The notes under the pieces are model-generated. The model was given only the letters and a program-made list of their open reading frames with translations, was not told the DNA's origin and made no database searches. The translations under genes were made by a program, and so were the position numbers. Shown piece after piece: positions 1-64,000 of a stretch of 64,000 bases of DNA. The DNA is from Candidatus Nezhaarchaeales archaeon (GTDB taxonomy: Archaea > Thermoproteota > Methanomethylicia > Nezhaarchaeales > WYZ-LMO8). The number at the start of each line of letters is the position of its first letter. Within the stretch, counting starts at the first letter, position 1. The stretch is from contig JAWAKK010000001.1 of assembly GCA_038887515.1 (NCBI GenBank), positions 256,001-320,000 of the forward strand. The letters run 5' to 3'.

Positions 1-1316
1 TACCCACTTATTGTACGATACACGACAACAACCACATAGCTAGGTTACTACTACCCGAATGCATAACGTATCCACCAGAGAAGTACGTTACTTGGAGGGG
101 GAGAGGCTTCTGTGGAGAGTCTCTACAGCATCAGTTTAGGCCGTATAGATATCCAGCCCCTGGCTATAACCCCATGAAGATGCTTTACAGGATAGGTGCT
201 GGCTACATAGGTACGATGACCCACACAAACAGGTGGGTAAGGGCCTATAGGAGCCCGAAGTTAGAGTTCTTCGTCGTACAAACAATATTTGCTAATGAAC
301 CTGAGTGCAAGTTTGCGGACGTTTTGTTACCAGTCTGTACGAACTTTGAACGTTGGGATATAAGTGAGTGGGCAAGCTGCTCTGGTTACATACCGCATTC
401 ATTCACTGGCGTCAACCATAGAACCATAGTACTACACATGAAGTGTATAGAACCTCTAGGACAGTCTAGAAGCGACTATTGGATATTTGAGCAGCTAGCA
501 AAGAAGCTCGGCTTCTGGTACGAGTTCACGGAAGGAGGTATGACAGACCTAGATTGGGTCAAGAGGATGTTTGAGGTAAGCGACTTACCAAAGTACATAA
601 CTTGGGAAGAGTTCAAGAAGAAGGGCTACTTCGTAGTACCACCGCCAAAGCCCTACAAGCCTACGCCTGCCCTAAGGTGGTTCTACGAGGATAGAGAAAG
701 GGACACACCCGACTGGGCTCCGCCATACCCGAAGAAGGGCCTTGCCACGCCAACCGGTAAAATAGAGTTCTACTCCAAGACTATAGAGAAGTTCAAGCAG
801 GATGATCCGGAAGAAGAGAGACCGATCATACCCATGTACATACCTTCGTGGGAGGGTCATACGAGTGAGATGGCCAAGAAGTACCCGCTACAACTCGTAA
901 CACCTCACCCGAGGTACTCTTACCACACGCACCACGATGGTAAGGGTACGTGGATAAACGAGATTCCAGAGCATAGAATAAAGAAGGAGGATGGAAGGTA
1001 CTACTGGGTGCTATATATCAATCCAAAGGATGCAGAGGCTAGAGGCATAAAACACGGCGATATAGTCAGAGTCTTTAACGATAGAGGCTCAGTGCTATGT
1101 GTAGCCTTCGTCACAGAGAGAGTGAGACCGGGGGTTGTAAGGGCTTGGGAATCCTGCAATGTTTATGATCCAATAGGTGAACCTGGCGATCCCAAGAGCG
1201 TAGATAGAGGAGGTTGCTTGAACCTCATTACTCCAGAGAAGTTCCTATCAAAGAACGCCTGCGGTATGGCTCCAAACTCATGCCTAGTCGAAGTTGAGAA
1301 GTGGAAGGGGGTGTAG
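1..1316 (+). CDS. athL: Molybdopterin (DMSO reductase family) catalytic subunit, pyrogallol-phloroglucinol transhydroxylase large-subunit-like; 5'-partial
   Basis: The frame is open from position 3 (HIARLLLPECI...YPAPGY) into the 174..1316 ORF. Motifs FADVLLPVCTNFERWDISEWASCSGYIP, DTPDW, TPHPRYSYHT, DRGGCLNLITP and ACGMAPNSCLVEVEKW closely resemble Pelobacter AthL as recalled. Confidence 0.85.
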   Translation, partial: PTYCTIHDNNHIARLLLPECITYPPEKYVTWRGRGFCGESLQHQFRPYRYPAPGYNPMKMLYRIGAGYIGTMTHTNRWVRAYRSPKLEFFVVQTIFANEPECKFADVLLPVCTNFERWDISEWASCSGYIPHSFTGVNHRTIVLHMKCIEPLGQSRSDYWIFEQLAKKLGFWYEFTEGGMTDLDWVKRMFEVSDLPKYITWEEFKKKGYFVVPPPKPYKPTPALRWFYEDRERDTPDWAPPYPKKGLATPTGKIEFYSKTIEKFKQDDPEEERPIIPMYIPSWEGHTSEMAKKYPLQLVTPHPRYSYHTHHDGKGTWINEIPEHRIKKEDGRYYWVLYINPKDAEARGIKHGDIVRVFNDRGSVLCVAFVTERVRPGVVRAWESCNVYDPIGEPGDPKSVDRGGCLNLITPEKFLSKNACGMAPNSCLVEVEKWKGV

Positions 1317-1319
1317 GAT

Positions 1320-2162
1320 ATGGTTAGGTACGCAATAGTCGTAGACATAACTAAATGCAATGGTTGCTACAACTGTTTCTTAGCTTGTAAAGACGAGTTT
1401 TGGGATAACGATTGGCTACCGTACTCCGTTGGACAGCCTAGACATGGACATCAATGGATTAGGCTACTGTATAAGGAGAGAGGAAACTATCCACATGTCA
1501 GGATCACGTATGTTCCAATGCTGTGTTTCCACTGCGAAAATCCAAACTGCATAAAGGCGGCTAAAGAAGGCGCCGTATACAAGAGACCAGACGGAATAGT
1601 AATAATAGACCCAGTAAAGGCCAAGGGACAGAGACAACTTGTCGAAGCTTGTCCCTATGGAAACATTTTCTGGAACGAAGAGAAAAACGTACCTCAAAAA
1701 TGTACCATGTGCATACACTTACTAGAACAGGGATGGAAAGAACCTCGCTGTGTACAAGCATGCCCAACAGGAGCTTTAAAGTTTGGTGATCTAGATGATC
1801 CGAAGAGTGAAGTTTACGGAATGGTAAAGTCCGGGCGTGCGATACCATTTAAGCCCGAAGCGGGACTGAGGTCAGGAGTATTCTACGTGGGTCTCCACCG
1901 ATACGCAAAGGAGTTGCTGGCTGGAAGTGTCGCACTTAAAGGTAGTGACGAGGTTGCTAAAGGCGCGAAGGTAATGCTAGTAAATAAGAAGACAGGCGAG
2001 AAGCTGGTCACAGAGACAAACGAGTTTGGATTATTCGAGTTCGACGGCCTTGAGTTAGGGCAATACACGTTGACCATAGAGTATCCAGGCTACAAGACCA
2101 AGGCCCTCGACATAGTTCTCTCGAAGAGCTTATATATGGGTTACATTGAGCTAGAAAGATAA
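1320..2162 (+). CDS. bthL: Fe-S beta subunit with C-terminal Cna/carboxypeptidase-regulatory-like domain, transhydroxylase small-subunit-like
   Basis: Cys motifs CNGCYNCFLAC, CFHCENPNC, CPYG and CTMC..RCVQAC. One cluster position is degenerate (DPVKAKGQRQL), as in BthL. C-terminal ETNEFGLFEFDGL beta-sandwich. Confidence 0.85.
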   Translation: MVRYAIVVDITKCNGCYNCFLACKDEFWDNDWLPYSVGQPRHGHQWIRLLYKERGNYPHVRITYVPMLCFHCENPNCIKAAKEGAVYKRPDGIVIIDPVKAKGQRQLVEACPYGNIFWNEEKNVPQKCTMCIHLLEQGWKEPRCVQACPTGALKFGDLDDPKSEVYGMVKSGRAIPFKPEAGLRSGVFYVGLHRYAKELLAGSVALKGSDEVAKGAKVMLVNKKTGEKLVTETNEFGLFEFDGLELGQYTLTIEYPGYKTKALDIVLSKSLYMGYIELER

Positions 2163-2196
2163 TTAATTTTACAAGAAAAGTGAAGGGGTAATTGAC

Positions 2197-2334
2197 ATGT
2201 TAATCCCCATAGAACAAATCCCCATAGAAGCCCTGCCAGTAAGACTATTTGTTGAAGCGTGGATAGCAATGATAATCACGAACATATGGTTCTACATAGG
2301 CTACAAGATCGCTCAGAGTAGAAAGAAGGAGTGA
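2197..2334 (+). CDS. 45-aa single-TM membrane microprotein (MLIPIEQIPIEALPVRLFVEAWIAMIITNIWFYIGYKIAQSRKKE)
   Basis: AAGGGG SD-like motif upstream, hydrophobic helix plus basic tail, stop overlaps the next ATG (TGATG). Confidence 0.65.
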   Translation: MLIPIEQIPIEALPVRLFVEAWIAMIITNIWFYIGYKIAQSRKKE

Positions 2335-2474
2335 TGGCCATGGAGCTCAATGTAGATTGGCTAACTACATGGGAGGGCTTCTGGTTCTACATTTTCATAA
2401 TATTTTTAATACTGTTCTACGGCGGCGTAAGGAAAAGCAAGAAAACTTCGGAGTCAGCCACTAAAAGTGGGTGA
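2334..2474 (+). CDS. 46-aa single-TM membrane microprotein (MAMELNVDWLTTWEGFWFYIFIIFLILFYGGVRKSKKTSESATKSG)
   Basis: AGGAG SD, coupled to the previous ORF, TM helix plus Lys/Arg tail, ends 6 nt before the SSS gene. Confidence 0.65.
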   Translation: MAMELNVDWLTTWEGFWFYIFIIFLILFYGGVRKSKKTSESATKSG

Positions 2475-2480
2475 TATGAC

Positions 2481-3971
2481 ATGGCGCTTAGGATGGAGAT
2501 ATTACTTCCAGTAGTGATATACTACTTGGTAGTCACCATTGGTGTTGGGACCTACTTCATAAGGAAATACGGTAGGGCGGCGAGAGACTTTACGGTTGCA
2601 GCGATGTCATTGCCGTGGTGGCTAGTAGCTATGGGCATAGTATTGGGGCCTTTCGGTGCCGGACATACATTGAGCCCGGCCGAAGCATCATGGAGATGGG
2701 GCGCTACGCCGAACTGGTGGTCAATAGTAGGTGGTACCCTATCACTAACTATAGCGATATTCACTATCGGTAGGTGGTACAGGAGGCTTGGAGCTTCAAC
2801 AATAGCTGAAGCCTACGAGAAGGTTTTCAGCCCAGGAGTAAGAGCGCTTGCGTCAGCTACAACTCTCTTGGCATCTCTAGCTATAGGTAGTCTAGAGTTT
2901 TATGCAAGCGCTGCAGCTATCTCGGGCTTTACCGGACTAGACATAGGGTTCTGCCTCATATTCTCCTTCGTGTTCTTCATAATATACGTGTTGTTCTCGG
3001 GAGTAATGCAGCTAGCCGTCGTCAACTTAATAAACATAATAGTGTACTACGTTGGCGTGGTACTAGCGCTCGTAGTTCTAACTTCAATTGTCGGACAAAT
3101 AGGTGGTTGGAAGGTCGCTGAACAATTAATAGTTCAGAAAGTGGGTACAAAGGGAGTTACATTATTTGCTCCTGAGCTCGGACCATTCCTCGGCTTAGTG
3201 CTCCCAATAGCAATACTTCATGCATGTTATACGCCACTAGTCCAAGGGTTCATGCAACCAGTGCTAGCTGCAAAGGATGAGAAGCAGATAACGAAGGGGT
3301 GGCCCCTAGTGCTAGTGTTGAACGCAAGTGCTACGACGGCATTCGTGGTCATAGGTTTGGCGTCGTTTACTCTGCCGTCGACGCTTTACGGTCCACTAGC
3401 TCCTACCATAGAAGCGCTTAGAGCCCAAGGTGCAGGCGTGCCAGCCATAATACTTACCATAACGGAACTACTTCCTGGTGCAGGTGCGCTAATCTTGATG
3501 TCGTTGTTAGCTGCCACGTTATCCACGGGTGGTGCTTTCGTACTAGGTTCTTCAACTGCAATAGTCGAAGACCTTATATCAATGTACAAGAAGTTCGACG
3601 AGAGAGTAAGACTGATACTGCTACGTGTATTCATTATCGTCGCATGTATACTATGTCTCGTTGGAGCAATGTTCATGCCATACCTGATAGCTGCCTTCTT
3701 ATGGGTATTCGGATGGACTGTGCCCTTCTTCGTTGGTTTAGTGTTTGCATGGTTATGGCGCAGAAGCACTAAGGCAATGCTTGGAACGGTAGCGATCACG
3801 TGGATCGTGCACGTGCTATGGACTATATTCGGAGTCAATGTACCCTTTGAGTGGCTAAAGCCTCCTCTAGGCAACACCTATCCGCTAATCATAATAGCCA
3901 TAATAGTATACGTGGTACTGGCCTTAGCATCCAAGGATAGCAAAGAACCCGGTAAGTTGCTGACAAAATAA
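2481..3971 (+). CDS. Sodium:solute symporter (SSS/PutP family)
   Basis: About 13 TM segments; DFTVAAMSLPWW, LLAATLST and IVEDL motifs. Confidence 0.9.
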   Translation: MALRMEILLPVVIYYLVVTIGVGTYFIRKYGRAARDFTVAAMSLPWWLVAMGIVLGPFGAGHTLSPAEASWRWGATPNWWSIVGGTLSLTIAIFTIGRWYRRLGASTIAEAYEKVFSPGVRALASATTLLASLAIGSLEFYASAAAISGFTGLDIGFCLIFSFVFFIIYVLFSGVMQLAVVNLINIIVYYVGVVLALVVLTSIVGQIGGWKVAEQLIVQKVGTKGVTLFAPELGPFLGLVLPIAILHACYTPLVQGFMQPVLAAKDEKQITKGWPLVLVLNASATTAFVVIGLASFTLPSTLYGPLAPTIEALRAQGAGVPAIILTITELLPGAGALILMSLLAATLSTGGAFVLGSSTAIVEDLISMYKKFDERVRLILLRVFIIVACILCLVGAMFMPYLIAAFLWVFGWTVPFFVGLVFAWLWRRSTKAMLGTVAITWIVHVLWTIFGVNVPFEWLKPPLGNTYPLIIIAIIVYVVLALASKDSKEPGKLLTK

Positions 3972-3974
3972 AAC

Positions 3975-3991
3975 CTCTTTCTTTTTTATTA
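3975..3991 (+). terminator. Oligo-T archaeal terminator
   Basis: CCTCTTTCTTTTTTATT directly after the SSS stop codon. Confidence 0.55.
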
Positions 3992-4218
3992 ATACTTTTC
4001 TCCTTAAACCCGTTTTTGTAAAGGAATGTTAATTTTAAATTTAATGTTTAAAGAGTTCTTGAAGTTATGGATGGTTAGACCACATCTTTAATTATGCTAT
4101 CAGATAAATTTCGCTTAAGGAAGTTAAGGCTAGCTTCCTATAACCTCAAAGCAAATCTTTAAGATTTTATGGATCTCGAATAATGATATTTTGTTTTAAT
4201 ACCGCTTTACGAATTACG

Positions 4219-4788
4219 TCAAATTCTACTAAACCAAGAAGTTTTCGATGTGTTTATTGCGAACATTAAGAGCCAGAGTGTTGCGACGATTAAGACCGAT
4301 ACTTCAAGCATGCCGACCGAGGTCCATGGAATTAAAGCGAAGATTAATGCTATTACACTTAGCGTTAGCAAGACAATGCCTAAGGCCCTTTTTATCTTCA
4401 TGGTCCATATGCTTACAACGATCATTGAAAGTATTAAGAACGAAAAGAACATAACCGAAACGAAGTAGTGAGGCCTGGTACCTTCAGGGTATGTGGAAAC
4501 TAACGTTAAGAATATGGACGATATTGAAAAGAAGACTCCTCCTATACGTCCTAACCGACCCCTCAATTTTAATATCAAGGTGCAACCATATGCTAATGCA
4601 AGAAATGAGGCTACAATAAGCCCTCCATTAAAAACGTAACTGAATGATACTCCTATTGCGCCTAGATCGCTTAAAGCATTTCTATATAATGAGAACCATG
4701 GATTAAGAATTATTGATATAAGTATTGTTACCCAGCCAATAAACATGGCTATAATCCCAAGTAGGTGAGTAAGGAGGCTAAGTCTCAT
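4219..4788 (-). CDS. DUF998-family membrane protein
   Basis: NPWFSLYRNALSDLG and YPEGTRPHYFVS motifs; multi-TM. Confidence 0.75.
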   Translation of the reverse strand: MRLSLLTHLLGIIAMFIGWVTILISIILNPWFSLYRNALSDLGAIGVSFSYVFNGGLIVASFLALAYGCTLILKLRGRLGRIGGVFFSISSIFLTLVSTYPEGTRPHYFVSVMFFSFLILSMIVVSIWTMKIKRALGIVLLTLSVIALIFALIPWTSVGMLEVSVLIVATLWLLMFAINTSKTSWFSRI

Positions 4789-4954
4789 GAAGGCATCAAT
4801 ATAAAGTTCTAATAATGTATGACAATTTAAAGCTTTAGAAGTCTAACAATACCTAATCTAATTTCGTACCTATTTAGTTATTAAATCTTCATTGGCAGGT
4901 AAACACAGTAAAATTTTTCAACAAAAGTCATGGAATTGGTTAGGAAAATCTTAA

Positions 4955-5335
4955 TTATCTTACGAATATACGTTCTTCGCATGAATCTTTATACGGCCTT
5001 ATATGATTGTAATTTCTTTCGAAAACGATCCTATCGTTAAGCTTTTTCAATACGTAATTGCACACAGGCTCCGAGACGTACTTGCACGTAAACCTTGTAT
5101 CTAAGCCTAGAAGCAACGTGAATTTAAGTATTGGGCATGGGTTTCTGCAGCGCGTTATTAATTCAGTGTTGGTAAGCTTAACTACCTCGATATCTCTCAT
5201 ACGAATCCTCAAGAACTTGAAGTAGAAAAGTTCGAGGATTTCGTTCACATTACTTGCCTTTGGTGCACTAAGAGTCCATAGCAGACCGTATGGGTAAAAT
5301 ATTTGCTTAGCCAGAAAGAGAACGAGGTTCTTCAA
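4955..5335 (-). CDS. Hypothetical protein with four Cys (CRNPCP, C, C, C)
   Basis: ORF with a GGGGA SD-like motif and TTG start; Cys pattern suggests metal binding. Confidence 0.5.
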   Translation of the reverse strand: MKNLVLFLAKQIFYPYGLLWTLSAPKASNVNEILELFYFKFLRIRMRDIEVVKLTNTELITRCRNPCPILKFTLLLGLDTRFTCKYVSEPVCNYVLKKLNDRIVFERNYNHIRPYKDSCEERIFVR

Positions 5336-5529
5336 TAATTCACGTCCCCCACTTCGGCTTCTCAGAAACCAGTAAGACTATGAGCATAAAATAAGCCTTT
5401 TAGAAGAAAAATTAGAAGAATCAATTTCTAAGTCCTAATCAGTTAAATCCTACAATTAAATAGGACATCTAGCTAAGAAACCGTAAACCTCATAACTTGT
5501 CTGTTGAAGTGTTAATCGGTTGAGTTCCA

Positions 5530-6825
5530 ATGCGTGGCTCGGATATTGTAGCTAATGTATTAAGGTTAGTTAAGGAGCACGACCATTGGAGGTCCTCTTG
5601 CCTAAATCTCATTCCGAGCGAAAATGTGACTAGCAAATTTGTCAGATTGATGTTAACGTCAGATCTCGGTCATAGGTATGCTGAAGGAAAGCCGTTTAAG
5701 AGGTACTACTGTGGAACTCGATTCATAGATGAAATAGAAGCGGTGGCTATAGAGCTAGCAAAGAAACTATTTAAATGCAAGTTTTCTTCTGTAAAACCTA
5801 TTTCAGGGACCATTGCCAATTTAGCTGTCTTCTCAGCTCTAGCGAAACCAGGGGACACCATTATGGGTCTCAGCATACCATGTGGTGGACACATAAGTTT
5901 TGCCGAAGTTGGCGCCGCAGGTATTAGAGGGCTGCGCGTGGTTAATTTGCCTTTCGATTATAGAGATATGAACGTAGATATCGAAAAGGCCATCGACACA
6001 ATAGCTAAAGTTAGACCTAAGCTAATAGTCCTAGGGGCTAGCCTCTTTCTATTCCCTCATCCGGTGAGGGAGCTCAGTAAGACAGCGGAAGAATTCGATG
6101 GACTTGTAGTTTACGATGGATCCCATGTTCTAGGCCTTATAGCCGGCGGTCAATTTCAAGATCCGCTATCTGAAGGAGCTCTCGCACTTATGGGCAGCAC
6201 CCACAAGACTTTTCCGGGCCCTCAAGGTGGTATAGTTCTGTCAAACGAAGAGACAGTCATGGAGAAAGTAGAAGAAGCACTATTTCCGGGGTTGGTTAGC
6301 AACCACCATCTACATAGGGTTGCCGCGCTAGTAATATCTCTGGCCGAAATGATAGAATTCGGAAGAGAGTACGCCAGGGACGTTGTGGATAACGCAAAAG
6401 AGCTTGCGAGATCGCTTTACGATAGAGGATTTAAGGTCCTTTGTCCGCATAAGGGCTTTACCTCATCTCATCAAATAGTAATTGACGTAGCTGAGTTGGG
6501 CGGTGGAAGGTGGGTCTCGAAGAGGCTCGAGGAGGCAAACATAATAACTAACATGAACTTACTCCCATGGGATGACGTTAAAAAAGCTAAAGACCCAAGC
6601 GGATTAAGGCTTGGAGTTCAAGAAGTCACAAGGTTAGGAATGAAGAGGGACGAAATGAACTTCATAGCTGAGAAGATAGAGGAAGTTCTATTGATGAATC
6701 GTAACCCAGCCGACGTCAGAAATGATGTGGCAAACTTTATGGCCTCTTATCAAGAGGTTAAGTATTGCTTCAACGGCTCTAAAGCATATAGAATAATAGA
6801 CTACTTAGAAGCGTTTGAGGTATGA
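5530..6825 (+). CDS. glyA: Serine hydroxymethyltransferase (archaeal type)
   Basis: LIPSEN, YAEG, STHKTFPGPQGG (PLP Lys) and PSGLRLG motifs. Confidence 0.97.
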   Translation: MRGSDIVANVLRLVKEHDHWRSSCLNLIPSENVTSKFVRLMLTSDLGHRYAEGKPFKRYYCGTRFIDEIEAVAIELAKKLFKCKFSSVKPISGTIANLAVFSALAKPGDTIMGLSIPCGGHISFAEVGAAGIRGLRVVNLPFDYRDMNVDIEKAIDTIAKVRPKLIVLGASLFLFPHPVRELSKTAEEFDGLVVYDGSHVLGLIAGGQFQDPLSEGALALMGSTHKTFPGPQGGIVLSNEETVMEKVEEALFPGLVSNHHLHRVAALVISLAEMIEFGREYARDVVDNAKELARSLYDRGFKVLCPHKGFTSSHQIVIDVAELGGGRWVSKRLEEANIITNMNLLPWDDVKKAKDPSGLRLGVQEVTRLGMKRDEMNFIAEKIEEVLLMNRNPADVRNDVANFMASYQEVKYCFNGSKAYRIIDYLEAFEV

Positions 6826-7076
6826 AGTCCTAGGCCATTAATGCATATTGTCCATTAAAACCCTCCTCTATAACGCTACTAGTTATAAGTTAACGTCAGA
6901 TTTGGTGGGGTCGCCAAGGCTTAATTTCCTTAGAATACAGCGTACATCAGTGAAGATATGGAGTTCTTCATATTACTTCTTGCCGAACGTGGTAGGAAAC
7001 TAGAAAAAGATATAAGCTTATTAATGTAAAATTTTTCATATCCTAATTCTAAGGCCTGGTCGGTGGAAGAGAATTC

Positions 7077-7611
7077 ATGTCTGAGTCACCCTTAGAACTC
7101 GTAGTAAATTGGCTTAGAGCTCTTAGGTTTATGATACTTGATGTGATATCTCGTCTGAAAAACGTGGAGCCAAAGGCTAAAAGAGACATTTCAGTCTTCG
7201 TAACCTTAATAACTAACAGACTGAATAACATCGCTAATAGCTTAAACAGCGTATTGAAGCTTCTCGGAATAAACCCCGACGAGAAGTTAGAGTCACTCGA
7301 GCATCAACTGGGGGAGATAGTTGTAGGTCCTTAGAGGGTTTACTTCTATCGCTGAAGAGATCTTGAATAGAGACGTTTTAAGCGCAGAAAGAGTCGTATC
7401 TTCACTAGAAGAAATGTTGCATAGGATCGAAATGGTAATTGTTGGATCTAGAGCATTGTCTTTAATGGTTCAAGCGTTGCATGATAAAAATCGTGCTATT
7501 TTAAAGGTTGCGTTCGACGATGTGATGGATGATTGGTGCATAATAGCTAAGCGCTTTAGGGAACTTAACGAAGCGTGTGTAACTATGGGTGTAATGGGAG
7601 AGATGGGATAA
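7077..7611 (+). pseudogene. Helical hypothetical protein split into ORFs 7077..7334 and 7363..7611
   Basis: The second frame is open back to about 7327 (VLRGFTSIAEEIL); adding one base near 7326 joins the two ORFs. Confidence 0.5.
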
Positions 7612-7667
7612 AGGAGAAAATTACGCTCAACTCGTGGTGTAGAGTAGGATAGTACTTAACGTTGAAA

Positions 7668-8486
7668 TTAAGATCTTATCGGTACGCCTCTTTCAGCCAG
7701 GTACTTCTTCACGTCTGATATGCTATAAACGCCGAAGTGAAATATTGATGCCGCCAACGCCGCATCTGCCTTACCTATAGTTAGTGCCTCATACATGTGA
7801 TGTGGATTTCCAGCCCCACCACTGGCAATAACTGGTACGCTTACCGCTTCAGCGACAGCTCTCGTCAACTCTATATCGTAGCCGCCTGTAGTACCGTCTT
7901 TGTCCATACTCGTTAAAAGTATCTCACCAGCTCCTAGCTCAGCAACCTTCTTAGCCCACCAAACGGCGTCTATACCTGTCGGTTGCCTACCACCATAAAT
8001 GTAAACCTCCCACCATACCTCTCCTTCGCTAGTCTCGACGTAAAATCCTTGAGGGCTCGGTCTCTCTTGCCTTAAGACTCTTTTTGCATCTATAGCCACT
8101 ACTATGCACTGAGAGCCGAAGATATCTGACGCCTCTTTGACAAGCTGCGGCCTCTTGACTGCGGCAGTATTTATCGAGACTTTATCAGCTCCAGCGACTA
8201 GCAACTCCCTTATATCGTCTATGTCTTTAATACCGCCTCCAACCGTGAAAGGTATGCTTAACGTATCTGCCGTCCTCTCGACGGCTTCTACTAAAGTCCT
8301 TCTTCCTTCGTAGGAAGCGGTTATGTCTAGGAATACCACTTCGTCAGCCCCTTGACTTTCGTAGTACGCAGCTAACTCAGCTGGATCACCCGCATCGCGT
8401 AGATTTACGAACCTAACCCCCTTTACAACTCGACCCCACTTAACGTCTAGACACGGTATAATCCTTTTAGTAAGCATGATAGTCAC
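7668..8486 (-). CDS. hisF: Imidazole glycerol phosphate synthase cyclase subunit
   Basis: [16 protein letters not shown] and [13 protein letters not shown] motifs; alternative ATG start at 8477. Confidence 0.97.
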
Positions 8487-9206
8487 CTAACAATCCTTAC
8501 ATACCCTTATGGCCTCTCTAAGGCTTATTAATCCCTCATAGAGTGCTTTACCAACTATTAAGCCATAGGCTCCAGCTTTCTTTGCCTTTTCTACGTCCTG
8601 TAAACTTGAGACCCCTCCGGCAGCTAGTACCTTGATCTCACCTATCTTTGCTACGCTCTCAATGCTTTTTTCATCTATACCACTAAGTGTGCCGTCCCTC
8701 GCAGCCGACGACACGAGTATCCACTTAAAGCCCATCTCCTTAGCTCTCCTAGCTTCGTCGACGAGAAGCCTTTCAGTGACCTCTTTCCAACCCTTAATTG
8801 CTACCTTACCGTCGAAATGGTCTAAAGCTACTACGATTTTGTCCCCGCCTATTTGCTTTACGAACTCTTCTGCTAACTCCATCTTTTCTATGAATATCGT
8901 GCCTATAACGACTCTCGCTGCTCCGGCCTCAAGTAGTGTAAGCGCCTTCTCTATGCTCCTAATTCCTCCAGCCACCTGCACCTCAATGTTTGCTTCAGAT
9001 ATCAATTGCAGTATAGTCTCCATGTTGCTACCCCTGCCGTGGGCCGCATCTAGATCCACTACGTGGACTACTTCAGCGCCTTCTTGCTCCCACTTCCTTA
9101 AAGCCTCGAGAGGCTTCAGTTGGTAGATCGTCAACTTATTCATGTCACCCATGTAGAGTCTCGCGACCTTTCGACTAACTATGTCTATTGCTGGTATTAT
9201 CTTCAA
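8487..9206 (-). CDS. hisA: ProFAR isomerase
   Basis: IIPAID, HVVDLDAA, QVAGGIRS and DGTLSG motifs. Confidence 0.95.
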   Translation of the reverse strand: MKIIPAIDIVSRKVARLYMGDMNKLTIYQLKPLEALRKWEQEGAEVVHVVDLDAAHGRGSNMETILQLISEANIEVQVAGGIRSIEKALTLLEAGAARVVIGTIFIEKMELAEEFVKQIGGDKIVVALDHFDGKVAIKGWKEVTERLLVDEARRAKEMGFKWILVSSAARDGTLSGIDEKSIESVAKIGEIKVLAAGGVSSLQDVEKAKKAGAYGLIVGKALYEGLISLREAIRVCKDC

Positions 9207-9212
9207 ACACGT

Positions 9213-9824
9213 TCACCGTTTAGCAAGCTTAACAAAGTTCTTAAGAATCGTCAAGCCATCCTTACCGCTCTTTTCAGGGTGAAATTGGGTTCCAAAGATC
9301 AGAGGTTTAGTCTCAATAATTGAGGGAAACTCGCACCCATACGTTGTAGTCGCAATTACGTTTTCCCATCTTTTTGGGCTCACTTTATAAGAATGGACGA
9401 AATACATGTAGGCTTCGTCACGAATTCCTTCAATTATTGGGCTCCAAGACCTTATTTTAATGGTGTTCCAACCGATATGGGGTATCTTAACTATATTGGG
9501 AAGTTTATCGACGAAACCTTCGATGATCCCTAATCCCCTTACACCTCCACCCTCTTCGCTCCATTCGAAACATAATTGGAGCCCGAGACATATGCCGAGG
9601 ACTGGTCTTCCACCTCTTATAGTCTCTTGCAATGAATGTAGCATGTCGCCAAGGTTTTGCATAGCACTTTTAAAAGATCCTACCCCCGGCAGGACTACCG
9701 CGTCAGAACTCATAACGTCTTCTTCTCTAGCAGTTACGACTGCGGTTGCACCAGCCCTCTCAAGCCCTCTCTTAATGCTTCTTAAGTTCCCTATACCGTA
9801 GTCTATTATTGCTACGACCACCAT
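9213..9824 (-). CDS. hisH: IGP synthase glutamine amidotransferase subunit
   Basis: IIDYGIGNL, GICLGLQ and QFHPEKSG motifs. Confidence 0.96.
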   Translation of the reverse strand: MVVVAIIDYGIGNLRSIKRGLERAGATAVVTAREEDVMSSDAVVLPGVGSFKSAMQNLGDMLHSLQETIRGGRPVLGICLGLQLCFEWSEEGGGVRGLGIIEGFVDKLPNIVKIPHIGWNTIKIRSWSPIIEGIRDEAYMYFVHSYKVSPKRWENVIATTTYGCEFPSIIETKPLIFGTQFHPEKSGKDGLTILKNFVKLAKR

Positions 9825-9837
9825 GCCCTACACACTT

Positions 9838-10425
9838 CTACAGTATGCCCTTTATGCTTGGAATACCTCCACGATTTATAGCGACAGCCTGTTTTAACGC
9901 TAACGCAAGAGCTTTAAATGCTGCTTCCACCTTGTGATGGTCATTGCTCCCACATAGGGTCCTTACGTGTATTGCTATCTTAGCTGAGTCGCACATAGAC
10001 TTAAAGAAGTGCATTATGTCTTCAACCTTCACGTCTTCGACGTAATCTGACTTCACGTCCAGGCTCGCGTTAAACGAAGGCCTTCCCGAAAGGTCCACAG
10101 CTACTAGAGCTAGTGCATCATCCATGGGTACTATAGCCCAGCCAAACCTGTTCACCCCCTCTCTTCCTCCAAGAGCCTTTGCAAGTGCTTCACCAATAGC
10201 TAAGCCCACATCTTCAGCTATGTGGTGTTCTAAATCGCCTTCAAGTACTCTGACTTTGAGATCCAGTGAACCATGATAAGACAACGTCTTAAGCATGTGA
10301 TCTAGAAATAGAAAGCCTGTCTCGGCTTCGCATGAACCGGATCCATCTAGCTCTAGCTCAACCTCTACTTGCGTTTCCGAAGTTTTTCTCTCAACCCTCG
10401 CCCTTCTCAAGGGGCCTTCCCCCAA
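9838..10425 (-). CDS. hisB: Imidazoleglycerol-phosphate dehydratase
   Basis: FLDHML, HHIAED, PMDDAL and NDHHKVEAAFKA motifs. Confidence 0.96.
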   Translation of the reverse strand: MGEGPLRRARVERKTSETQVEVELELDGSGSCEAETGFLFLDHMLKTLSYHGSLDLKVRVLEGDLEHHIAEDVGLAIGEALAKALGGREGVNRFGWAIVPMDDALALVAVDLSGRPSFNASLDVKSDYVEDVKVEDIMHFFKSMCDSAKIAIHVRTLCGSNDHHKVEAAFKALALALKQAVAINRGGIPSIKGIL

Positions 10426-10480
10426 TTAACGATATCTTATTTTAAGGAATCCATAAAAGTTCTTCTACTAGGTCATGCAT

Positions 10481-11554
10481 TTAAAGTGTCAGAACTTCTC
10501 TTAAAGCTTGAACGAAGAGCTTATTGACGTCTCGAGGACCAACTGTAACTCTTATACAATTCTCCAATAATGGTTTAAGGTCTCTTTCTCTGACGTAGAA
10601 GCCCATGGACTCCAGCCTCTCAATAAGCTCCCTTGAACCTCCAATATTTACTCTGAATAGCACGAAGTTTGCCTTTGAATCGTAGGGTCTTATCCCCTTA
10701 ATAGAAGCAAGCTCTCTGAGGAGGAACTCTCTTTCCCTCTTTACTTCCTCAATGGTCTTTTTCACGACATGCCACTTATCTAAGACGATTTCCACAACCT
10801 CTTGTGCCAACGAATTTACCGAATATGGCGACTGAAGTCTGTTAATGAAGCTATGTACTTCCTCGCTGACAACTGCGTATCCTATCCTAAGGCCAGCGAG
10901 TCCAGCGACCTTGGAGAAAGACCTTAATACTACTACGTTCTCGTACTTCAGCGGCAGATCCCACAGACTAAAGTCTCCAAAGTCAGCGTAGGCCTCATCG
11001 ATTACTAGGATACCATCGAACTCCTCAGCTAAAGTCTCTAACAGCTCTCTTGGATACTGCTTGCCAGTAGGGTTATTCGGTGAAGCTAGGAAGATAGCTT
11101 TCGCCCCCCTAGAAACTTCGAGCAATTTATCGGCGCTTATTGAGAAGTCGCTATTCACGTAGAAGCTATCGACTACACCTCCTAAAGCCTCTACGTAGAA
11201 CCTATACATCTCGAACGTCGGCTCCACTATCAACGCCCTCCCTTGGCCTACAAAACACTTGGCTACAAGGTCTATGATGGCATCACTGCCATTGTCTACT
11301 ATAACGTTCCTCTTTGAAACTCCTAGAAACTTAGCTATTGCCTCAACAGCCTTAGATGCGTACGCCGGTGGGTAGAGCCTAACATCAACTCTTTCGAGGG
11401 CCTCCTTGACTAAGCTCCTAATCCAATCTTCATCTAATATCAAGTTCTCGTTAGCATCGAGCTTATACGCTTTAGTTTTTCGAAGAGCTCTCTCCCTGAC
11501 TTCGTATTTAAGTAGCTTCTTCACGTAAGGGTTAACGTAAGACTCGATCTTCAA
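10481..11554 (-). CDS. hisC: Histidinol-phosphate aminotransferase
   Basis: LDANEN, SPNNPTG, DEAYADF and RSFSKVAGLAGLRIGY motifs. Confidence 0.95.
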   Translation of the reverse strand: MKIESYVNPYVKKLLKYEVRERALRKTKAYKLDANENLILDEDWIRSLVKEALERVDVRLYPPAYASKAVEAIAKFLGVSKRNVIVDNGSDAIIDLVAKCFVGQGRALIVEPTFEMYRFYVEALGGVVDSFYVNSDFSISADKLLEVSRGAKAIFLASPNNPTGKQYPRELLETLAEEFDGILVIDEAYADFGDFSLWDLPLKYENVVVLRSFSKVAGLAGLRIGYAVVSEEVHSFINRLQSPYSVNSLAQEVVEIVLDKWHVVKKTIEEVKREREFLLRELASIKGIRPYDSKANFVLFRVNIGGSRELIERLESMGFYVRERDLKPLLENCIRVTVGPRDVNKLFVQALREVLTL

Positions 11555-12822
11555 TCAACTATTCTCCTCCTTAACGCTTCGGCGTGAAACTTAAAGCCCT
11601 CGATTTCGGCCAACCTTATTGCAGCCCAGTATACTTCCTTGTTAACCTCATATACTTCAACATAATGCATAAGCTTCATGAAGGTCAGCGTCGAGATCCC
11701 GCTCCTAAACCTAGAGCATCCACCTGTAGGTAAAACGTGGCTTGGGCCAGCGCAGTAATCGCTTAAAGCCGTTGGGGCCTGAGGTCCGACGAGCAGGACT
11801 CCAGTAGACCTTATTTCATGAACGAACTCTTCCGGATTTAGAACCATTAATTGGAGGTGCTCAGGAGCATACGCGTTAGCAAACTCTATTAAGCTCATAG
11901 GGTCCCCGTAAACTGCGATGAAGTGCTTTTCGAGTACTTCATTTACTACGGGGCTCTCTGACGCTATAAGTTTAAGCTCCTCTACCACTTTCTCTATGAT
12001 CCTTAAACTTGTTGTTGCAAGCGCTATTTGAGCTAGTGGATCGTGCTCGGCCTGAGACGCTAAGTCCAAAGCTACTAACTTTGGATCAACACTCTCATCT
12101 GCTATTACCAGTAGTTCACTAGGACCTGCCAGCACATCTATCCCAACAACGTTACTTACAAGGTACTTAGCGGCCGTTACGTAAATGTTGCCTGGTCCAG
12201 CTATGACATCAACCTTCTTAATACTCTCCGTTCCATACGCCATGGCAGCTATGGCTTGAGCTCCACCGGCCTTGTAGATTTCGTCAACTCCAACTTCGTT
12301 AAGTGCTACCAATATGTAAGGGTTAAGCCTTCCATTGGCTTTTGGAGGGGAGCAAGCTACGACTTTCTTTACTCCAGCGACCTTTGCAGGGACGCCAGTC
12401 ATGACTGCTGACGACGGATAAGGGGCCCGTCCACCGGGGATGTATAGGCCAGCTACGTCGACTGGCCTTGGTAATACACCGACTTTTATTCCTTTCTTTA
12501 CTTCCTTAGTCCAAGGGCTTGGTCTCTCTTCTTCGTGAAACCTCTTGACTACGTCGATGGCAACCTTCAAAGCTTCTACGAACTCCTCACTAACGTAGGA
12601 GTAGGCTTCCTCGACTTCACTCCTTGAAACCTTAATTTCATAGTCGCAAGATATATTAGAGAACTTTTTGTCAAATCCCTTGACCGCCTTATCCCCTTCT
12701 TCTCGGACGGCCCTTAATATCGGCTTGACGGCTTCTACCGCCTCTTCAAACTTTTCAGCTCCTCTCCTAGAGACCTCTTTCAAGGCCTCCTCCATGCTTT
12801 CATGCAAGTTGAATATCCTCAA
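11551..12822 (-). CDS. hisD: Histidinol dehydrogenase
   Basis: YIPGG, GPGNIYV, AGPSE, SQAEH, YAPEHL and HVLPT motifs. Confidence 0.97.
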   Translation of the reverse strand: MRIFNLHESMEEALKEVSRRGAEKFEEAVEAVKPILRAVREEGDKAVKGFDKKFSNISCDYEIKVSRSEVEEAYSYVSEEFVEALKVAIDVVKRFHEEERPSPWTKEVKKGIKVGVLPRPVDVAGLYIPGGRAPYPSSAVMTGVPAKVAGVKKVVACSPPKANGRLNPYILVALNEVGVDEIYKAGGAQAIAAMAYGTESIKKVDVIAGPGNIYVTAAKYLVSNVVGIDVLAGPSELLVIADESVDPKLVALDLASQAEHDPLAQIALATTSLRIIEKVVEELKLIASESPVVNEVLEKHFIAVYGDPMSLIEFANAYAPEHLQLMVLNPEEFVHEIRSTGVLLVGPQAPTALSDYCAGPSHVLPTGGCSRFRSGISTLTFMKLMHYVEVYEVNKEVYWAAIRLAEIEGFKFHAEALRRRIVD

Positions 12823-13442
12823 CTTGATCCCCTCATCACATTTAATAACCTAGTTATTTCGTTTTCTCTTGCCCTAAACGAAACTTTATTGCATATGAGC
12901 CTTGCTGTAGACTCAAGAATCGTAGCTATTTCCTTGAGACCGTTCTCCTTCAACGTTGTGCCGGTCGTAGATAGGTCAACTATGGCATCTGCTAAGCCGA
13001 GTTTCGGGGCTATCTCGACAGCTCCTTCTACTTCAACAACCTTTACGCTTAGTCCTAAGCCCTCAAAGTATCTATTCGTTATGCGTGGAAAACTAGTAGC
13101 TATCCTGGAGCCTTGAGGTACCTCGTACACGTTGTTTATGTTCGAGTCTTCAGGTACTGCAACCACCATCTTGCACCATCCAAAACCCAAATCCATGAGT
13201 TCGTAGACGTCGACCTCTTTTTCTAAGACTAAGTCGTGACCTGTAATGCCTAGATCTACTGCCCCAAAGTGGACGTAGACAGGTATGTCGGCCGCTCTTG
13301 CAAAAATGACTTGGAGGTCGTTGACTCTCACGCTATAGGACCTAGAACCCTCTTCAACCTTAAAGCCAATCCTTCTTAATAGTTCAAGAGATGGTTTGTG
13401 GAGTCTCCCCTTGTTGGGGATCGCTATTCTAAGTAACCTCAC
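12819..13442 (-). CDS. hisG: ATP phosphoribosyltransferase, short form
   Basis: IAIPNKGRL, DLGITG and DAIVDLSTTGTTL motifs; 207 aa with no C-terminal regulatory domain. Confidence 0.95.
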   Translation of the reverse strand: MRLLRIAIPNKGRLHKPSLELLRRIGFKVEEGSRSYSVRVNDLQVIFARAADIPVYVHFGAVDLGITGHDLVLEKEVDVYELMDLGFGWCKMVVAVPEDSNINNVYEVPQGSRIATSFPRITNRYFEGLGLSVKVVEVEGAVEIAPKLGLADAIVDLSTTGTTLKENGLKEIATILESTARLICNKVSFRARENEITRLLNVMRGSS

Positions 13443-13443
13443 T

Positions 13444-14629
13444 TTACTCCACCACTTCTAAGTTCGCTCCAATCCTTTCAGCCCTAGCTTGGGCCCCCTT
13501 GATATCGCCTACTGGATGGAGTTCGACTATAACTCCCTGGCCTCTAAGACTTCGTGCTCTTGCCATCGCTTTGCCGTAACTCTTAAGGTTTGCCGGGACT
13601 ATTATAACGCTCTTCCTTTTACTAATCCTTTGAATTATCGAGTCTACGCCTATTGCTTCAACTAAATAGTCGACTACTAGTGCAAAGCCTGTTGCCGGGA
13701 CCTCCTTACCTGTAAACGTAGCTATCAGATCGTCGTATCTACCTCCTCCACCTAAAGCTCTCCCGAACGTGGGAGTATAAGGTTCGAAGATTATACCAGT
13801 ATAGTAGTCAAATCCCCTAATGAGACTTAAATCTAAGGTAACTTTATCTTGAACTCCGTTGTATTTCAATAGTTCAAACAGTAATAAGATCTCGTTGGCT
13901 TGCCTAACAAGTTGATCGTCACTTAATATACACAAAACCTCGTCAAGCACCCCTAGACCCCTACGATCGCATATAGCTTCAAAGACCTTCATAACCTCAG
14001 CTCGACAGCCCACCCTCCTAAGCAATCCTTTTAGACCGGTCGAATCCTTCATCGATACGAGGTTCTTGACCATCTCGCTTTCTTCAACATTAAGATCGGC
14101 AAGGGATAATAGCCTCTTAAATATCCCCGCGTGGCCTATATCTATCTTAACCTCCTTCAAGCCCAGCTCGTTGAGGGACGATATCATAAGTGATATGACT
14201 TCAGCGTCGGCATCAACTCCTCTGTAACCTATTAGCTCAACTCCAGCTTGCCAGAACTCTCGGGGATAACTCCGAAATCCCTCCTTAAACCTTACGACGT
14301 TACTTATGTAGCATAACCTTAGAGGCATGAGCTCTCCAATCATCTTAGAGCAGACGAGTCTAGCTACTGGTGCGGTCATCTCAGCCCTAAATGCTACAAG
14401 CTTGCCGTCGTCATCTTGAGCCTTAAACATCGAATGTACTAAGTCCTTACCAACTTTCTTGGATAGAACGTCTAGGTACTCAAAAATTGGAGTCCTAACT
14501 TCTCTATAACCCCACAAGGTGAAGATTTCGAGGAGCTTAGACTCGACATACCTAAAAGCTTCACTGAGTGGAGGGATTAAGTCTCTAGTACCTCTTGGTG
14601 TCTGAGTGAACTGGAGCCCCCCTAACCAT
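13444..14629 (-). CDS. hisZ: ATP phosphoribosyltransferase regulatory subunit (HisRS-like); start region apparently frameshifted
   Basis: The frame extends upstream of 14517 through QTPRGTRD. REFWQAGVELIG, DYYTG and GGGGRYD motifs. ATG at 14629 is in frame only if the G6 run at 14617-14622 were G5. Confidence 0.88.
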
Positions 14630-14807
14630 TAGCTAAACCCTCCGACAAGCTAGCGGGCTTGGAGCTATTAAACCTTACTATAAGGGCCTCAATAAAAGCT
14701 TTGCAAAAGACAGGTCTCCATACTATCGAGACCTAAGGATTCAACATGCTTAGCCTAAACTATGTGCTAAAAGCTCAGATTATGCTTATGACCCTCTCGA
14801 AGTCATG

Positions 14808-14870
14808 GTACGAAATGTGTAAATTTGTCTATATTTTTCGTACTTTCTTTTCCGAAAAATTTAAATTTTT
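14808..14870 (+). promoter_or_regulatory. Inverted repeat GTACGAAA-N20-TTTCGTAC followed by BRE/TATA-like CGAAAAATTTAAAT
   Basis: Arms at 14808-14815 and 14836-14843; TATA about 30 nt before ATG 14897, consistent with a leaderless transcript. Confidence 0.5.
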
Positions 14871-14896
14871 GTTCTCAGCTCATTTAGCGATTCGGC

Positions 14897-16288
14897 ATGT
14901 CCATAACGAAAGTCTTACTGGTCGACACTACTCTTAGGGAGGGCGAGCAGACTCCAGGCGTAAACTTCACGGTCGACGAGAAGCTCGAGATAGCTAGAGC
15001 TTTAGATAGTATTGGTGTTCACATGATTGAAGCCGGCGATCCCAACGTCTCTGAAGACGTATATCGAGCCGTCAAACTGATAGCTCAAGAGGGACTCTCC
15101 GCCGACATCATAGCCCATTGTAGGGCTAGCATAAAGGACGTAGAGAAAGCTATTTCATGTGACGTCGATAGGGTCGCAATATTTCTAGGAGTTACAGATA
15201 CTAAGCTTAAGTCTATGAAGTTATCTGAAGACGAAGCTGTCGAGAAGGTCGTAAACGCGATAGAGTACGCTAAGAGCCACGGGGTTAAGGTTAGGTTCAC
15301 GGCTGAGGATGGCATGAGGGCTCGATACGACTTCTTAGTTAGGATATGTATCGAAGCTGTCCAAGCAGGCGCTGATAGGATAAGCCTACCAGATACTGTC
15401 GGAGTAATGACTCCTGGGAAGACTAAGGAATTTTTTGAGAGAATAAGCAGAGACGTTAGGAATGTAGAGTTCGACTGCCACTGCCATAACGATCTCGGCA
15501 TGGCAGTTGCAAATGCGCTATCTGCCCTTGAAGGGGGAGCCACAGGAGTCCACGTTACTGTTAATGGGATAGGCGAGAGGGCTGGCATTACTAGTCTTGA
15601 GACAATAGCAGTCGCCTTAAAGGTTCTCTATGGCATGGAGGTCGTAAAATTGGACAGGCTCTCGTGGATTTCAGCCCTAGTTGAAAGACTTAGTGGTGTA
15701 GTCGTTCCACCAAACGCACCGGTAGTTGGTGAAAATGCCTTTTCTCATAAGGGAGGAGTCCACATAGCGGCAGTATTGTACGATCCTTCGACGTATGAAG
15801 CCTTCCCGCCTGAACTTGTTGGTAGGAAGAGGGAGATAGTTGTAAGTAAGTACGCAGGGAAGCATGCTGTTAAAGCTAGGCTTGAGGCTCTAGGTATTCA
15901 GCTTAGCGATGAGCATGTCGAAAAGATGATTCAATTGATAAAGAGCAGGAACGACGTTAGAACTTATAGAGATGCTGACCTTATAGAGTTGGCTGAGAAA
16001 GTTACTGGAATTAAGTTGACTCCGGACGTTCCCTCTATGGTGGAGGCTATAATACTTGTTAAATGCGAACCCAACGTCTACACGACCTCAATAGCTAGGA
16101 GAATAGCATCGATGAGAGAAGTAGTTGAAGTATATGAAATAAGCGGTGAGTACGACATTCAAATTAGGATCTCGACGTCCTCTATTTCCGAGCTGAACGA
16201 CTGTCTTGAGAAGATAAGAGGAATAAAGGGTGTTAGTAGCACGTACACACACTTAGTACTCAAGTCTTTAAGGCCCCTGCAGCGATGA
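14897..16288 (+). CDS. Homocitrate synthase with C-terminal Lrp/AsnC (RAM) regulatory domain
   Basis: DTTLREGEQ, HCHNDLG and FSHKGGVH motifs; C-terminal EVYEISGEYDI RAM motif as in Sulfolobus-type HCS. Confidence 0.85.
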   Translation: MSITKVLLVDTTLREGEQTPGVNFTVDEKLEIARALDSIGVHMIEAGDPNVSEDVYRAVKLIAQEGLSADIIAHCRASIKDVEKAISCDVDRVAIFLGVTDTKLKSMKLSEDEAVEKVVNAIEYAKSHGVKVRFTAEDGMRARYDFLVRICIEAVQAGADRISLPDTVGVMTPGKTKEFFERISRDVRNVEFDCHCHNDLGMAVANALSALEGGATGVHVTVNGIGERAGITSLETIAVALKVLYGMEVVKLDRLSWISALVERLSGVVVPPNAPVVGENAFSHKGGVHIAAVLYDPSTYEAFPPELVGRKREIVVSKYAGKHAVKARLEALGIQLSDEHVEKMIQLIKSRNDVRTYRDADLIELAEKVTGIKLTPDVPSMVEAIILVKCEPNVYTTSIARRIASMREVVEVYEISGEYDIQIRISTSSISELNDCLEKIRGIKGVSSTYTHLVLKSLRPLQR

Positions 16289-16352
16289 GGATAGCAAATA
16301 ATTAAGGCGGGCTACACGTGTTAGAAGGGAATAGGTAAACGGTGAATGGTAC

Positions 16353-17939
16353 TTGCCAATAGATAAGATACCGTTCGTAAGTGACTATGTAAAAAAAGTA
16401 GCTTGTACGCTTAAGATAGGTGAAGTTAGAATTTTCGACACTACTCTTAGGGAGGGCGAGCAGACTCCAGGCGTAGTCTTTAGAATTGATGAGAAGCTCG
16501 AGATAGCTAAGCAACTAGACAAGCTGGGTGTAGACACTATCGAGGCTGGCTTTCCTGCGAGTTCGGATGAAGAATTTAAGGCTGTTAAAAGCATAGCCGA
16601 CCTCGGCCTTAAAGCCGAGATATGCGCTCTAGCTAGAACTCTGAAGTCCGATGTGGACCAAGCCTTAAAGGCTGACGTTGACGCAATACATACTTTCATA
16701 GGGACCTCCGAGTGGCACATAAAGTACAAGCTCAAGACCAGTCCAGAACAAGTCATAAAGATGGCTGTTGAAGCCGTCGACTACATAAAAGATCACGGTG
16801 TTATATGTGAATTCTCATGTGAAGACGCTACGAGAACAGACTTGAACTTCTTAATAAAGATGTACAAAGCGGTAGTGGACGCTGGTGTAGATAGAATAAA
16901 CGTTCCAGACACCGTCGGCGTGATGTCGCCTGAAGCAATGAAATACTTAATAGAGACGTTAAAGGAAAATATAAAGGTCCCAATATCGGTTCACTGTCAT
17001 AACGACCTTGGCATGGCCAATGCTAATGCTCTTGCAGCAATCGTAGCTGGGGCGACCCAAGTCCACGTTACTGTCAACGGCTTAGGCGAGAGGGCTGGTC
17101 ACGCTTCTCTAGAAGTCGTCGTCGTCGCGCTTGAGGCTCTCTACGGCGTTAAGACAAAGATAAAGAAGGAGTACTTAACGGAGACATGTAGACTCGTTGA
17201 GAAGTACAGCTTAGTGTACAATCCACCTAATTACCCCATAGTTGGTAAGAACGCTTTTGCGCATAGATCTGGTATTCATGTTCACGGCGTGATAGAAGAG
17301 CCCATAACGTATGAGCCATTTCCGCCGGAGTACGTTGGACAAACTAGAAGGATCGTCTTTGGGAAGCATAGTGGCAAGCACGGCATCAAGGCCCTCTTAG
17401 AGCAATACGGTATTCAGGCAGCTGAAGAGCAGCTAGCTAAGATAGCTGAGAAGGTTAGGGAGCTGGGTGAAAAGAAAAAGGCCGTTATGGAGGAAGACGT
17501 AGTTGCGATAGCTGAGGCGGTCGTGGGGGGTATACCTGAGCTGGAGAAGCCAGTTGTACTCAAAGAGCTCGTTGTAGTGACCGGAAACACTATAACACCG
17601 ACTTCGTCAGTCATGCTAAAGGTCTTCGACAAAGAGTTAAGGGCTGCAGCTATAGGTGTAGGCCCGGTAGATGCTTCAGCTAAGGCTATTGAGAGGGCGC
17701 TTGGCTCTTTGGGCCAATACACCTTAAGCGAATTCAAGTTGGAAGCGATAAGCGGCGGTACTGATAGTCTAGCAAGTGTAGAAATAGCTATAAGGGACCC
17801 CGAGGGGTCTACCTTCAAGGCTAAGGCTGTTGATAAAGACATAGTTATAGCGTCCGTTACAGCCTTGGTTGATGCCATAAACAAGGCTCTTATATTCAAG
17901 AAGGTAAAGGAGAAACGCAGCACAAAAGAGGGACTATAA
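16353..17939 (+). CDS. 2-isopropylmalate/citramalate synthase family (DRE-TIM) with LeuA allosteric domain
   Basis: DTTLREGEQ, IEAGFP, HCHNDLG, GKHSGKH, GVGPVDA and AISGGTDSL motifs. Confidence 0.85.
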   Translation: MPIDKIPFVSDYVKKVACTLKIGEVRIFDTTLREGEQTPGVVFRIDEKLEIAKQLDKLGVDTIEAGFPASSDEEFKAVKSIADLGLKAEICALARTLKSDVDQALKADVDAIHTFIGTSEWHIKYKLKTSPEQVIKMAVEAVDYIKDHGVICEFSCEDATRTDLNFLIKMYKAVVDAGVDRINVPDTVGVMSPEAMKYLIETLKENIKVPISVHCHNDLGMANANALAAIVAGATQVHVTVNGLGERAGHASLEVVVVALEALYGVKTKIKKEYLTETCRLVEKYSLVYNPPNYPIVGKNAFAHRSGIHVHGVIEEPITYEPFPPEYVGQTRRIVFGKHSGKHGIKALLEQYGIQAAEEQLAKIAEKVRELGEKKKAVMEEDVVAIAEAVVGGIPELEKPVVLKELVVVTGNTITPTSSVMLKVFDKELRAAAIGVGPVDASAKAIERALGSLGQYTLSEFKLEAISGGTDSLASVEIAIRDPEGSTFKAKAVDKDIVIASVTALVDAINKALIFKKVKEKRSTKEGL

Positions 17940-17944
17940 GTAAC

Positions 17945-18916
17945 ATGCCTTCAATGCTAGACTTACTGGCAATAATATGGGCTAAGCTAAGAGGCAAAAA
18001 AGTCTGTCTAAGCCACTCAAGCGATGCTGACGGGATTGTCTGTGCAGCTTTATTCCTTAGACGAATCCAAAGTGACGGTCTTGTGGTCCTAGCAGAGCCG
18101 TACGAAATACAAGGTGGCAGCTGGCTCAACTTCTTTAAGTGGGATTACGTGTTAGATTTGCCCTGCCCCCCAAAGGCTACAATCTTTATAGATCACCATA
18201 AAACGAATAAGCCTAGCCCCACGGTTAAAGAGGTCTTTCATGATCCGACGTCGCCTTCAGCGGCAGCTTTAGCCATTAAGGCTTTTAAGCTGGAGAGCGA
18301 CCCAGTAGCTTTAAGGCTTGTCGAGTTAGCTAATGAATGCGACACAGCTAACATAGTGAGCAACGAAGCTTGGGACCTCAATGATGCTGTCAAGGGAAGT
18401 CCGAGGAATAGGAGAGTTAAGCTAACGATACTTCTAAGTAGGTTCGGTTTAGAGGCCCTCAAACTTCCTGAAGTTCAAATTTGGATTGCCAAAAATAGAG
18501 AGAGAAGGGAGAGGACAAAGCAACTAGCCGAAAAAATACCTATTGAGGACAAGGTCTTCATAGAGTTGAAGGGCGAAGAGGACATTTCGCCGAGGAACCT
18601 TATGATAACGCTTGAAAAGATGGGGGCAAAGGTTACATGTGTCATCACTCCTAGAGAGGACAAATATAAGATACACTTAGGTTCTAGGGAGGACTCTGAC
18701 GTTGATTGTTCAAAGATCGCGTTGAAGATGGGTGGCGGAGGCCATAAACATGCTGCTGGAGCGACCGTCGGCGATGTAAAAAAGGCCATCAAGATAATAG
18801 CTAAAAAACTTGGCCTTAAGAAGATAAAAGTCTACGTTGTGGAAGGATCCAATGTTGTGGGTATTAAAGTGTTTAAAGTCAAAAGGCACCGAAGAAAGGG
18901 GGTAAACAATCGTTAG
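17945..18916 (+). CDS. DHH/DHHA1 family phosphoesterase
   Basis: HSSDADG, IDHH and GGGGHKHAAG motifs. Confidence 0.85.
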   Translation: MPSMLDLLAIIWAKLRGKKVCLSHSSDADGIVCAALFLRRIQSDGLVVLAEPYEIQGGSWLNFFKWDYVLDLPCPPKATIFIDHHKTNKPSPTVKEVFHDPTSPSAAALAIKAFKLESDPVALRLVELANECDTANIVSNEAWDLNDAVKGSPRNRRVKLTILLSRFGLEALKLPEVQIWIAKNRERRERTKQLAEKIPIEDKVFIELKGEEDISPRNLMITLEKMGAKVTCVITPREDKYKIHLGSREDSDVDCSKIALKMGGGGHKHAAGATVGDVKKAIKIIAKKLGLKKIKVYVVEGSNVVGIKVFKVKRHRRKGVNNR

Positions 18917-19312
18917 TTGGAGACTAAGGATCCAGAAGCTAGGGCTAGTTTAAATAACTCGTCTCTAAATTTAATGCAGGAGAACCTATCGGATGTGATA
19001 CATTTGCCTTACCTACCCATTCCGAGAAGGACACCATTAGTACCCGAAGAATTGTCGCAACAAAGAGCCTTTGGTCCAGACGAGCCCGATGACCTAGAAG
19101 AACTGATTCAAACAATAGCTTCAAGTCAGGGGTTTGACGCCATAATGGGGGTCATAGATTCGCTTATCTCAACGATAGAACGTCAGGAAATCATAATATG
19201 GAGTTTAGCTAAGTTGCTTGAAGAAAAGGGTCTCATAAACAGAGAGGAACTCTTAAAGAAGATAGAAGAATTTAACAAGAAGAAAGCTATATATAGAGTC
19301 GATACAGACTAA
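18917..19312 (+). CDS. Hypothetical protein
   Basis: ORF abutting the DHH gene; LLEEKGLINREE helical C-terminus; start may be ATG 18974. Confidence 0.6.
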   Translation: METKDPEARASLNNSSLNLMQENLSDVIHLPYLPIPRRTPLVPEELSQQRAFGPDEPDDLEELIQTIASSQGFDAIMGVIDSLISTIERQEIIIWSLAKLLEEKGLINREELLKKIEEFNKKKAIYRVDTD

Positions 19313-19666
19313 CTTCATTTTATGGTATTAGTTCGTCGGACAAGCATAATTGATGCTGTCCTAAGCCCTTTTCTTCCATATAGTAGGGCTACAAACGCAA
19401 AGCTTCGTTGTAAGCTATAACAGAAACCATTAAAGATAATCGCAATTATGTTAGAGAGCTCTGCGTAGCCTATCCTCCACCAAAAAATCGGTCCCCAAGG
19501 TACTTAATGCTGTAACCGCTCATGAAGTTGAGGGCATTGACATCAGCTTGGGTTTAACAAGTTTGACAAGCCTGTCTGGATCATTTAAAATATGAATAGT
19601 ATTGCAATTCATTATCGACGCTTACTTTCTACAATCAATTTACGTTTTTAGAATATTCGCGAGCCG

Positions 19667-20443
19667 TCATCTCTGGCAGATCTCACACACGAAAGTCCTT
19701 CTATTTATAGGCTTTTGCACGTAGAATTTAATGGGGTGCCCGCAAACTAAACAAAGCCCTCTAGACCTATTGTAGACGTAGAGGATTTCTCTCAACCCCC
19801 TCCCCTGCAGTTTAAGTTCCAAGAATTTTTCGCTCAATTCTTTTGCGATGCGAATTATTCTGTAAATTTCGTCTTGCGAAAGATTGCTCACCATCCTCTC
19901 AGGGTTAATATTCGCCCTGAAAAGGATCTCGTTCCTCAAGATGTTTCCTATCCCAGCCATAACCGATTGGTTGAGTAATACGACTCCTATCTTCTCGTTT
20001 CGATACTTTCTGATGTTCTCGTACACTTGCTCTTCACTCCAATCATTGCTCAGCGGATCAGGACCCAATTCCAGCTTTAATCGTTCTAATATGTGATTTC
20101 CTCTCCCTAGCTCAACGATTGGTGCGTTGTAGACTACAAGTTTCCTATGATGTCCAGTAAGCATCAACCTGACTCTATCCATGGGCTTAAGGAGCGACTC
20201 GCCCAATTCATAGACGTATATTGAGCCAAACATCATTAAATGAAGTCTCGCGACCATGTCACCATCAAACATGAGTATAATGTTCTTGCCGAACGAATCC
20301 GCTTTAACGAACTTTCTTCCAATAAGCTCCTCAATAGAGATGAAGATCTTCTTAGACCTTACAAAAACCTCTCTGATGTATTCACCTCCAAATTTGTTAC
20401 AGATCTTAATGGCATAGGCTCTAGCTGTGGGACCCTCAACCAC
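19667..20443 (-). CDS. nei: Fpg/Nei family DNA glycosylase (endonuclease VIII-like)
   Basis: MVEGP N-terminus, GKNI, HLMMFG, LGPDPL, H2TH motif LLNQSVMAGIGNILRNEILF, zinc finger CLVC...CEICQ. Confidence 0.9.
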   Translation of the reverse strand: MVEGPTARAYAIKICNKFGGEYIREVFVRSKKIFISIEELIGRKFVKADSFGKNIILMFDGDMVARLHLMMFGSIYVYELGESLLKPMDRVRLMLTGHHRKLVVYNAPIVELGRGNHILERLKLELGPDPLSNDWSEEQVYENIRKYRNEKIGVVLLNQSVMAGIGNILRNEILFRANINPERMVSNLSQDEIYRIIRIAKELSEKFLELKLQGRGLREILYVYNRSRGLCLVCGHPIKFYVQKPINRRTFVCEICQR

Positions 20444-20619
20444 ATCTAGTAGATTACTTCGTTCTCGAACTTAAAACTTGAAGTCTCTAACAAACGAAGC
20501 ATCACGAGACCTACATCGATTTATGTTCAAGACATTAAACTTCTTGACTAAAATTTAAGTAGTCTAGATAAATTTAAACATAAAAAACATAAGATTTTAT
20601 GTCTAATCGGTTTCTGATG

Positions 20620-21707
20620 TTAATTGTTGATTAGTTCACCATACTCTTCATATACTGCCTTCTCTAACTCGTCGAAGTTCTTGTCCATTAACACATGAGC
20701 TAGGAAGGCTGTGCCTCCAGCACCAACTCCCTCCTTGACGTATCCCTTCTCGTAATAGCGTAATCCTTCATAGGGGGCGTTAGAGAAGTTTAGGTTTATT
20801 GATACTATCGGTATTAAAGGATCTATAGCTTTGAGTAGAGCTACTATGTTTGATGAAGGGTCAGAGGCTATCCACCTTGTCGTGGCAATAATAGTTCTTT
20901 GAAGCTTCACATTAGTATGTTTCGCTAGAGCTATGACCGACGCCATCTGAGTTCCACCTACCAACACTACACATGCTCCCTCCTCTAAGGCCCCCTTAGA
21001 AAGCCAGCCATGGAGACGTGTACCGGATCTCCTAATGCTGAAACAGCTTTCATCGGATCTCGTCTCGTCTCATCGATATTCAACCCCGATTTCTCGAGAC
21101 CCTCCCTCACAACTCCCTCCTTAAGTTCATGAGGATTTAGTGGGGTTGCGCTGCTAACCTTACCCCAAGCATCGTAGCCTAGCGCTACTAGAATTCCTAG
21201 CGCGGTGGTGGTTCCTCCAGGTATGCTCTCACCAAGTAGGTATACGTCGGTTCCACGAAGCATGTGAGCTAGAACTCGGGCTTCACTATAGAGAGCTTGA
21301 GCTACCTCATAGGGTAGTGCTGATCCAGTATTTATTGCCTCGCCCATCTTTCGACTCGGCAAGGCTATATGTGGTATCTTGGGCTCTATGGCTGAGCCAG
21401 TATCGACAATCATGTATGACATGTTGCAAAGTTTTAAGCAAGACCTAGTTATTATTGCTGGAGTTGGTATCCCTTCAGGGGTTACCGGTATGACGTTGAA
21501 ACTCTTAGGTTTTCCGTAGACTAAATACTCCACATCGCAAGCAGGAGTATACAAAGTTAGATCGGGAGTAGCACCTGCAATGCTCACTCCAGGTATCGTT
21601 GACGTCCTTGTTGAACCTATGAAATAGAGGGCCATGACCTTGCCCTTTCTAATCCTGTTGATGATATAATCGACTAGGCCAGCATCGCCAATGATTGAGA
21701 GGTTCAT
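20620..21707 (-). CDS. cobT: Archaeal nicotinate-nucleotide:DMB phosphoribosyltransferase (MJ1598/TIGR00303 type), split by a frameshift
   Basis: IPGVSIAG, PTPAIIT, GESIPGGTTTA, GGTQM and VKEGVGAGG motifs; one more G in the run at 20991-20995 fuses the two ORFs. Confidence 0.88.
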
Positions 21708-21969
21708 TCTACATCACAGGGCATCGAAAGCTTAAATCCAAATGTAAGATTTTTATATTAAACGATAAAACGTTATTAAATACCTTGCTCCTTGACTTGT
21801 AAATGTATCAAGCTAATAAGTTCAAGCACGTTTTAAAGGTTATGGATGGTTTATCCAACCAACTACTCTTTAAGTTTAATCGCAGGCGTCAATTTATAAC
21901 TATAAACTTGTGAGGAAGAGCAATATTGACATCGACAAATTGTCGTGATTCGTGGCCTTTGGTCGCGCT

Positions 21970-22041
21970 TTAGGCATTGAAGTTGAGCATCTCTAGCGGC
22001 TCATCTGCCATTCCATCACCAATTATGACTATGGCCTTCAT
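21970..22041 (-). pseudogene. apgM: N-terminal remnant of cofactor-independent phosphoglycerate mutase (MKAIVIIGDGMADEPLEMLNFNA*)
   Basis: The GDGMADEP motif is the typical ApgM N-terminus; the ORF stops after 23 codons. Confidence 0.7.
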
Positions 22042-22205
22042 GTTCTCTAACCACTCGTTGGCATTAAAATTCCGAGGAAAATATAAATGTTCTGGACGGG
22101 TAATCCATCCATAGTAATTACGGTCAACGAACTTCTAAAGCGTAGGATACTTCATGTAAACCCTCAGCTCGTGCAATTACTACAGGAGAACGAAGGTGAA
22201 GATTT

Positions 22206-23168
22206 GTGGAGAAACTTGACAGGCTCTGCTCTAGGATTCGAGCTTTGTTAGAGGAGGCTGTGAGGAGAAACTTATCTGAAGGATTACTTCTATCTGGAGG
22301 CCTAGATACAAGCATATTAGCTGCTGTGGCCTCAAGGTTCGCATCCCCTAAAGCCTTTACTGTCGGGTTCGATGGTGCTCCAACACCGGACATCGAATAT
22401 GCAAAGATTATTTCTTCAAAGCTTCAGCTTAAACATGTAGTACATCGATTTAGCTACGAAGAGTTGTGGGAAGCCATTAAGGAGGTGATTAGGATCTTAA
22501 AGACCTTTGACCCGATGGAAGTTCGCAATAGCGCGGTCCTCTACGTTAGCTTGAGATTGGCCAAAGAACATGGGGTGAAGACGGTTATGACCGGTGATGG
22601 TAGCGACGAACTCTTCGCAGGGTATAGCTTTCTATTTGGTTTAAGTTATGAGGAGCTAAAGTTGAAGTTAAAGAAGCTCTGGGAAAACATGCACTTCTCA
22701 TCAATACCATTAGCGAAAGAATTGGGCCTGGAGGCAAAGCTTCCATTCTTAGACCCGGAGTTTAAGTCCTTCGCAATGAGTATAAGCCCGAGATACAAAG
22801 TTCGGCGTAAAGGAGGTAAGGTTTATGGAAAATGGATTCTTCGCAAGGCCTTTGAAGGAATATTACCAAACGAGATAGTCTGGAGAGATAAAGCCCCCAT
22901 AGAATTTGGTTCTGGAACGGCCATCCTACCAGAGCTATTCGACGAAAGGATATCAGACGATGAGTTTGAAGCGAAGAAGCGTGAGTACCTTGAATTGGAT
23001 GGGGTGTCGATCAGGAGCAAGGAGCAGCTTTTCTACTATGAGGTTTATCGATCAATAGTGGGTAGACCGCATCAAACCAACGTAAGCGGAAAGTCTTGCC
23101 CCTATTGCAAGTCCAGCGTTAGCGAGAAGGCAACGTACTGTAGAACATGCGGTGCATATCCAATTTGA
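22206..23168 (+). CDS. Asparagine synthase C-terminal (PP-loop) domain protein with C-terminal zinc ribbon
   Basis: LLSGGLDTS, TGDGSDELFAGY, PFLD and KWILRKAF motifs; CPYC...CRTC; no glutaminase domain. Confidence 0.85.
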   Translation: MEKLDRLCSRIRALLEEAVRRNLSEGLLLSGGLDTSILAAVASRFASPKAFTVGFDGAPTPDIEYAKIISSKLQLKHVVHRFSYEELWEAIKEVIRILKTFDPMEVRNSAVLYVSLRLAKEHGVKTVMTGDGSDELFAGYSFLFGLSYEELKLKLKKLWENMHFSSIPLAKELGLEAKLPFLDPEFKSFAMSISPRYKVRRKGGKVYGKWILRKAFEGILPNEIVWRDKAPIEFGSGTAILPELFDERISDDEFEAKKREYLELDGVSIRSKEQLFYYEVYRSIVGRPHQTNVSGKSCPYCKSSVSEKATYCRTCGAYPI

Positions 23169-23371
23169 CCTCATCGCATGCGATGCAAAATTATTATCTA
23201 CTAAGAGTAACCTGCTTTGAGACCTTAATAAATATGCTCGACTATTAGTTCATACGAGACAACAAAGTAACTGAGGGTTACTTGGAGGAGCTAGCGTGGA
23301 AGGTAAGGATCGAGAGGGCTATTGGGGGTAAGTGACCTCTTAAGTTTCATAAAGCCAAGTCAAGTAGGCTC

Positions 23372-23953
23372 TTAGACGAAGTTCGTAAGGAGATTACAAG
23401 GATCACCTATTACTCGACTACGATCACATGCTGATGCACTTAAAATGGCTTTGAGCCTCTTAATAATTTCTTGGATGACCTTCCTAAGCTCGTTGTAGTC
23501 TCTAATTATTACATCCCTAACGTTTATGCATAACAAAGGCTTAACTCCATTAAGTTTTTCAACTACCCTCTCAAGTCGTGTAACACCTACGCTTCGAACA
23601 CTCGTGGTAATGATTATAGGCTTAATAGCGATGTACCTCTTGAGGATTTCTTGAACTGGCGATGACAACGTGTCAATCCATATAGGCGATGCGACGATTA
23701 AGGCATCGTAGTTGCCGGGATTTAGATCGCTTGGCTCAAGCCTACTACTGGTCCCTCTTCTAACGAATGTATCGTACATGAGCCTGAGGTTAACGTGAAG
23801 CGGCTTGAAATATTCCCTCAATGGGACAACCCTATAAACGTCGACCATAAAGCCCTCGTTAGCGAGGCTCAGCTTTAGTTCATTGACGACGCGCTCTGTA
23901 CACCCAGTTCTAGAATAATACACTATTGATATCTTCACATCACCGCTTCTCAT
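23372..23953 (-). CDS. Flavodoxin-like protein
   Basis: VYYSRTGCT and YDALIVASPIW motifs. Confidence 0.75.
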   Translation of the reverse strand: MRSGDVKISIVYYSRTGCTERVVNELKLSLANEGFMVDVYRVVPLREYFKPLHVNLRLMYDTFVRRGTSSRLEPSDLNPGNYDALIVASPIWIDTLSSPVQEILKRYIAIKPIIITTSVRSVGVTRLERVVEKLNGVKPLLCINVRDVIIRDYNELRKVIQEIIKRLKAILSASACDRSRVIGDPCNLLTNFV

Positions 23954-24377
23954 GGTATGGTAAATATGGTAGTCCTCAAATTAATGTTGTGCTAAACCGA
24001 GCCTTTCAACATAGTTTGGTGCTTTGATAACCCCTAGCATAAACATGGTCTTAAGTTAGAAGTTGCAGGTTAAGGACTTAGGCCTTCTTCCACTCTTTAT
24101 AATGGTATTCGCATATACCCTCAATTTTCGGCACATATTAGGAAGGTATCGTTAGATGTATAATTCCGAAACCCTCTCTTAGAATCATTCACCTTCTTAT
24201 CCTTGGACGCAAAACGTTCTAAACCTATAAAGAAATTTTAAGGATTTACTTTTCAACTTTCACTACGGAACCTTCTTTAAAATCATGACCTTCAATTCTT
24301 TGATTGGCACCGATAACCTGAGCATCGTGTTATTGAGTTTACGGATAATAGTTGTATCGCTTACATTCTTGGCAAGA

Positions 24378-25685
24378 TTAAAAGTTATGTTCTATTTTTC
24401 CCACTGTCTTCTTGAACTTTTCTATTCGTTCATAATGATTAACTATGGGCTCAGGGTAGCCCTTTATCCTATACCTTATTGGATCCTGTATCTCTCTACA
24501 CTCATAGTCTCTCAACTCTGGGATGTACCTTTTTATGTATATGCAGAAAGGATCATACTTCTCCGCTTGTCTTATTGGGTTGAACACTCTAATAGGTAGA
24601 GGGTCTACGCCGACCGAGGCTGACCATTGCCAGTTGCCTATGTTTAGTACTTCGTCATAGTCTATAAGGTGTTCTTTGAAGAATTCCTCTCCAATCCTCC
24701 AATCTACAAGGAGGTCCTTAACTAAGAAGTTGGCTACTATCAATCTCACTCTATTATGTATCCACTTTTCTGCCTTCAATTGTCTTATGCCCGCATCAAC
24801 TATCGGATAGCCAGTCTCTCCTTTTTTAAAAGCATTAATTATGTACTCATCATTTTCCCACGTTATGCCTCTCATGTTAGGTTTAAGCTCCATGGACCTC
24901 ATATGAGGGTACTTGCGTTTTAGATGATAGTAAAACTCTCTCCAAGCTAGTTGTCTTACAAACTCTTCAGAGAACTTTATGGCTCGATTAAATATCTCTC
25001 TAACTGAGACTATGCCGAGACTTATGTACGGAGACAGCCTCGAAGTAGCGTCTAAGTGCGGGTAGTCTTTGACCATATTGTACTTTTCGAAGTTAAAGGA
25101 TTGTAATCTATAAGTCCCCCAGTCGGCCTTCCATACATTGTCCTCGAAGACTCTCCATCCTTGTCTTTTGCACAGCTCCTCTATATCCGGCTCGTCCATC
25201 TCCATGAAACTACGAATCGAGACTTCTTCAGTAATTTGAGAATCAACAAGTCTTCTCCACTGCCTATAGAAGTTTGTGAACGAACTCAATAATGAAGGAC
25301 TAGCTAGGACGTTGTCAACTACCTCGACAAACTTGATACCGATTCTCTGGCAGAGGTTCTTGACTTTTTGTATCATCAAGTCCTCATTCCAAGAGAGGGA
25401 CGAGGCTGTGTAAATGGCGTCGAACCTGTACTTTCCAAGTAGGTCTTCAAAAACTTCGCATGTTTTACCATAGAGTACGTGGAGCCTTATCCTTGCTCCT
25501 AGACTTTTCAAAGCATCTAAGAGAAAATTAAAACGCAGATCTTCAGAGCCAATCCTTCGATCTCTCAAGATGTCTGGATCAATTACGAAGATCGTTGTTA
25601 TCTTACTGGCTTTCGATACCGCTTCTGCAAGCGCTCTATTATCCCTTATCCTCAAATCGCGTCTAAACCAATAGAGAACCTTCAT
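24378..25685 (-). CDS. phrB: Deoxyribodipyrimidine photolyase
   Basis: WFRRDLRIRDN, TSRLSPY, QLAWREFY, TGYPIVDAG, HNRVR, GNWQW and RVFNP motifs. Confidence 0.95.
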   Translation of the reverse strand: MKVLYWFRRDLRIRDNRALAEAVSKASKITTIFVIDPDILRDRRIGSEDLRFNFLLDALKSLGARIRLHVLYGKTCEVFEDLLGKYRFDAIYTASSLSWNEDLMIQKVKNLCQRIGIKFVEVVDNVLASPSLLSSFTNFYRQWRRLVDSQITEEVSIRSFMEMDEPDIEELCKRQGWRVFEDNVWKADWGTYRLQSFNFEKYNMVKDYPHLDATSRLSPYISLGIVSVREIFNRAIKFSEEFVRQLAWREFYYHLKRKYPHMRSMELKPNMRGITWENDEYIINAFKKGETGYPIVDAGIRQLKAEKWIHNRVRLIVANFLVKDLLVDWRIGEEFFKEHLIDYDEVLNIGNWQWSASVGVDPLPIRVFNPIRQAEKYDPFCIYIKRYIPELRDYECREIQDPIRYRIKGYPEPIVNHYERIEKFKKTVGKIEHNF

Positions 25686-26591
25686 TGATTGTCCCCAGCA
25701 AGTATTGATCCAACGCTTATTCCTTCACTCCTAAGTTCCTCAATTAGCCTGGCGATAGCTCTCTCCTTCTTTTTAACCTCTATGATTATGTCCACGGCTT
25801 TTACTCCATCTAACAGCGAAATCAAGTCTTTAAAGTCCTTTACATCAACGTAGTCTCCATGCTCGCCGAAGCGATGCGGTCTTTTTTGGAGCTGACGATA
25901 AATGAACCTCAGGAATTTTGTCACCACAAGTAGCAATTAGCCTATCTACGCTAAACTTTGACGGGTTCAGCATGTGATGATAATAGTCGAAAACCGCTGG
26001 GACACCAAGTACTTCAGCCATTTCTATCACTTCGGAAATGGTGTAATGCCTCTCGTCATTCTCTAACGCAAGCCTCTTTATAAGCCACTGATTTCTCTTC
26101 AATGCCTCCTCAAGCCTCTTAACCACTCTCCTCTTGTCTTTGTAGACACCCCCGACATGTATGACGACAACGCTCTCACTTCCGAGACCTAACGTGTCGA
26201 GCACCCAGAAATGGTATTTTAGCTCCGCAAGAGATCTATTCAAGACCGCTTCATTAGGACTACTAAGTACTACGTATTGGCCCGGGTGCATGGTTATTCT
26301 GATGCCATAATCTCTTATAACGCTGGATACCTTCATTAGGACCTCTCCAAGCTTTTCAAGCCACTCTAACTTAAAATTCGGATGAGAGGCGAACGGAATA
26401 AAACTAGAACCAAGCCTAAATATCGCCAAATTCATCCTCCTTGAGAGCTCTAAAAGAGCTATAAAGTCCTTCAAGTTCTTTTCGAAGGTTCTTAGCAACG
26501 TTTCTTCATTTAGATTATGAAGCTTTACTTTATGATTTGTAGAGAGCTTATTATCACTTGTCGAACAGAAGAATCCTAGTCCTATCCTCAA
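25682..26591 (-). CDS. uvsE: UV-damage endonuclease, split by a frameshift
   Basis: FRLGSSFIPFASHP, TMHPGQY, IHVGG, LALENDE, FDYYHH, EHGDY and IEVKKKE motifs. Removing one A at 25882-25887 joins the ORFs. Probable TTG start at 26591. Confidence 0.9.
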
Positions 26592-26959
26592 TGAGATGCA
26601 CCAATTCCTTATGAAGAGAGCCAAAATTAGAATTTAAGTATTTTTACATCAAGTCAAAATTATCCCGTATCTGATGGACTTGAAGATTCATTAATATTAT
26701 GAGGGGTCTTCTTTGGATAAGATTTTCAGTGGAAGTTAGGGGTCTGTTCCTGCTGACAGTTAAAACTTCATGTATCTTATCTATTTAGCGTCGTTACGGT
26801 AAGCCACGAATATTTGAAGCGTCTTGAGTTATATTAAAGACTTAACGATATATGCCTATATTTGAACTTAATACTTTTGTAGAGACCATATACATACATT
26901 TATCCGTTAAGTTAACGTTTAAGAGGGTCGCGAGATAGATTTTAAGGGGGTGTTTAATT

Positions 26960-27499
26960 TTGAAGAAGGATGTAGAAACCTTCCACTACCTGCTTCATCC
27001 TAGACCGGTCGTTTTAATTTGCTCCGTTGACGATGAGGGTAGGCCGAACGTCATGGCTTGCTCATGGATTACTCCGGTAAGCGAAGAACCCCCAATAATA
27101 GCTCTCTCGCTTTGGAGGAGGGGCTATACTCATCAACTCATAGAGGTCAAAAAAGAGTTTACAGTTAACATACCCTCGGCCGACATGGCCAGAGCCGTGT
27201 GGATAGCAGGCTCTAGGAGCGGTAGGAGGACTAATAAGTTCGCTATAACTGGACTCACAACCCAACCAGCTAAAAAGGTAAGCGTCCCAATAGTAGAACA
27301 ATGTATAGGGCACTTGGAGTGTAAGCTCCTCGATTACGTAAAGGCCGGTGAGTGTAACATCTATATAGCTGAAGTGGTAGCGGCCTATGCCGATGAAGAG
27401 CTATTAAACAATGGCATATGGAACGAAAGGGCTAACGTACTATTGCACGCTGGGGGGAAGCTTTTTACAACACCTCAAGCATGCTTTGAGGTGAAGTAA
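26960..27499 (+). CDS. Flavin reductase family (DIM6/NTAB)
   Basis: HPRPVVLI, NVMACSW, EFTVNIP and HLECK motifs. Confidence 0.88.
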   Translation: MKKDVETFHYLLHPRPVVLICSVDDEGRPNVMACSWITPVSEEPPIIALSLWRRGYTHQLIEVKKEFTVNIPSADMARAVWIAGSRSGRRTNKFAITGLTTQPAKKVSVPIVEQCIGHLECKLLDYVKAGECNIYIAEVVAAYADEELLNNGIWNERANVLLHAGGKLFTTPQACFEVK

Positions 27500-27502
27500 C
27501 GA

Positions 27503-27895
27503 TTGAAGGGATCGGTACTCATAAAAATAACCTTTGAGTCAGGCCTCTGTATAAAATGCAGAATAACCACCCATGAGAATCCTAAGATTGCTGAGGCCCT
27601 ATTATTGTCATTACCATTTGAATCTGAAACTAAACGTTGGGGGGACGAGGTTTACTTCTCAGTACCCTTTTCTGCTCAACCAGAGAAGCTCCAGGAAGTG
27701 GTCGATGTGGGCAGTGTTGCCTATTGGCCTGAAGAACCATCACTATGCCTGTTCTTTGGGCCGACACCCTCAAGTCCGAGCGCAGAAGTGATAAAGCCTT
27801 ATAGCCCGGTGGGAGTCATAGGCAAGGTTGTTGGAGATCCGAAGATATTAAAAAATGTGAAGGATGGGGAGAGGGTAAGGGTGGAGAGGGGGTAG
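27503..27895 (+). CDS. Cyclophilin-like fold protein (TM1367/DUF369 type)
   Basis: RWGDEVYF, VAYWP and LCLFFGPTP motifs. Confidence 0.85.
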   Translation: MKGSVLIKITFESGLCIKCRITTHENPKIAEALLLSLPFESETKRWGDEVYFSVPFSAQPEKLQEVVDVGSVAYWPEEPSLCLFFGPTPSSPSAEVIKPYSPVGVIGKVVGDPKILKNVKDGERVRVERG

Positions 27896-27916
27896 CACCT
27901 TACTTTCAATTTGTCG

Positions 27917-29083
27917 TCATCGTGTATACGACGACAACACTTCTAAAGCAGCTTTGGTCATGTCCTTCTTGGGCTTGTAGCCCATCCTCTGGAGCGTTAA
28001 TTGAAGTGATGAAACTAAGGCTAGTATGTCGCTTGGAGTTATCCAGCCCATGTGACCTATTCTAAACGTCGTCTGTCTAAACTGGCCTGAACCTCTTGCC
28101 ACCGTTACTCCTAAACTCTCCATCTCAACTCTTAATTTAGCATCATCGAGCCCTTCTGGCTTATACACAACGGTTACTGTGTCTGATTCAAAGCCTCTTT
28201 TTGCAAAGACTTTCAAGCCCGAGACCCTTATAGCGGCCCTTACAGCTTCTGCTATAACTCTGTGCCTCCTAAACCTCTCTTCTAAGCCCTCTTCAAATAT
28301 CGCATCTAGGGCTTCGTTGATTGCGTACACCATACTTACCGGTTGCGTCGAATAATAGTTCTCAGGATTCCTTACAACCTTAAGCCACCCCTTTAAGTCG
28401 CCGTAGAACGTCGGCACATCGTAATCTCGTGATTCGAGCTCCTCTAAGAAGTTCTTTCCTACGGCTATTAAAGCGCAACCAGGTGGAGCACCTATACCTT
28501 TTTGACTGCAACTTCCGCAAATAGTTATTCCCCAATCGTCGCACCTCACGTCCATAGCCCCAAGAGAGGCTACTGCGTCGACTAGCAACTTAATACCGTG
28601 TTTTAAAGCGACATCTCCTATCTCATCTATGTAGGATATTACCCCCGTAGAAGTTTCAACGTGGGCCACCGTTATTGCCTTGAAGCTTTTCCTTTTTACA
28701 AGTTTCTCTACATCCTTACCGGTAAAGCCCCTACCGTTCAACATCTCAACAGTTTTCGGAATCCCTCCAACCCTAAGTACCATATCCCTGAACCTTGAGC
28801 TGAAGAACCCCGTTACAAGGCAAAGTACTCTATCTTTAGGCCTTACGACGTTTGATACCATTATCTCTTGAGCTAACGTTCCGGTGCCAGCTAGTAAGAA
28901 AGCTTCTCCCTTAGTCTTGAATAGTACCTTGAGCTTCTCCACAACAGCCTTGTACTTCTCCATGAAACCCCTATAGGAGTGAGGCTCAACAGGTCTACTA
29001 AGAGCCCTCAATATTCTGGGGTGCACGTACGTCGGTCCAGGAGTGAAGAACAAGATCTTTTCACTTAGGAGTTCGCTTGGCAA
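27917..29083 (-). CDS. Class V aminotransferase (serine-pyruvate/alanine-glyoxylate type)
   Basis: FTPGPT, HVETSTG, VDAVASLG, SQKGIGAPPG and FRIGHMG motifs; TTG 29083 with AGGAG SD is preferred over the track's 29140. Confidence 0.9.
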   Translation of the reverse strand: MPSELLSEKILFFTPGPTYVHPRILRALSRPVEPHSYRGFMEKYKAVVEKLKVLFKTKGEAFLLAGTGTLAQEIMVSNVVRPKDRVLCLVTGFFSSRFRDMVLRVGGIPKTVEMLNGRGFTGKDVEKLVKRKSFKAITVAHVETSTGVISYIDEIGDVALKHGIKLLVDAVASLGAMDVRCDDWGITICGSCSQKGIGAPPGCALIAVGKNFLEELESRDYDVPTFYGDLKGWLKVVRNPENYYSTQPVSMVYAINEALDAIFEEGLEERFRRHRVIAEAVRAAIRVSGLKVFAKRGFESDTVTVVYKPEGLDDAKLRVEMESLGVTVARGSGQFRQTTFRIGHMGWITPSDILALVSSLQLTLQRMGYKPKKDMTKAALEVLSSYTR

Positions 29084-29104
29084 TCGAACTATCGACTCCT
29101 GCGA

Positions 29105-29179
29105 GCTTTCTTTGGTGTTTATGCGGCGTCCGGCTCCCACATCGGCGGCTACCTCCGCCGCTAAATGCTGGCGAGAGGT
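29105..29179. other. GC-rich self-complementary intergenic element (candidate structured RNA)
   Basis: GCGGCG(29123-28)/CGCCGC(29156-61) competes with CGGCGG(29143-48)/CCGCCG(29155-60); G-U-extended outer stem on the + strand. Confidence 0.4.
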
Positions 29180-29221
29180 AAGAATTTAAACTTTGTCTTA
29201 TTCTGAAAGATCCCGATAATA

Positions 29222-29896
29222 ATGATAAAGGTCGAAGAATGTATAGCATCCCTAGGCGTATTCTTAAAGTGGTGTATACTTCAAGGCGTTAAAGTTTACG
29301 ATTCAAGTTCTCGGGAGTTTGTCGTAAATGTAGTAAAGAGGACCCTAGAAGAGGTCAGATGCGCCTTAACTTTTGAGAACTTAAAGGACCATCCTATAAT
29401 TAGAGCGTTTAGAGACTTTTACTGGCGCTTAGGCATAGACCCAACAAAGGTTAGGCCCTCCGCTGAAGCCCTAATAAGGAGGGCTCTAAGATATGGCTCC
29501 ATACCTCTTATAAACAACATTGTGGATTTGGGCAACGTAGCGTCAATGAAGACAATGATACCTATAGGCATTTACGACCTGGACAAGGTTTCGTTACCCC
29601 TTACGCTCAGGAGGGCTTGCGAGGGCGAGATTTTCTACCCTATAGGAGGCAAACCGGTAAGTCTAAGCCGTAAAGAAATAGTACTAGTCGATTCAAATAA
29701 CGTAGTAATCCACGTTTTCCCTCACCGAGATTCTGCGCATACCATGGTTAGAGAAGACACCAAGAACATATTGATATTGGCTTGCGGAGTTAACGGTGTA
29801 GAAGAGAGAAAGGTCCAAGAAGCTGTAGAGATGGCCTCAAAATTAATACTGTGGTTGTGTAGTATGCAAACACCGAGTAACACCTCAGAGCGGTGA
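29222..29896 (+). CDS. B3/B4 domain protein (PheRS beta editing-like)
   Basis: IDPTKVRPSAEALIRR, INNIVD and IGIYDLD motifs. Confidence 0.85.
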   Translation: MIKVEECIASLGVFLKWCILQGVKVYDSSSREFVVNVVKRTLEEVRCALTFENLKDHPIIRAFRDFYWRLGIDPTKVRPSAEALIRRALRYGSIPLINNIVDLGNVASMKTMIPIGIYDLDKVSLPLTLRRACEGEIFYPIGGKPVSLSRKEIVLVDSNNVVIHVFPHRDSAHTMVREDTKNILILACGVNGVEERKVQEAVEMASKLILWLCSMQTPSNTSER

Positions 29897-30022
29897 AGGA
29901 AGAGACTTATAACGCTCAACAGTCTTTAAGAGTAAACATTATATTACACTCCTGCTCGCAGTCTCACAGCTCGAAGTTATTATGGCACTTTTGGCTCCAC
30001 TTAATTTCGAGGTGGCGAAATC

Positions 30023-31024
30023 ATGCGTTCTTGCGAGTTAGTTGTTTGGATTGCTACTGGAAGATGCAATCTAAGCTGTAGGCATTGCTATGCTTCACGT
30101 TTTGTTAACTTTAAAGAACTATCAACTGATGAAGCCTTAAGAATGGTTAAAGGCTTAGCTGAAATTAAGGCTAAGCACCTATCGATCACAGGCGGCGAAC
30201 CGACGCTCCGGGACGATTTACCCAAAATAATTATGGAGGCCCAAGATAGGGGTCTTGAAGTAAGCGTGGTCACAAATTCCCTTCTATTAAAAGAGGAGTC
30301 TATGGAGTTCCTGGCCAAGAGAAACGTGGAAGTCCAAGTTAGCATTGACGGTGTTACGAAGGAGTCGTTTACAAAGATAAGGGGGCCATTCTTCGACACG
30401 TTACTAATCAAAATTCAAAAACTCAAAGCTCTTGGAACCAGCCTAAAGCCAATAATGACCATAAACGCGATAAATTACCGCGAGACAGGAGATTACGTAA
30501 AGTTATGTGCAAATATGGAAACTTCAGGAGCAGCCCTAATTCCTCTCATACCCGTTGGGAGGGCGGATAGGGAGTTGATGCCTGATAGCGAAATGGTCAT
30601 GGAGTCCCTCATAATGGCTGCTCAAGTAGCTGAAGAGTTGGGCTTTAGCATAGAGCTTTGGTGTTCACCGTTTGCGCGTTCTTTCCTGGCTTCCAAGCTG
30701 GTTGAGGTTAGTCCCTGCATGATAGCTTTAGGTCTCGACATCGCTCCTGACGGTAGTATACTTCTTTGCGATACCTTAGATGTGAAGGTTACGTCAATCG
30801 ATGTAGGCATTCCGAGAGCTTGGGAGGAGTATTTGAATAGCGAACTAGTGAAGAGCTTGAGCTCGCCGAGCCTCAAAGTACCTTGTAAAACATGTAAATA
30901 CGTAGAAGATTGCCTTGGAGGATGTCACGCAAGGGCGAAGGCGCTCTATGGAGATTTAAAGATGCCCGATCCGCTATGTCCTATCGCCTCGAAAGCTAGA
31001 AACAAAGTTTCTAAGCTTTATTAG
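30023..31024 (+). CDS. Radical SAM/SPASM domain protein
   Basis: CNLSCRHC, TGGEP and C-terminal CKTCKYVEDCLGGC...DPLC motifs. Confidence 0.9.
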   Translation: MRSCELVVWIATGRCNLSCRHCYASRFVNFKELSTDEALRMVKGLAEIKAKHLSITGGEPTLRDDLPKIIMEAQDRGLEVSVVTNSLLLKEESMEFLAKRNVEVQVSIDGVTKESFTKIRGPFFDTLLIKIQKLKALGTSLKPIMTINAINYRETGDYVKLCANMETSGAALIPLIPVGRADRELMPDSEMVMESLIMAAQVAEELGFSIELWCSPFARSFLASKLVEVSPCMIALGLDIAPDGSILLCDTLDVKVTSIDVGIPRAWEEYLNSELVKSLSSPSLKVPCKTCKYVEDCLGGCHARAKALYGDLKMPDPLCPIASKARNKVSKLY

Positions 31025-32695
31025 TATTATTGAGAATATTGTGGCAAGTATTCCTACAATTATAAGGGCTGTGACTGCATAGCTTTGATCGGGCCCCACA
31101 ATCCTACTTATCAGGAAGAACACGTACTGGCTTGAAGTTACAGTTGCAACTAAGACAACTAATGATAGTAAGCCTATGAACAGTAAGCTCCTCATGAACC
31201 TCCTAACTATCGGGTTCAAGTTTCTTTGTTCGCATAAAAACTTGTAACAAAGTTCGTCGGCGTGTATGTATACCCTATATGCTATGACTACGATGGAGGC
31301 TACAGCTATGGCCATGACCATCATCGATGACGCAAAGCTATAAGGAGGCTCTAAGAAGCTATCGATAACGTAAAGCATCGATGAAGCGATGAACGCTATA
31401 AGGACCATTAAAGCTCCTTCCTTCATGACTTTCATGAAAGTTTCATGAAGAACTCTACTCACTCTCTTTTCAAATATTTTGTTCAGATATTTAGACGCGT
31501 TATCAATAGGAAGTCTAACCGGGATGGGCATTAAACGGGAAAGGATCGTCACACCTCTATCAGGGTTCCTAGTAAGGGTTGATGATATGATCATTGCAAG
31601 TATTGTCGAAACTGCTGAGATCATTATCATTGGTTGCGATGTTAAACCGAGCCTAGTTGCCTCATAAGCTACTATTAAACCAAACTCGCTTATGGTTATG
31701 GCGAAAAACGTCATTCTGGCCACGTCTTCAAAGCCATAACCGCTGACAAGCCACGTCGAAACCGAGAAGGCTACGAACTTAGTTATTACAACTGGAAGGC
31801 TTAAAGCGAGTGCTATTGAGAGCTGCGGCGTCGGTATCGACGCTATGTTAGCATTGAGTCCCATGGCTACAAAGAAGATCACGAGAAACAGTTCTTTAAG
31901 AGGTCTTATGCGTTCCGATATTTCGTTAGCTTGAGGGTGAGCCGATAACGCTAATCCAGCCGCGAACGCGCCTAGAGCCGGCGACAATCCAGCTCTCCTG
32001 GATATAAGTGCATATGCGAAGCTAAGACATACGGATAGAGTTAAGCCAAACTCATCTGGTCCTATTATCTTCGCGAAAATGCGTTTTACTATGGTGACTC
32101 CTGCCAGTATGAGCAATGCGGCAATAATTGTTGAAAAGATTATCGACTCGATTGCTTTGAAAAAGTCTACGTGGCCGTGAGCAACCTGTGGCAAAAGAGC
32201 CAATGCTATTATTTGAATTATATCTTCCACCGTAGAAACGGTTAATATGAGCTTTCCCATATCACCTCTAAATCCGCGTTCCTCCATTAATCTATAGGTA
32301 ACGGCTGTACTAGTAGATAATGATATGAGGGCTAGTATTGCTATATCGTTCCAGCTAAACCTTAAAACTAAGCCGAGTACGGTAGCGACCGTAAACGAAA
32401 CTACGACCTCTCCTAAACCTATTAATGCCGGAACTACGCCAATTTTCTTGATGTTTTCAAAGCCTACTTCTCTACCTACTTCAAATGCTAGAAGAGCTAT
32501 TGCTACGTCGGAGAATATCGTAAGTAGCGGAACTTCTTCCTCAACGATCGTAGGCATTATGTAACTTAAAGCGACGCCGGCTGCAATATACCCTACCACG
32601 TAAGAGAACCCTAAGCGCTTAGACGTCCAAGCAAGAATAGCAGCTAGCGTAAGAAGTAGCGTTAGTATCAGGTAGCTATCTGCAATATCCATCAA
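30974..32695 (-). CDS. Cation:proton antiporter (CPA2/KefB family)
   Basis: STSTAV, VEDI, LGAFAAG and ISEFG motifs; many TM segments. Confidence 0.88.
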   Translation of the reverse strand: MMDIADSYLILTLLLTLAAILAWTSKRLGFSYVVGYIAAGVALSYIMPTIVEEEVPLLTIFSDVAIALLAFEVGREVGFENIKKIGVVPALIGLGEVVVSFTVATVLGLVLRFSWNDIAILALISLSTSTAVTYRLMEERGFRGDMGKLILTVSTVEDIIQIIALALLPQVAHGHVDFFKAIESIIFSTIIAALLILAGVTIVKRIFAKIIGPDEFGLTLSVCLSFAYALISRRAGLSPALGAFAAGLALSAHPQANEISERIRPLKELFLVIFFVAMGLNANIASIPTPQLSIALALSLPVVITKFVAFSVSTWLVSGYGFEDVARMTFFAITISEFGLIVAYEATRLGLTSQPMIMISAVSTILAMIISSTLTRNPDRGVTILSRLMPIPVRLPIDNASKYLNKIFEKRVSRVLHETFMKVMKEGALMVLIAFIASSMLYVIDSFLEPPYSFASSMMVMAIAVASIVVIAYRVYIHADELCYKFLCEQRNLNPIVRRFMRSLLFIGLLSLVVLVATVTSSQYVFFLISRIVGPDQSYAVTALIIVGILATIFSIILIKLRNFVSSFRGDRT

Positions 32696-32997
32696 TCAGC
32701 CCTCGCAATTTAATATTGGCCCCCAAATCTATGGACTTATCCTTCTCTCTAACTCTCTAAAGTTATAAAGGCTGAACATAAAGTGCACGGCTTAAATAAG
32801 TATGTAAAAAGAAGGTCGACAAGCTTTTAAATAATAACGGAGAACCATCCATTGACATCCCTAAAGGTCCCCTTTTCACTTCCTCGGCGCGTACATGAAA
32901 TCCAGCCTAAGACCTTCTTCTTCATATACTTAGCGATGAATAGCGCTAAATATAATATGCTCGAAGATGCATGACTCTATACGGAGGTTAGTGGCTA

Positions 32998-33201
32998 ATG
33001 CCCGTAGTACACGTATATGTATGGTCCAGCTTTTCTGAAGATGCTAAGAAGAGAGTTATAGTGGGAATAACGGATGTTTTCTCGGAGATGGGTATTCCAA
33101 GAGAAGCTGTTGAAATTTTAATTCATGAAACCCCCAAAGAAAATTGGGGTATAGGCGGAGAGCAAGCTAGCAAGAAATTTAAGCACATAAAGCCTCCTTG
33201 A
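32998..33201 (+). CDS. 4-oxalocrotonate tautomerase family protein
   Basis: N-terminal Pro (MPVVHV) and ENWGIGG motif. Confidence 0.88.
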   Translation: MPVVHVYVWSSFSEDAKKRVIVGITDVFSEMGIPREAVEILIHETPKENWGIGGEQASKKFKHIKPP

Positions 33202-33274
33202 AAACGTAAGACATCAACGATGCAATCTTTTTATATAATTCAAAGTGCTTAAGATTTAAGCTTAAATGTTGAGG

Positions 33275-33541
33275 TCAAGACAATGAAGCCAATTCTTTAT
33301 CTATTGCTCTCTTAAGCTCATCTTTACTCGGAACCCTACCTGAGAACACTAGTTTTTCATTTATAACGATAGACGGTGTAATGAATACTCCGTACTTGTC
33401 GGCTTCCTCTGAAAGAACTGGTAGTTTGACGACTTTAACTTTACCGCTAAATTCTTCGGCGACTTCTTTAGCAATCTTCTCGGCTATCCTACACTTAGCA
33501 CATGGGGGTTCAGTACCAAAGATCTTAACTACTACAACCAT
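33275..33541 (-). CDS. Small thioredoxin-like protein (MTH895 type)
   Basis: EPPCAKC, YGVFITPSIVIN and GRVPS motifs. Confidence 0.85.
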   Translation of the reverse strand: MVVVVKIFGTEPPCAKCRIAEKIAKEVAEEFSGKVKVVKLPVLSEEADKYGVFITPSIVINEKLVFSGRVPSKDELKRAIDKELASLS

Positions 33542-33564
33542 AATTTATCATCTCATAGCTTAGC

Positions 33565-33580
33565 ATCACGATATGTCGAT
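33565..33580 (-). promoter_or_regulatory. Putative ArsR operator 1 (ATCGACATATCGTGAT on the minus strand)
   Basis: 14/16 identical to the site at 34080; lies between the TATA-like region and the trx start. Confidence 0.65.
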
Positions 33581-33644
33581 CAGTAAATTAATATAAAGTT
33601 TCTCTTTTAGATTTTATCGAAGAGAAAATAGACATATTTAAGTA

Positions 33645-34007
33645 TTGACTATTAAATCTATGTGTATGTATATGAGCGAAGAGCTATTGTTCGAACGTAA
33701 GATCAAGATACTCAAGGCTTTAGCCGACCCTACAAGGTTACAAATTCTGAGCTTTCTCAAAGACGGAGAAAGATGTGTATGCGAAATCATTCCAGCTATA
33801 GGAAAGGCTCAATCAACTATATCTAAGCACCTAGATATACTATATGAAGCTGGCATACTTGATAGAAGGACTGATGGAAGGAAGACACTTTATCGTGTTA
33901 AGAATTATAAAGTGTTTGACATTATTAAGGACGTGGAATCCATGGTAGTCGAGGATGTTACAACACTTATTCAGGCCCTAGGATCCTTAAAGGAGCCCAA
34001 GAAGTAG
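33645..34007 (+). CDS. arsR: ArsR/SmtB family transcriptional regulator
   Basis: LKALADPTRLQIL, ERCVCEI and QSTISKHL motifs; real start is probably ATG 33672. Confidence 0.92.
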   Translation: MTIKSMCMYMSEELLFERKIKILKALADPTRLQILSFLKDGERCVCEIIPAIGKAQSTISKHLDILYEAGILDRRTDGRKTLYRVKNYKVFDIIKDVESMVVEDVTTLIQALGSLKEPKK

Positions 34008-34079
34008 CGACTTCTACGATTGAATAGTCGACGAATTATCTATTCAGCAACGGTACTAACTTGATCTATATAACGTATT

Positions 34080-34095
34080 ATCGACATATAGCGAT
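34080..34095 (+). promoter_or_regulatory. Putative ArsR operator 2 (ATCGACATATAGCGAT)
   Basis: 5-6-5 imperfect palindrome just upstream of a TATA-like TTTATAT before the permease gene. Confidence 0.65.
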
Positions 34096-34138
34096 ATATT
34101 TATATCTTGGAGAATGCCCTACTTACGGCTGAAGAATA

Positions 34139-35239
34139 ATGGATTTAAGTCAGCTATCTAAGCTATTAGAGGCTGGCTTCTATGCTTTAGTTGACTACAT
34201 AGCCTACCACGTGATTACTTGCCTTATTCCTGCGTTCCTACTAGCAGGGGCTGTGAACACATTCATATCACGTGATGCCATCATCAAGTACCTAGGATTA
34301 GAGAGTCGAAAGATCATATCGTTTCCGCTAGCGGCAATTTCAAGCTTCGGACTAGCAGTGTGTTCGTGTACTGTGATCCCGATAGCTGCCGGGCTCTATA
34401 GGCGTGGAAGTAGCATAGGACCTGCCTTCATATTTCTATGGTTGGCGCCTGCTGCCAACATCCTAGCCTTAACTTACACCGGGGCAATACTTGGAGTAGA
34501 TATAGCGTTAATGAGGGTTACTGCAGCCTTCATAGTCGGCCTTGCTATCGGCCTTGCTATGTCGGTCATATTTAGAAAAGAAGAACTCTTAAGATTAAGT
34601 AAAACAGGGGGTCAAAACGTCGCCGAGAAGACTGTCGCAATTGTCAAGGATAAAAGGGATGTCGTACTAATCGTCTTGCTAATATCTACATTACTGTTAC
34701 CAAATTACCTGGGCACACTGTTAAACGGGGACAAGCTCCTAGTATATGGCTATAAGCTCCTGATTTTTGCGGTATCGTTCGTAGTAACAATGAGCTATGC
34801 ACTTAAGTTTATTGAGAGAGAAAGAGTGGGGGCATGGTTACATGAAACTTTATGGTTTGTAAGGATGATTTTCCCGTTACTCTTAATAGGGGCCTTCATA
34901 ATAGGTGTTGTAAGTAAGCTGTTACCAGAGTGGTGGATTAGGGAATGGCTTGGAGGGAATGGGTTGCTACAGACCTTTATTGCTTGCTTTATAGGGGCTT
35001 TAAGCTATTTCGCTACGCTGACAGAGGCACCTTTCGTAGCTACATTGATGAACTTAGGTATGGGCAAGAGTCCAGCGCTCGCACTTCTCTTAACTGGGCC
35101 TGGCATGAGTCTACCTAACATGTTGGCAATTAGTAGGGTTTTCACGTTAAAGAAAGCTGTGGTATGCATCTTACTAACAATCGTTATTGCCACTTTAACG
35201 TCATACGTTATCGGCAATACGTTGTGGATTACCAGCTAG
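34139..35239 (+). CDS. arsP: ArsP/DUF318 family permease
   Basis: HVITCLIPAF, LAVCSCTVIP, YFATLTE and ALALLLTGP motifs. Confidence 0.88.
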   Translation: MDLSQLSKLLEAGFYALVDYIAYHVITCLIPAFLLAGAVNTFISRDAIIKYLGLESRKIISFPLAAISSFGLAVCSCTVIPIAAGLYRRGSSIGPAFIFLWLAPAANILALTYTGAILGVDIALMRVTAAFIVGLAIGLAMSVIFRKEELLRLSKTGGQNVAEKTVAIVKDKRDVVLIVLLISTLLLPNYLGTLLNGDKLLVYGYKLLIFAVSFVVTMSYALKFIERERVGAWLHETLWFVRMIFPLLLIGAFIIGVVSKLLPEWWIREWLGGNGLLQTFIACFIGALSYFATLTEAPFVATLMNLGMGKSPALALLLTGPGMSLPNMLAISRVFTLKKAVVCILLTIVIATLTSYVIGNTLWITS

Positions 35240-35311
35240 GAGGTCTATATAGCTTAGGCAATCTTTTTAAGCTAATGTTAATATAAAAACCTTAAATAGT
35301 TAGATTGAAAA

Positions 35312-35327
35312 ATCGTAATATAGCAAT
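35312..35327 (+). promoter_or_regulatory. Putative ArsR operator 3 (ATCGTAATATAGCAAT)
   Basis: 13/16 identical to the site at 34080; downstream of TATA-like CTTAAATA (35291-98). Confidence 0.55.
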
Positions 35328-35332
35328 ATAAG

Positions 35333-35602
35333 GTGGCAAAGATGAAGGTTAAAGTAGAATTCTTCACGGCTGAACCTCCATGTGCTGGCTGTGTAAAGTT
35401 ACTCGAACATGCCGATATAATCAAAGAGAGGTATGGTGACAAAGTCGAAGTTATAAAGCATGTAGGTCCCTGCGAAGAATTTAATAAGTACGGTTTAACG
35501 GTCGTTCCGGCGGTCGTCTTTAATGAAGGGAAAATAAAGATAATGGGTGTTTGTCCAAGCTTAAAAACTATGGAAGCGGCCTTAAGGGAATTAGGAGTGT
35601 GA
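35333..35602 (+). CDS. Thioredoxin-like protein (CxxC plus C-terminal GVCPS)
   Basis: EPPCAGC, YGLTVVPAVV and GVCPS motifs. Confidence 0.82.
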   Translation: MAKMKVKVEFFTAEPPCAGCVKLLEHADIIKERYGDKVEVIKHVGPCEEFNKYGLTVVPAVVFNEGKIKIMGVCPSLKTMEAALRELGV

Positions 35603-35606
35603 GAAA

Positions 35607-35870
35607 TTGAAGGTTAAAATTGAGGTCTTCGTTTCAGAACCTCCATGCTCTGGTGGAAGATTACTCTTGAGATTAATAGATAAAATAAAAGAGGAATATA
35701 AGGATAAAATTGATATCGAGATTTACCGCGGTTTAAACCCAAAGCTCGATGAGTACGGTATAAATAGTAGCCCAGCAGTAGTGATAGACGGAGACATCCG
35801 CATAATAGGTGTTTGTCCAAGCGAAGAAACCCTAAGAGAGGCATTAAGAGAAGCGGGTGTAATGCCTTGA
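35607..35870 (+). CDS. Thioredoxin-like protein lacking the resolving Cys (CxxG plus GVCPS)
   Basis: EPPCSGG, YGINSSPAVVID and GVCPS motifs. Confidence 0.8.
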   Translation: MKVKIEVFVSEPPCSGGRLLLRLIDKIKEEYKDKIDIEIYRGLNPKLDEYGINSSPAVVIDGDIRIIGVCPSEETLREALREAGVMP

Positions 35871-35934
35871 TTTTCTGCGAAATCCCCAAAAGGTGATGTT
35901 ATCTATACATAGTGCTACCACGAATGGCTGTTAA

Positions 35935-36651
35935 TTAGTGTAGAAATGGCAGAAGAATGATGCCAAGAATTAAGAGTATGAAGGGTAAGTATAGATGTAC
36001 ATCTTTACTTTTGTATAGAGTAAACTTGGCGTCGGCTGGTACACCGTAAAGTACGTATGTTTCTAGGAGACTTCGTGAAGTTAGGAAAGAAAGGAGCGTT
36101 AAGGGTACTACTATTTTATAGGGTTTCTTCCCCTTGTACTTCAACTTTAAGGCTGTAGCTGCCTCTGAAAGGTAATGGATTATTGTAGGTATCTGAAATA
36201 AAACCATCGAGAGAGCCACAGCTTGTCTCTTCATTCCTAGCGCATTCATAATACTCCTCCATTCTCGTAGTGATATAAGCTGAAATATTAGTGAAAAGCC
36301 TAGGAAGAAGGCAACTAGTCTAAGCGCCCCCGGTAACAATGTTTGTAGATCAGGGGCTAACCATCCAGCTAAGTGGCTTATGAGTAGTACTACTACACCG
36401 ATGACAGTAAATAAGAGTACGAGCTTCAACCCAGCTAAAATTCCACGCATCCCTCTTACCTTGGATGCCAAGTAAAGTTCAAACAAGATTATTAGAGATA
36501 ACCTAGCACCTTCATATATCACATCTTGTGAAAGCCACCGCGTAATGAGTAGCAATATTACCGTAGAGAAAGCTAATAGAGCCCTTGACAATGTGCTATA
36601 ATCTTCCATTTTATTGGAGTAAAGGAGCATGTAGGATAGGTCTCTAATCAT
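35935..36651 (-). CDS. ECF transporter transmembrane (T) component-like
   Basis: Multi-TM, last gene of an S-A-T operon; likely start ATG 36651 overlaps the ATPase stop. Confidence 0.65.
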   Translation of the reverse strand: MIRDLSYMLLYSNKMEDYSTLSRALLAFSTVILLLITRWLSQDVIYEGARLSLIILFELYLASKVRGMRGILAGLKLVLLFTVIGVVVLLISHLAGWLAPDLQTLLPGALRLVAFFLGFSLIFQLISLREWRSIMNALGMKRQAVALSMVLFQIPTIIHYLSEAATALKLKYKGKKPYKIVVPLTLLSFLTSRSLLETYVLYGVPADAKFTLYKSKDVHLYLPFILLILGIILLPFLH

Positions 36652-38074
36652 CCTTTTCACCAATAATTTCCTCATATAATTTAGAGGCATATAGAAGGGA
36701 GGTCCTCTGAGCTAGGTTTAGTTCGATTAACTTGCCAGCACTGATCCCGTACACCTTATTCCAATAACGAGACTCGACAATGTCGAGGTTGCTAGTCGCT
36801 ACTATTGTTGTAACGTCATTTTTAGCGAGATGCTCCAACACTTTAAGTCTATCTTTATACGTCAGTCCCGAGAAAGGCTCATCTAAGAGCAGGATTTTGG
36901 CATTAGATATACGGGCGAGTTCTAAAGCCAACTTTACCATTTGACCGTGGCTTAAGTTAAATGGGGACTGTTTAAGGTCTATGTTTAGGCTCTTTATGTA
37001 ATCTAAACATGTATTGATGTAAGTTTGCTCCATTTTTCTGGCCTTACATATTTCCGTTACTTCATTTTCGACCGTGCTTTCCGTATAGAAGAGATTTATG
37101 TTCTGAGGTACGTATAGTACATCTGCTTTTCGCGTCACCTTGCCTTTCGAAGGCTTTAGGTAGCCGGACAGGATCTTTAGGAGAGTAGTCTTACCTTGAC
37201 CGTTAAGCCCGTAGATTAATGTCATCTCGTCTCTACGTACCTTTAGATTTATATCTTTTAACACGTAGTCGCCTCTACCGTACCTAAAAGATACCTCTGT
37301 AGCTTCGAGCAGGACATCGCCATTAACGCGCGTACAAGGTCTTAAGTTGCCGTACAGTTGTCGCCTCTCTCCATAAACTATCGAGAGAGCCTTACTGGTC
37401 ACGTCAGTTAGTAGACCACCTTTAAGTGTGTAAATTTTGTTAACACATTTTATGAGAGGCATGAATCTATGTTCAAATATGATTACGGACTTTTCAAGAC
37501 CCTCTAAGATTTTGAGGAGCTTAATGAAGTCATCTACGCCTACGTCATCAAGCCACATCAGGGGCTCGTCGAATATGAAGATTAAGGGATCAGATATCAA
37601 TGCTTTTGCTACCAAGACTCTTTTCGCTTGTCCACCTGAAAGTTCAAAGAAGTACTTATTCATCAAATCCTTTACCTTAGTAGTTTCTACAACCTTATCA
37701 AGTACTTTAGTAGCTTTCTCTACGCTCTTGTACATTCTTAAGGCATAGCCGTAAAGGTCATCGAAGACTAGAGGCTCTGTAAAATAGAGATAAGGATTTT
37801 GACCTATTAACATTATTCGATTGGAAGGAACTTCGACGTAATCTTTTCCTAACTCTCGTCCCTCTATTACTATACTTCCGTGTACATCTCCCTCATAAAC
37901 AAGCTTAGCAGAGCCTGTGAGAACTCTAGCAAGCGTTGTCTTGCCTGAGCCAGTTTCACCTATAATTAGTACTCTTTCGCCCTCATTAAGGCATATATTT
38001 ATACCCTTCAGCACCCAATCCTTATGATCATACCTAAACCATAAGTCTCTGACTTCAAGTACCCGTCTTTTCAT
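36644..38074 (-). CDS. ECF-type ABC ATPase with two NBDs
   Basis: GETGSGKT and GLNGQGKT Walker A; LSGGQ and LSHGQ signatures; two DEP motifs. Confidence 0.9.
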   Translation of the reverse strand: MKRRVLEVRDLWFRYDHKDWVLKGINICLNEGERVLIIGETGSGKTTLARVLTGSAKLVYEGDVHGSIVIEGRELGKDYVEVPSNRIMLIGQNPYLYFTEPLVFDDLYGYALRMYKSVEKATKVLDKVVETTKVKDLMNKYFFELSGGQAKRVLVAKALISDPLIFIFDEPLMWLDDVGVDDFIKLLKILEGLEKSVIIFEHRFMPLIKCVNKIYTLKGGLLTDVTSKALSIVYGERRQLYGNLRPCTRVNGDVLLEATEVSFRYGRGDYVLKDINLKVRRDEMTLIYGLNGQGKTTLLKILSGYLKPSKGKVTRKADVLYVPQNINLFYTESTVENEVTEICKARKMEQTYINTCLDYIKSLNIDLKQSPFNLSHGQMVKLALELARISNAKILLLDEPFSGLTYKDRLKVLEHLAKNDVTTIVATSNLDIVESRYWNKVYGISAGKLIELNLAQRTSLLYASKLYEEIIGEKDD

Positions 38075-38652
38075 CTAAGGTACCCTGACCGTTTTAAGAC
38101 AGTATACGCAGTCATCGAAATCGATGCCACTATAAGCGCCAACGTTAAGTTAAATATAGCTACGTGCGGTAGGTACCCCAGCGTTATCATGCGTGCCTCT
38201 TCGAGGGCCTTAATCCAGCCAGCCCATAATAACCAGTACGGTGTGACTATGTAGTTCGATGCAGACATGACGCCGATTCTAGCTAAAGAAGCTATCAATG
38301 CGGCCGCTACGCTAGTCTTCCTTGTAAGCGAACACTTCGACCTTCTGCACATCAATGCTAATGGCGTGAAAGTAGAAGCTTCTGCCAAACACTTCATAGC
38401 CATACCTATAGGATCAGAGCCCATCGCTACCGGGACTACATAGTATAGGGGTAGGGAACTAAATGCATATCTAAGTGACATGAGTGATATTAACACAAGC
38501 GGTACTCCAGAGACATCATATTTTAAAAAAGGTGCCGGCGGGTATGGTATCTCAAAAAACCTAAGCACTATGGCTAGTGCTAATAAGCCAGCTACTTGTG
38601 CAATAACCTTTAGGTCGATAAGGGCAGTGGGCTTAGCCGCCATCAATATCAC
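38071..38652 (-). CDS. ECF transporter S component (RibU-like)
   Basis: PFLKYDVSGVP motif, FNL near the C-terminus, 5-6 TM segments. Confidence 0.75.
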   Translation of the reverse strand: MILMAAKPTALIDLKVIAQVAGLLALAIVLRFFEIPYPPAPFLKYDVSGVPLVLISLMSLRYAFSSLPLYYVVPVAMGSDPIGMAMKCLAEASTFTPLALMCRRSKCSLTRKTSVAAALIASLARIGVMSASNYIVTPYWLLWAGWIKALEEARMITLGYLPHVAIFNLTLALIVASISMTAYTVLKRSGYLR

Positions 38653-38989
38653 TCACCAAGGGGTAAATCTCTTTTCTAATACTTATTTAAGAGTTTCTAC
38701 CCAAAAAAGAGTAAAAACTTCGCCAACAGTTTAGACGTCTACGTACTTACATTAATGCTCTTGGAATCATAGGAATTCCGATAAATAGAGACCCTGTAGC
38801 TAATTTTGTAGGAAAGTTCTATTAATAAGCTTAGGGCCGAGCAAGCCGGCAACGCCTAGCCTTGAAAAGGCTATGGCTTATTAGGTCTGTCTCGAAATTC
38901 AATGCGTAAAATCCAGATAGATTATTTACGTGGTAGCCGAGCCTTAAGTACGCCTTAAATATTCTCGCCATCTATGATTTAGTTCAGAA

Positions 38990-39877
38990 ATGAGTGTCGT
39001 AATACCTTTCGATCCTTGGAAAGGGAAGCTCTGTACGTGCCCTCCAAAGTATAGCTTCTCACCATATACTGGGTGCAGTCATGGCTGTCTGTATTGCTAT
39101 GCTACTTCGTACATTAAGGTAACAAATTCTAGGCCTAAAGCCGATCTCGAGCGAAAGTTGATTAGAGATCTTGTTAGGATCATCAGAGAACTACCAATAT
39201 CAATAGCTAACAGCTCGGATCCTTATCCCCCAATAGAGTCAAAGCTGCACATTACAAGGAGATGTCTGGAGATGCTGTTGCCGCGGGGGCTGAAGGTCAT
39301 GATAATAACTAAGTCGAACATAATCGTTAGGGACATTGATCTGATATCGAAGGGTAACTGCGCAGTAAGCTTTACTGTAACGACTCTCGACGACAAATTA
39401 GCATCAATAATAGAACCCGGCGCACCTAGACCTAGTGATAGAATTAAGGCCATTAAGCGATTGAGCCAAGAAGGCGTACCATGCATAGCTAGGATAGATC
39501 CCATAATACCAGGGTTGAACGACGATTATACTAACCTAAGGAAGTTAGTTGAAGAACTCGTTAAGTCGGGCGTCAAGCATATTTCTTCGTCGACCTATAA
39601 GGCTAAGCCTGACAATTTGGCTAGGATGACTAGAGCCTTTCCCGAGAGAGCGAAGTATTGGTACTCTCTATACTATGAGGAAGGATTTAAGGTGGGGGCT
39701 TCAAGATACCTAAAAGACGATATGAGATTCAACTTAATGAAGACGATTAAGGAGATAGTCGATGAACATGGAATCTCCTTCTCGACATGCAGGGAGGGAT
39801 TTAAAAACCTGAATACAAGCACTACGTGCGATGGAACACACTTAATACCCTTAAGGATAAGGCTTGTAGGGCTTTAA
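38990..39877 (+). CDS. Radical SAM protein, SplB/spore photoproduct lyase-like family
   Basis: PYTGCSHGCLYCYA, SSDPYPPIE, ITKS and IEPGAP motifs. Confidence 0.85.
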   Translation: MSVVIPFDPWKGKLCTCPPKYSFSPYTGCSHGCLYCYATSYIKVTNSRPKADLERKLIRDLVRIIRELPISIANSSDPYPPIESKLHITRRCLEMLLPRGLKVMIITKSNIIVRDIDLISKGNCAVSFTVTTLDDKLASIIEPGAPRPSDRIKAIKRLSQEGVPCIARIDPIIPGLNDDYTNLRKLVEELVKSGVKHISSSTYKAKPDNLARMTRAFPERAKYWYSLYYEEGFKVGASRYLKDDMRFNLMKTIKEIVDEHGISFSTCREGFKNLNTSTTCDGTHLIPLRIRLVGL

Positions 39878-39958
39878 GAAATACTTGATCCTCTCGTCTG
39901 TCTAGAAGACTTATTGGTTGATAACCTACAAGAAAGTCTCTGGAGCTCCTTAGTCTCT

Positions 39959-40258
39959 CTATTCTTCTTGAATATCAACATCTTCTTCCTGCCCCCTATT
40001 TAACAAATCCATTAACTCTCTTCTTCTCTCTTCGTTAAGTTCCTTTTCTTCTTCTCTTAGCTTCCTCCTTAGTTCAGCCCTATCTTCAATCACGCCTATC
40101 TTGCTATGCTTAGTCTCTTCGATGACTCTCTTAGAGGAATAAGCAGCAGCTTCACCACTTAAAGGTTTAGAAAAACCGCATCGCTTGCAAACTAGATAAT
40201 TTTCTCCATCCTTCCTACAAGGTCTTAATAAACTTCCACACTTCTCACAGAAGTGCAA
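39959..40258 (-). CDS. TFS/RpoM paralog with N-terminal zinc ribbon only (TFS2-like)
   Basis: FCEKCGSLL...LVCKRCG; no C-terminal ribbon or DE loop; acidic helical tail. Confidence 0.75.
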   Translation of the reverse strand: MHFCEKCGSLLRPCRKDGENYLVCKRCGFSKPLSGEAAAYSSKRVIEETKHSKIGVIEDRAELRRKLREEEKELNEERRRELMDLLNRGQEEDVDIQEE

Positions 40259-40316
40259 GACTCAAAACCCCATATTAATTGGCGCACTTCCTAATACGTT
40301 TAACGGTCTGTCGTCG

Positions 40317-40370
40317 CTGATGATTAATACTCTCTACGGTGATGTAGGTGAAACCACGAGAGTCTATTGA
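40317..40370 (+). ncRNA. Weak C/D-box sRNA candidate
   Basis: CTGATGA...GTGA...AGGTGA...TTGA spanning 54 nt; all boxes degenerate. Confidence 0.3.
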
Positions 40371-40646
40371 AGCATTAAAAAGTGCTTACCAACACTTTCT
40401 TAACGGATATTAGAGCATATTTGTTTAAGTGATATGGGCTACAAAACAAGATGCTGAAAACTAGAACGTTGATAAAGGTAAGATAGCAGCACTCCTTTAT
40501 CTTTTTACATACTCAACCTAATCGAGAACACGAAGATAGTACGAAAATAATATTCGTTGGACTTTAGATTTTCAATATAAAACTTATAAGGTTGTTGATT
40601 TATCAATCCTATGCGTTAGCGAATCTATGCAGGGTTACAACGATGT

Positions 40647-41528
40647 GTGGTAATGCTCATGTACGAGGTTTTAGCTCTCCGCCAGCTTGCGCCAAACATA
40701 AAGGAAATGGACGTTTATGCACCAAAGATAGCTCGCTATGCTAAGCCTGGGCAGTTCGTGATAGTGATGGCATGCGGGGAGGGCGAAAGGATACCGCTAA
40801 CGCTCGTTGACTGGGATGGTAATGAAGGATGGATCAGGATGGTGTTCTCAGAAGTTGGAGCTTCAACCCACATCCTCGGCCAGAAAAATGTTGGAGACAA
40901 GCTCTATTGCGTATTAGGACCTCTTGGGAACCCAACTCGCGTAGGCAGGTTTGGGGCAATAGCTGTAGTTGCTGGCGGCGTAGCTGTTTCGGCTGCGTAT
41001 CCAGTTGCTAGAGCATTCAAAGCTGAAGGAAATAAGGTACTTGCATTCTTAGGTGCAAGGAGCTCTAATCTACTTATATATGTGGATAAGCTTGCCACGG
41101 TGAGCGATGAAATTCATATATCTACAGATGATGGTAGCTTAGGTTTCAGTGGTTTCGTAACTCAGCTATTGGAGGCCACCATAATGAAGGGTCTTAGACC
41201 CGATCTTATATGGACCGTAGGTCCAGCTCACATGATGAAGGCCTGCAGTGATGTGGCTAAGAAATGGAACTTAAAGGCTATCGCTAGCCTAAACCCCATA
41301 ATGGTCTGCGGCATAGGTATGTGTGGAGCATGTAGAGTGAAAGTTGACGGTACCATAAGATTTACATGCGTTGAAGGTCCTGAATTTGACGCCACGAAAG
41401 TCGACTGGGACGAGTTAATACAGAGGCTTTCTATGTATCGTGAAGAAGAGAAGTTAGCTTTAAGCTCCATCTTAACTAAAGAGCAGAGACTCTACATGGC
41501 AGAGAGGGACTTGAAGTGGTTAAGGTGA
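40647..41528 (+). CDS. sudB: NfnA/SudB small subunit of electron-bifurcating transhydrogenase
   Basis: AKPGQFV, GERIPLT and MVCGIGMCGACRV..CVEGPEF motifs; likely ATG at 40659. Confidence 0.9.
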   Translation: MVMLMYEVLALRQLAPNIKEMDVYAPKIARYAKPGQFVIVMACGEGERIPLTLVDWDGNEGWIRMVFSEVGASTHILGQKNVGDKLYCVLGPLGNPTRVGRFGAIAVVAGGVAVSAAYPVARAFKAEGNKVLAFLGARSSNLLIYVDKLATVSDEIHISTDDGSLGFSGFVTQLLEATIMKGLRPDLIWTVGPAHMMKACSDVAKKWNLKAIASLNPIMVCGIGMCGACRVKVDGTIRFTCVEGPEFDATKVDWDELIQRLSMYREEEKLALSSILTKEQRLYMAERDLKWLR

Positions 41529-42880
41529 AGCCCCGTGTCCCTGTACCTAAAAGGCCTCCTCATGAAAGAGTCAAAGACTTCAATGAAGTAGTATTAGGCT
41601 ACTCAGAGAAGGAGGCTTTAGAAGAAGCTTCTAGATGCCTACAGTGTCTAGAGAAGCCATGCGCGAGCGGTTGTCCTGTAGGTATAGATATTCCCAGATT
41701 TATAAGGTTCATAAGGGAGAGGATGTATGAAGAAGCTTACAGGGTTATTAAGGAAAAATGTCCAATACCAGCAATAACTGGAAGGGTTTGCCCTCAAGAA
41801 AAACAATGTGAAAAGACTTGTACGCTTGCTAAGTTCGGTCAGCCAATAGCCATTGGTGCGCTTGAGAGGTTCGTAGCAGACTGGGCTAGAGAAGAATCCT
41901 TAGAAGTAGATAAGCCCCCTAAAAGTTGCGGTCATAGAAGAGTGGCAATTATAGGTTCCGGACCTGCTGGAATTGTCGCGGCATTCGATCTTTCTAAAAT
42001 GGGCCATCAAGTAGTAGTCTTCGAGGCGCTACATAAGCCTGGTGGGGTTTTAGTCTACGGTATCCCGGAGTATAGGTTACCGAAGAAGATAGTTGAAGAA
42101 GAGATTGAGAATCTCAAGGCTTTAGGGGTTGATATAGAAACATGCGTCTTCGTAGGTAAGACGACTACCATTTACGATTTACTAGAAGAGTTCGATGCGA
42201 TATTCATAGGAACGGGTGCGGGAGTTCCAAAAATGCTTGGTATACCGGGTGAATGTCTCAGCTATGTTTACACGGCTAACGAATATTTAACGAGGGTAAA
42301 CCTGATGAAGGCCTACCTTTTCCCAGAACATCATACGCCCATTTGCAGGGGTAGAGTGGTAGCAGTGATAGGTGGAGGAAATACGGCAATGGATGTGGCT
42401 AGGACGGCAATAAGGCTTGGAGCTGAGAGGACCCTCGTTCTCTACAGGAGGACGAGGGTGGAAATGCCTGCTCGAGCTGACGAAGTTGTTAATGCCGAAG
42501 AGGAAGGAGTCGACTTTATGTTTCTCGTACAGCCAATAGAGTTCGTAGGAAGCTCAAAAGTTGAAAAAATAAAACTAGTGAAGGTCGCCGTCGAGGAAAA
42601 CAATAGGGTTAAGTTCGCGCCTGCATGTGAGATTATGAACTTAAGCGTAGACATGGTTGTGGAGGCCGTGGGCTTCTATCCCAACGCTTCAATAACGGCA
42701 ACTACTCCAGAAATTAAGACCGACCAGTACGGCAAAATAATCGTTGATGCTTGCGGGAGGACCATGTTGCCCAGAGTATACGCGGGAGGCGATGTGGTTA
42801 CGGGTGCTGGGACGGTCATAGAAGCTATGAGATGGGGCAGGTTAGTCGCACGAACTATTTGTAACGATCTCAGTAACTAG
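41516..42880 (+). CDS. sudA: NfnB/SudA (GltD-like) large subunit
   Basis: EASRCLQC..CPVGIDIP, GRVCPQEKQCE, GSGPAG and GGGNTAMD motifs. Confidence 0.92.
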   Translation: MVKVKPRVPVPKRPPHERVKDFNEVVLGYSEKEALEEASRCLQCLEKPCASGCPVGIDIPRFIRFIRERMYEEAYRVIKEKCPIPAITGRVCPQEKQCEKTCTLAKFGQPIAIGALERFVADWAREESLEVDKPPKSCGHRRVAIIGSGPAGIVAAFDLSKMGHQVVVFEALHKPGGVLVYGIPEYRLPKKIVEEEIENLKALGVDIETCVFVGKTTTIYDLLEEFDAIFIGTGAGVPKMLGIPGECLSYVYTANEYLTRVNLMKAYLFPEHHTPICRGRVVAVIGGGNTAMDVARTAIRLGAERTLVLYRRTRVEMPARADEVVNAEEEGVDFMFLVQPIEFVGSSKVEKIKLVKVAVEENNRVKFAPACEIMNLSVDMVVEAVGFYPNASITATTPEIKTDQYGKIIVDACGRTMLPRVYAGGDVVTGAGTVIEAMRWGRLVARTICNDLSN

Positions 42881-42908
42881 GTATTAAAGCGAAACTTCAG
42901 GCAATGAA

Positions 42909-44039
42909 TTAAGGGTTTACCCTGCCGCCTTGAGAAGTCCTACTATGCTCTGCTACTTGCTCTTTCAGCTTCTCTCTTACTTGTTCTCTTATCTGCTCTA
43001 CTTGCTTGTCTAAATTCTTGAGTTCCTCACCTAGTTTTGCAGACACGCGCCCTTTAATTATGGTCGACATCACGTCTAGAGTTCTGTTGGTCTGTTCCAT
43101 TATCAATTCATCTAAATCTTCTCTTGACGGTTCTTTAAGCGTCTTCAATCTGAGGATCACGGTTATATGCATTTCAATGGCTTTATCAATAGCCTCAACG
43201 GCTTTTGAGGAAGCGTTGGTATAGCTGATTAAGTAATCCCTTATCTCCTTTAACCTTTCGACACTGGCATTTATCCTGCTTATTGCAATGTCAACGCCGT
43301 ATCTGGTTTCGTTTCTCACTTGGTTAAGCCAAGTGAGCATAAGCTTAAGTTTTTGTGGAATTATTACATCAGTGACCTTGGAAGAAGAAACCTCACCCAT
43401 ATTTCTGCTCACGTTAGTTACAAATTCTCTGACTGTCGCCTCTACCTGTATTGTAAGTTCCCTCACTTTACTTGCATTCAAATGTTGTTCACGTAAAAGT
43501 GATACGCATTCCCTAATCCTAATCTTTAGCTTTAGCGGAACCGTTACATTGAGGTCTTCTGTCGCATTAATGATGTTCTCAATCCTCTCTAAGATCTTTA
43601 AACATAGTGTAGCGTTAGCTCTAGCCCTAGCTTCATTGATGTAGTTTTGATCTAGCCTTATTTGGCTAAGTACGAAGCGCAGTACTGGGTTTAGGCAATT
43701 CATCGCATCCAAAGCCTTCAGTACAGCGGTAGCGTAATCACCATCTTCTATAAGTTTCTGGGCTTCGTTAACCTCTTGGAGCGCTTTAGATAAGCTATTA
43801 TTCAAGCCTATAGGCAGGGCTATATTAAATCCTTCTATTATACTGGTTATTCTATTGTAAAGGCTGGTCGACATTTCGATTAGAGCTTTAGCTTTACTAT
43901 AATCTGCTTCAGGTTCGGCGTTCACAGTCTCTGAAGGACCTTGGGCGCCAACCGCTGATGCGCTCACTCCAATAATTATAAATGGTAGGAGCAACGCCAC
44001 TAATTTATTCTTGAGAGTTAATGCCATCTTGCTCACCAC
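42909..44039 (-). CDS. Secreted helical/coiled-coil protein
   Basis: Signal-peptide-like N-terminus; many NxS/T sequons. Confidence 0.65.
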   Translation of the reverse strand: MVSKMALTLKNKLVALLLPFIIIGVSASAVGAQGPSETVNAEPEADYSKAKALIEMSTSLYNRITSIIEGFNIALPIGLNNSLSKALQEVNEAQKLIEDGDYATAVLKALDAMNCLNPVLRFVLSQIRLDQNYINEARARANATLCLKILERIENIINATEDLNVTVPLKLKIRIRECVSLLREQHLNASKVRELTIQVEATVREFVTNVSRNMGEVSSSKVTDVIIPQKLKLMLTWLNQVRNETRYGVDIAISRINASVERLKEIRDYLISYTNASSKAVEAIDKAIEMHITVILRLKTLKEPSREDLDELIMEQTNRTLDVMSTIIKGRVSAKLGEELKNLDKQVEQIREQVREKLKEQVAEHSRTSQGGRVNP

Positions 44040-44078
44040 AAATTTAGGCGCCTACCATCCCTATAACATATACCTTCG

Positions 44079-44091
44079 TGGAACGGTTCCA
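44079..44091. promoter_or_regulatory. Palindrome TGGAAC-G-GTTCCA in a divergent promoter region
   Basis: Perfect 6-bp arms. Confidence 0.35.
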
Positions 44092-44199
44092 TGGATCTGA
44101 CAAAGGTAAAAGTACGAACACCAAAAAGTACGGTTTGCTTTGTCTATGAGGTTTTAGCATCGCTTATAAGTTGCCTTCTAAAAGCATTTAATTGATGAG

Positions 44200-45026
44200 T
44201 TGGACGAAATGATAGAAATCGTAAAGTTGGGGTCTGTCAGTAATGTAGCTTTAATCTACATAAAGGACTACATCTACAACATTATAGACTCCTTCAGTCT
44301 TGACCCTCGAAATCTTAGGCTAGTAATCGTGGAGTCAAGAGAGCACCTAGACAACTTCTTAGTCGAGTTACTTGGAAGAGATAGTCCTCCAGTTCAGCTT
44401 TTTGGCTCGGTCTCGCATATTTATGTGTGCGGAAAGCCTACAATCTTCATAGTAGCGTCGGAGCTCTACGATAAGGATGAATCTGTAGTCAAAGGTGAGC
44501 TTCTAATAGCTTTAGCTCACGCCAAACTCCATAGCTCTGAAGAATATTACATTGTACGCTTCCCAAAGAAAATTCAAAAACTTTTAGAGTATGGAGCACC
44601 TAAAGCCTTGCAACAACTACGTTACACCTTATAGCTTCAGGAGTTAAGGGATATGAAGCTACGAGCCTAGTAGTAGAGAAAGGTTATCTTAAAGAGATGG
44701 AGGGAGTGTACAGTTTTCATTTGAAGATAACGCCTGAAGAGAAGCTTTTGTGGATTACGGCCGAAGGCAGCCTTCAAGCACAAGCCCTCTTAACACTAAA
44801 TTAGTTTAAAATACTTGCAAACGCCTTGCCAGTTTATCGCTCCACATTAGATAGCGGATTTAAAGAATTATTTGAGCAGAACCTTAACATGATACCACTC
44901 GAGCTTAGACCAGCTGTAGAGGAAACTCTCTTTAACATACTGCCTCAGGAGTATGCAGCAACTTTAGATAAAGTAGAGTCTTGCGTAGGAGCACTAATCG
45001 ACGTTATTTATAGGGCTTTACTATGA
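44200..45026 (+). pseudogene. Hypothetical protein with a frameshift and an in-frame TAG
   Basis: One extra base near 44606 continues the frame (LATTTLHLIASGVKGYE...) to TAG 44802-44804, which is in frame with ORF 44826..45026. Confidence 0.6.
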
Positions 45027-45113
45027 GGCAGAGCAGGGTATATTGCTAATAATTGGGACTCTTCGAGGTATTTTGGCAAATTTTAAATATTCATTACGGA
45101 TATCCCCTATTTC

Positions 45114-45623
45114 ATGGTAGTTGCGGAAATCTTTGGTAAAACTCCCGCCTTATCAAAGAGTTGCTTTGTGCATGAATTAGCCTTTGTAGGAGGGAGCGTG
45201 GAGCTAGGGGAATTTTCAAGCGTCTGGCCTTATGCTGTGTTAAGAGGCGATTATGAAAGAATAGTTGTAGGGCGAGAAAGCAATATTCAAGACGGAGTGG
45301 TAGTACATGCCGACCCAGGGTATCCAACTATCATAGGCGACAGGGTCACCGTAGGGCATAGAGCTGTCGTACATGGAGCTGTGATAGGTTCTAATACTTT
45401 AATAGGCATTGGAGCTGTTGTGCTAAACGGCGCTAAAATCGGGGAGTGGTGCATAATAGGTGCAGGAGCAGTAGTTACTGAAGGAGCGACAATACCAAGC
45501 GGCAGCATAGCTCTAGGCGTACCAGCTAAAGTAATTAGAACCGTTACGGACAAGGATAAAGAACTGATAAAGGCGGCAGCAGAGGATTACGTCGCGAGGA
45601 CGAAGAAAATGCTTGGCCTATAG
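45114..45623 (+). CDS. Gamma carbonic anhydrase family (YrdA/CaiE)
   Basis: VLRGD, SNIQDGVVVH and VGHRAVVHG motifs. Confidence 0.92.
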   Translation: MVVAEIFGKTPALSKSCFVHELAFVGGSVELGEFSSVWPYAVLRGDYERIVVGRESNIQDGVVVHADPGYPTIIGDRVTVGHRAVVHGAVIGSNTLIGIGAVVLNGAKIGEWCIIGAGAVVTEGATIPSGSIALGVPAKVIRTVTDKDKELIKAAAEDYVARTKKMLGL

Positions 45624-45648
45624 AGAGCCTAAGCGAGTAAGGCTAACG

Positions 45649-46185
45649 CTATTCGTCTAAAAGGACTTGATATACTTCGTCTATGAGCTTCTCTAATGCT
45701 TGGAGGGGTTCATATTTTTCTTCAAAGACGAGCTGATGTAGTCGGCTATAATGAAACTTCAGCTCCCAATAGTAGCTTTCAATAGTGCTCCATGGAGGCT
45801 CTGTGGGTTCTCCAACACCGACGCCTTTACAACATCCATCGAGATTTATGGAGTCCATCCTACTAGGGCTCTGCGGAACGTAGGGGTAGAGTCTACACTT
45901 CATAGGCCTAGCAGGATATATTGTACACTTGGGTAGCTCAGAGACTTCTAGGAACGCGCACAGGCCACCTATACTTTGAAGTACAGGTATGGCAACCATA
46001 TCTGCAATGATTGCCTTTATATACTTACCTCTTAAGTCCCTCCAATGTATCCCCATGAACTTAGCTATTCTACAAATGTCGAATGCTGTTAAACTAACGT
46101 TTGGCCCGTGACAACACCTCCCGCATCGAAGACACGTGACTCGGGCCTTCTCCCCGCGAGCCACTTTAATGTATTCATGCAACAT
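45649..46185 (-). CDS. YkgJ/UPF0153 cysteine-cluster protein
   Basis: CLRCGRCC, CAFL and CTIYPARPMKCRLYP motifs. Confidence 0.88.
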   Translation of the reverse strand: MLHEYIKVARGEKARVTCLRCGRCCHGPNVSLTAFDICRIAKFMGIHWRDLRGKYIKAIIADMVAIPVLQSIGGLCAFLEVSELPKCTIYPARPMKCRLYPYVPQSPSRMDSINLDGCCKGVGVGEPTEPPWSTIESYYWELKFHYSRLHQLVFEEKYEPLQALEKLIDEVYQVLLDE

Positions 46186-46308
46186 AGTTATTACCTGAAG
46201 CCTCGGTAGGCGTTACATGTTTAATAATCTTGCTATAAAAATTCAGTACGATTGTAGGGAAAGACTTAAAGGCAAATACTGCAACTGTGCTCAGGAAGTT
46301 GTTTCGTC

Positions 46309-47601
46309 ATGAAACGCGCGAAGTTACTCTGTCTAGGAGGATGCAAAGAAGTAGGTAGGTCAGCATATCTTCTTAGTGTAGGGGGCATGAACTTACTCTT
46401 TGACTACGGAGTCTTGCTGGATGATACGCCTCTCTTTCCCATGCACGTGAGCCCTAGCTCAATCGATGCCGTATTATTAACGCATCCTCACCTAGATCAC
46501 TCGGGCCTACTGCCTCTGCTTTTCTCGTCGAGGATAAGCCCCCCAGCTTACACCACTCAGCTTAATGTTGAAGTTTTAGAATACTTAGTCTTAGACATGA
46601 TGAAGCTATCAGGAAGCTTTCTACCTTACGAGGCTGAAGAACTATATAAAGCTATGAATGACTTTACAGCGGTGCGCTACGGAGAGGATTTTGAAGTTGG
46701 TGGAGTTGCCATAAAGGCTCTTAATGCAGGACATGTCCCTGGGAGTTGCATGTTCTCCTTAGAGTCAAAAACAAGTAAATTCAGGGCTCTATACACCGGC
46801 GACTTCAATACTATTGAGACCAAGCTAGTGAATCCAGCGGATACCGATAACTTATCGTTTGAGTCGCCAATCGACCTATTGATAGTAGAATCCACTTACG
46901 GTAATAGGTCTCATGAAGATCGAAAGATCACAGAGAAAAACTTTGTTGAATTAGTCGTTGAGTATATTGAGGGCGGAGGAGTAGTATTGATACCTGCCTT
47001 CGCTTACGGTAGAGCACAAGAAATATTGTGCGTCCTATACAAGTATCTGGATGACTTAACGGTATACTTAGACGGAATGGCAAAACATGTGTCTATAGAA
47101 TTGCTGAACTTCAAGGAGTTTTTGAGAGATGCCCAGCTCTACAAAAAAGCTCTTAGCAGGGCAAGGCTCATTAGAGGACCCAGAGATAGGAAGAAACTCC
47201 TTAAAACTGGCGGTGTTGTCATAAGCCCCTCAGGTATGCTAAAAGGAGGCCCTTCACGCTTCTATGCAAAGCACTTGTCTGAAAGAAGTGATAGCGCAAT
47301 TTTCTTAGTAAGCTATCAAATCCTGGATACGCCAGGCGATTACCTACTTAAGTACGGTAAGTTAGATCCTGAATCAGAAAAGGTTAAGTGTAATGTAGAG
47401 TGGTTCGACTTCTCATCTCATGCGGGTAGAGACGAGCTCCTAAACTTCATAATGAAAGTAGCTGACGCTTCTGGGGGGAAGACAAAAGTAGTATTAGTTC
47501 ATGGAGAAGAACAAGCGGTCTTAGCGTTGGTGGAAGAGCTTAAAAGTAGGGGTATCGATGTTGTGGCTCCAAGTAACGGCGATCTACTAACGTTTGACTA
47601 A
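46309..47601 (+). CDS. MBL/beta-CASP ribonuclease (aCPSF2-like)
   Basis: EVGRS, THPHLDHSG, AGHVPG, ESTYG, FSSHAG and VHGE motifs; no KH domains. Confidence 0.9.
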   Translation: MKRAKLLCLGGCKEVGRSAYLLSVGGMNLLFDYGVLLDDTPLFPMHVSPSSIDAVLLTHPHLDHSGLLPLLFSSRISPPAYTTQLNVEVLEYLVLDMMKLSGSFLPYEAEELYKAMNDFTAVRYGEDFEVGGVAIKALNAGHVPGSCMFSLESKTSKFRALYTGDFNTIETKLVNPADTDNLSFESPIDLLIVESTYGNRSHEDRKITEKNFVELVVEYIEGGGVVLIPAFAYGRAQEILCVLYKYLDDLTVYLDGMAKHVSIELLNFKEFLRDAQLYKKALSRARLIRGPRDRKKLLKTGGVVISPSGMLKGGPSRFYAKHLSERSDSAIFLVSYQILDTPGDYLLKYGKLDPESEKVKCNVEWFDFSSHAGRDELLNFIMKVADASGGKTKVVLVHGEEQAVLALVEELKSRGIDVVAPSNGDLLTFD

Positions 47602-47776
47602 GTAAGCCTGCGGAGTGAGAAGTTACCGCAGTACAATGTACGTCGAGTCTAGTAATTTTTAACTGCATTCTTGAGGGCGTTAAAACCTCGACTTTTAACT
47701 ACCAAGCTCTAGGGCTATAATTAAGGCTTCGCCACTATTGGCATCAACATAATCCTTAATATCTCGCATCTCTAGA

Positions 47777-48277
47777 GTGTCTCTGGTGAGATCTATGGTC
47801 AACATATTGATTGTTTATTACTCAAGGACGGGGAACACTAAAGCTATGGCCGAGGAAGTTGCACGAGGTGCTAGAGATGCTGGAGCCGACGTTAAGCTTA
47901 AATCAGTTGACGAAGCAAGCTTAGATGACTTATTATGGGCTCATGGAATAATAGTTGGCAGCCCATCCTACTTTGGTCTCCCCGCAGCTCCAATAAAGAA
48001 GTTCATAGACGACTCGGTGAAAGTTAGGGGGAAGCTTGAGGGTAAAGTTGGAGCTGCCTTCTCTTCGTCGTACCATAGAGCTGGTGGCAGAGAAACTACG
48101 ATGCTGGCGATACTTCAAGCGATGTTGATACATGGCATGATAGTATGTGGAGATCCAATAGTGACTGGAGGACATTATGGTGCTGCGGCTAATGGAAAGC
48201 CAGATGAACAGGCTAAAAGGGAGTGCTACGAACTTGGCCTTAGGGTAGCTAAGATAGCTCAGAAGCTACTTACATAA
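47777..48277 (+). CDS. Flavodoxin/WrbA-family NAD(P)H oxidoreductase
   Basis: YYSRTGNT, GSPSYFG and GGRETT motifs. Confidence 0.88.
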   Translation: MSLVRSMVNILIVYYSRTGNTKAMAEEVARGARDAGADVKLKSVDEASLDDLLWAHGIIVGSPSYFGLPAAPIKKFIDDSVKVRGKLEGKVGAAFSSSYHRAGGRETTMLAILQAMLIHGMIVCGDPIVTGGHYGAAANGKPDEQAKRECYELGLRVAKIAQKLLT

Positions 48278-48440
48278 CATTCGCATTTCACCTCTCCTAT
48301 ATTTTTTATGGAATTCTAAGAACTCAATTCCCTCCAATTGCTGTAGCGAGCCATATGGTCACTATTTTGTAGTAAAGGGAATTTTTTCCTTTGAAGAGAC
48401 CTTAAAATACATTGCAACGCCTAAACTTATAAGGTGAATT

Positions 48441-49256
48441 GTGCTGAAAGACGTAAGAACCTTAGTCGATGAATTATGCAAGAAACTTAAAGAGAAGGGT
48501 AGCGTGCTGGTGGCTTTTTCAGGAGGTCTTGATAGCTCGGTCGTTGCTTGCTTAGCTCATCGAGCCCTCGGCAGTAAAGCTATAGCAGTTACGATAGATT
48601 CCCCTCTTCTTCCACCAGGAGAACTCGAGGATGCCCTCAAAACTGCGAGATTAATAGGCATAAGACACAAGGTTATCAAGCTTAACGAACTTGAGTTACC
48701 CGGTTTCTCTAGAAACCCTAGGGAGAGATGCTATCTGTGCAAGAAGTTCCGCTTTAAGAAGCTTAAGGAGATGGCCCTTCAAGAAGGGATCAACGTCTTA
48801 GTTGATGGGACGAATAAAAGCGATGCTTTAGAGTATAGGCCTGGACTAAAGGCGGCATTGGAAGAAGGGATATATAGTCCTCTTCTTGAAGCCGGCTTAA
48901 CTAAGAACGATGTACTCAGGATTGCAATATACCTTAAACTTCCGCTCCACAATAAGCCATCAAATACTTGCTTAGCAACGAGAATCCCGTATGGACAAGA
49001 AATAACTATCGAAAGGCTGATGCGTATAGGTCTTGCTGAGAAGGTTATAAAGGAGATATTAAACTTACGAATCGTACGTGTAAGGGATCATGGAGACTTG
49101 GCCAGGATAGAGGTTGATCCTACTGAGAGGAGGTTCTTCTTCAATGAGACTGCGTTAGACCTTGTAGTCACCGAGCTTAGAAAACTTGGCTTTAGGTTTG
49201 TAACTCTAGATTTAGAAGGATACAAAAAAGGTTGCTTTGATACTTTAAACCATTAA
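48441..49256 (+). CDS. larE: ATP-dependent sulfur transferase LarE family
   Basis: FSGGLDSS, RCYLCK, DGTN, YRPG, CLATRIPYG and RVRDHG motifs. Confidence 0.9.
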   Translation: MLKDVRTLVDELCKKLKEKGSVLVAFSGGLDSSVVACLAHRALGSKAIAVTIDSPLLPPGELEDALKTARLIGIRHKVIKLNELELPGFSRNPRERCYLCKKFRFKKLKEMALQEGINVLVDGTNKSDALEYRPGLKAALEEGIYSPLLEAGLTKNDVLRIAIYLKLPLHNKPSNTCLATRIPYGQEITIERLMRIGLAEKVIKEILNLRIVRVRDHGDLARIEVDPTERRFFFNETALDLVVTELRKLGFRFVTLDLEGYKKGCFDTLNH

Positions 49257-49285
49257 TGAGAGGCCCTAAAGTCGCATAGTCTTCG

Positions 49286-49909
49286 TCACATGATCCTCGT
49301 TAACACTAGTACCACCCATGTGGGTATCGCTATTACACTCCATATAACTGGATTCCACTTAATGACTTTTGACCCATCAAATGGCGGTAACGGAATTAAG
49401 TTAAAAGCTGCAAGCCACAGGTTGACCGTAAAGCCCATTTTCGATACCACAGTTAAAAACCAGTTAACTTGTATATTTGACATCAAGTAGAAAACGAAAG
49501 CTAAGATCATATTCGCAATAGGCCCTGAAAGCGATATTAACCCGTAGATCTTCTGCATTTGTTTAGCTGAAACGTAGGGTGAAAGAGTCATCGGGGTTAT
49601 GTAGACGGCCCCTGGAGCAGCAAATACAAATTCTCCTCTTGAAGCGAAGGACAATATCAAAGCTAAGGCTAGCGCCCACAGCCACATCCTATATTCAGCG
49701 AAACATCCAAATTTTCTGGCAACAGATCTATGCATTAACTCGTGAAACAAGAAGCCCAAGCCTACAGCTATGAGGGAAGCGGAGAACAGTATGGCGAAGA
49801 GCATAATCTCGTACCAGACCCAATAGATCGAGAAACATAGACTTATGACAATCCAAGAAACGATGAGTTCTACAACTTCCTTCTTGGTAAAGGCCGACGC
49901 TTTATACAA
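49286..49909 (-). CDS. Site-2 protease (M50) family
   Basis: HELMH, AAPGAV, SGPIAN and FNLIPLPPFDG motifs. Confidence 0.9.
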   Translation of the reverse strand: MYKASAFTKKEVVELIVSWIVISLCFSIYWVWYEIMLFAILFSASLIAVGLGFLFHELMHRSVARKFGCFAEYRMWLWALALALILSFASRGEFVFAAPGAVYITPMTLSPYVSAKQMQKIYGLISLSGPIANMILAFVFYLMSNIQVNWFLTVVSKMGFTVNLWLAAFNLIPLPPFDGSKVIKWNPVIWSVIAIPTWVVLVLTRIM

Positions 49910-50236
49910 TACCTATCCCTCGTGGGAGACCGTCCTTGCATTTATGTAGCATGGAAGTAATTAAGATTTTTTCGGCGTAATACTATTGGTCTCTTCTCTC
50001 TTTAATTAAGTAACTCTTCGTTCTACTGATGTTTTATAAAATTCGATTATCAAGCTGAACATTCAAGGTAAATGTTATAGATCTTTTAAAGATTTGCAAG
50101 ATGTTTTATAAAATTACGTCGTGATAAGGCGACTTAAGTGTTTTGATCTTTTAATACGCCATGCTCAGGCAAGCTAGGCATTATTCGGTAGCTTTTTCAC
50201 TATAAGTGGATATAAGTATTTAATTGTGAGAGCAAT

Positions 50237-50944
50237 ATGGTCTTACTAAGTACTGGCTTTATAATAGCCGGCGCTTATGCAGATAAGGTTAGGAAGACGC
50301 TTTTCGCTCAGCTTCGAGAGCAGATAAAGAGGGGGGAAGTTTCCTCACAGGAAGTTGCTAGAGCTGTAGCCGAGCTAAATAGAGTTCTATACCATGTATT
50401 GGTTGAGAAGCTAAAATCAGGTAAAGGCGATGTCGTAAGGGCTAGAATAGACTATGAGGTCGAGGGAGGAAGGATTAGGTGGAAGTACGACTCTCTCTTC
50501 CTCGAAGTTTTCAAGAGGGTACCAGATGAAGTGGTTCAGGGAATTGTTAAAGAGACTGTAGCGGAAATAGATAAACTACTTGAGAGAGCCATAGCCTATA
50601 ATGTAGAGAAGGTCGCTGTAACATCTTATGGCGACCATCTCTATAGAGTTAAGATACATGACAAAGTTGTTGGGGCGCTTACTGTAACCGTCGTAGATAA
50701 CGAACTCGCCATAGTACGTGGGGCGGTCTTGGAGCCAACGCCGATAGTTATTGAGAAGGGTAAGGTACCCCTAGAGGGGAAGGATGTCGACGAAGCCGTT
50801 ACGGCCAATTTAACTAATCTTATTAGGCAAGCTAGAAACGTCGAAACTTCAGAAGCCGAGAGGGCTATTAAAGGCATTGAAGCAATAATTGAAAGTGAGA
50901 TCAGGGAAGAAAAAGTATTGCCGGAAGAAGAAGAGACTTACTAA
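50237..50944 (+). CDS. DUF2258 / ThermoDBP-related nucleic-acid-binding protein (long form)
   Basis: STGFIIAGAYADKVRKTLFAQ, AELN and KGDVVR motifs. Confidence 0.8.
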   Translation: MVLLSTGFIIAGAYADKVRKTLFAQLREQIKRGEVSSQEVARAVAELNRVLYHVLVEKLKSGKGDVVRARIDYEVEGGRIRWKYDSLFLEVFKRVPDEVVQGIVKETVAEIDKLLERAIAYNVEKVAVTSYGDHLYRVKIHDKVVGALTVTVVDNELAIVRGAVLEPTPIVIEKGKVPLEGKDVDEAVTANLTNLIRQARNVETSEAERAIKGIEAIIESEIREEKVLPEEEETY

Positions 50945-50951
50945 TTTTCTT

Positions 50952-52157
50952 CTATATTTTTGTCTCTAGGTCTCCACGCCACATGGTTTCGAAGATCTTT
51001 CGGGCATCTTCGAGGCTAAGCTTCCTTGGATTAGCCTCAACCAATCTAGTTATCCTTAACGCTTTTTCAGCGAGCTTAATTACGTCTTCTTCCGGTACCC
51101 CCATCTCCTCGAGTGTTGTGGGCAGATCTAAATCAGTTATTAGGTCAAAGACCTCAGCTATGGCTAATTGAGCAAGCTCCCTACTGCTTAATCCCCCCTC
51201 CTCAAGACCCATAGCTATGGCTATTTCTGCTAGCCTTTCAGGTATTGCAAGCATGTTGAACTTCATTACGTAGGGAAGAGAGATGCCACATGCCATTCCA
51301 TGCGGTATCCTGTACTTTGCTGCGAACGAGTAGGCGATAGCATGGCCTATGCAGTTGCTGGAGTTACTGAAAGCCAGCCCTGCCAAGAGCGCGGCTTCGC
51401 TCATCGCTCTCCTAGCTTCAATGTTTTCCCCATTACTATAGGCTCTTCGCAGGTTCGTAGATATTAGGCTTATAGCTTTGAGGGCTAAGGAGTCCGTAAA
51501 TGCGTTAGCCTTAAGCGACATATACGCCTCAATGGCGTGAGAGAGAGCATCTATACCTGTTATAGCCGTAAGCCTAGGATTCATAGTAATGGTTAAAAGA
51601 GGATCGACTACGGCTAAGTCGGCGGTAACGTTCTCACTCACTATACTATCCTTTATCTCCTCCCTCTCGTCAATCAATACTATAGACTTCGATACTTCGC
51701 TACCGCTACCAGCTGTTGTTGGTATAAGTATTAGTGGTAATCCTTTTTTGGGGACCCTTTCAACACCAATGTATTGTTTTAATGGTTTAGGGTTTGCTGA
51801 GGCAAGTGAAGCCGTTTTGGCCATGTCTAGACTACTACCTCCCCCAAACCCTATTATGAAGTCAATTTTCATGTCGCTTTTCACTAACTCAGCTACGTAA
51901 TCAAAGACCTTCTCTGCTTGACCAATGGTTGGCTCAGGCCCGTAGTCGCTATAGACTATGTAGTCTACCTCAGCTTCTACGAGCTCGGCCTCCACGACCT
52001 TCAACCTACCGGACTCGACAGCATTCCTCCCCGCGATTACCAAGGCCCTCTTACCGAAGTTTCTTAGACCCTCGTTAAGTTTCTTAACAGAATTTAACCC
52101 TACCATTACATTTGGAATTCTAATAATGTGGCATTCGTAGGATTGACGTAAGTTCAA
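50952..52157 (-). CDS. Iron-containing (group III) alcohol dehydrogenase
   Basis: GGGSSLDMAK, PTTAGSGSE, DALSHAIEAY, GHAIA and PHG motifs. Confidence 0.92.
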   Translation of the reverse strand: MNLRQSYECHIIRIPNVMVGLNSVKKLNEGLRNFGKRALVIAGRNAVESGRLKVVEAELVEAEVDYIVYSDYGPEPTIGQAEKVFDYVAELVKSDMKIDFIIGFGGGSSLDMAKTASLASANPKPLKQYIGVERVPKKGLPLILIPTTAGSGSEVSKSIVLIDEREEIKDSIVSENVTADLAVVDPLLTITMNPRLTAITGIDALSHAIEAYMSLKANAFTDSLALKAISLISTNLRRAYSNGENIEARRAMSEAALLAGLAFSNSSNCIGHAIAYSFAAKYRIPHGMACGISLPYVMKFNMLAIPERLAEIAIAMGLEEGGLSSRELAQLAIAEVFDLITDLDLPTTLEEMGVPEEDVIKLAEKALRITRLVEANPRKLSLEDARKIFETMWRGDLETKI

Positions 52158-52373
52158 TCACGCACACCATTACGAAGCTTGTAGAGAAGGATATTAAAGG
52201 GTTAGGGTTTAAGAGCAATGCCTCCTTATAGTGTTACTCATGATGCTGTGCCTCACATAGTTGAGAAACGTTGGAGACGTCGCCGAAATCCTCCTATAAA
52301 AACATATTTTTCATTAAAATTAAAATCGGGGTGTATAATATTTGTTATGACAATTCAGTACTAACATAAAGGC

Positions 52374-53318
52374 TTGGTAAAAATGAAGGTAACTTGTCTA
52401 TGCGGTGGGGTTGGAGCCGCAAGATTCCTTCAAGGTCTAGTTCAGGTTGTTAATCCTTCAAACGTTACAGCAATAGTGAACACGGGGGACGATGTTGAGA
52501 TAAACGGTTTAATTATCTCTCCCGACATAGACATTGTAATATACCATCTAGCTGGCATAGTTGACGAAGAAAGAGGATGGGGTATAAGGGGAGATAATTT
52601 TAACTGCCTTAAATCTATGGAGAGGTTCGGTCTTGAAACGTGGTTTAAGCTAGGAGACATGGACTTAGCAACCCACATATTCAGGACATACATGCTGAAA
52701 AGGGGCTTTAAGTTAAGCGAAGTGACTTATGCCGAGTGCAAGGCTCTTGGCGTAACTGCAAAGGTATTGCCAATGACCGATGATAAGGTCACAACGATGA
52801 TCAAGGTGAACGGTAAATGGGTTCACTTTCAAGATTACATGGTTAAAATGGCCTGTCAGGGGATCATTGAAGGATTGTGTTTTGCGGAAGCTGAAAAGGC
52901 TAAGCCAGCTCCTGGCGTTTTAGAGGCATTAAAAGAGGCAGGTGTAATAGTGATTCCGCCAAGCAATCCCATAGTCAGCATAAAGCCGATACTGTCGATA
53001 CAAGGGATTAAAGAGGCAGTAGAAAGAGCAGAGAAGGTTGTGGCAATAAGCCCAATAGTTGGGGGTAGAACAATTAAAGGACCGGCCGACAAACTTATGG
53101 CGGCCTTGGGATTTGAAGTCTCGCCTCGTGGTGTTGCTGAGATATATAAAGGTTTAATAAAGTACATGGTTATAGATCAAGTAGATGCGCACTACGTAGA
53201 CCGTATAGAGCAATTGGGCATTAAGGTTGGCATTACAAATACAATAATGAAGGACCTAGAAAGTAAGAAGATGTTAGCTGACTTCACACTAAAGCTAGCC
53301 TTAGGTAGTTTATCATGA
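52374..53318 (+). CDS. cofD: 2-phospho-L-lactate transferase (F420 biosynthesis)
   Basis: GGVGAARFL, NTGDD, SPDID, LGDMDLATH, PSNPIVSI and KGPADKLM motifs. Confidence 0.93.
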   Translation: MVKMKVTCLCGGVGAARFLQGLVQVVNPSNVTAIVNTGDDVEINGLIISPDIDIVIYHLAGIVDEERGWGIRGDNFNCLKSMERFGLETWFKLGDMDLATHIFRTYMLKRGFKLSEVTYAECKALGVTAKVLPMTDDKVTTMIKVNGKWVHFQDYMVKMACQGIIEGLCFAEAEKAKPAPGVLEALKEAGVIVIPPSNPIVSIKPILSIQGIKEAVERAEKVVAISPIVGGRTIKGPADKLMAALGFEVSPRGVAEIYKGLIKYMVIDQVDAHYVDRIEQLGIKVGITNTIMKDLESKKMLADFTLKLALGSLS

Positions 53319-53689
53319 CCGTAGTCGAGAAGTACTTAATAGCCATAATCATCAACGAAGTTGGTGTAGCTGAAGGCGAGCTAGTCAGAACATACGCCCC
53401 CATAACGATATCAAACATAGTTAGGGCATTGCCCATTAGGTCTAGGATTTACAAGTTACCGGACAGGGTTTACCTAAAAGTAAGCTTAGCGATGGACGTT
53501 GAAAAACCTCGAGAGCAAGTCTCAAGGGGCGATATAGCGTTCTGGTCTCAAGCATCTGCAATAACGTTTTTCACAAAAAATACGAAGCTTTCTCAGCCTG
53601 TAAGTTTAGTAGGCAAGGTGACGAAAGGGTTAAATCTAATAGAAAGAACGCCAATGGGTTCTCCGGTAACTATCCAGTTAATTAATTAA
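53315..53689 (+). CDS. Cyclophilin-like fold protein
   Basis: APIT and RGDIAFW motifs; ATGA overlap with cofD. Confidence 0.7.
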   Translation: MTVVEKYLIAIIINEVGVAEGELVRTYAPITISNIVRALPIRSRIYKLPDRVYLKVSLAMDVEKPREQVSRGDIAFWSQASAITFFTKNTKLSQPVSLVGKVTKGLNLIERTPMGSPVTIQLIN

Positions 53690-54068
53690 GTTTCTCGGAA
53701 CCTTCACTTCGACGTGCTAAAGCTGTGAATGGAGGCGGTTCGTCTAAGCTTATAATCGGTATAGCTATCCATCCAGGCTTAGAACCTTCAGAGACGAGAA
53801 TGTACTCCTTGTTTTCTTCGGTTTTTATTAAAAGGTACTTACCATTTAACTCTTCATCACTCATGTAGTAATAAAATATTGGGAGACCATACATGTTGTA
53901 GTAATCGTGATATACAGCAAACAACCCATACACATGCTTTCTTTCGTATTCGAAGTGCACCACGTAAATAGTCTGACCCAAAGTCGACATTGATGCTGCG
54001 AACCTAGCTAAGTCGTTTAGGGTCTTAACTTTCACGGAAACTGTGGGTTCAACTGTCTTCTCGGACAA
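53682..54068 (-). CDS. Conserved hypothetical protein
   Basis: Clean ORF (LNDLARFA, YYNMYGLPIFYY) with a GGGGA SD. Confidence 0.65.
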   Translation of the reverse strand: MSEKTVEPTVSVKVKTLNDLARFAASMSTLGQTIYVVHFEYERKHVYGLFAVYHDYYNMYGLPIFYYYMSDEELNGKYLLIKTEENKEYILVSEGSKPGWIAIPIISLDEPPPFTALARRSEGSEKLN

Positions 54069-54101
54069 GGTCTATCCCCCACTACAAGCTTTAGTATATT
54101 T

Positions 54102-54812
54102 TTATAAGCTTTCAAACTTGCCTTCATAGCTATTCAACATTTTTATAACGTCTTCATAGTTTAAGTCTCTCCAATCTACAAAGGCATCTGCAACAGCGAA
54201 CCAAGGGCCGGTTCTAACATTTAAACATACTATGAGATCTACACACCTCGAAAGCTTAACCAAAGACTCTAGGCAACCTGTAGGTACCGCTTTGATTACC
54301 TCCTTCGCCCCCCTCGACTTAACGAATTTGATTGCCGCCGTCATGGTATAGCCCGCGGCTATGCCGTCATCGACTAAGACTATCTTAAGCCCATCGTACG
54401 AAGGATACTCCTTGCCTTTCCTTAAGAGGTAGTTTCTTTTCCTTACTTCTTCAACTTGCTCTCTCACGGCTTCATTTATGTCACTACTGCTTAAGCCCAT
54501 GCTTCTAGAAAAGTCTTCATCTATGAAGTATTCTCCGTCGGGATCTACTGCTCCGAAGCCGGCCTCCCTATTCCATGGTATCAAGAGTTTTCGACATATT
54601 ATTACGTCAAACTTCGAGTTTAAACTCTTTGAAACCTCTAGCCCGATAGGGATGCCGCCCATCGGTATAGCTAGGACGTAGTCGGCGCTTTTAACAATGG
54701 TTCGGCTCGCTTCTCCAAGTAACCTTCCAGCTTCAAACCTATCCTTAAAGACATGGAACTTACCTAGCAACTCTTCTTCGTATACTATGTTTTCCCATCG
54801 AGAAAGCCTCAA
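54102..54812 (-). CDS. Type I phosphoribosyltransferase family protein
   Basis: FKDRFEAG and VLVDDGIAAGYT PRPP loop. Confidence 0.88.
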   Translation of the reverse strand: MRLSRWENIVYEEELLGKFHVFKDRFEAGRLLGEASRTIVKSADYVLAIPMGGIPIGLEVSKSLNSKFDVIICRKLLIPWNREAGFGAVDPDGEYFIDEDFSRSMGLSSSDINEAVREQVEEVRKRNYLLRKGKEYPSYDGLKIVLVDDGIAAGYTMTAAIKFVKSRGAKEVIKAVPTGCLESLVKLSRCVDLIVCLNVRTGPWFAVADAFVDWRDLNYEDVIKMLNSYEGKFESL

Positions 54813-54950
54813 CCAAGTAACCCCTTATTTAATAACCCTCGCCCTCTTAGATAACTTAACTTTCAAAACTTTCAAAATTTATTAAAAACTAAAGCCTTTT
54901 AGCGGCACTGAAAGCGAAGAGATTTAAAGTTAAGCCTGCTGAGATATAGC

Positions 54951-55580
54951 GTGAGAGTTATGAGCACCGACAGGGAAAACCTCAAGGCCTTTTACACCGC
55001 TATAGACGAGATACTCTCATTCCTGAAGGACTTCAGAGACAAGCTGAATAAATCTGAAGTTGATAAAATGGTTGGCATGCTCGTCGAGGCGTGGGGATGG
55101 GGTAAAATAATTTTAATAGTTGGGGCTGGCCGAAGTGGTTTAGTTGGTAGAGCCTTCGCGATGAGACTCATGCACTTAGGCTTTAGGACTTACGTCGTTG
55201 GCGAAACAATAACTCCAGCCATAGGTCCCAACGACGTATTAGTTGCAATATCCGGTTCGGGCTCGACTGGAATAGTTGTAACAGCTGCTGAAGCAGCTAA
55301 AAAAGTTGGAGCCAAAGTAATAGCGATAACTTCATTTAGAGATAGTCCATTAGCTAAGTTAGCAGACCACGTGGTCGTTCTTCCTGGAAGAACTAAAACA
55401 GCCGTTGAGCAAGACTATTTCTCAAGGCAGATACTCGGGATACATGAACCCCTAGCTCCTTTGGGCACGTTATTTGAAATCGGAACAGCGGTTTTTCTTG
55501 ACAGTGTTGTCGCAGAGCTAATGTACAGGCTAGGAAAATCAGAAATAGAAATGAAGTTTAGGCATGCGGTGATAGAGTGA
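54951..55580 (+). CDS. hxlB: 6-phospho-3-hexuloisomerase
   Basis: [30 protein letters not shown] and RHAVIE motifs. Confidence 0.93.
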
Positions 55581-55610
55581 TGATATTTGGAATAAATAGG
55601 AATTATCAAT

Positions 55611-56684
55611 TTAGGAAGTAGTTAAGTCCTCAAGTACGGCTTTACAATCTACGTTTTTCAATACTATTTCCTTAACCTTCTCTATCCTCTTAACGTCGTC
55701 GGGCTTTATCCTGCCGCTTAATCTATGTATCATTTGTACCGTTGTGTAAGTGTCGTAGTTAACAAGTATGAGGGGGATGCCTTTCTCTTCAGCTTTTGCT
55801 ACGACCCGTGCTCCAGGGTATATTCCTCCGGTCAGAACTATGGCAGCTGTAGGCGTCTCGAGAACAGATAGTATGACGTCCGTTCGATCACCACCAACGA
55901 TCATAAGCTTGTTGGTTACCCTTTTAGCGTAGATGAGCGCCGAGTCACATCCCATAGCACCAATAAGTATCGTATCGTATGTACCGTCGATCTTGTCTTG
56001 AGCAGTTAAGACCTCGCCACTTAAGCTTATAGCTATTTCCCTTAGCGTTGGGTTTAGGAGATTCGGTACTTCTGGCACTAGACCGTAAACCTTTATGTCG
56101 AATTTTTCTAGCAGAGGAACCATGTCTTCCTTGATGTGGTAGCGCATATGATGAGGAACGAAGTTCAGGACAACACCTTGAAGCTTTGCTCCCATAGCTT
56201 CAATGAACTTCTTCTCAGCCATTAGTACATCGACGAATTCCTCGTTTGAAGTTTTGGCTACAAGCAACACTTTAGCGCCGATTTTTGTAGCTATCTGAGG
56301 TGCTGATAGTCCAGCGGTTAGACCAACTTTCGTATCTCTAAATCCTCCGAGTAGAACGTAGTCACATTCCTTCTGTACCTGGCTGTAGGCCCTAACTATC
56401 TCTTCCATTCCACGAGCGCCCAACCTCAAGAGCTTATCAACAAAGTGCTCGTCAACAATTATAGGACACAGGACCTCGTACGGGTAGGGTAGATCCAGAA
56501 TTTTTTTCAGAAGCACTACATCTTCGTCCATCGGCTTACCTTCGACGGTAGTTCCAGCCCACCCTATGGGTTTCATGTAGCATACCTTCATCCCTCCTTC
56601 GATTGCTTTGAAGGCTAGCCCTAACACTACGATGGTTTTGCCTGAATACACTTCAGGTGAAGTTATGAACAGGCTTTTAGTCAT
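55611..56684 (-). CDS. BioD-like plus DRTGG domain protein (Pta N-terminal-like)
   Basis: SGKT, YMKPIG, GGDRTD and IVLTGG motifs. Confidence 0.85.
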   Translation of the reverse strand: MTKSLFITSPEVYSGKTIVVLGLAFKAIEGGMKVCYMKPIGWAGTTVEGKPMDEDVVLLKKILDLPYPYEVLCPIIVDEHFVDKLLRLGARGMEEIVRAYSQVQKECDYVLLGGFRDTKVGLTAGLSAPQIATKIGAKVLLVAKTSNEEFVDVLMAEKKFIEAMGAKLQGVVLNFVPHHMRYHIKEDMVPLLEKFDIKVYGLVPEVPNLLNPTLREIAISLSGEVLTAQDKIDGTYDTILIGAMGCDSALIYAKRVTNKLMIVGGDRTDVILSVLETPTAAIVLTGGIYPGARVVAKAEEKGIPLILVNYDTYTTVQMIHRLSGRIKPDDVKRIEKVKEIVLKNVDCKAVLEDLTTS

Positions 56685-56687
56685 AAT

Positions 56688-58817
56688 TCACCACCATATC
56701 TTTGCATCCACAACTATACAACCTTTGAATTTCTCGTATACGAACAGCGGGTTAATATCGATTTCCTGTATCTCCTTGAACTCCGTGCATAGTGCAGAGA
56801 CCTTTAACAACACATCGACTACGGAGTCTATGTCTCCAGGAGGTTCACCTCTAAAACCTCTAAGCAATCTGTAAGCCTTGGTCTCCATTATCATGTCCAT
56901 AGCCTCACTCCTCGTGAGGGGAGCTAGCCTGAATGAAACTTCTCTTATAAGCTCTACGTATATTCCTCCTAGGCCAAACATTATCAGAGGACCAAACTGA
57001 GGATCCCTATGCATGCCTATTATCAACTCTTTGCCTTGGGGGACCATTGGCGTAACGACTACACCGTAAACCGCTGCTCCGGGCACGAATCTAGAGACAT
57101 TAGACATTATTTCATGATACGCTAGCCTTACATCACTTGGGGTCCTCAGGTTAACCTTCACACCACCTACATCAGATTTGTGGGTTATGTGGGGTGATGC
57201 TATCTTGAGTACAACAGGGTAACCAATACATTCAGCTGCCTGAACGGCTTCTTCGGCACTTTTTGCTATAATGCATGGAGCAGTTCTTATACCGCAAGCA
57301 TTAAGTACCTCAAATACTTCATCGGGCATTAAGATCTTTCTACCTTCCTCCTTAGCTTTCGAAAGTACTTCTCTTACAACCTCTCTATCAATGGGATACC
57401 TCGGACACTTTTCTTCCAACAGTCTCTTCTGTTTTTCTCGTATTTCTTTGTAGCTTAAGAGTAATCCAAGCGCTTTAACCGCTCTTTCAGGGGTATCGTA
57501 ATTTGGAATCCCACCGCATCTTAGGATTGATATAGCATTTGCAACCCTAGACCCTCCGAGAAAACTAGTCACTATAGCTCTATCCGGGTTCTTGGCTTTA
57601 AACTCCACGAGAAGCTTAGCGACTTCGTCCGGTTCGGTCATAGCCTGAGGCGACAATACCATAACGAAAGAATCTAGGTCTTCTTGGGTCAATAATATCT
57701 TGAGAACGGACTCGTACCTATCTGCTTTAGCATCTCCTAAGACATCTATGGGGTTATTAGTCGAGGACGCAGGAGGTAGGACGCTCCTCAACTTATTTAT
57801 CATATCGGTGCCGAGATCAGCTAATCTTAAGCCTAACTTTCCACAGGCGTCAGTAGCTAAAATGCCTGGACCACCGGCATTGGTCACTATGACTACATTG
57901 CCGTACCTCGGTATCGGCTGAGTCGCAAGACATCTAGCCGCATCGAGGAGATCCGAGAGGCACTCCGCCCTAATAACTCCAAACTGCTTGAATGCCGTTG
58001 AGTATGCAACTTCGCTCCCAGCCATAGCGCCCGTATGCGACGAAGCCGCCCTAGCACCTACCTCCGTAACTCCAGATTTCAAGATCACTATAGGTTTCCT
58101 TACTGAAACCTCTCGAGCGTACTTAACAAACTCCTCTCCTCTATCTATTCCTTCAAGATAGAGAGCTATTACTCTCGTTTCAGGATCTTCAGCTAGAAGC
58201 TTTATGAAATCTATTTCATTAAGGTCTGCCTTATTACCGAGGCTCACTACCTTACTGAAGGCTAAGCCCTCAATGGAGGCTCTATCTATTAATGACGCGA
58301 GAAGTGCTCCGCTTTGCGATATAAGCGCTATATGCCCTCTAGGCGGCATCGCGCTAGCGAAGGATGCATTTAATCCTATTGACGTATTAATGTATCCTAA
58401 GCAATTTGGTCCCAGAACTCTCATTCCATATTTCTTAGCTATTGATACTAGCTCGGCTTCCCTCTTAGATCCCTCGAGTCCTATCTCCTTGAACCCCGCC
58501 GATATAACTACTAGGATTTTAACTCCGGCTTGCCCACAGTCTTCAGCAACTTCCAGGACTCTCTCAGCTGGTACCACTATAACCGCCATATCAACTTCAT
58601 TATTTATACTAGACACCTTTGGGTAACACTTTAATCCAAGAATGCTATCAGCTTGCGGATTAACTGGGTAAACTTTACCCTTATAACCGCCGTCTATAAT
58701 GTTTTTCAGAACTGCATAGCCTACCTTTCCTTCAATTCTTGATGCTCCTACAATCGCTACAGACCTGGGGTTTAATAGCACTTCTTGGCCTGCTTCCGAG
58801 CTACATGTCTTTTTCAA
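56688..58817 (-). CDS. ADP-forming acetyl-CoA synthetase, fused alpha-beta
   Basis: PRSVAIVGAS, GPNCLG, SQSGA, SHTGAMAG, NPIDVLGDA and HKSDVGGV motifs. Confidence 0.93.
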   Translation of the reverse strand: MKKTCSSEAGQEVLLNPRSVAIVGASRIEGKVGYAVLKNIIDGGYKGKVYPVNPQADSILGLKCYPKVSSINNEVDMAVIVVPAERVLEVAEDCGQAGVKILVVISAGFKEIGLEGSKREAELVSIAKKYGMRVLGPNCLGYINTSIGLNASFASAMPPRGHIALISQSGALLASLIDRASIEGLAFSKVVSLGNKADLNEIDFIKLLAEDPETRVIALYLEGIDRGEEFVKYAREVSVRKPIVILKSGVTEVGARAASSHTGAMAGSEVAYSTAFKQFGVIRAECLSDLLDAARCLATQPIPRYGNVVIVTNAGGPGILATDACGKLGLRLADLGTDMINKLRSVLPPASSTNNPIDVLGDAKADRYESVLKILLTQEDLDSFVMVLSPQAMTEPDEVAKLLVEFKAKNPDRAIVTSFLGGSRVANAISILRCGGIPNYDTPERAVKALGLLLSYKEIREKQKRLLEEKCPRYPIDREVVREVLSKAKEEGRKILMPDEVFEVLNACGIRTAPCIIAKSAEEAVQAAECIGYPVVLKIASPHITHKSDVGGVKVNLRTPSDVRLAYHEIMSNVSRFVPGAAVYGVVVTPMVPQGKELIIGMHRDPQFGPLIMFGLGGIYVELIREVSFRLAPLTRSEAMDMIMETKAYRLLRGFRGEPPGDIDSVVDVLLKVSALCTEFKEIQEIDINPLFVYEKFKGCIVVDAKIWW

Positions 58818-58917
58818 GCTCCAATCACCGGACCTCCCCGCATCTTGAAGTGGTCTGTAAAAGAAAACCCTCCGAGTAAAAAAGGTTAGCTCTAAAAAAT
58901 ATTGTATACCTTAACAT

Positions 58918-58933
58918 TAGTTAACGTTAACTA
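58918..58933. promoter_or_regulatory. Perfect 16-bp palindrome TAGTTAACGTTAACTA
   Basis: Directly visible in the divergent intergenic region upstream of the acetyl-CoA synthetase operon. Confidence 0.5.
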
Positions 58934-59036
58934 TAAAGCCGCTCTATTAGTTCTCATGCAAATCTCGAAATATTGAAAGTCTCGCATTTTTGGAACGTAA
59001 AAAGTAAATTGTTTGTAGAACTAAATTATATATCAG

Positions 59037-59288
59037 GTGATTCGACTGAAAGTTGATGGGCAGATATTGGTAGATAAGCATCGTGACCCTCAAGGAAACT
59101 TTGTTGCACTAACGATCTCTGTTGTTTGGAAAAATCTAGCGCCTAAGCTGACGGTCTACGATCTAGATGGAATCGAAGTGGAATTATCAGGTGAAAAAGT
59201 GCTGTTAAAGTCTAGATCGCGAGCTAAATTAAAAGCTCTAATAGAGAAAGCAAGAACACTGGGGATCATCGTTTCAGGATCTCTCTAA
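59037..59288 (+). CDS. Small hypothetical protein
   Basis: 83-aa ORF with a GTG start. Confidence 0.55.
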   Translation: MIRLKVDGQILVDKHRDPQGNFVALTISVVWKNLAPKLTVYDLDGIEVELSGEKVLLKSRSRAKLKALIEKARTLGIIVSGSL

Positions 59289-59356
59289 GAGTCGTCAAAA
59301 TCGATGAAGTAAATAACATCTCTTTTATAGCATAACATTACATTTTACATTATTTT

Positions 59357-59412
59357 TCAGAGCCGGATGTACCGGTCATCCCTTTTAGGTCTCAAGTTCC
59401 AGCGTTCATCAT
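59357..59412 (-). ncRNA. C/D-box guide sRNA candidate
   Basis: Minus strand: ATGATGA-ACGCTGGAACTTGAGAC-CTAA-AA-GGGATGA-CCGGTACATCCGGCT-CTGA. Confidence 0.7.
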
Positions 59413-59508
59413 CTAATTGAGGATGCCTTGCTTGAGCTTAAAGCTTTCTGCTTAAAAACGCGTTTAACATGATTAGCTTTAATAGATAGTAGTAGGAGTT
59501 CTACACTT

Positions 59509-59570
59509 GGGCCTATGATGAAAGTCATGCCCACTGAAAACGATGACGTGTCCTAGGGTATCGGAGGCCC
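59509..59570 (+). ncRNA. C/D-box guide sRNA candidate
   Basis: GGGCCT-ATGATGA-AAGTCATGCCCA-CTGA-AA-ACGATGA-CGTGTCCTAGGGTAT-CGGA-GGCCC, with a terminal stem. Confidence 0.8.
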
Positions 59571-59571
59571 T

Positions 59572-59931
59572 CTAAGCTATGTAGTGCCCCCTTATCTCTC
59601 TAATTCTATCTTCTTCCTCTTTGCTTATGTTTGAACCCTTCTTGAGTACTTGAACTATAAAATTGCACACGAATTCTGGGTTTTCTCTAAACATTGCTTG
59701 CAAAGTCCTTAATAAGACGTTTACGTTCTTCGGTGGTAGGTCGCTAAGCATCTTATCAAGTCCCTCTCTCATCACGTCCCGTACATAGTCGTTAAAATCG
59801 CTCTCAGCCTCTATCACAGTATCATATACCTTCTTAAAGTTGATAAGCATCCTGTACTCATCTTCTTCGACCCTAACAACGATCTCTCTCATACCCCTCC
59901 GGTCTTGGAGAGGAAGTGAGAAACTTATCAA
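59572..59931 (-). CDS. Hypothetical protein (likely start MREIVVRV)
   Basis: GGAGGG SD before the ATG at 59892; possible ribbon-helix-helix-like N-terminus. Confidence 0.6.
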   Translation of the reverse strand: MISFSLPLQDRRGMREIVVRVEEDEYRMLINFKKVYDTVIEAESDFNDYVRDVMREGLDKMLSDLPPKNVNVLLRTLQAMFRENPEFVCNFIVQVLKKGSNISKEEEDRIREIRGHYIA

Positions 59932-59954
59932 TATTAGTGTTACCGGTGAAAGCT

Positions 59955-60905
59955 TTACTGAGTTATAGTTATCTTAGCTCCTTGATTGTCGGCTTTTACA
60001 ACAATGGTCCTACACTTCATCTTAAGCCTTCTTTTAATTTTATCCGCAATGACCTCGGCTTTGTCATCGCTTGTTACAGCGTAAACTGCAGGGCCCCACG
60101 AGCTCTGACCATAACCCTCAACCTTAAGTTCTTTGAGAACCTCTACGACCTTGAAAGACTGGCTACTATAGATGCCGCCTTGAACTTGAGAGAACATTGC
60201 CCCTACGGTCTCTTGAAGTTCCCTTAAAGATCTTCCGAAGGCTTCTAGATCTTCGTCTACAATCGCTGGTAAAAGTTTACACAAGGCTATGTATGCAGCC
60301 CTCTCAACCAGTCTTTCACTTTCACTTGAAGGTTTTAAAGATGCAAAGGCCCTCTTTTCAGCCCTCCCGCTGATCCCTCTGCCTACTGGTATTATTACGA
60401 TAAACCTCCACCACTCGGGCACGTCAAGCCTCACTAGGAGCGGTGGAAAGGAATTTTTAGAATTTTTAACTCCTCCATCGAGTACAAAGCCTCCTCTCTC
60501 AAATACGTAAGTACCTATGCCGGATTGTTTTCCTAGCCCCAAAGCCTTAGACACGTCGGGAACGCGAACTTCTATTCTATTTAGGGCCAGCAAGGCGTAG
60601 GCGACTGACAAAGCTAATTGAGTTGTAGAGCCGAGCCCAACATGTCGTGGGGCTATAGAATGAACCTTAACCCTCCCTTTATTGGCTCCGAAAACCTTAG
60701 CGGTTCGCTCCGCATATTTTTGAGCCAACCTTCTTTGAAAACCCTCAACAATGAGTTCGCCAGTCTCGTCTGCCTCAACTACAGTCCTCGGCTCTTCGAT
60801 ACCAATGCCGAGGGACACATAGAGCCTACCTTGAAAGCCCACTGGATTTACCATGCCAAAGTGAAGCCTTGAAGGCGTGCTGACCCACACTCTCACCATC
60901 ATCAC
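59955..60905 (-). CDS. mptG: Beta-ribofuranosylaminobenzene 5'-phosphate (RFAP) synthase family
   Basis: TPSRLHFG, PRHVGLGSTTQL, GGFVLDGG and GQSSWGP motifs. Confidence 0.9.
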   Translation of the reverse strand: MMMVRVWVSTPSRLHFGMVNPVGFQGRLYVSLGIGIEEPRTVVEADETGELIVEGFQRRLAQKYAERTAKVFGANKGRVKVHSIAPRHVGLGSTTQLALSVAYALLALNRIEVRVPDVSKALGLGKQSGIGTYVFERGGFVLDGGVKNSKNSFPPLLVRLDVPEWWRFIVIIPVGRGISGRAEKRAFASLKPSSESERLVERAAYIALCKLLPAIVDEDLEAFGRSLRELQETVGAMFSQVQGGIYSSQSFKVVEVLKELKVEGYGQSSWGPAVYAVTSDDKAEVIADKIKRRLKMKCRTIVVKADNQGAKITITQ

Positions 60906-61016
60906 CTTGACGAAGTTCTTACTAAAGATAGTTCAAGAGAAGAAAAAAATCTACTGTGAATAACTTCCAAGGAGACCGTAAATAATAAAAGGGGTTAAGA
61001 ATGCTAACACTTAGAC

Positions 61017-62159
61017 ATGAACGAGAAGGTTAAGGTTCTAGGCGTAGATCCCGGAACCTTTAGCTTCGATATATGTGGTCTCGAGGGCGGTAAGGTCTTT
61101 TACGAGAAAGTCATACCGACAATCGAGATAGCTAAGGATCCAAATAAGCTCGTTAAAGGGCTCGAAGAAGCGGGCGACGTGGACTTAATAGTTGGACCTT
61201 CGGGTTACGGTGTTAAGGTCACGTACTTAAAAGACGTCAAAGACCCCGAAGCTTTCGCATTAAATGACCTTTTACTTGTAAAGAGGGAAGACGTTGAGTC
61301 CGCTCTTAAAAGAGGGGACATAGGAATAATGGTTTACCAAGCAATGGTTAAGGCAACCGTCGAAATGAAGAAGAAGGACATGCCCGTCTGCTTCATTCCT
61401 GCAGTGATATACTTGCCTACAGTTCCTTGGTACAGAAAAATCAATAGAATAGACATGGGTACAGCAGACAAGATGTGCATAGCTGTCCTAGGAGTATACG
61501 ATCAATCGAGGAGACTAAAAGTAAGTTACGATCAAGTATCGTTCATACTTGTGGAGATGGGCTTCGGATACAATGCCGTGATAGGTGTCAATGGAGGAAA
61601 AATAGTCGACGGAATAGGCGGGACCATGGGCCACCTAGGTTTTCTAACTGCTGGAGGGCTCGACGCCGAGCTAGTTCAACTGGTAGGTAGGTGGGAGAAG
61701 GGCGACATATTTACTGGTGGAGCTTCAAGCTTAGCCGGAGTTCAATCGCCAGAAGAATTGGTCGAAAAAGCGCTTACAGACGAGAACTGTAGAGCTGCGT
61801 TGGAGGCAATGATTGAAGGCGTTGAGAAGATGGTTGCAGCAATGAAAGTTTCTGTAAGGAAACCCAAAGAAATCTTACTATCGGGCAGGCTTACGAGGAT
61901 CAAGGAGATAAGGGAAATGGTAGTCAAGAGGTTAAGCGACTACGGCAATGTTAAACAAATAGGGTGGCTCGAAGGGGCTAAGAGTGTCAAAGAAGCGGCT
62001 CAGGGCTATGCTATGGTGGCTGATGGATTAGCAGGCGGAGTATTCAAGAACCTTGTAGAGTGGATGGAGATCCCAAGGGCTTCGGGAACCTCGCTAGACT
62101 ACATAATCCATTCAAAGAAGAACGAAATAACGCTGAGGCTCTTAACAAGAAATCATTAG
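61017..62159 (+). CDS. DUF1464 family (ASKHA/butyrate-kinase-like)
   Basis: GVDPGTFSFD, PSGYG, RKINRIDMGTADK, DGIGG and KEAAQG motifs. Confidence 0.85.
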   Translation: MNEKVKVLGVDPGTFSFDICGLEGGKVFYEKVIPTIEIAKDPNKLVKGLEEAGDVDLIVGPSGYGVKVTYLKDVKDPEAFALNDLLLVKREDVESALKRGDIGIMVYQAMVKATVEMKKKDMPVCFIPAVIYLPTVPWYRKINRIDMGTADKMCIAVLGVYDQSRRLKVSYDQVSFILVEMGFGYNAVIGVNGGKIVDGIGGTMGHLGFLTAGGLDAELVQLVGRWEKGDIFTGGASSLAGVQSPEELVEKALTDENCRAALEAMIEGVEKMVAAMKVSVRKPKEILLSGRLTRIKEIREMVVKRLSDYGNVKQIGWLEGAKSVKEAAQGYAMVADGLAGGVFKNLVEWMEIPRASGTSLDYIIHSKKNEITLRLLTRNH

Positions 62160-62252
62160 GCAAGACAATAAGAACCCTAGAAACATTGAGTTAAATTCTC
62201 GGCCTTTCAACTTTTTAATCGGTAAGGATCCTACATCTATAGAGGGACGATT

Positions 62253-62713
62253 ATGCACAAGTCGTGTATAACGTTAATTGTAGTACTAGCGGCCATAATC
62301 TTAATCTCTGTCCCCTTAGAAGCCGAGGAATGGGTCTCTTATAATCCAAAGAGCGACGATATAGCGGTGAACTACTTTTTCAGCGACAACGTTAGTATTA
62401 ACATTACTGTGACGATTACATTTCCACATAGCGGATTCACTGCTCGCTGGGGATCTGTCGAGATTTATGGGGACGTTGCAAGAGCATGCATTGACGTAAT
62501 GATGTGGACCGGTCCTGCGGCGCAAGTTATAACTCATAAAGCCATACTTGGCAATTACCAAGTAATGTTAGAATATTTGAACTGCACATCAACAATCAGT
62601 TGGCCAAGAGAATCGAGCTTAGTGTAGGATCTCAATTTGGGGATTACTTGATTATACCAGCGTTAGCAGGGCTACTAGCTATAGTAGTAAGGCTCTTAGT
62701 CCTAAGAACCTAG
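62253..62713 (+). CDS. Secreted protein with C-terminal TM anchor; frameshifted
   Basis: Signal peptide. One more A at 62538-40 gives ...HTWQLPSNVRIFELHINNQLAKRIELSVGSQFGDYLIIPALAGLLAIVVRLLVLRT*. Confidence 0.6.
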
Positions 62714-63832
62714 CGTCAAACCTAAAGAATCCAGCCCCTTATTCTCTACACGAAATCCAAGAATCTTAAGCTTCTTCAATATTCGTTTAACCACCAACTC
62801 GAGATTGTCTAGGTCTTCTGGAGGGATCACGCCTTCACAATCTATCTGACCTTCGGACAATAGTAGCGCTACTTCGCTACACACAACGCCGGTCGCCTTA
62901 GCCATGCTGCTTAAATTTTCATCAAAAGCTGAACCGTAAACCATCAAGCATCCTTTAACCGGCTCTTTACCCATAATTCCTCGTACGTCGACGTCGATCA
63001 CCACTACGTCTGGCTCGTACTTCATAGTCTTTTCAAGAATTTTTGCTGTAAGTTCCCTAATGGTTACGTTAATGCCTCCAATCTCAATCTTCTCTTCACC
63101 TAAGAAACCTAAATCCTTCAAGAATTTAATGACGTCTAAGTGACCCCTCCACCTTAGCGTCAGCTCTACTAATCTACTGGGCCTCTTCTTCATGCGAAGA
63201 AGAGTTCTAAGACCATCGCTCGGAAATGCTTCGAAGTCCCAGTCTCCGATTTTAATTGAAGTTCTAAAACTTAAAGGATCGCAACTTCTCAAGATACCGT
63301 CTTCGACGTATCTAGCGGGCCTTGCATATTCTTCCAGTAGATCTTCGATAGACCATGAAGAAGAATGGTATAGCGGCGGGTTTGGAGTTAACGGTAAACC
63401 TCCAACTTTAATCTCGACTTCATAGATTTGATCTAGAACCCTTGAAATTAAGCCTACAATCATGTTGGTTAAACCGGGAGCTATTCCGCAATCCGGTATG
63501 ATTGTCGAACGGGCCTTCCGAGCCTTGCTGTCAATGGATAGGGGATCTTCACATGTAAAGGACACGTCGACTAACTTTATACCATGCTCAGCACATGCAT
63601 CCATAAATCTATATCCTAGCCTTCCTGGAAGGCAACTACACGTGCAATCAAACTCTGTCGCCAACTTAGATACTCTACCAAGGTCTTTCGATACATCAAT
63701 TACGTGAAAGCCGTCAAGGAAGCTTTCGCGTTGCACTTTAATGTCGACCACCTCAACTTGATGTCCATGGGCCTTTAAATTCAGTGCGACAGCCCTACCA
63801 ACCCTTCCATAGCCGACTACTAGGAACTTCAA
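62702..63832 (-). CDS. Saccharopine dehydrogenase / lysine 6-dehydrogenase family
   Basis: VVGYGRVG, DCGIAPGLTN, VGGLP, WSIEDLLEEY and TLRWRGH motifs. Confidence 0.88.
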   Translation of the reverse strand: MKFLVVGYGRVGRAVALNLKAHGHQVEVVDIKVQRESFLDGFHVIDVSKDLGRVSKLATEFDCTCSCLPGRLGYRFMDACAEHGIKLVDVSFTCEDPLSIDSKARKARSTIIPDCGIAPGLTNMIVGLISRVLDQIYEVEIKVGGLPLTPNPPLYHSSSWSIEDLLEEYARPARYVEDGILRSCDPLSFRTSIKIGDWDFEAFPSDGLRTLLRMKKRPSRLVELTLRWRGHLDVIKFLKDLGFLGEEKIEIGGINVTIRELTAKILEKTMKYEPDVVVIDVDVRGIMGKEPVKGCLMVYGSAFDENLSSMAKATGVVCSEVALLLSEGQIDCEGVIPPEDLDNLELVVKRILKKLKILGFRVENKGLDSLGLTLGS

Positions 63833-63877
63833 GGGCTCATCCTCACGTCTGCTAGCACGTCTTAAAGGCTATAGAGC

Positions 63878-64000
63878 TTACTTCTTCTTTTTCGATTCCT
63901 TGATCCTCTTGATTTCCTTCACTACGTAATCCTTGAACTCCTCGATACTCATAGCTTCTCTATGGCTTGGCAACTTAACTAGGACTATATCGCCGTCGGC
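63878..64000 (-). CDS. 3' end of a hypothetical protein running off the window
   Basis: Open frame ADGDIVLVKLPSHREAMSIEEFKDYVVKEIKRIKESKKKK*. Confidence 0.45.
   Translation of the reverse strand, partial: ADGDIVLVKLPSHREAMSIEEFKDYVVKEIKRIKESKKKK

Follow-up and report, generated by a model that had tools for sequence, protein, structure and literature searches.

A putative pyrogallol–phloroglucinol transhydroxylase encoded together with a two-microprotein symporter in a Nezhaarchaeales archaeon

The window analysed here, a stretch of 64,000 nucleotides from a Candidatus Nezhaarchaeales contig (JAWAKK010000001.1, positions 256,001–320,000), begins with a tightly coupled unit of five genes, which occupies positions 1–3971 and whose first gene is entered part-way. 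ORF calls and Pfam searches recover every element that the initial annotation had placed there, namely a Mo-bisPGD subunit, an Fe-S subunit, two microproteins and an SSS symporter:

1–1316 (ORF 3–1316), + strand: AthL-like Mo-bisPGD large subunit, C-terminal 437 codons, frame open at the 5′ end
1320–2162, + strand: BthL-like Fe-S small subunit, 280 aa, with cysteines that would suffice for three [4Fe-4S] sites and a C-terminal domain
2197–2334, + strand: microprotein 1, 45 aa, single hydrophobic helix and basic tail
2331–2474, + strand: microprotein 2, 46–47 aa, single hydrophobic helix and basic tail
2481–3971, + strand: SSS-family symporter SSS2 (PF00474), 496 aa
3976–3989, + strand: T-rich tract with a T6 run, probable transcript end (read from the sequence)

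The tight coupling described initially is confirmed by the spacing read from the sequence: 3 nt between the two enzyme genes, 34 nt from the small-subunit gene to microprotein 1, a stop of microprotein 1 that overlaps the start of microprotein 2, and a gap of 6 nt before the symporter. Microprotein 2 has 47 aa when read from 2331 and 46 aa from an alternative ATG at 2334; purine-rich stretches (GGAG, GGGGT and GGGTGAT) precede the three starts. The T-rich tract lies directly 3′ of the symporter stop codon (3969–3971), where the unit had been proposed to end. Oligo-T tracts act as archaeal terminators, and this one is the likely end of the transcript.

The large-subunit gene starts about 1.3 kb 5′ of the window, in a frame open from L003:10590; its likely start is a GTG at L003:10680 (window position −1320), giving a product of about 878 aa. 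The window fragment contains Molybdopterin and Molydop_binding domains (Pfam) and matches the Pelobacter transhydroxylase chain 4v4c_A with E 1.2e-148. The full-length protein reaches 1074.6 bits against this chain (query 51–907 to chain 6–869), the second-best solved enzyme being DMSO reductase with 286.9 bits, and possesses the AthL-specific first domain PF21423 (AhtL-like_1st, E 1.6e-24) as well as PF00384 and PF01568. Its N-terminus, inspected by eye, carries one CxxC pair and an RR; a four-Cys motif is absent, and the RR is not followed by a hydrophobic stretch.

Retrieval of the 5′ half allowed the proposed active-site check, and all ten pocket positions compared are identical to 4v4c_A: H144, R153, D174, S175, W176, Y404, C557, S558, G559 and Y560. 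We take these to be the catalytic positions; in the numbering assumed here, H144, R153, D174, S175, Y404, C557 and Y560 would provide the Ser ligand of Mo and line the substrate pocket. The CSGY segment singled out in the initial annotation aligns with CSGY of the Pelobacter chain.

The small subunit matches 4v4c_B over residues 2–278 (chain residues 2–274, E 6.5e-67), the C-terminal domain included. All 12 of its cysteines (13, 16, 19, 23, 69, 72, 77, 111, 128, 131, 144 and 148) align to cysteines of that chain; they would be enough for three [4Fe-4S] sites, with one site degenerate. The degenerate site reported earlier is borne out by comparison with the 16-Cys protein 2vpw_B: four cysteines of the latter, the final one of motif II and the initial three of motif III, lack a Cys counterpart here. 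Pfam assigns Fer4_11 and a C-terminal beta-sandwich domain, CarboxypepD_reg (PF13620, E 7.3e-12); the Cna-like fold family SdrD_B also matches, but only weakly (E 0.0027).

Trees were built with FastTree (96 rows) and IQ-TREE (36 rows), AthL itself, RhL and DbhL being absent from the rows. The large subunit falls in a five-row archaeal clade (support 100 and 99, respectively) nested within the main transhydroxylase-type clade, as the initial assignment had anticipated. This main clade includes L048, the row closest to the Pelobacter enzyme, which scores 1224.1 bits against 4v4c_A; the sister clade reaches only 480.7 bits and shows a gap at positions 559–560 in 21 of 21 rows. Across the 75 main-clade rows the pocket His is kept in 73, the Asp, the Ser and Y404 in 75 each and Y560 in 73; R153 and C557 vary.

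The symporter SSS2 carries an SSF domain (PF00474, E 7.7e-14), scores 76.3 bits with TIGR00813 (below the cut-off of 184) and has vSGLT (2xq2_A) as its best, weak, solved match (E 2.3e-5). Its subfamily is rare, occurring in 3 of the 401 genomes of the phylum. At E ≤ 0.01, no family of Pfam or NCBIfam matches either microprotein; assignment to DUF485 or DUF4212 was rejected on the same Pfam threshold, and the atlas entries retrieved for the question of the small subunits are unnamed clusters only (score 0.77). The family of microprotein 1 is marked by a Glu that does not vary and by a VNIWFY-type motif; a paralogue of microprotein 1 adjoins SSS1 (E 2.5e-6), and there is a further match in L114 (E 0.001); the family of microprotein 2 has an invariant WL..WEG motif. 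Members of both families adjoin all six symporter genes of the SSS2 subfamily, and the two microproteins are real. Binding of microprotein 2 to the symporter is moreover predicted by a complex model, with a score of 0.83 against 0.00 for the best control; 58 of 80 solved complexes attain this mark, as do 2 of 110 mismatched pairs. At least 97% of the contacts are shared between runs, and the partner pLDDT is at least 81. SSS2 probably forms the large subunit of an uptake system with three parts.

A genome search for a downstream pathway, suggested at the outset, yields a candidate phloroglucinol-degradation cluster that includes an SDR as the putative reductase:

L008 8039–8968, − strand: cyclase (PF04199)
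L008 9039–9923, − strand: SDR (PF13561/PF00106)
L008 9930–10286, − strand: cupin
L008 10567–12409, + strand: CoA-transferase
L008 12549–13505, + strand: BKACE (PF05853)
L008 13585–14547, + strand: 3-hydroxyacyl dehydrogenase, 3HCDH (PF02737 and PF00725)

The four pathway enzyme classes (SDR, cyclase, 3HCDH and BKACE) are encoded within 6.5 kb, and the genome has two thiolase genes. The cyclase reads W-P-F where its domain begins (compared without alignment); the motif residues of characterized DPGC are Trp20 and Tyr22. The genome is a metagenome bin; both clusters nevertheless lie on one 776-kb contig, 320 kb apart. The parallel search for a gallate decarboxylase returned no confident candidate: with 220.9 and 259.9 bits, the two UbiD-family genes stay well below the VdcC cut-off of 650.

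The association of the two gene sets extends to relatives. Among 77 AthL loci, BthL is found in 65 and at least one of cyclase, cupin and BKACE in 28, the nearest archaeal locus included; the archaeal locus L012 has the order AthL-BthL-3HCDH-BKACE-cupin-SDR, with a cyclase on the same contig. Conversely, 80 cyclase loci contain SDR in 65, 3HCDH in 56 and AthL in seven cases. With the cyclase as query, 40 other relatives, nine of the same family among them, gave no match at E ≤ 1e-40, and in G005, a genome of the same genus, the cluster is decayed; it may therefore be that only this species has the full route.

The unit adjoins an ABC transporter, and upstream of the unit lie genes for an MtrH-like protein, a RACo activase, a corrinoid protein and a URO-D-family methyltransferase. 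At family level, the domains found (B12-binding_2 and B12-binding, RACo domains, URO-D and MtrH) are those of a corrinoid O-demethylase-type module. Its adjacency to AthL is not conserved: the 77 AthL loci contain URO-D once and MtrH and RACo never, and the 80 cyclase loci contain none of the three.

We consider it probable that the unit encodes a pyrogallol–phloroglucinol transhydroxylase, co-transcribed with a two-microprotein symporter and feeding a phloroglucinol pathway. The enzyme, composed of the Mo-bisPGD large subunit and the three-cluster Fe-S small subunit, would be cytoplasmic. The sodium/solute symporter with its two single-helix microprotein subunits may import a trihydroxybenzene, e.g., pyrogallol; alternatively, pyrogallol could arise within the cell from methoxylated lignin monomers through the upstream module. 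The transhydroxylase, of a type that works with a tetrahydroxybenzene as co-substrate (1,2,3,5-tetrahydroxybenzene), would move a hydroxyl group to give phloroglucinol, on which the products of the distant cluster could act, with the SDR as reductase and the cyclase-family hydrolase as the ring-opening enzyme, followed by the 3-hydroxyacyl dehydrogenase, the BKACE lyase and the CoA-transferase. The route would lead to acetoacetate or acetoacetyl-CoA and, through thiolase, to acetyl-CoA. Since AthL/BthL relatives and phloroglucinol-breakdown genes occur in one genome, fermentation of plant trihydroxybenzenes is probable if these genes are expressed. The original proposal that this archaeon may import and anaerobically activate polyhydroxy-aromatics is supported on all three points that could have refuted it, namely clade, pocket and downstream cluster.

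Substrate specificity in the AthL/BthL family is not revealed by sequence, and a transhydroxylase-family enzyme acting on another polyphenol is the first alternative to weigh, although we regard it as unlikely. It might, for example, isomerize hydroxyhydroquinone or tetrahydroxybenzenes, or use water to hydroxylate a resorcinol-type substrate, passing electrons through the Fe-S subunit. In respiring bacteria, resorcinol hydroxylase (RhLS) and 3,5-dihydroxybenzoate hydroxylase (DbhLS) carry out water-dependent hydroxylations that yield hydroxyhydroquinone instead of phloroglucinol. Several diverged AthL-type lineages coexist in the host's own archaeal family (63–65% and 39–44% identity), R153 and C557 are retained in 59 and 48 of the 75 main-clade rows, the trees lack RhL and DbhL, and to our knowledge the role of Fe-S clusters in a non-redox transhydroxylase reaction is unexplained; all of this leaves room for such an enzyme. 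Yet the protein matches the solved transhydroxylase at ten of ten checked positions, its relatives adjoin genes that consume the transhydroxylase product phloroglucinol, and it is the sole copy in a genome with a phloroglucinol pathway (one strong AthL match, the second at E 9.8e-4).

The unit could also be a cassette acquired by recent transfer, silent or in decay and without a role in its host, as its patchy distribution (present in 7 of the phylum's 401 genomes, and in none of 31 genomes that share the order or class but not the family) and the decayed cluster of G005 might suggest. This seems quite improbable given five intact, tightly coupled frames, a fully conserved pocket, a complete downstream cluster whose matches contain no internal stops, and proteins at least 90% identical in other Nezhaarchaeales bins. 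Finally, an S- or N-oxide reductase (of DMSO, TMAO or biotin sulfoxide), as implied by the JGI label “trimethylamine-N-oxide reductase (cytochrome c)” on close homologues and by bisC_fam, which tops the NCBIfam matches of the fragment, can be practically dismissed: the model scores 194.6 bits, far under its cut-off of 1017.55, the solved transhydroxylase match is about 3.7 times that of any DMSO/TMAO reductase in bits, and both PF21423 and a BthL-like partner with its special C-terminal domain are present.

Building on the predicted pyrogallol–phloroglucinol transhydroxylase, we tentatively speculate, with more doubt than confidence, that this would be the first archaeon capable of complete use of a lignin-type monomer in a hot, anoxic setting, combining O-demethylation, ring cleavage and a new three-subunit symporter. 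Syringol-type methoxyphenols would be demethylated by the corrinoid system, with the methyl groups passing to CODH/ACS, and the resulting pyrogallol would be isomerized and its ring cut via phloroglucinol to acetyl-CoA. In this non-methanogenic member of Nezhaarchaeales, uptake would proceed through a previously undescribed sodium/solute symporter of three subunits, two of them microproteins of about 45 aa.

The initial annotation knew of no description of polyhydroxy-aromatic import and anaerobic activation in archaea. Our literature searches found no published description of an archaeal transhydroxylase, and to that extent the claim stands; it does not hold for database labels, as one Bathyarchaeota protein is named pyrogallol hydroxytransferase at NCBI, nor for the pathway, since a phloroglucinol cluster is reported in Archaeoglobus in the available part of one study (Zhou 2023, PMC10470551). 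Novelty is therefore moderate, the enzyme and pathway being known and archaeal copies already labelled.

The closest characterized system is AthL/BthL of Pelobacter acidigallici (PDB 4v4c, 4v4d and 4v4e), with which the archaeal enzyme shares two subunits with full-length matches to both chains, the AhtL-like first domain, ten pocket residues, 12 aligned cysteines and the C-terminal beta-sandwich. In contrast to Pelobacter, the host is a thermophilic hot-spring archaeon, the unit includes a symporter and two microproteins and adjoins an ABC transporter and a corrinoid methyltransferase module, and the activity is predicted. The accessible sections of Wells 2023 (PMC10100899) place RhLS of Azoarcus anaerobius and DbhLS of Thauera aromatica AR-1 with such enzymes in one Ser-coordinating RhL/PgtL family.

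Sediment Chloroflexi/Dehalococcoidia, whose AthL proteins are among the nearest bacterial relatives (61–66% identity), encode AthLS clusters, as described in the available text of Hug 2013 (PMC3971608). The enzyme genes are the same, but there they adjoin phloroglucinol-pathway genes, often with a tandem sister-clade paralogue, whereas the archaeal genome has one copy and its pathway genes 320 kb away. The distant cluster resembles PGR-DPGC-TfD-TAL of Clostridium scatologenes, as far as presented in the available part of Zhou 2023 (PMC10470551), in that SDR, cyclase-family, 3-hydroxyacyl-dehydrogenase-like and BKACE genes are clustered, a comparison made by enzyme class; unlike it, the archaeal cluster also encodes a CoA-transferase as well as a conserved cupin, and its SDR reads GRN at the position of the PGR motif TR(S/N).

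Small hydrophobic proteins encoded beside an SSS symporter, and needed by it or bound to it, are known from the ActP-YjcH (DUF485) and DUF4212 systems, per the accessible portion of a preprint (Price 2016, 10.1101/072470). The present unit differs in having two single-helix proteins of 45–47 aa and a symporter of a rare subfamily. The upstream module is comparable at family level to MtoABCD of Methermicoccus shengliensis and Archaeoglobus fulgidus, with two types of methyltransferase, a corrinoid protein and an activase of the RACo type in common. In the available part of Welte 2021 (PMC8359953), mtoABC homologues are listed in Nezhaarchaeota among other archaea, and A. fulgidus and M. shengliensis convert methoxy compounds to hydroxylated derivatives; unlike the conversion described there, the Nezhaarchaeales genome also has ring-degrading genes.

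Five co-directional ORFs occupy the first 3971 nt of the window, described in the initial annotation as a closely spaced unit ending at a T-rich tract and made up of a Mo-bisPGD subunit, an Fe-S subunit, two microproteins and an SSS symporter. ORF calls, Pfam and the sequence bear out the arrangement, and every listed element was found in every detail:

3–1316, plus strand, 5′ end open: ORF 1, AthL-like large subunit (Pfam Molybdopterin, Molydop_binding)
1320–2162, plus strand: ORF 2, BthL-like small subunit (Pfam Fer4_11 plus a CarboxypepD_reg domain)
2197–2334, plus strand: small ORF, microprotein 1 (without Pfam match)
2331–2474, plus strand: small ORF, microprotein 2 (without Pfam match)
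2481–3971, plus strand: ORF 5, symporter SSS2 (Pfam SSF)

The spacings are 3, 34, −4 (−1 if the ATG at 2334 is used) and 6 nt; purine-rich stretches precede the last three starts, and the final stop codon is followed by the T-rich tract. Base composition across positions 1–10000 does not mark the operon as unusual, and neither Rfam models nor a tRNA search gave any match in the window. The window corresponds to G000:C1:256001–320000 of a genome that comprises 1.29 Mb in 9 contigs and is 94% complete. Convergent to the operon, across an AT-rich spacer of ~250 nt, lies a gene for a DUF998 membrane protein (window 4219–4788, minus strand; E 3.2e-23).

Searched against all solved structures, the ORF 1 fragment matched the large chain of Pelobacter acidigallici transhydroxylase AthL/BthL (4v4c_A, E 1.2e-148), and ORF 2 matched the small chain (4v4c_B, E 6.5e-67) over its full length. 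With the upstream DNA (L003) the AthL-like frame is complete at 908 codons, the solved chain aligning from query residue 51; judging from sequence context, translation likely starts at the GTG at L003:10680, which follows an AT-rich stretch. The full-length protein contains the PF21423 AhtL-like first domain. Retrieval of the 5′ half extends the agreement to the active site: all 10 compared positions of the solved chain (H144, R153, D174, S175, W176, Y404, C557, S558, G559 and Y560), which we take to be the Mo ligand and pocket residues of the transhydroxylase structure, are identical in the large subunit. An identity as S/N-oxide reductase, the only function named by NCBIfam models for ORF 1, was rejected on the scores: all these matches are sub-threshold, and the full-length protein scores 1074.6 bits to 4v4c_A but 286.9 bits to the highest-scoring DMSO reductase; for the other operon ORFs NCBIfam gave no specific model. 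The small subunit has 12 Cys, each aligned to a Cys of 4v4c_B. It lacks the four extra Cys found in the 16-Cys relative 2vpw_B, so one Fe-S site is degenerate, as originally proposed.

Of 7999 proteins scored in a search with the large subunit, 4253 reached E ≤ 1e-20. The top 120 share 58–85% identity and include proteins from Bathyarchaeia bins, a Nezhaarchaeales bin, Chloroflexi, Peptococcaceae, Deltaproteobacteria and Clostridiales. The nearest loci among species-representative genomes (73–77% identity) belong to hot-spring bins labelled Bathyarchaeia and one labelled Nitrosopumilales, followed after the archaeal loci by Dehalococcoidia (61–66%). Trees were built with FastTree (96 rows) and IQ-TREE (LG+C20 PMSF, short search; 36 of those rows, chosen as clade representatives). 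Both place the protein in a 5-row archaeal clade (support 100 and 99, respectively) nested in a main clade, with second AthL-type paralogues forming a sister clade. The AthL sequence itself is absent from the trees, and bit scores to 4v4c_A serve as its stand-in:

This protein: 1074.6 bits
Geopsychrobacteraceae row, main clade: 1224.1 bits
Same-genus B-type copy: 1033.7 bits
Sister-clade copy: 480.7 bits

Forty relatives were searched at E ≤ 1e-100: of the 9 that belong to the same family, 7 have a copy, whereas the other 31, from the remaining families of the order and class, have none. Same-genus copies share only 63–65% identity with this one, and of 401 genomes sampled evenly across the phylum, 7, from two families, gave a match at E ≤ 1e-150. 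Such a patchy distribution is compatible with gene transfer. A single acquisition for all archaeal copies was considered and set aside; the two trees need at least 3–4 changes of domain label. Seven genomes of the family (G001, G002, G004, G005, G007, G008 and G009; loci L093–L100) encode transhydroxylase-like paralogues of 39–44% identity, which fall into the sister clade, lack the segment around positions 559–560 and mostly lack R153. The small subunit, cyclase and BKACE have counterparts of at least 90% identity in Candidatus Nezhaarchaeales bins and, in a few cases, in bins labelled Thermosphaera sp.; the DNA occurs in a hot-spring metagenome. About 3% of the reads of two metatranscriptome runs, from the study that also yielded the likely source sample, gave no match to 16 kb around the operon, which speaks neither for nor against expression. 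The genome encodes CdhC, and a search of it for McrA found none.

Using the families that the accessible text of Zhou 2023 (PMC10470551) gives for the phloroglucinol route, we found one cyclase and one BKACE gene in the genome, 4 kb apart and on the same contig as the operon, 320 kb from it. The downstream route anticipated in the initial annotation has a candidate cluster, with the following order in the region L008:

minus strand: cyclase
minus strand: SDR
minus strand (L008:9930–10286; G000:C1:577930–578286 in this genome): cupin, 118 aa
plus strand: two CoA-transferase subunits
plus strand: BKACE
plus strand: 3-hydroxyacyl dehydrogenase

Two thiolases are encoded in the genome. NCBIfam offered no specific model naming the SDR or cyclase, the BKACE protein scored under the cut-offs of three related NCBIfam models, and a PDB search of the pathway proteins added no specific name. 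Because each family is generic, linkage was checked in other genomes. Across 77 loci of AthL relatives, many of them short contigs, the neighbours were BthL (65), cyclase (22), SDR (20), cupin (18), BKACE (12) and dehydrogenase (10); 28 loci have one or more of cyclase, cupin and BKACE. In the nearest archaeal locus (L012), AthL, BthL, 3HCDH, BKACE, cupin and SDR genes are contiguous in this order, with the cyclase also on that contig (L108). Conversely, 80 loci of cyclase relatives (20 archaeal, including an Archaeoglobus sp. bin at 73% identity) contain SDR (65), dehydrogenase (56), cupin (37), BKACE (21) and AthL (7). Cupin relatives in the AthL and cyclase loci reach 71% identity; the word "cupin" is absent from the main text of Zhou 2023 (PMC10470551), as far as accessible.

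With the cyclase as query, the 40 other relatives gave no match at E ≤ 1e-40, and BKACE is 84–93% identical in three same-genus genomes. A genome of the same genus, G005, has a locus (L102; G005:C1:1191001–1210000) with a two-piece cupin, BKACE at 93% and the dehydrogenase at 82%, then only symporter residues 374–496 (the last 123) at 81%; cyclase, SDR and CoA-transferase are missing. This locus looks decayed, and its remnant suggests that the symporter formerly adjoined the pathway genes. On a 1.61-Mb Nezhaarchaeales contig of a closely related bin, the accession numbers of cyclase, BKACE and small subunit are 3 and 19 apart; this numbering, the sole basis here, suggests that the pathway and the enzyme genes are no more than about 20 genes apart. 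Some 2–3 kb past the pathway cluster are genes for an Amidohydro_2 protein (L008:16793–17815) and a tungsten-type aldehyde:ferredoxin oxidoreductase (L008:17897–19768). The Amidohydro_2 family includes non-oxidative hydroxybenzoate decarboxylases, and this protein is a possible gallate decarboxylase candidate, besides two UbiD genes.

Upstream of the enzyme genes lie, in order, a Peripla_BP_2/FecCD pair, an MtrH-like gene, a RACo activase, a corrinoid protein, a URO-D-family methyltransferase, a CocE/NonD hydrolase, a second symporter (SSS1) and a five-gene Liv-type ABC system. The accessible part of Welte 2021 (PMC8359953) counts Nezhaarchaeota among the archaea that encode mtoABC homologues, and describes how methoxylated aromatics become hydroxylated derivatives in A. 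fulgidus and M. shengliensis. Any coupling of the corrinoid module to the transhydroxylase is inferential here, since their adjacency is not kept elsewhere (77 AthL and 80 cyclase loci). The CocE/NonD hydrolase was rejected as a conserved partner, as just 3 of 157 loci gave matches, all weak (22–28% identity). Genes for a Liv-type binding protein adjoin 13 of 77 AthL loci and 10 of 80 cyclase loci. The one directly upstream of the AthL gene has relatives at 77% identity in L113 (from 11958; a Nitrososphaerota bin) and 75% (partial) in L111, both adjoining cyclase–SDR–cupin–dehydrogenase genes of other archaea; the Liv-type system may be a polyphenol importer. At the binding-protein gene (L003:9176–10299), contigs of the likely source run break into short, higher-depth pieces. 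Only this part recurs in a second hot-spring run, with a few differences; the cause may be a related strain or a repeated segment.

The symporter subfamily is rare: a search of 401 genomes at E ≤ 1e-50 gave matches in 3, namely three copies each for this genome and G388 plus the G005 fragment; a single-protein scan of genome contigs with the symporter gave one distant match only. For microprotein 1, a paralogue (E 2.5e-6) sits next to SSS1 and a relative (E 0.001) at another locus, L114. The two further symporter units of the genome are:

L003:3638–3769, plus strand: 43-aa microprotein 2-like ORF directly before SSS1
L003:3774–5315, plus strand: symporter SSS1 (paralogue)
L003:5416–5595, minus strand: family-1 microprotein, opposite strand to SSS1
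L193:4694–6196, minus strand: symporter of the third unit, contig C9 (paralogue)
L192:3008–3136 and 3154–3297, minus strand: own microprotein pair of the third unit, contig C9

The contig C9 unit adjoins glycosyltransferases and has no aromatic context. All six complete symporter genes have both microprotein families within ~150 nt, in varying order and strand; the family-1 alignment contains an invariant Glu and that of family 2 an invariant WL..WEG. In a complex model of the symporter with both microproteins, microprotein 2 scored 0.83 versus 0.00 for the best control, with custom alignments and a three-chain layout that differ from the calibration conditions of the score. Of 80 solved complexes, 58 reach the mark of this score, compared with 2 of 110 mismatched pairs. 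Contact agreement between runs was at least 97%, and partner pLDDT at least 81. In gut Firmicutes (Lachnospiraceae/Eubacterium bins; L050, L052, L053), two tandem AthL-type genes accompany an SSS gene of 30% identity, which is followed by two conserved hydrophobic ORFs of 34–36 aa; the three-part transporter layout may not be confined to archaea.

An intact-pocket transhydroxylase and phloroglucinol ring-opening genes are predicted together in hot-spring Nezhaarchaeales, Bathyarchaeia-labelled bins, a Thaumarchaeota bin and a Conexivisphaera bin. In the accessible text of a molybdoenzyme superfamily survey, the RhL/PgtL family has 285 hits and 0 archaeal ones (Wells 2023, PMC10100899); contrary to that count, these loci show that several archaeal lineages carry putative transhydroxylase and ring-opening genes. 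The initial annotation presented the capability as one not known to be described in archaea. This holds insofar as our literature search found no paper describing an archaeal transhydroxylase, the Bathyarchaeia papers examined do not mention pyrogallol, gallate or phloroglucinol, and cultured Bathyarchaeia are reported without ring-cleavage genes in the accessible part of Yu 2023 (PMC10989822). It does not hold entirely, as parts of the finding were already visible: one Bathyarchaeota protein among the best 120 large-subunit relatives is labelled pyrogallol hydroxytransferase large subunit, and a remark in Zhou 2023 (PMC10470551, accessible text) names Archaeoglobus as a carrier of the phloroglucinol cluster. 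If the genes are active, archaea would contribute to turning over tannin- and lignin-derived trihydroxybenzenes anaerobically, also at high temperature. We regard the novelty as a moderately interesting physiological implication plus a small new transporter feature. The latter, a symporter with two microprotein partners, would be a small, testable addition to transporter biology, both microprotein families being distinct from DUF485 and DUF4212, the known SSS small subunits (Price 2016, preprint 10.1101/072470, accessible part).
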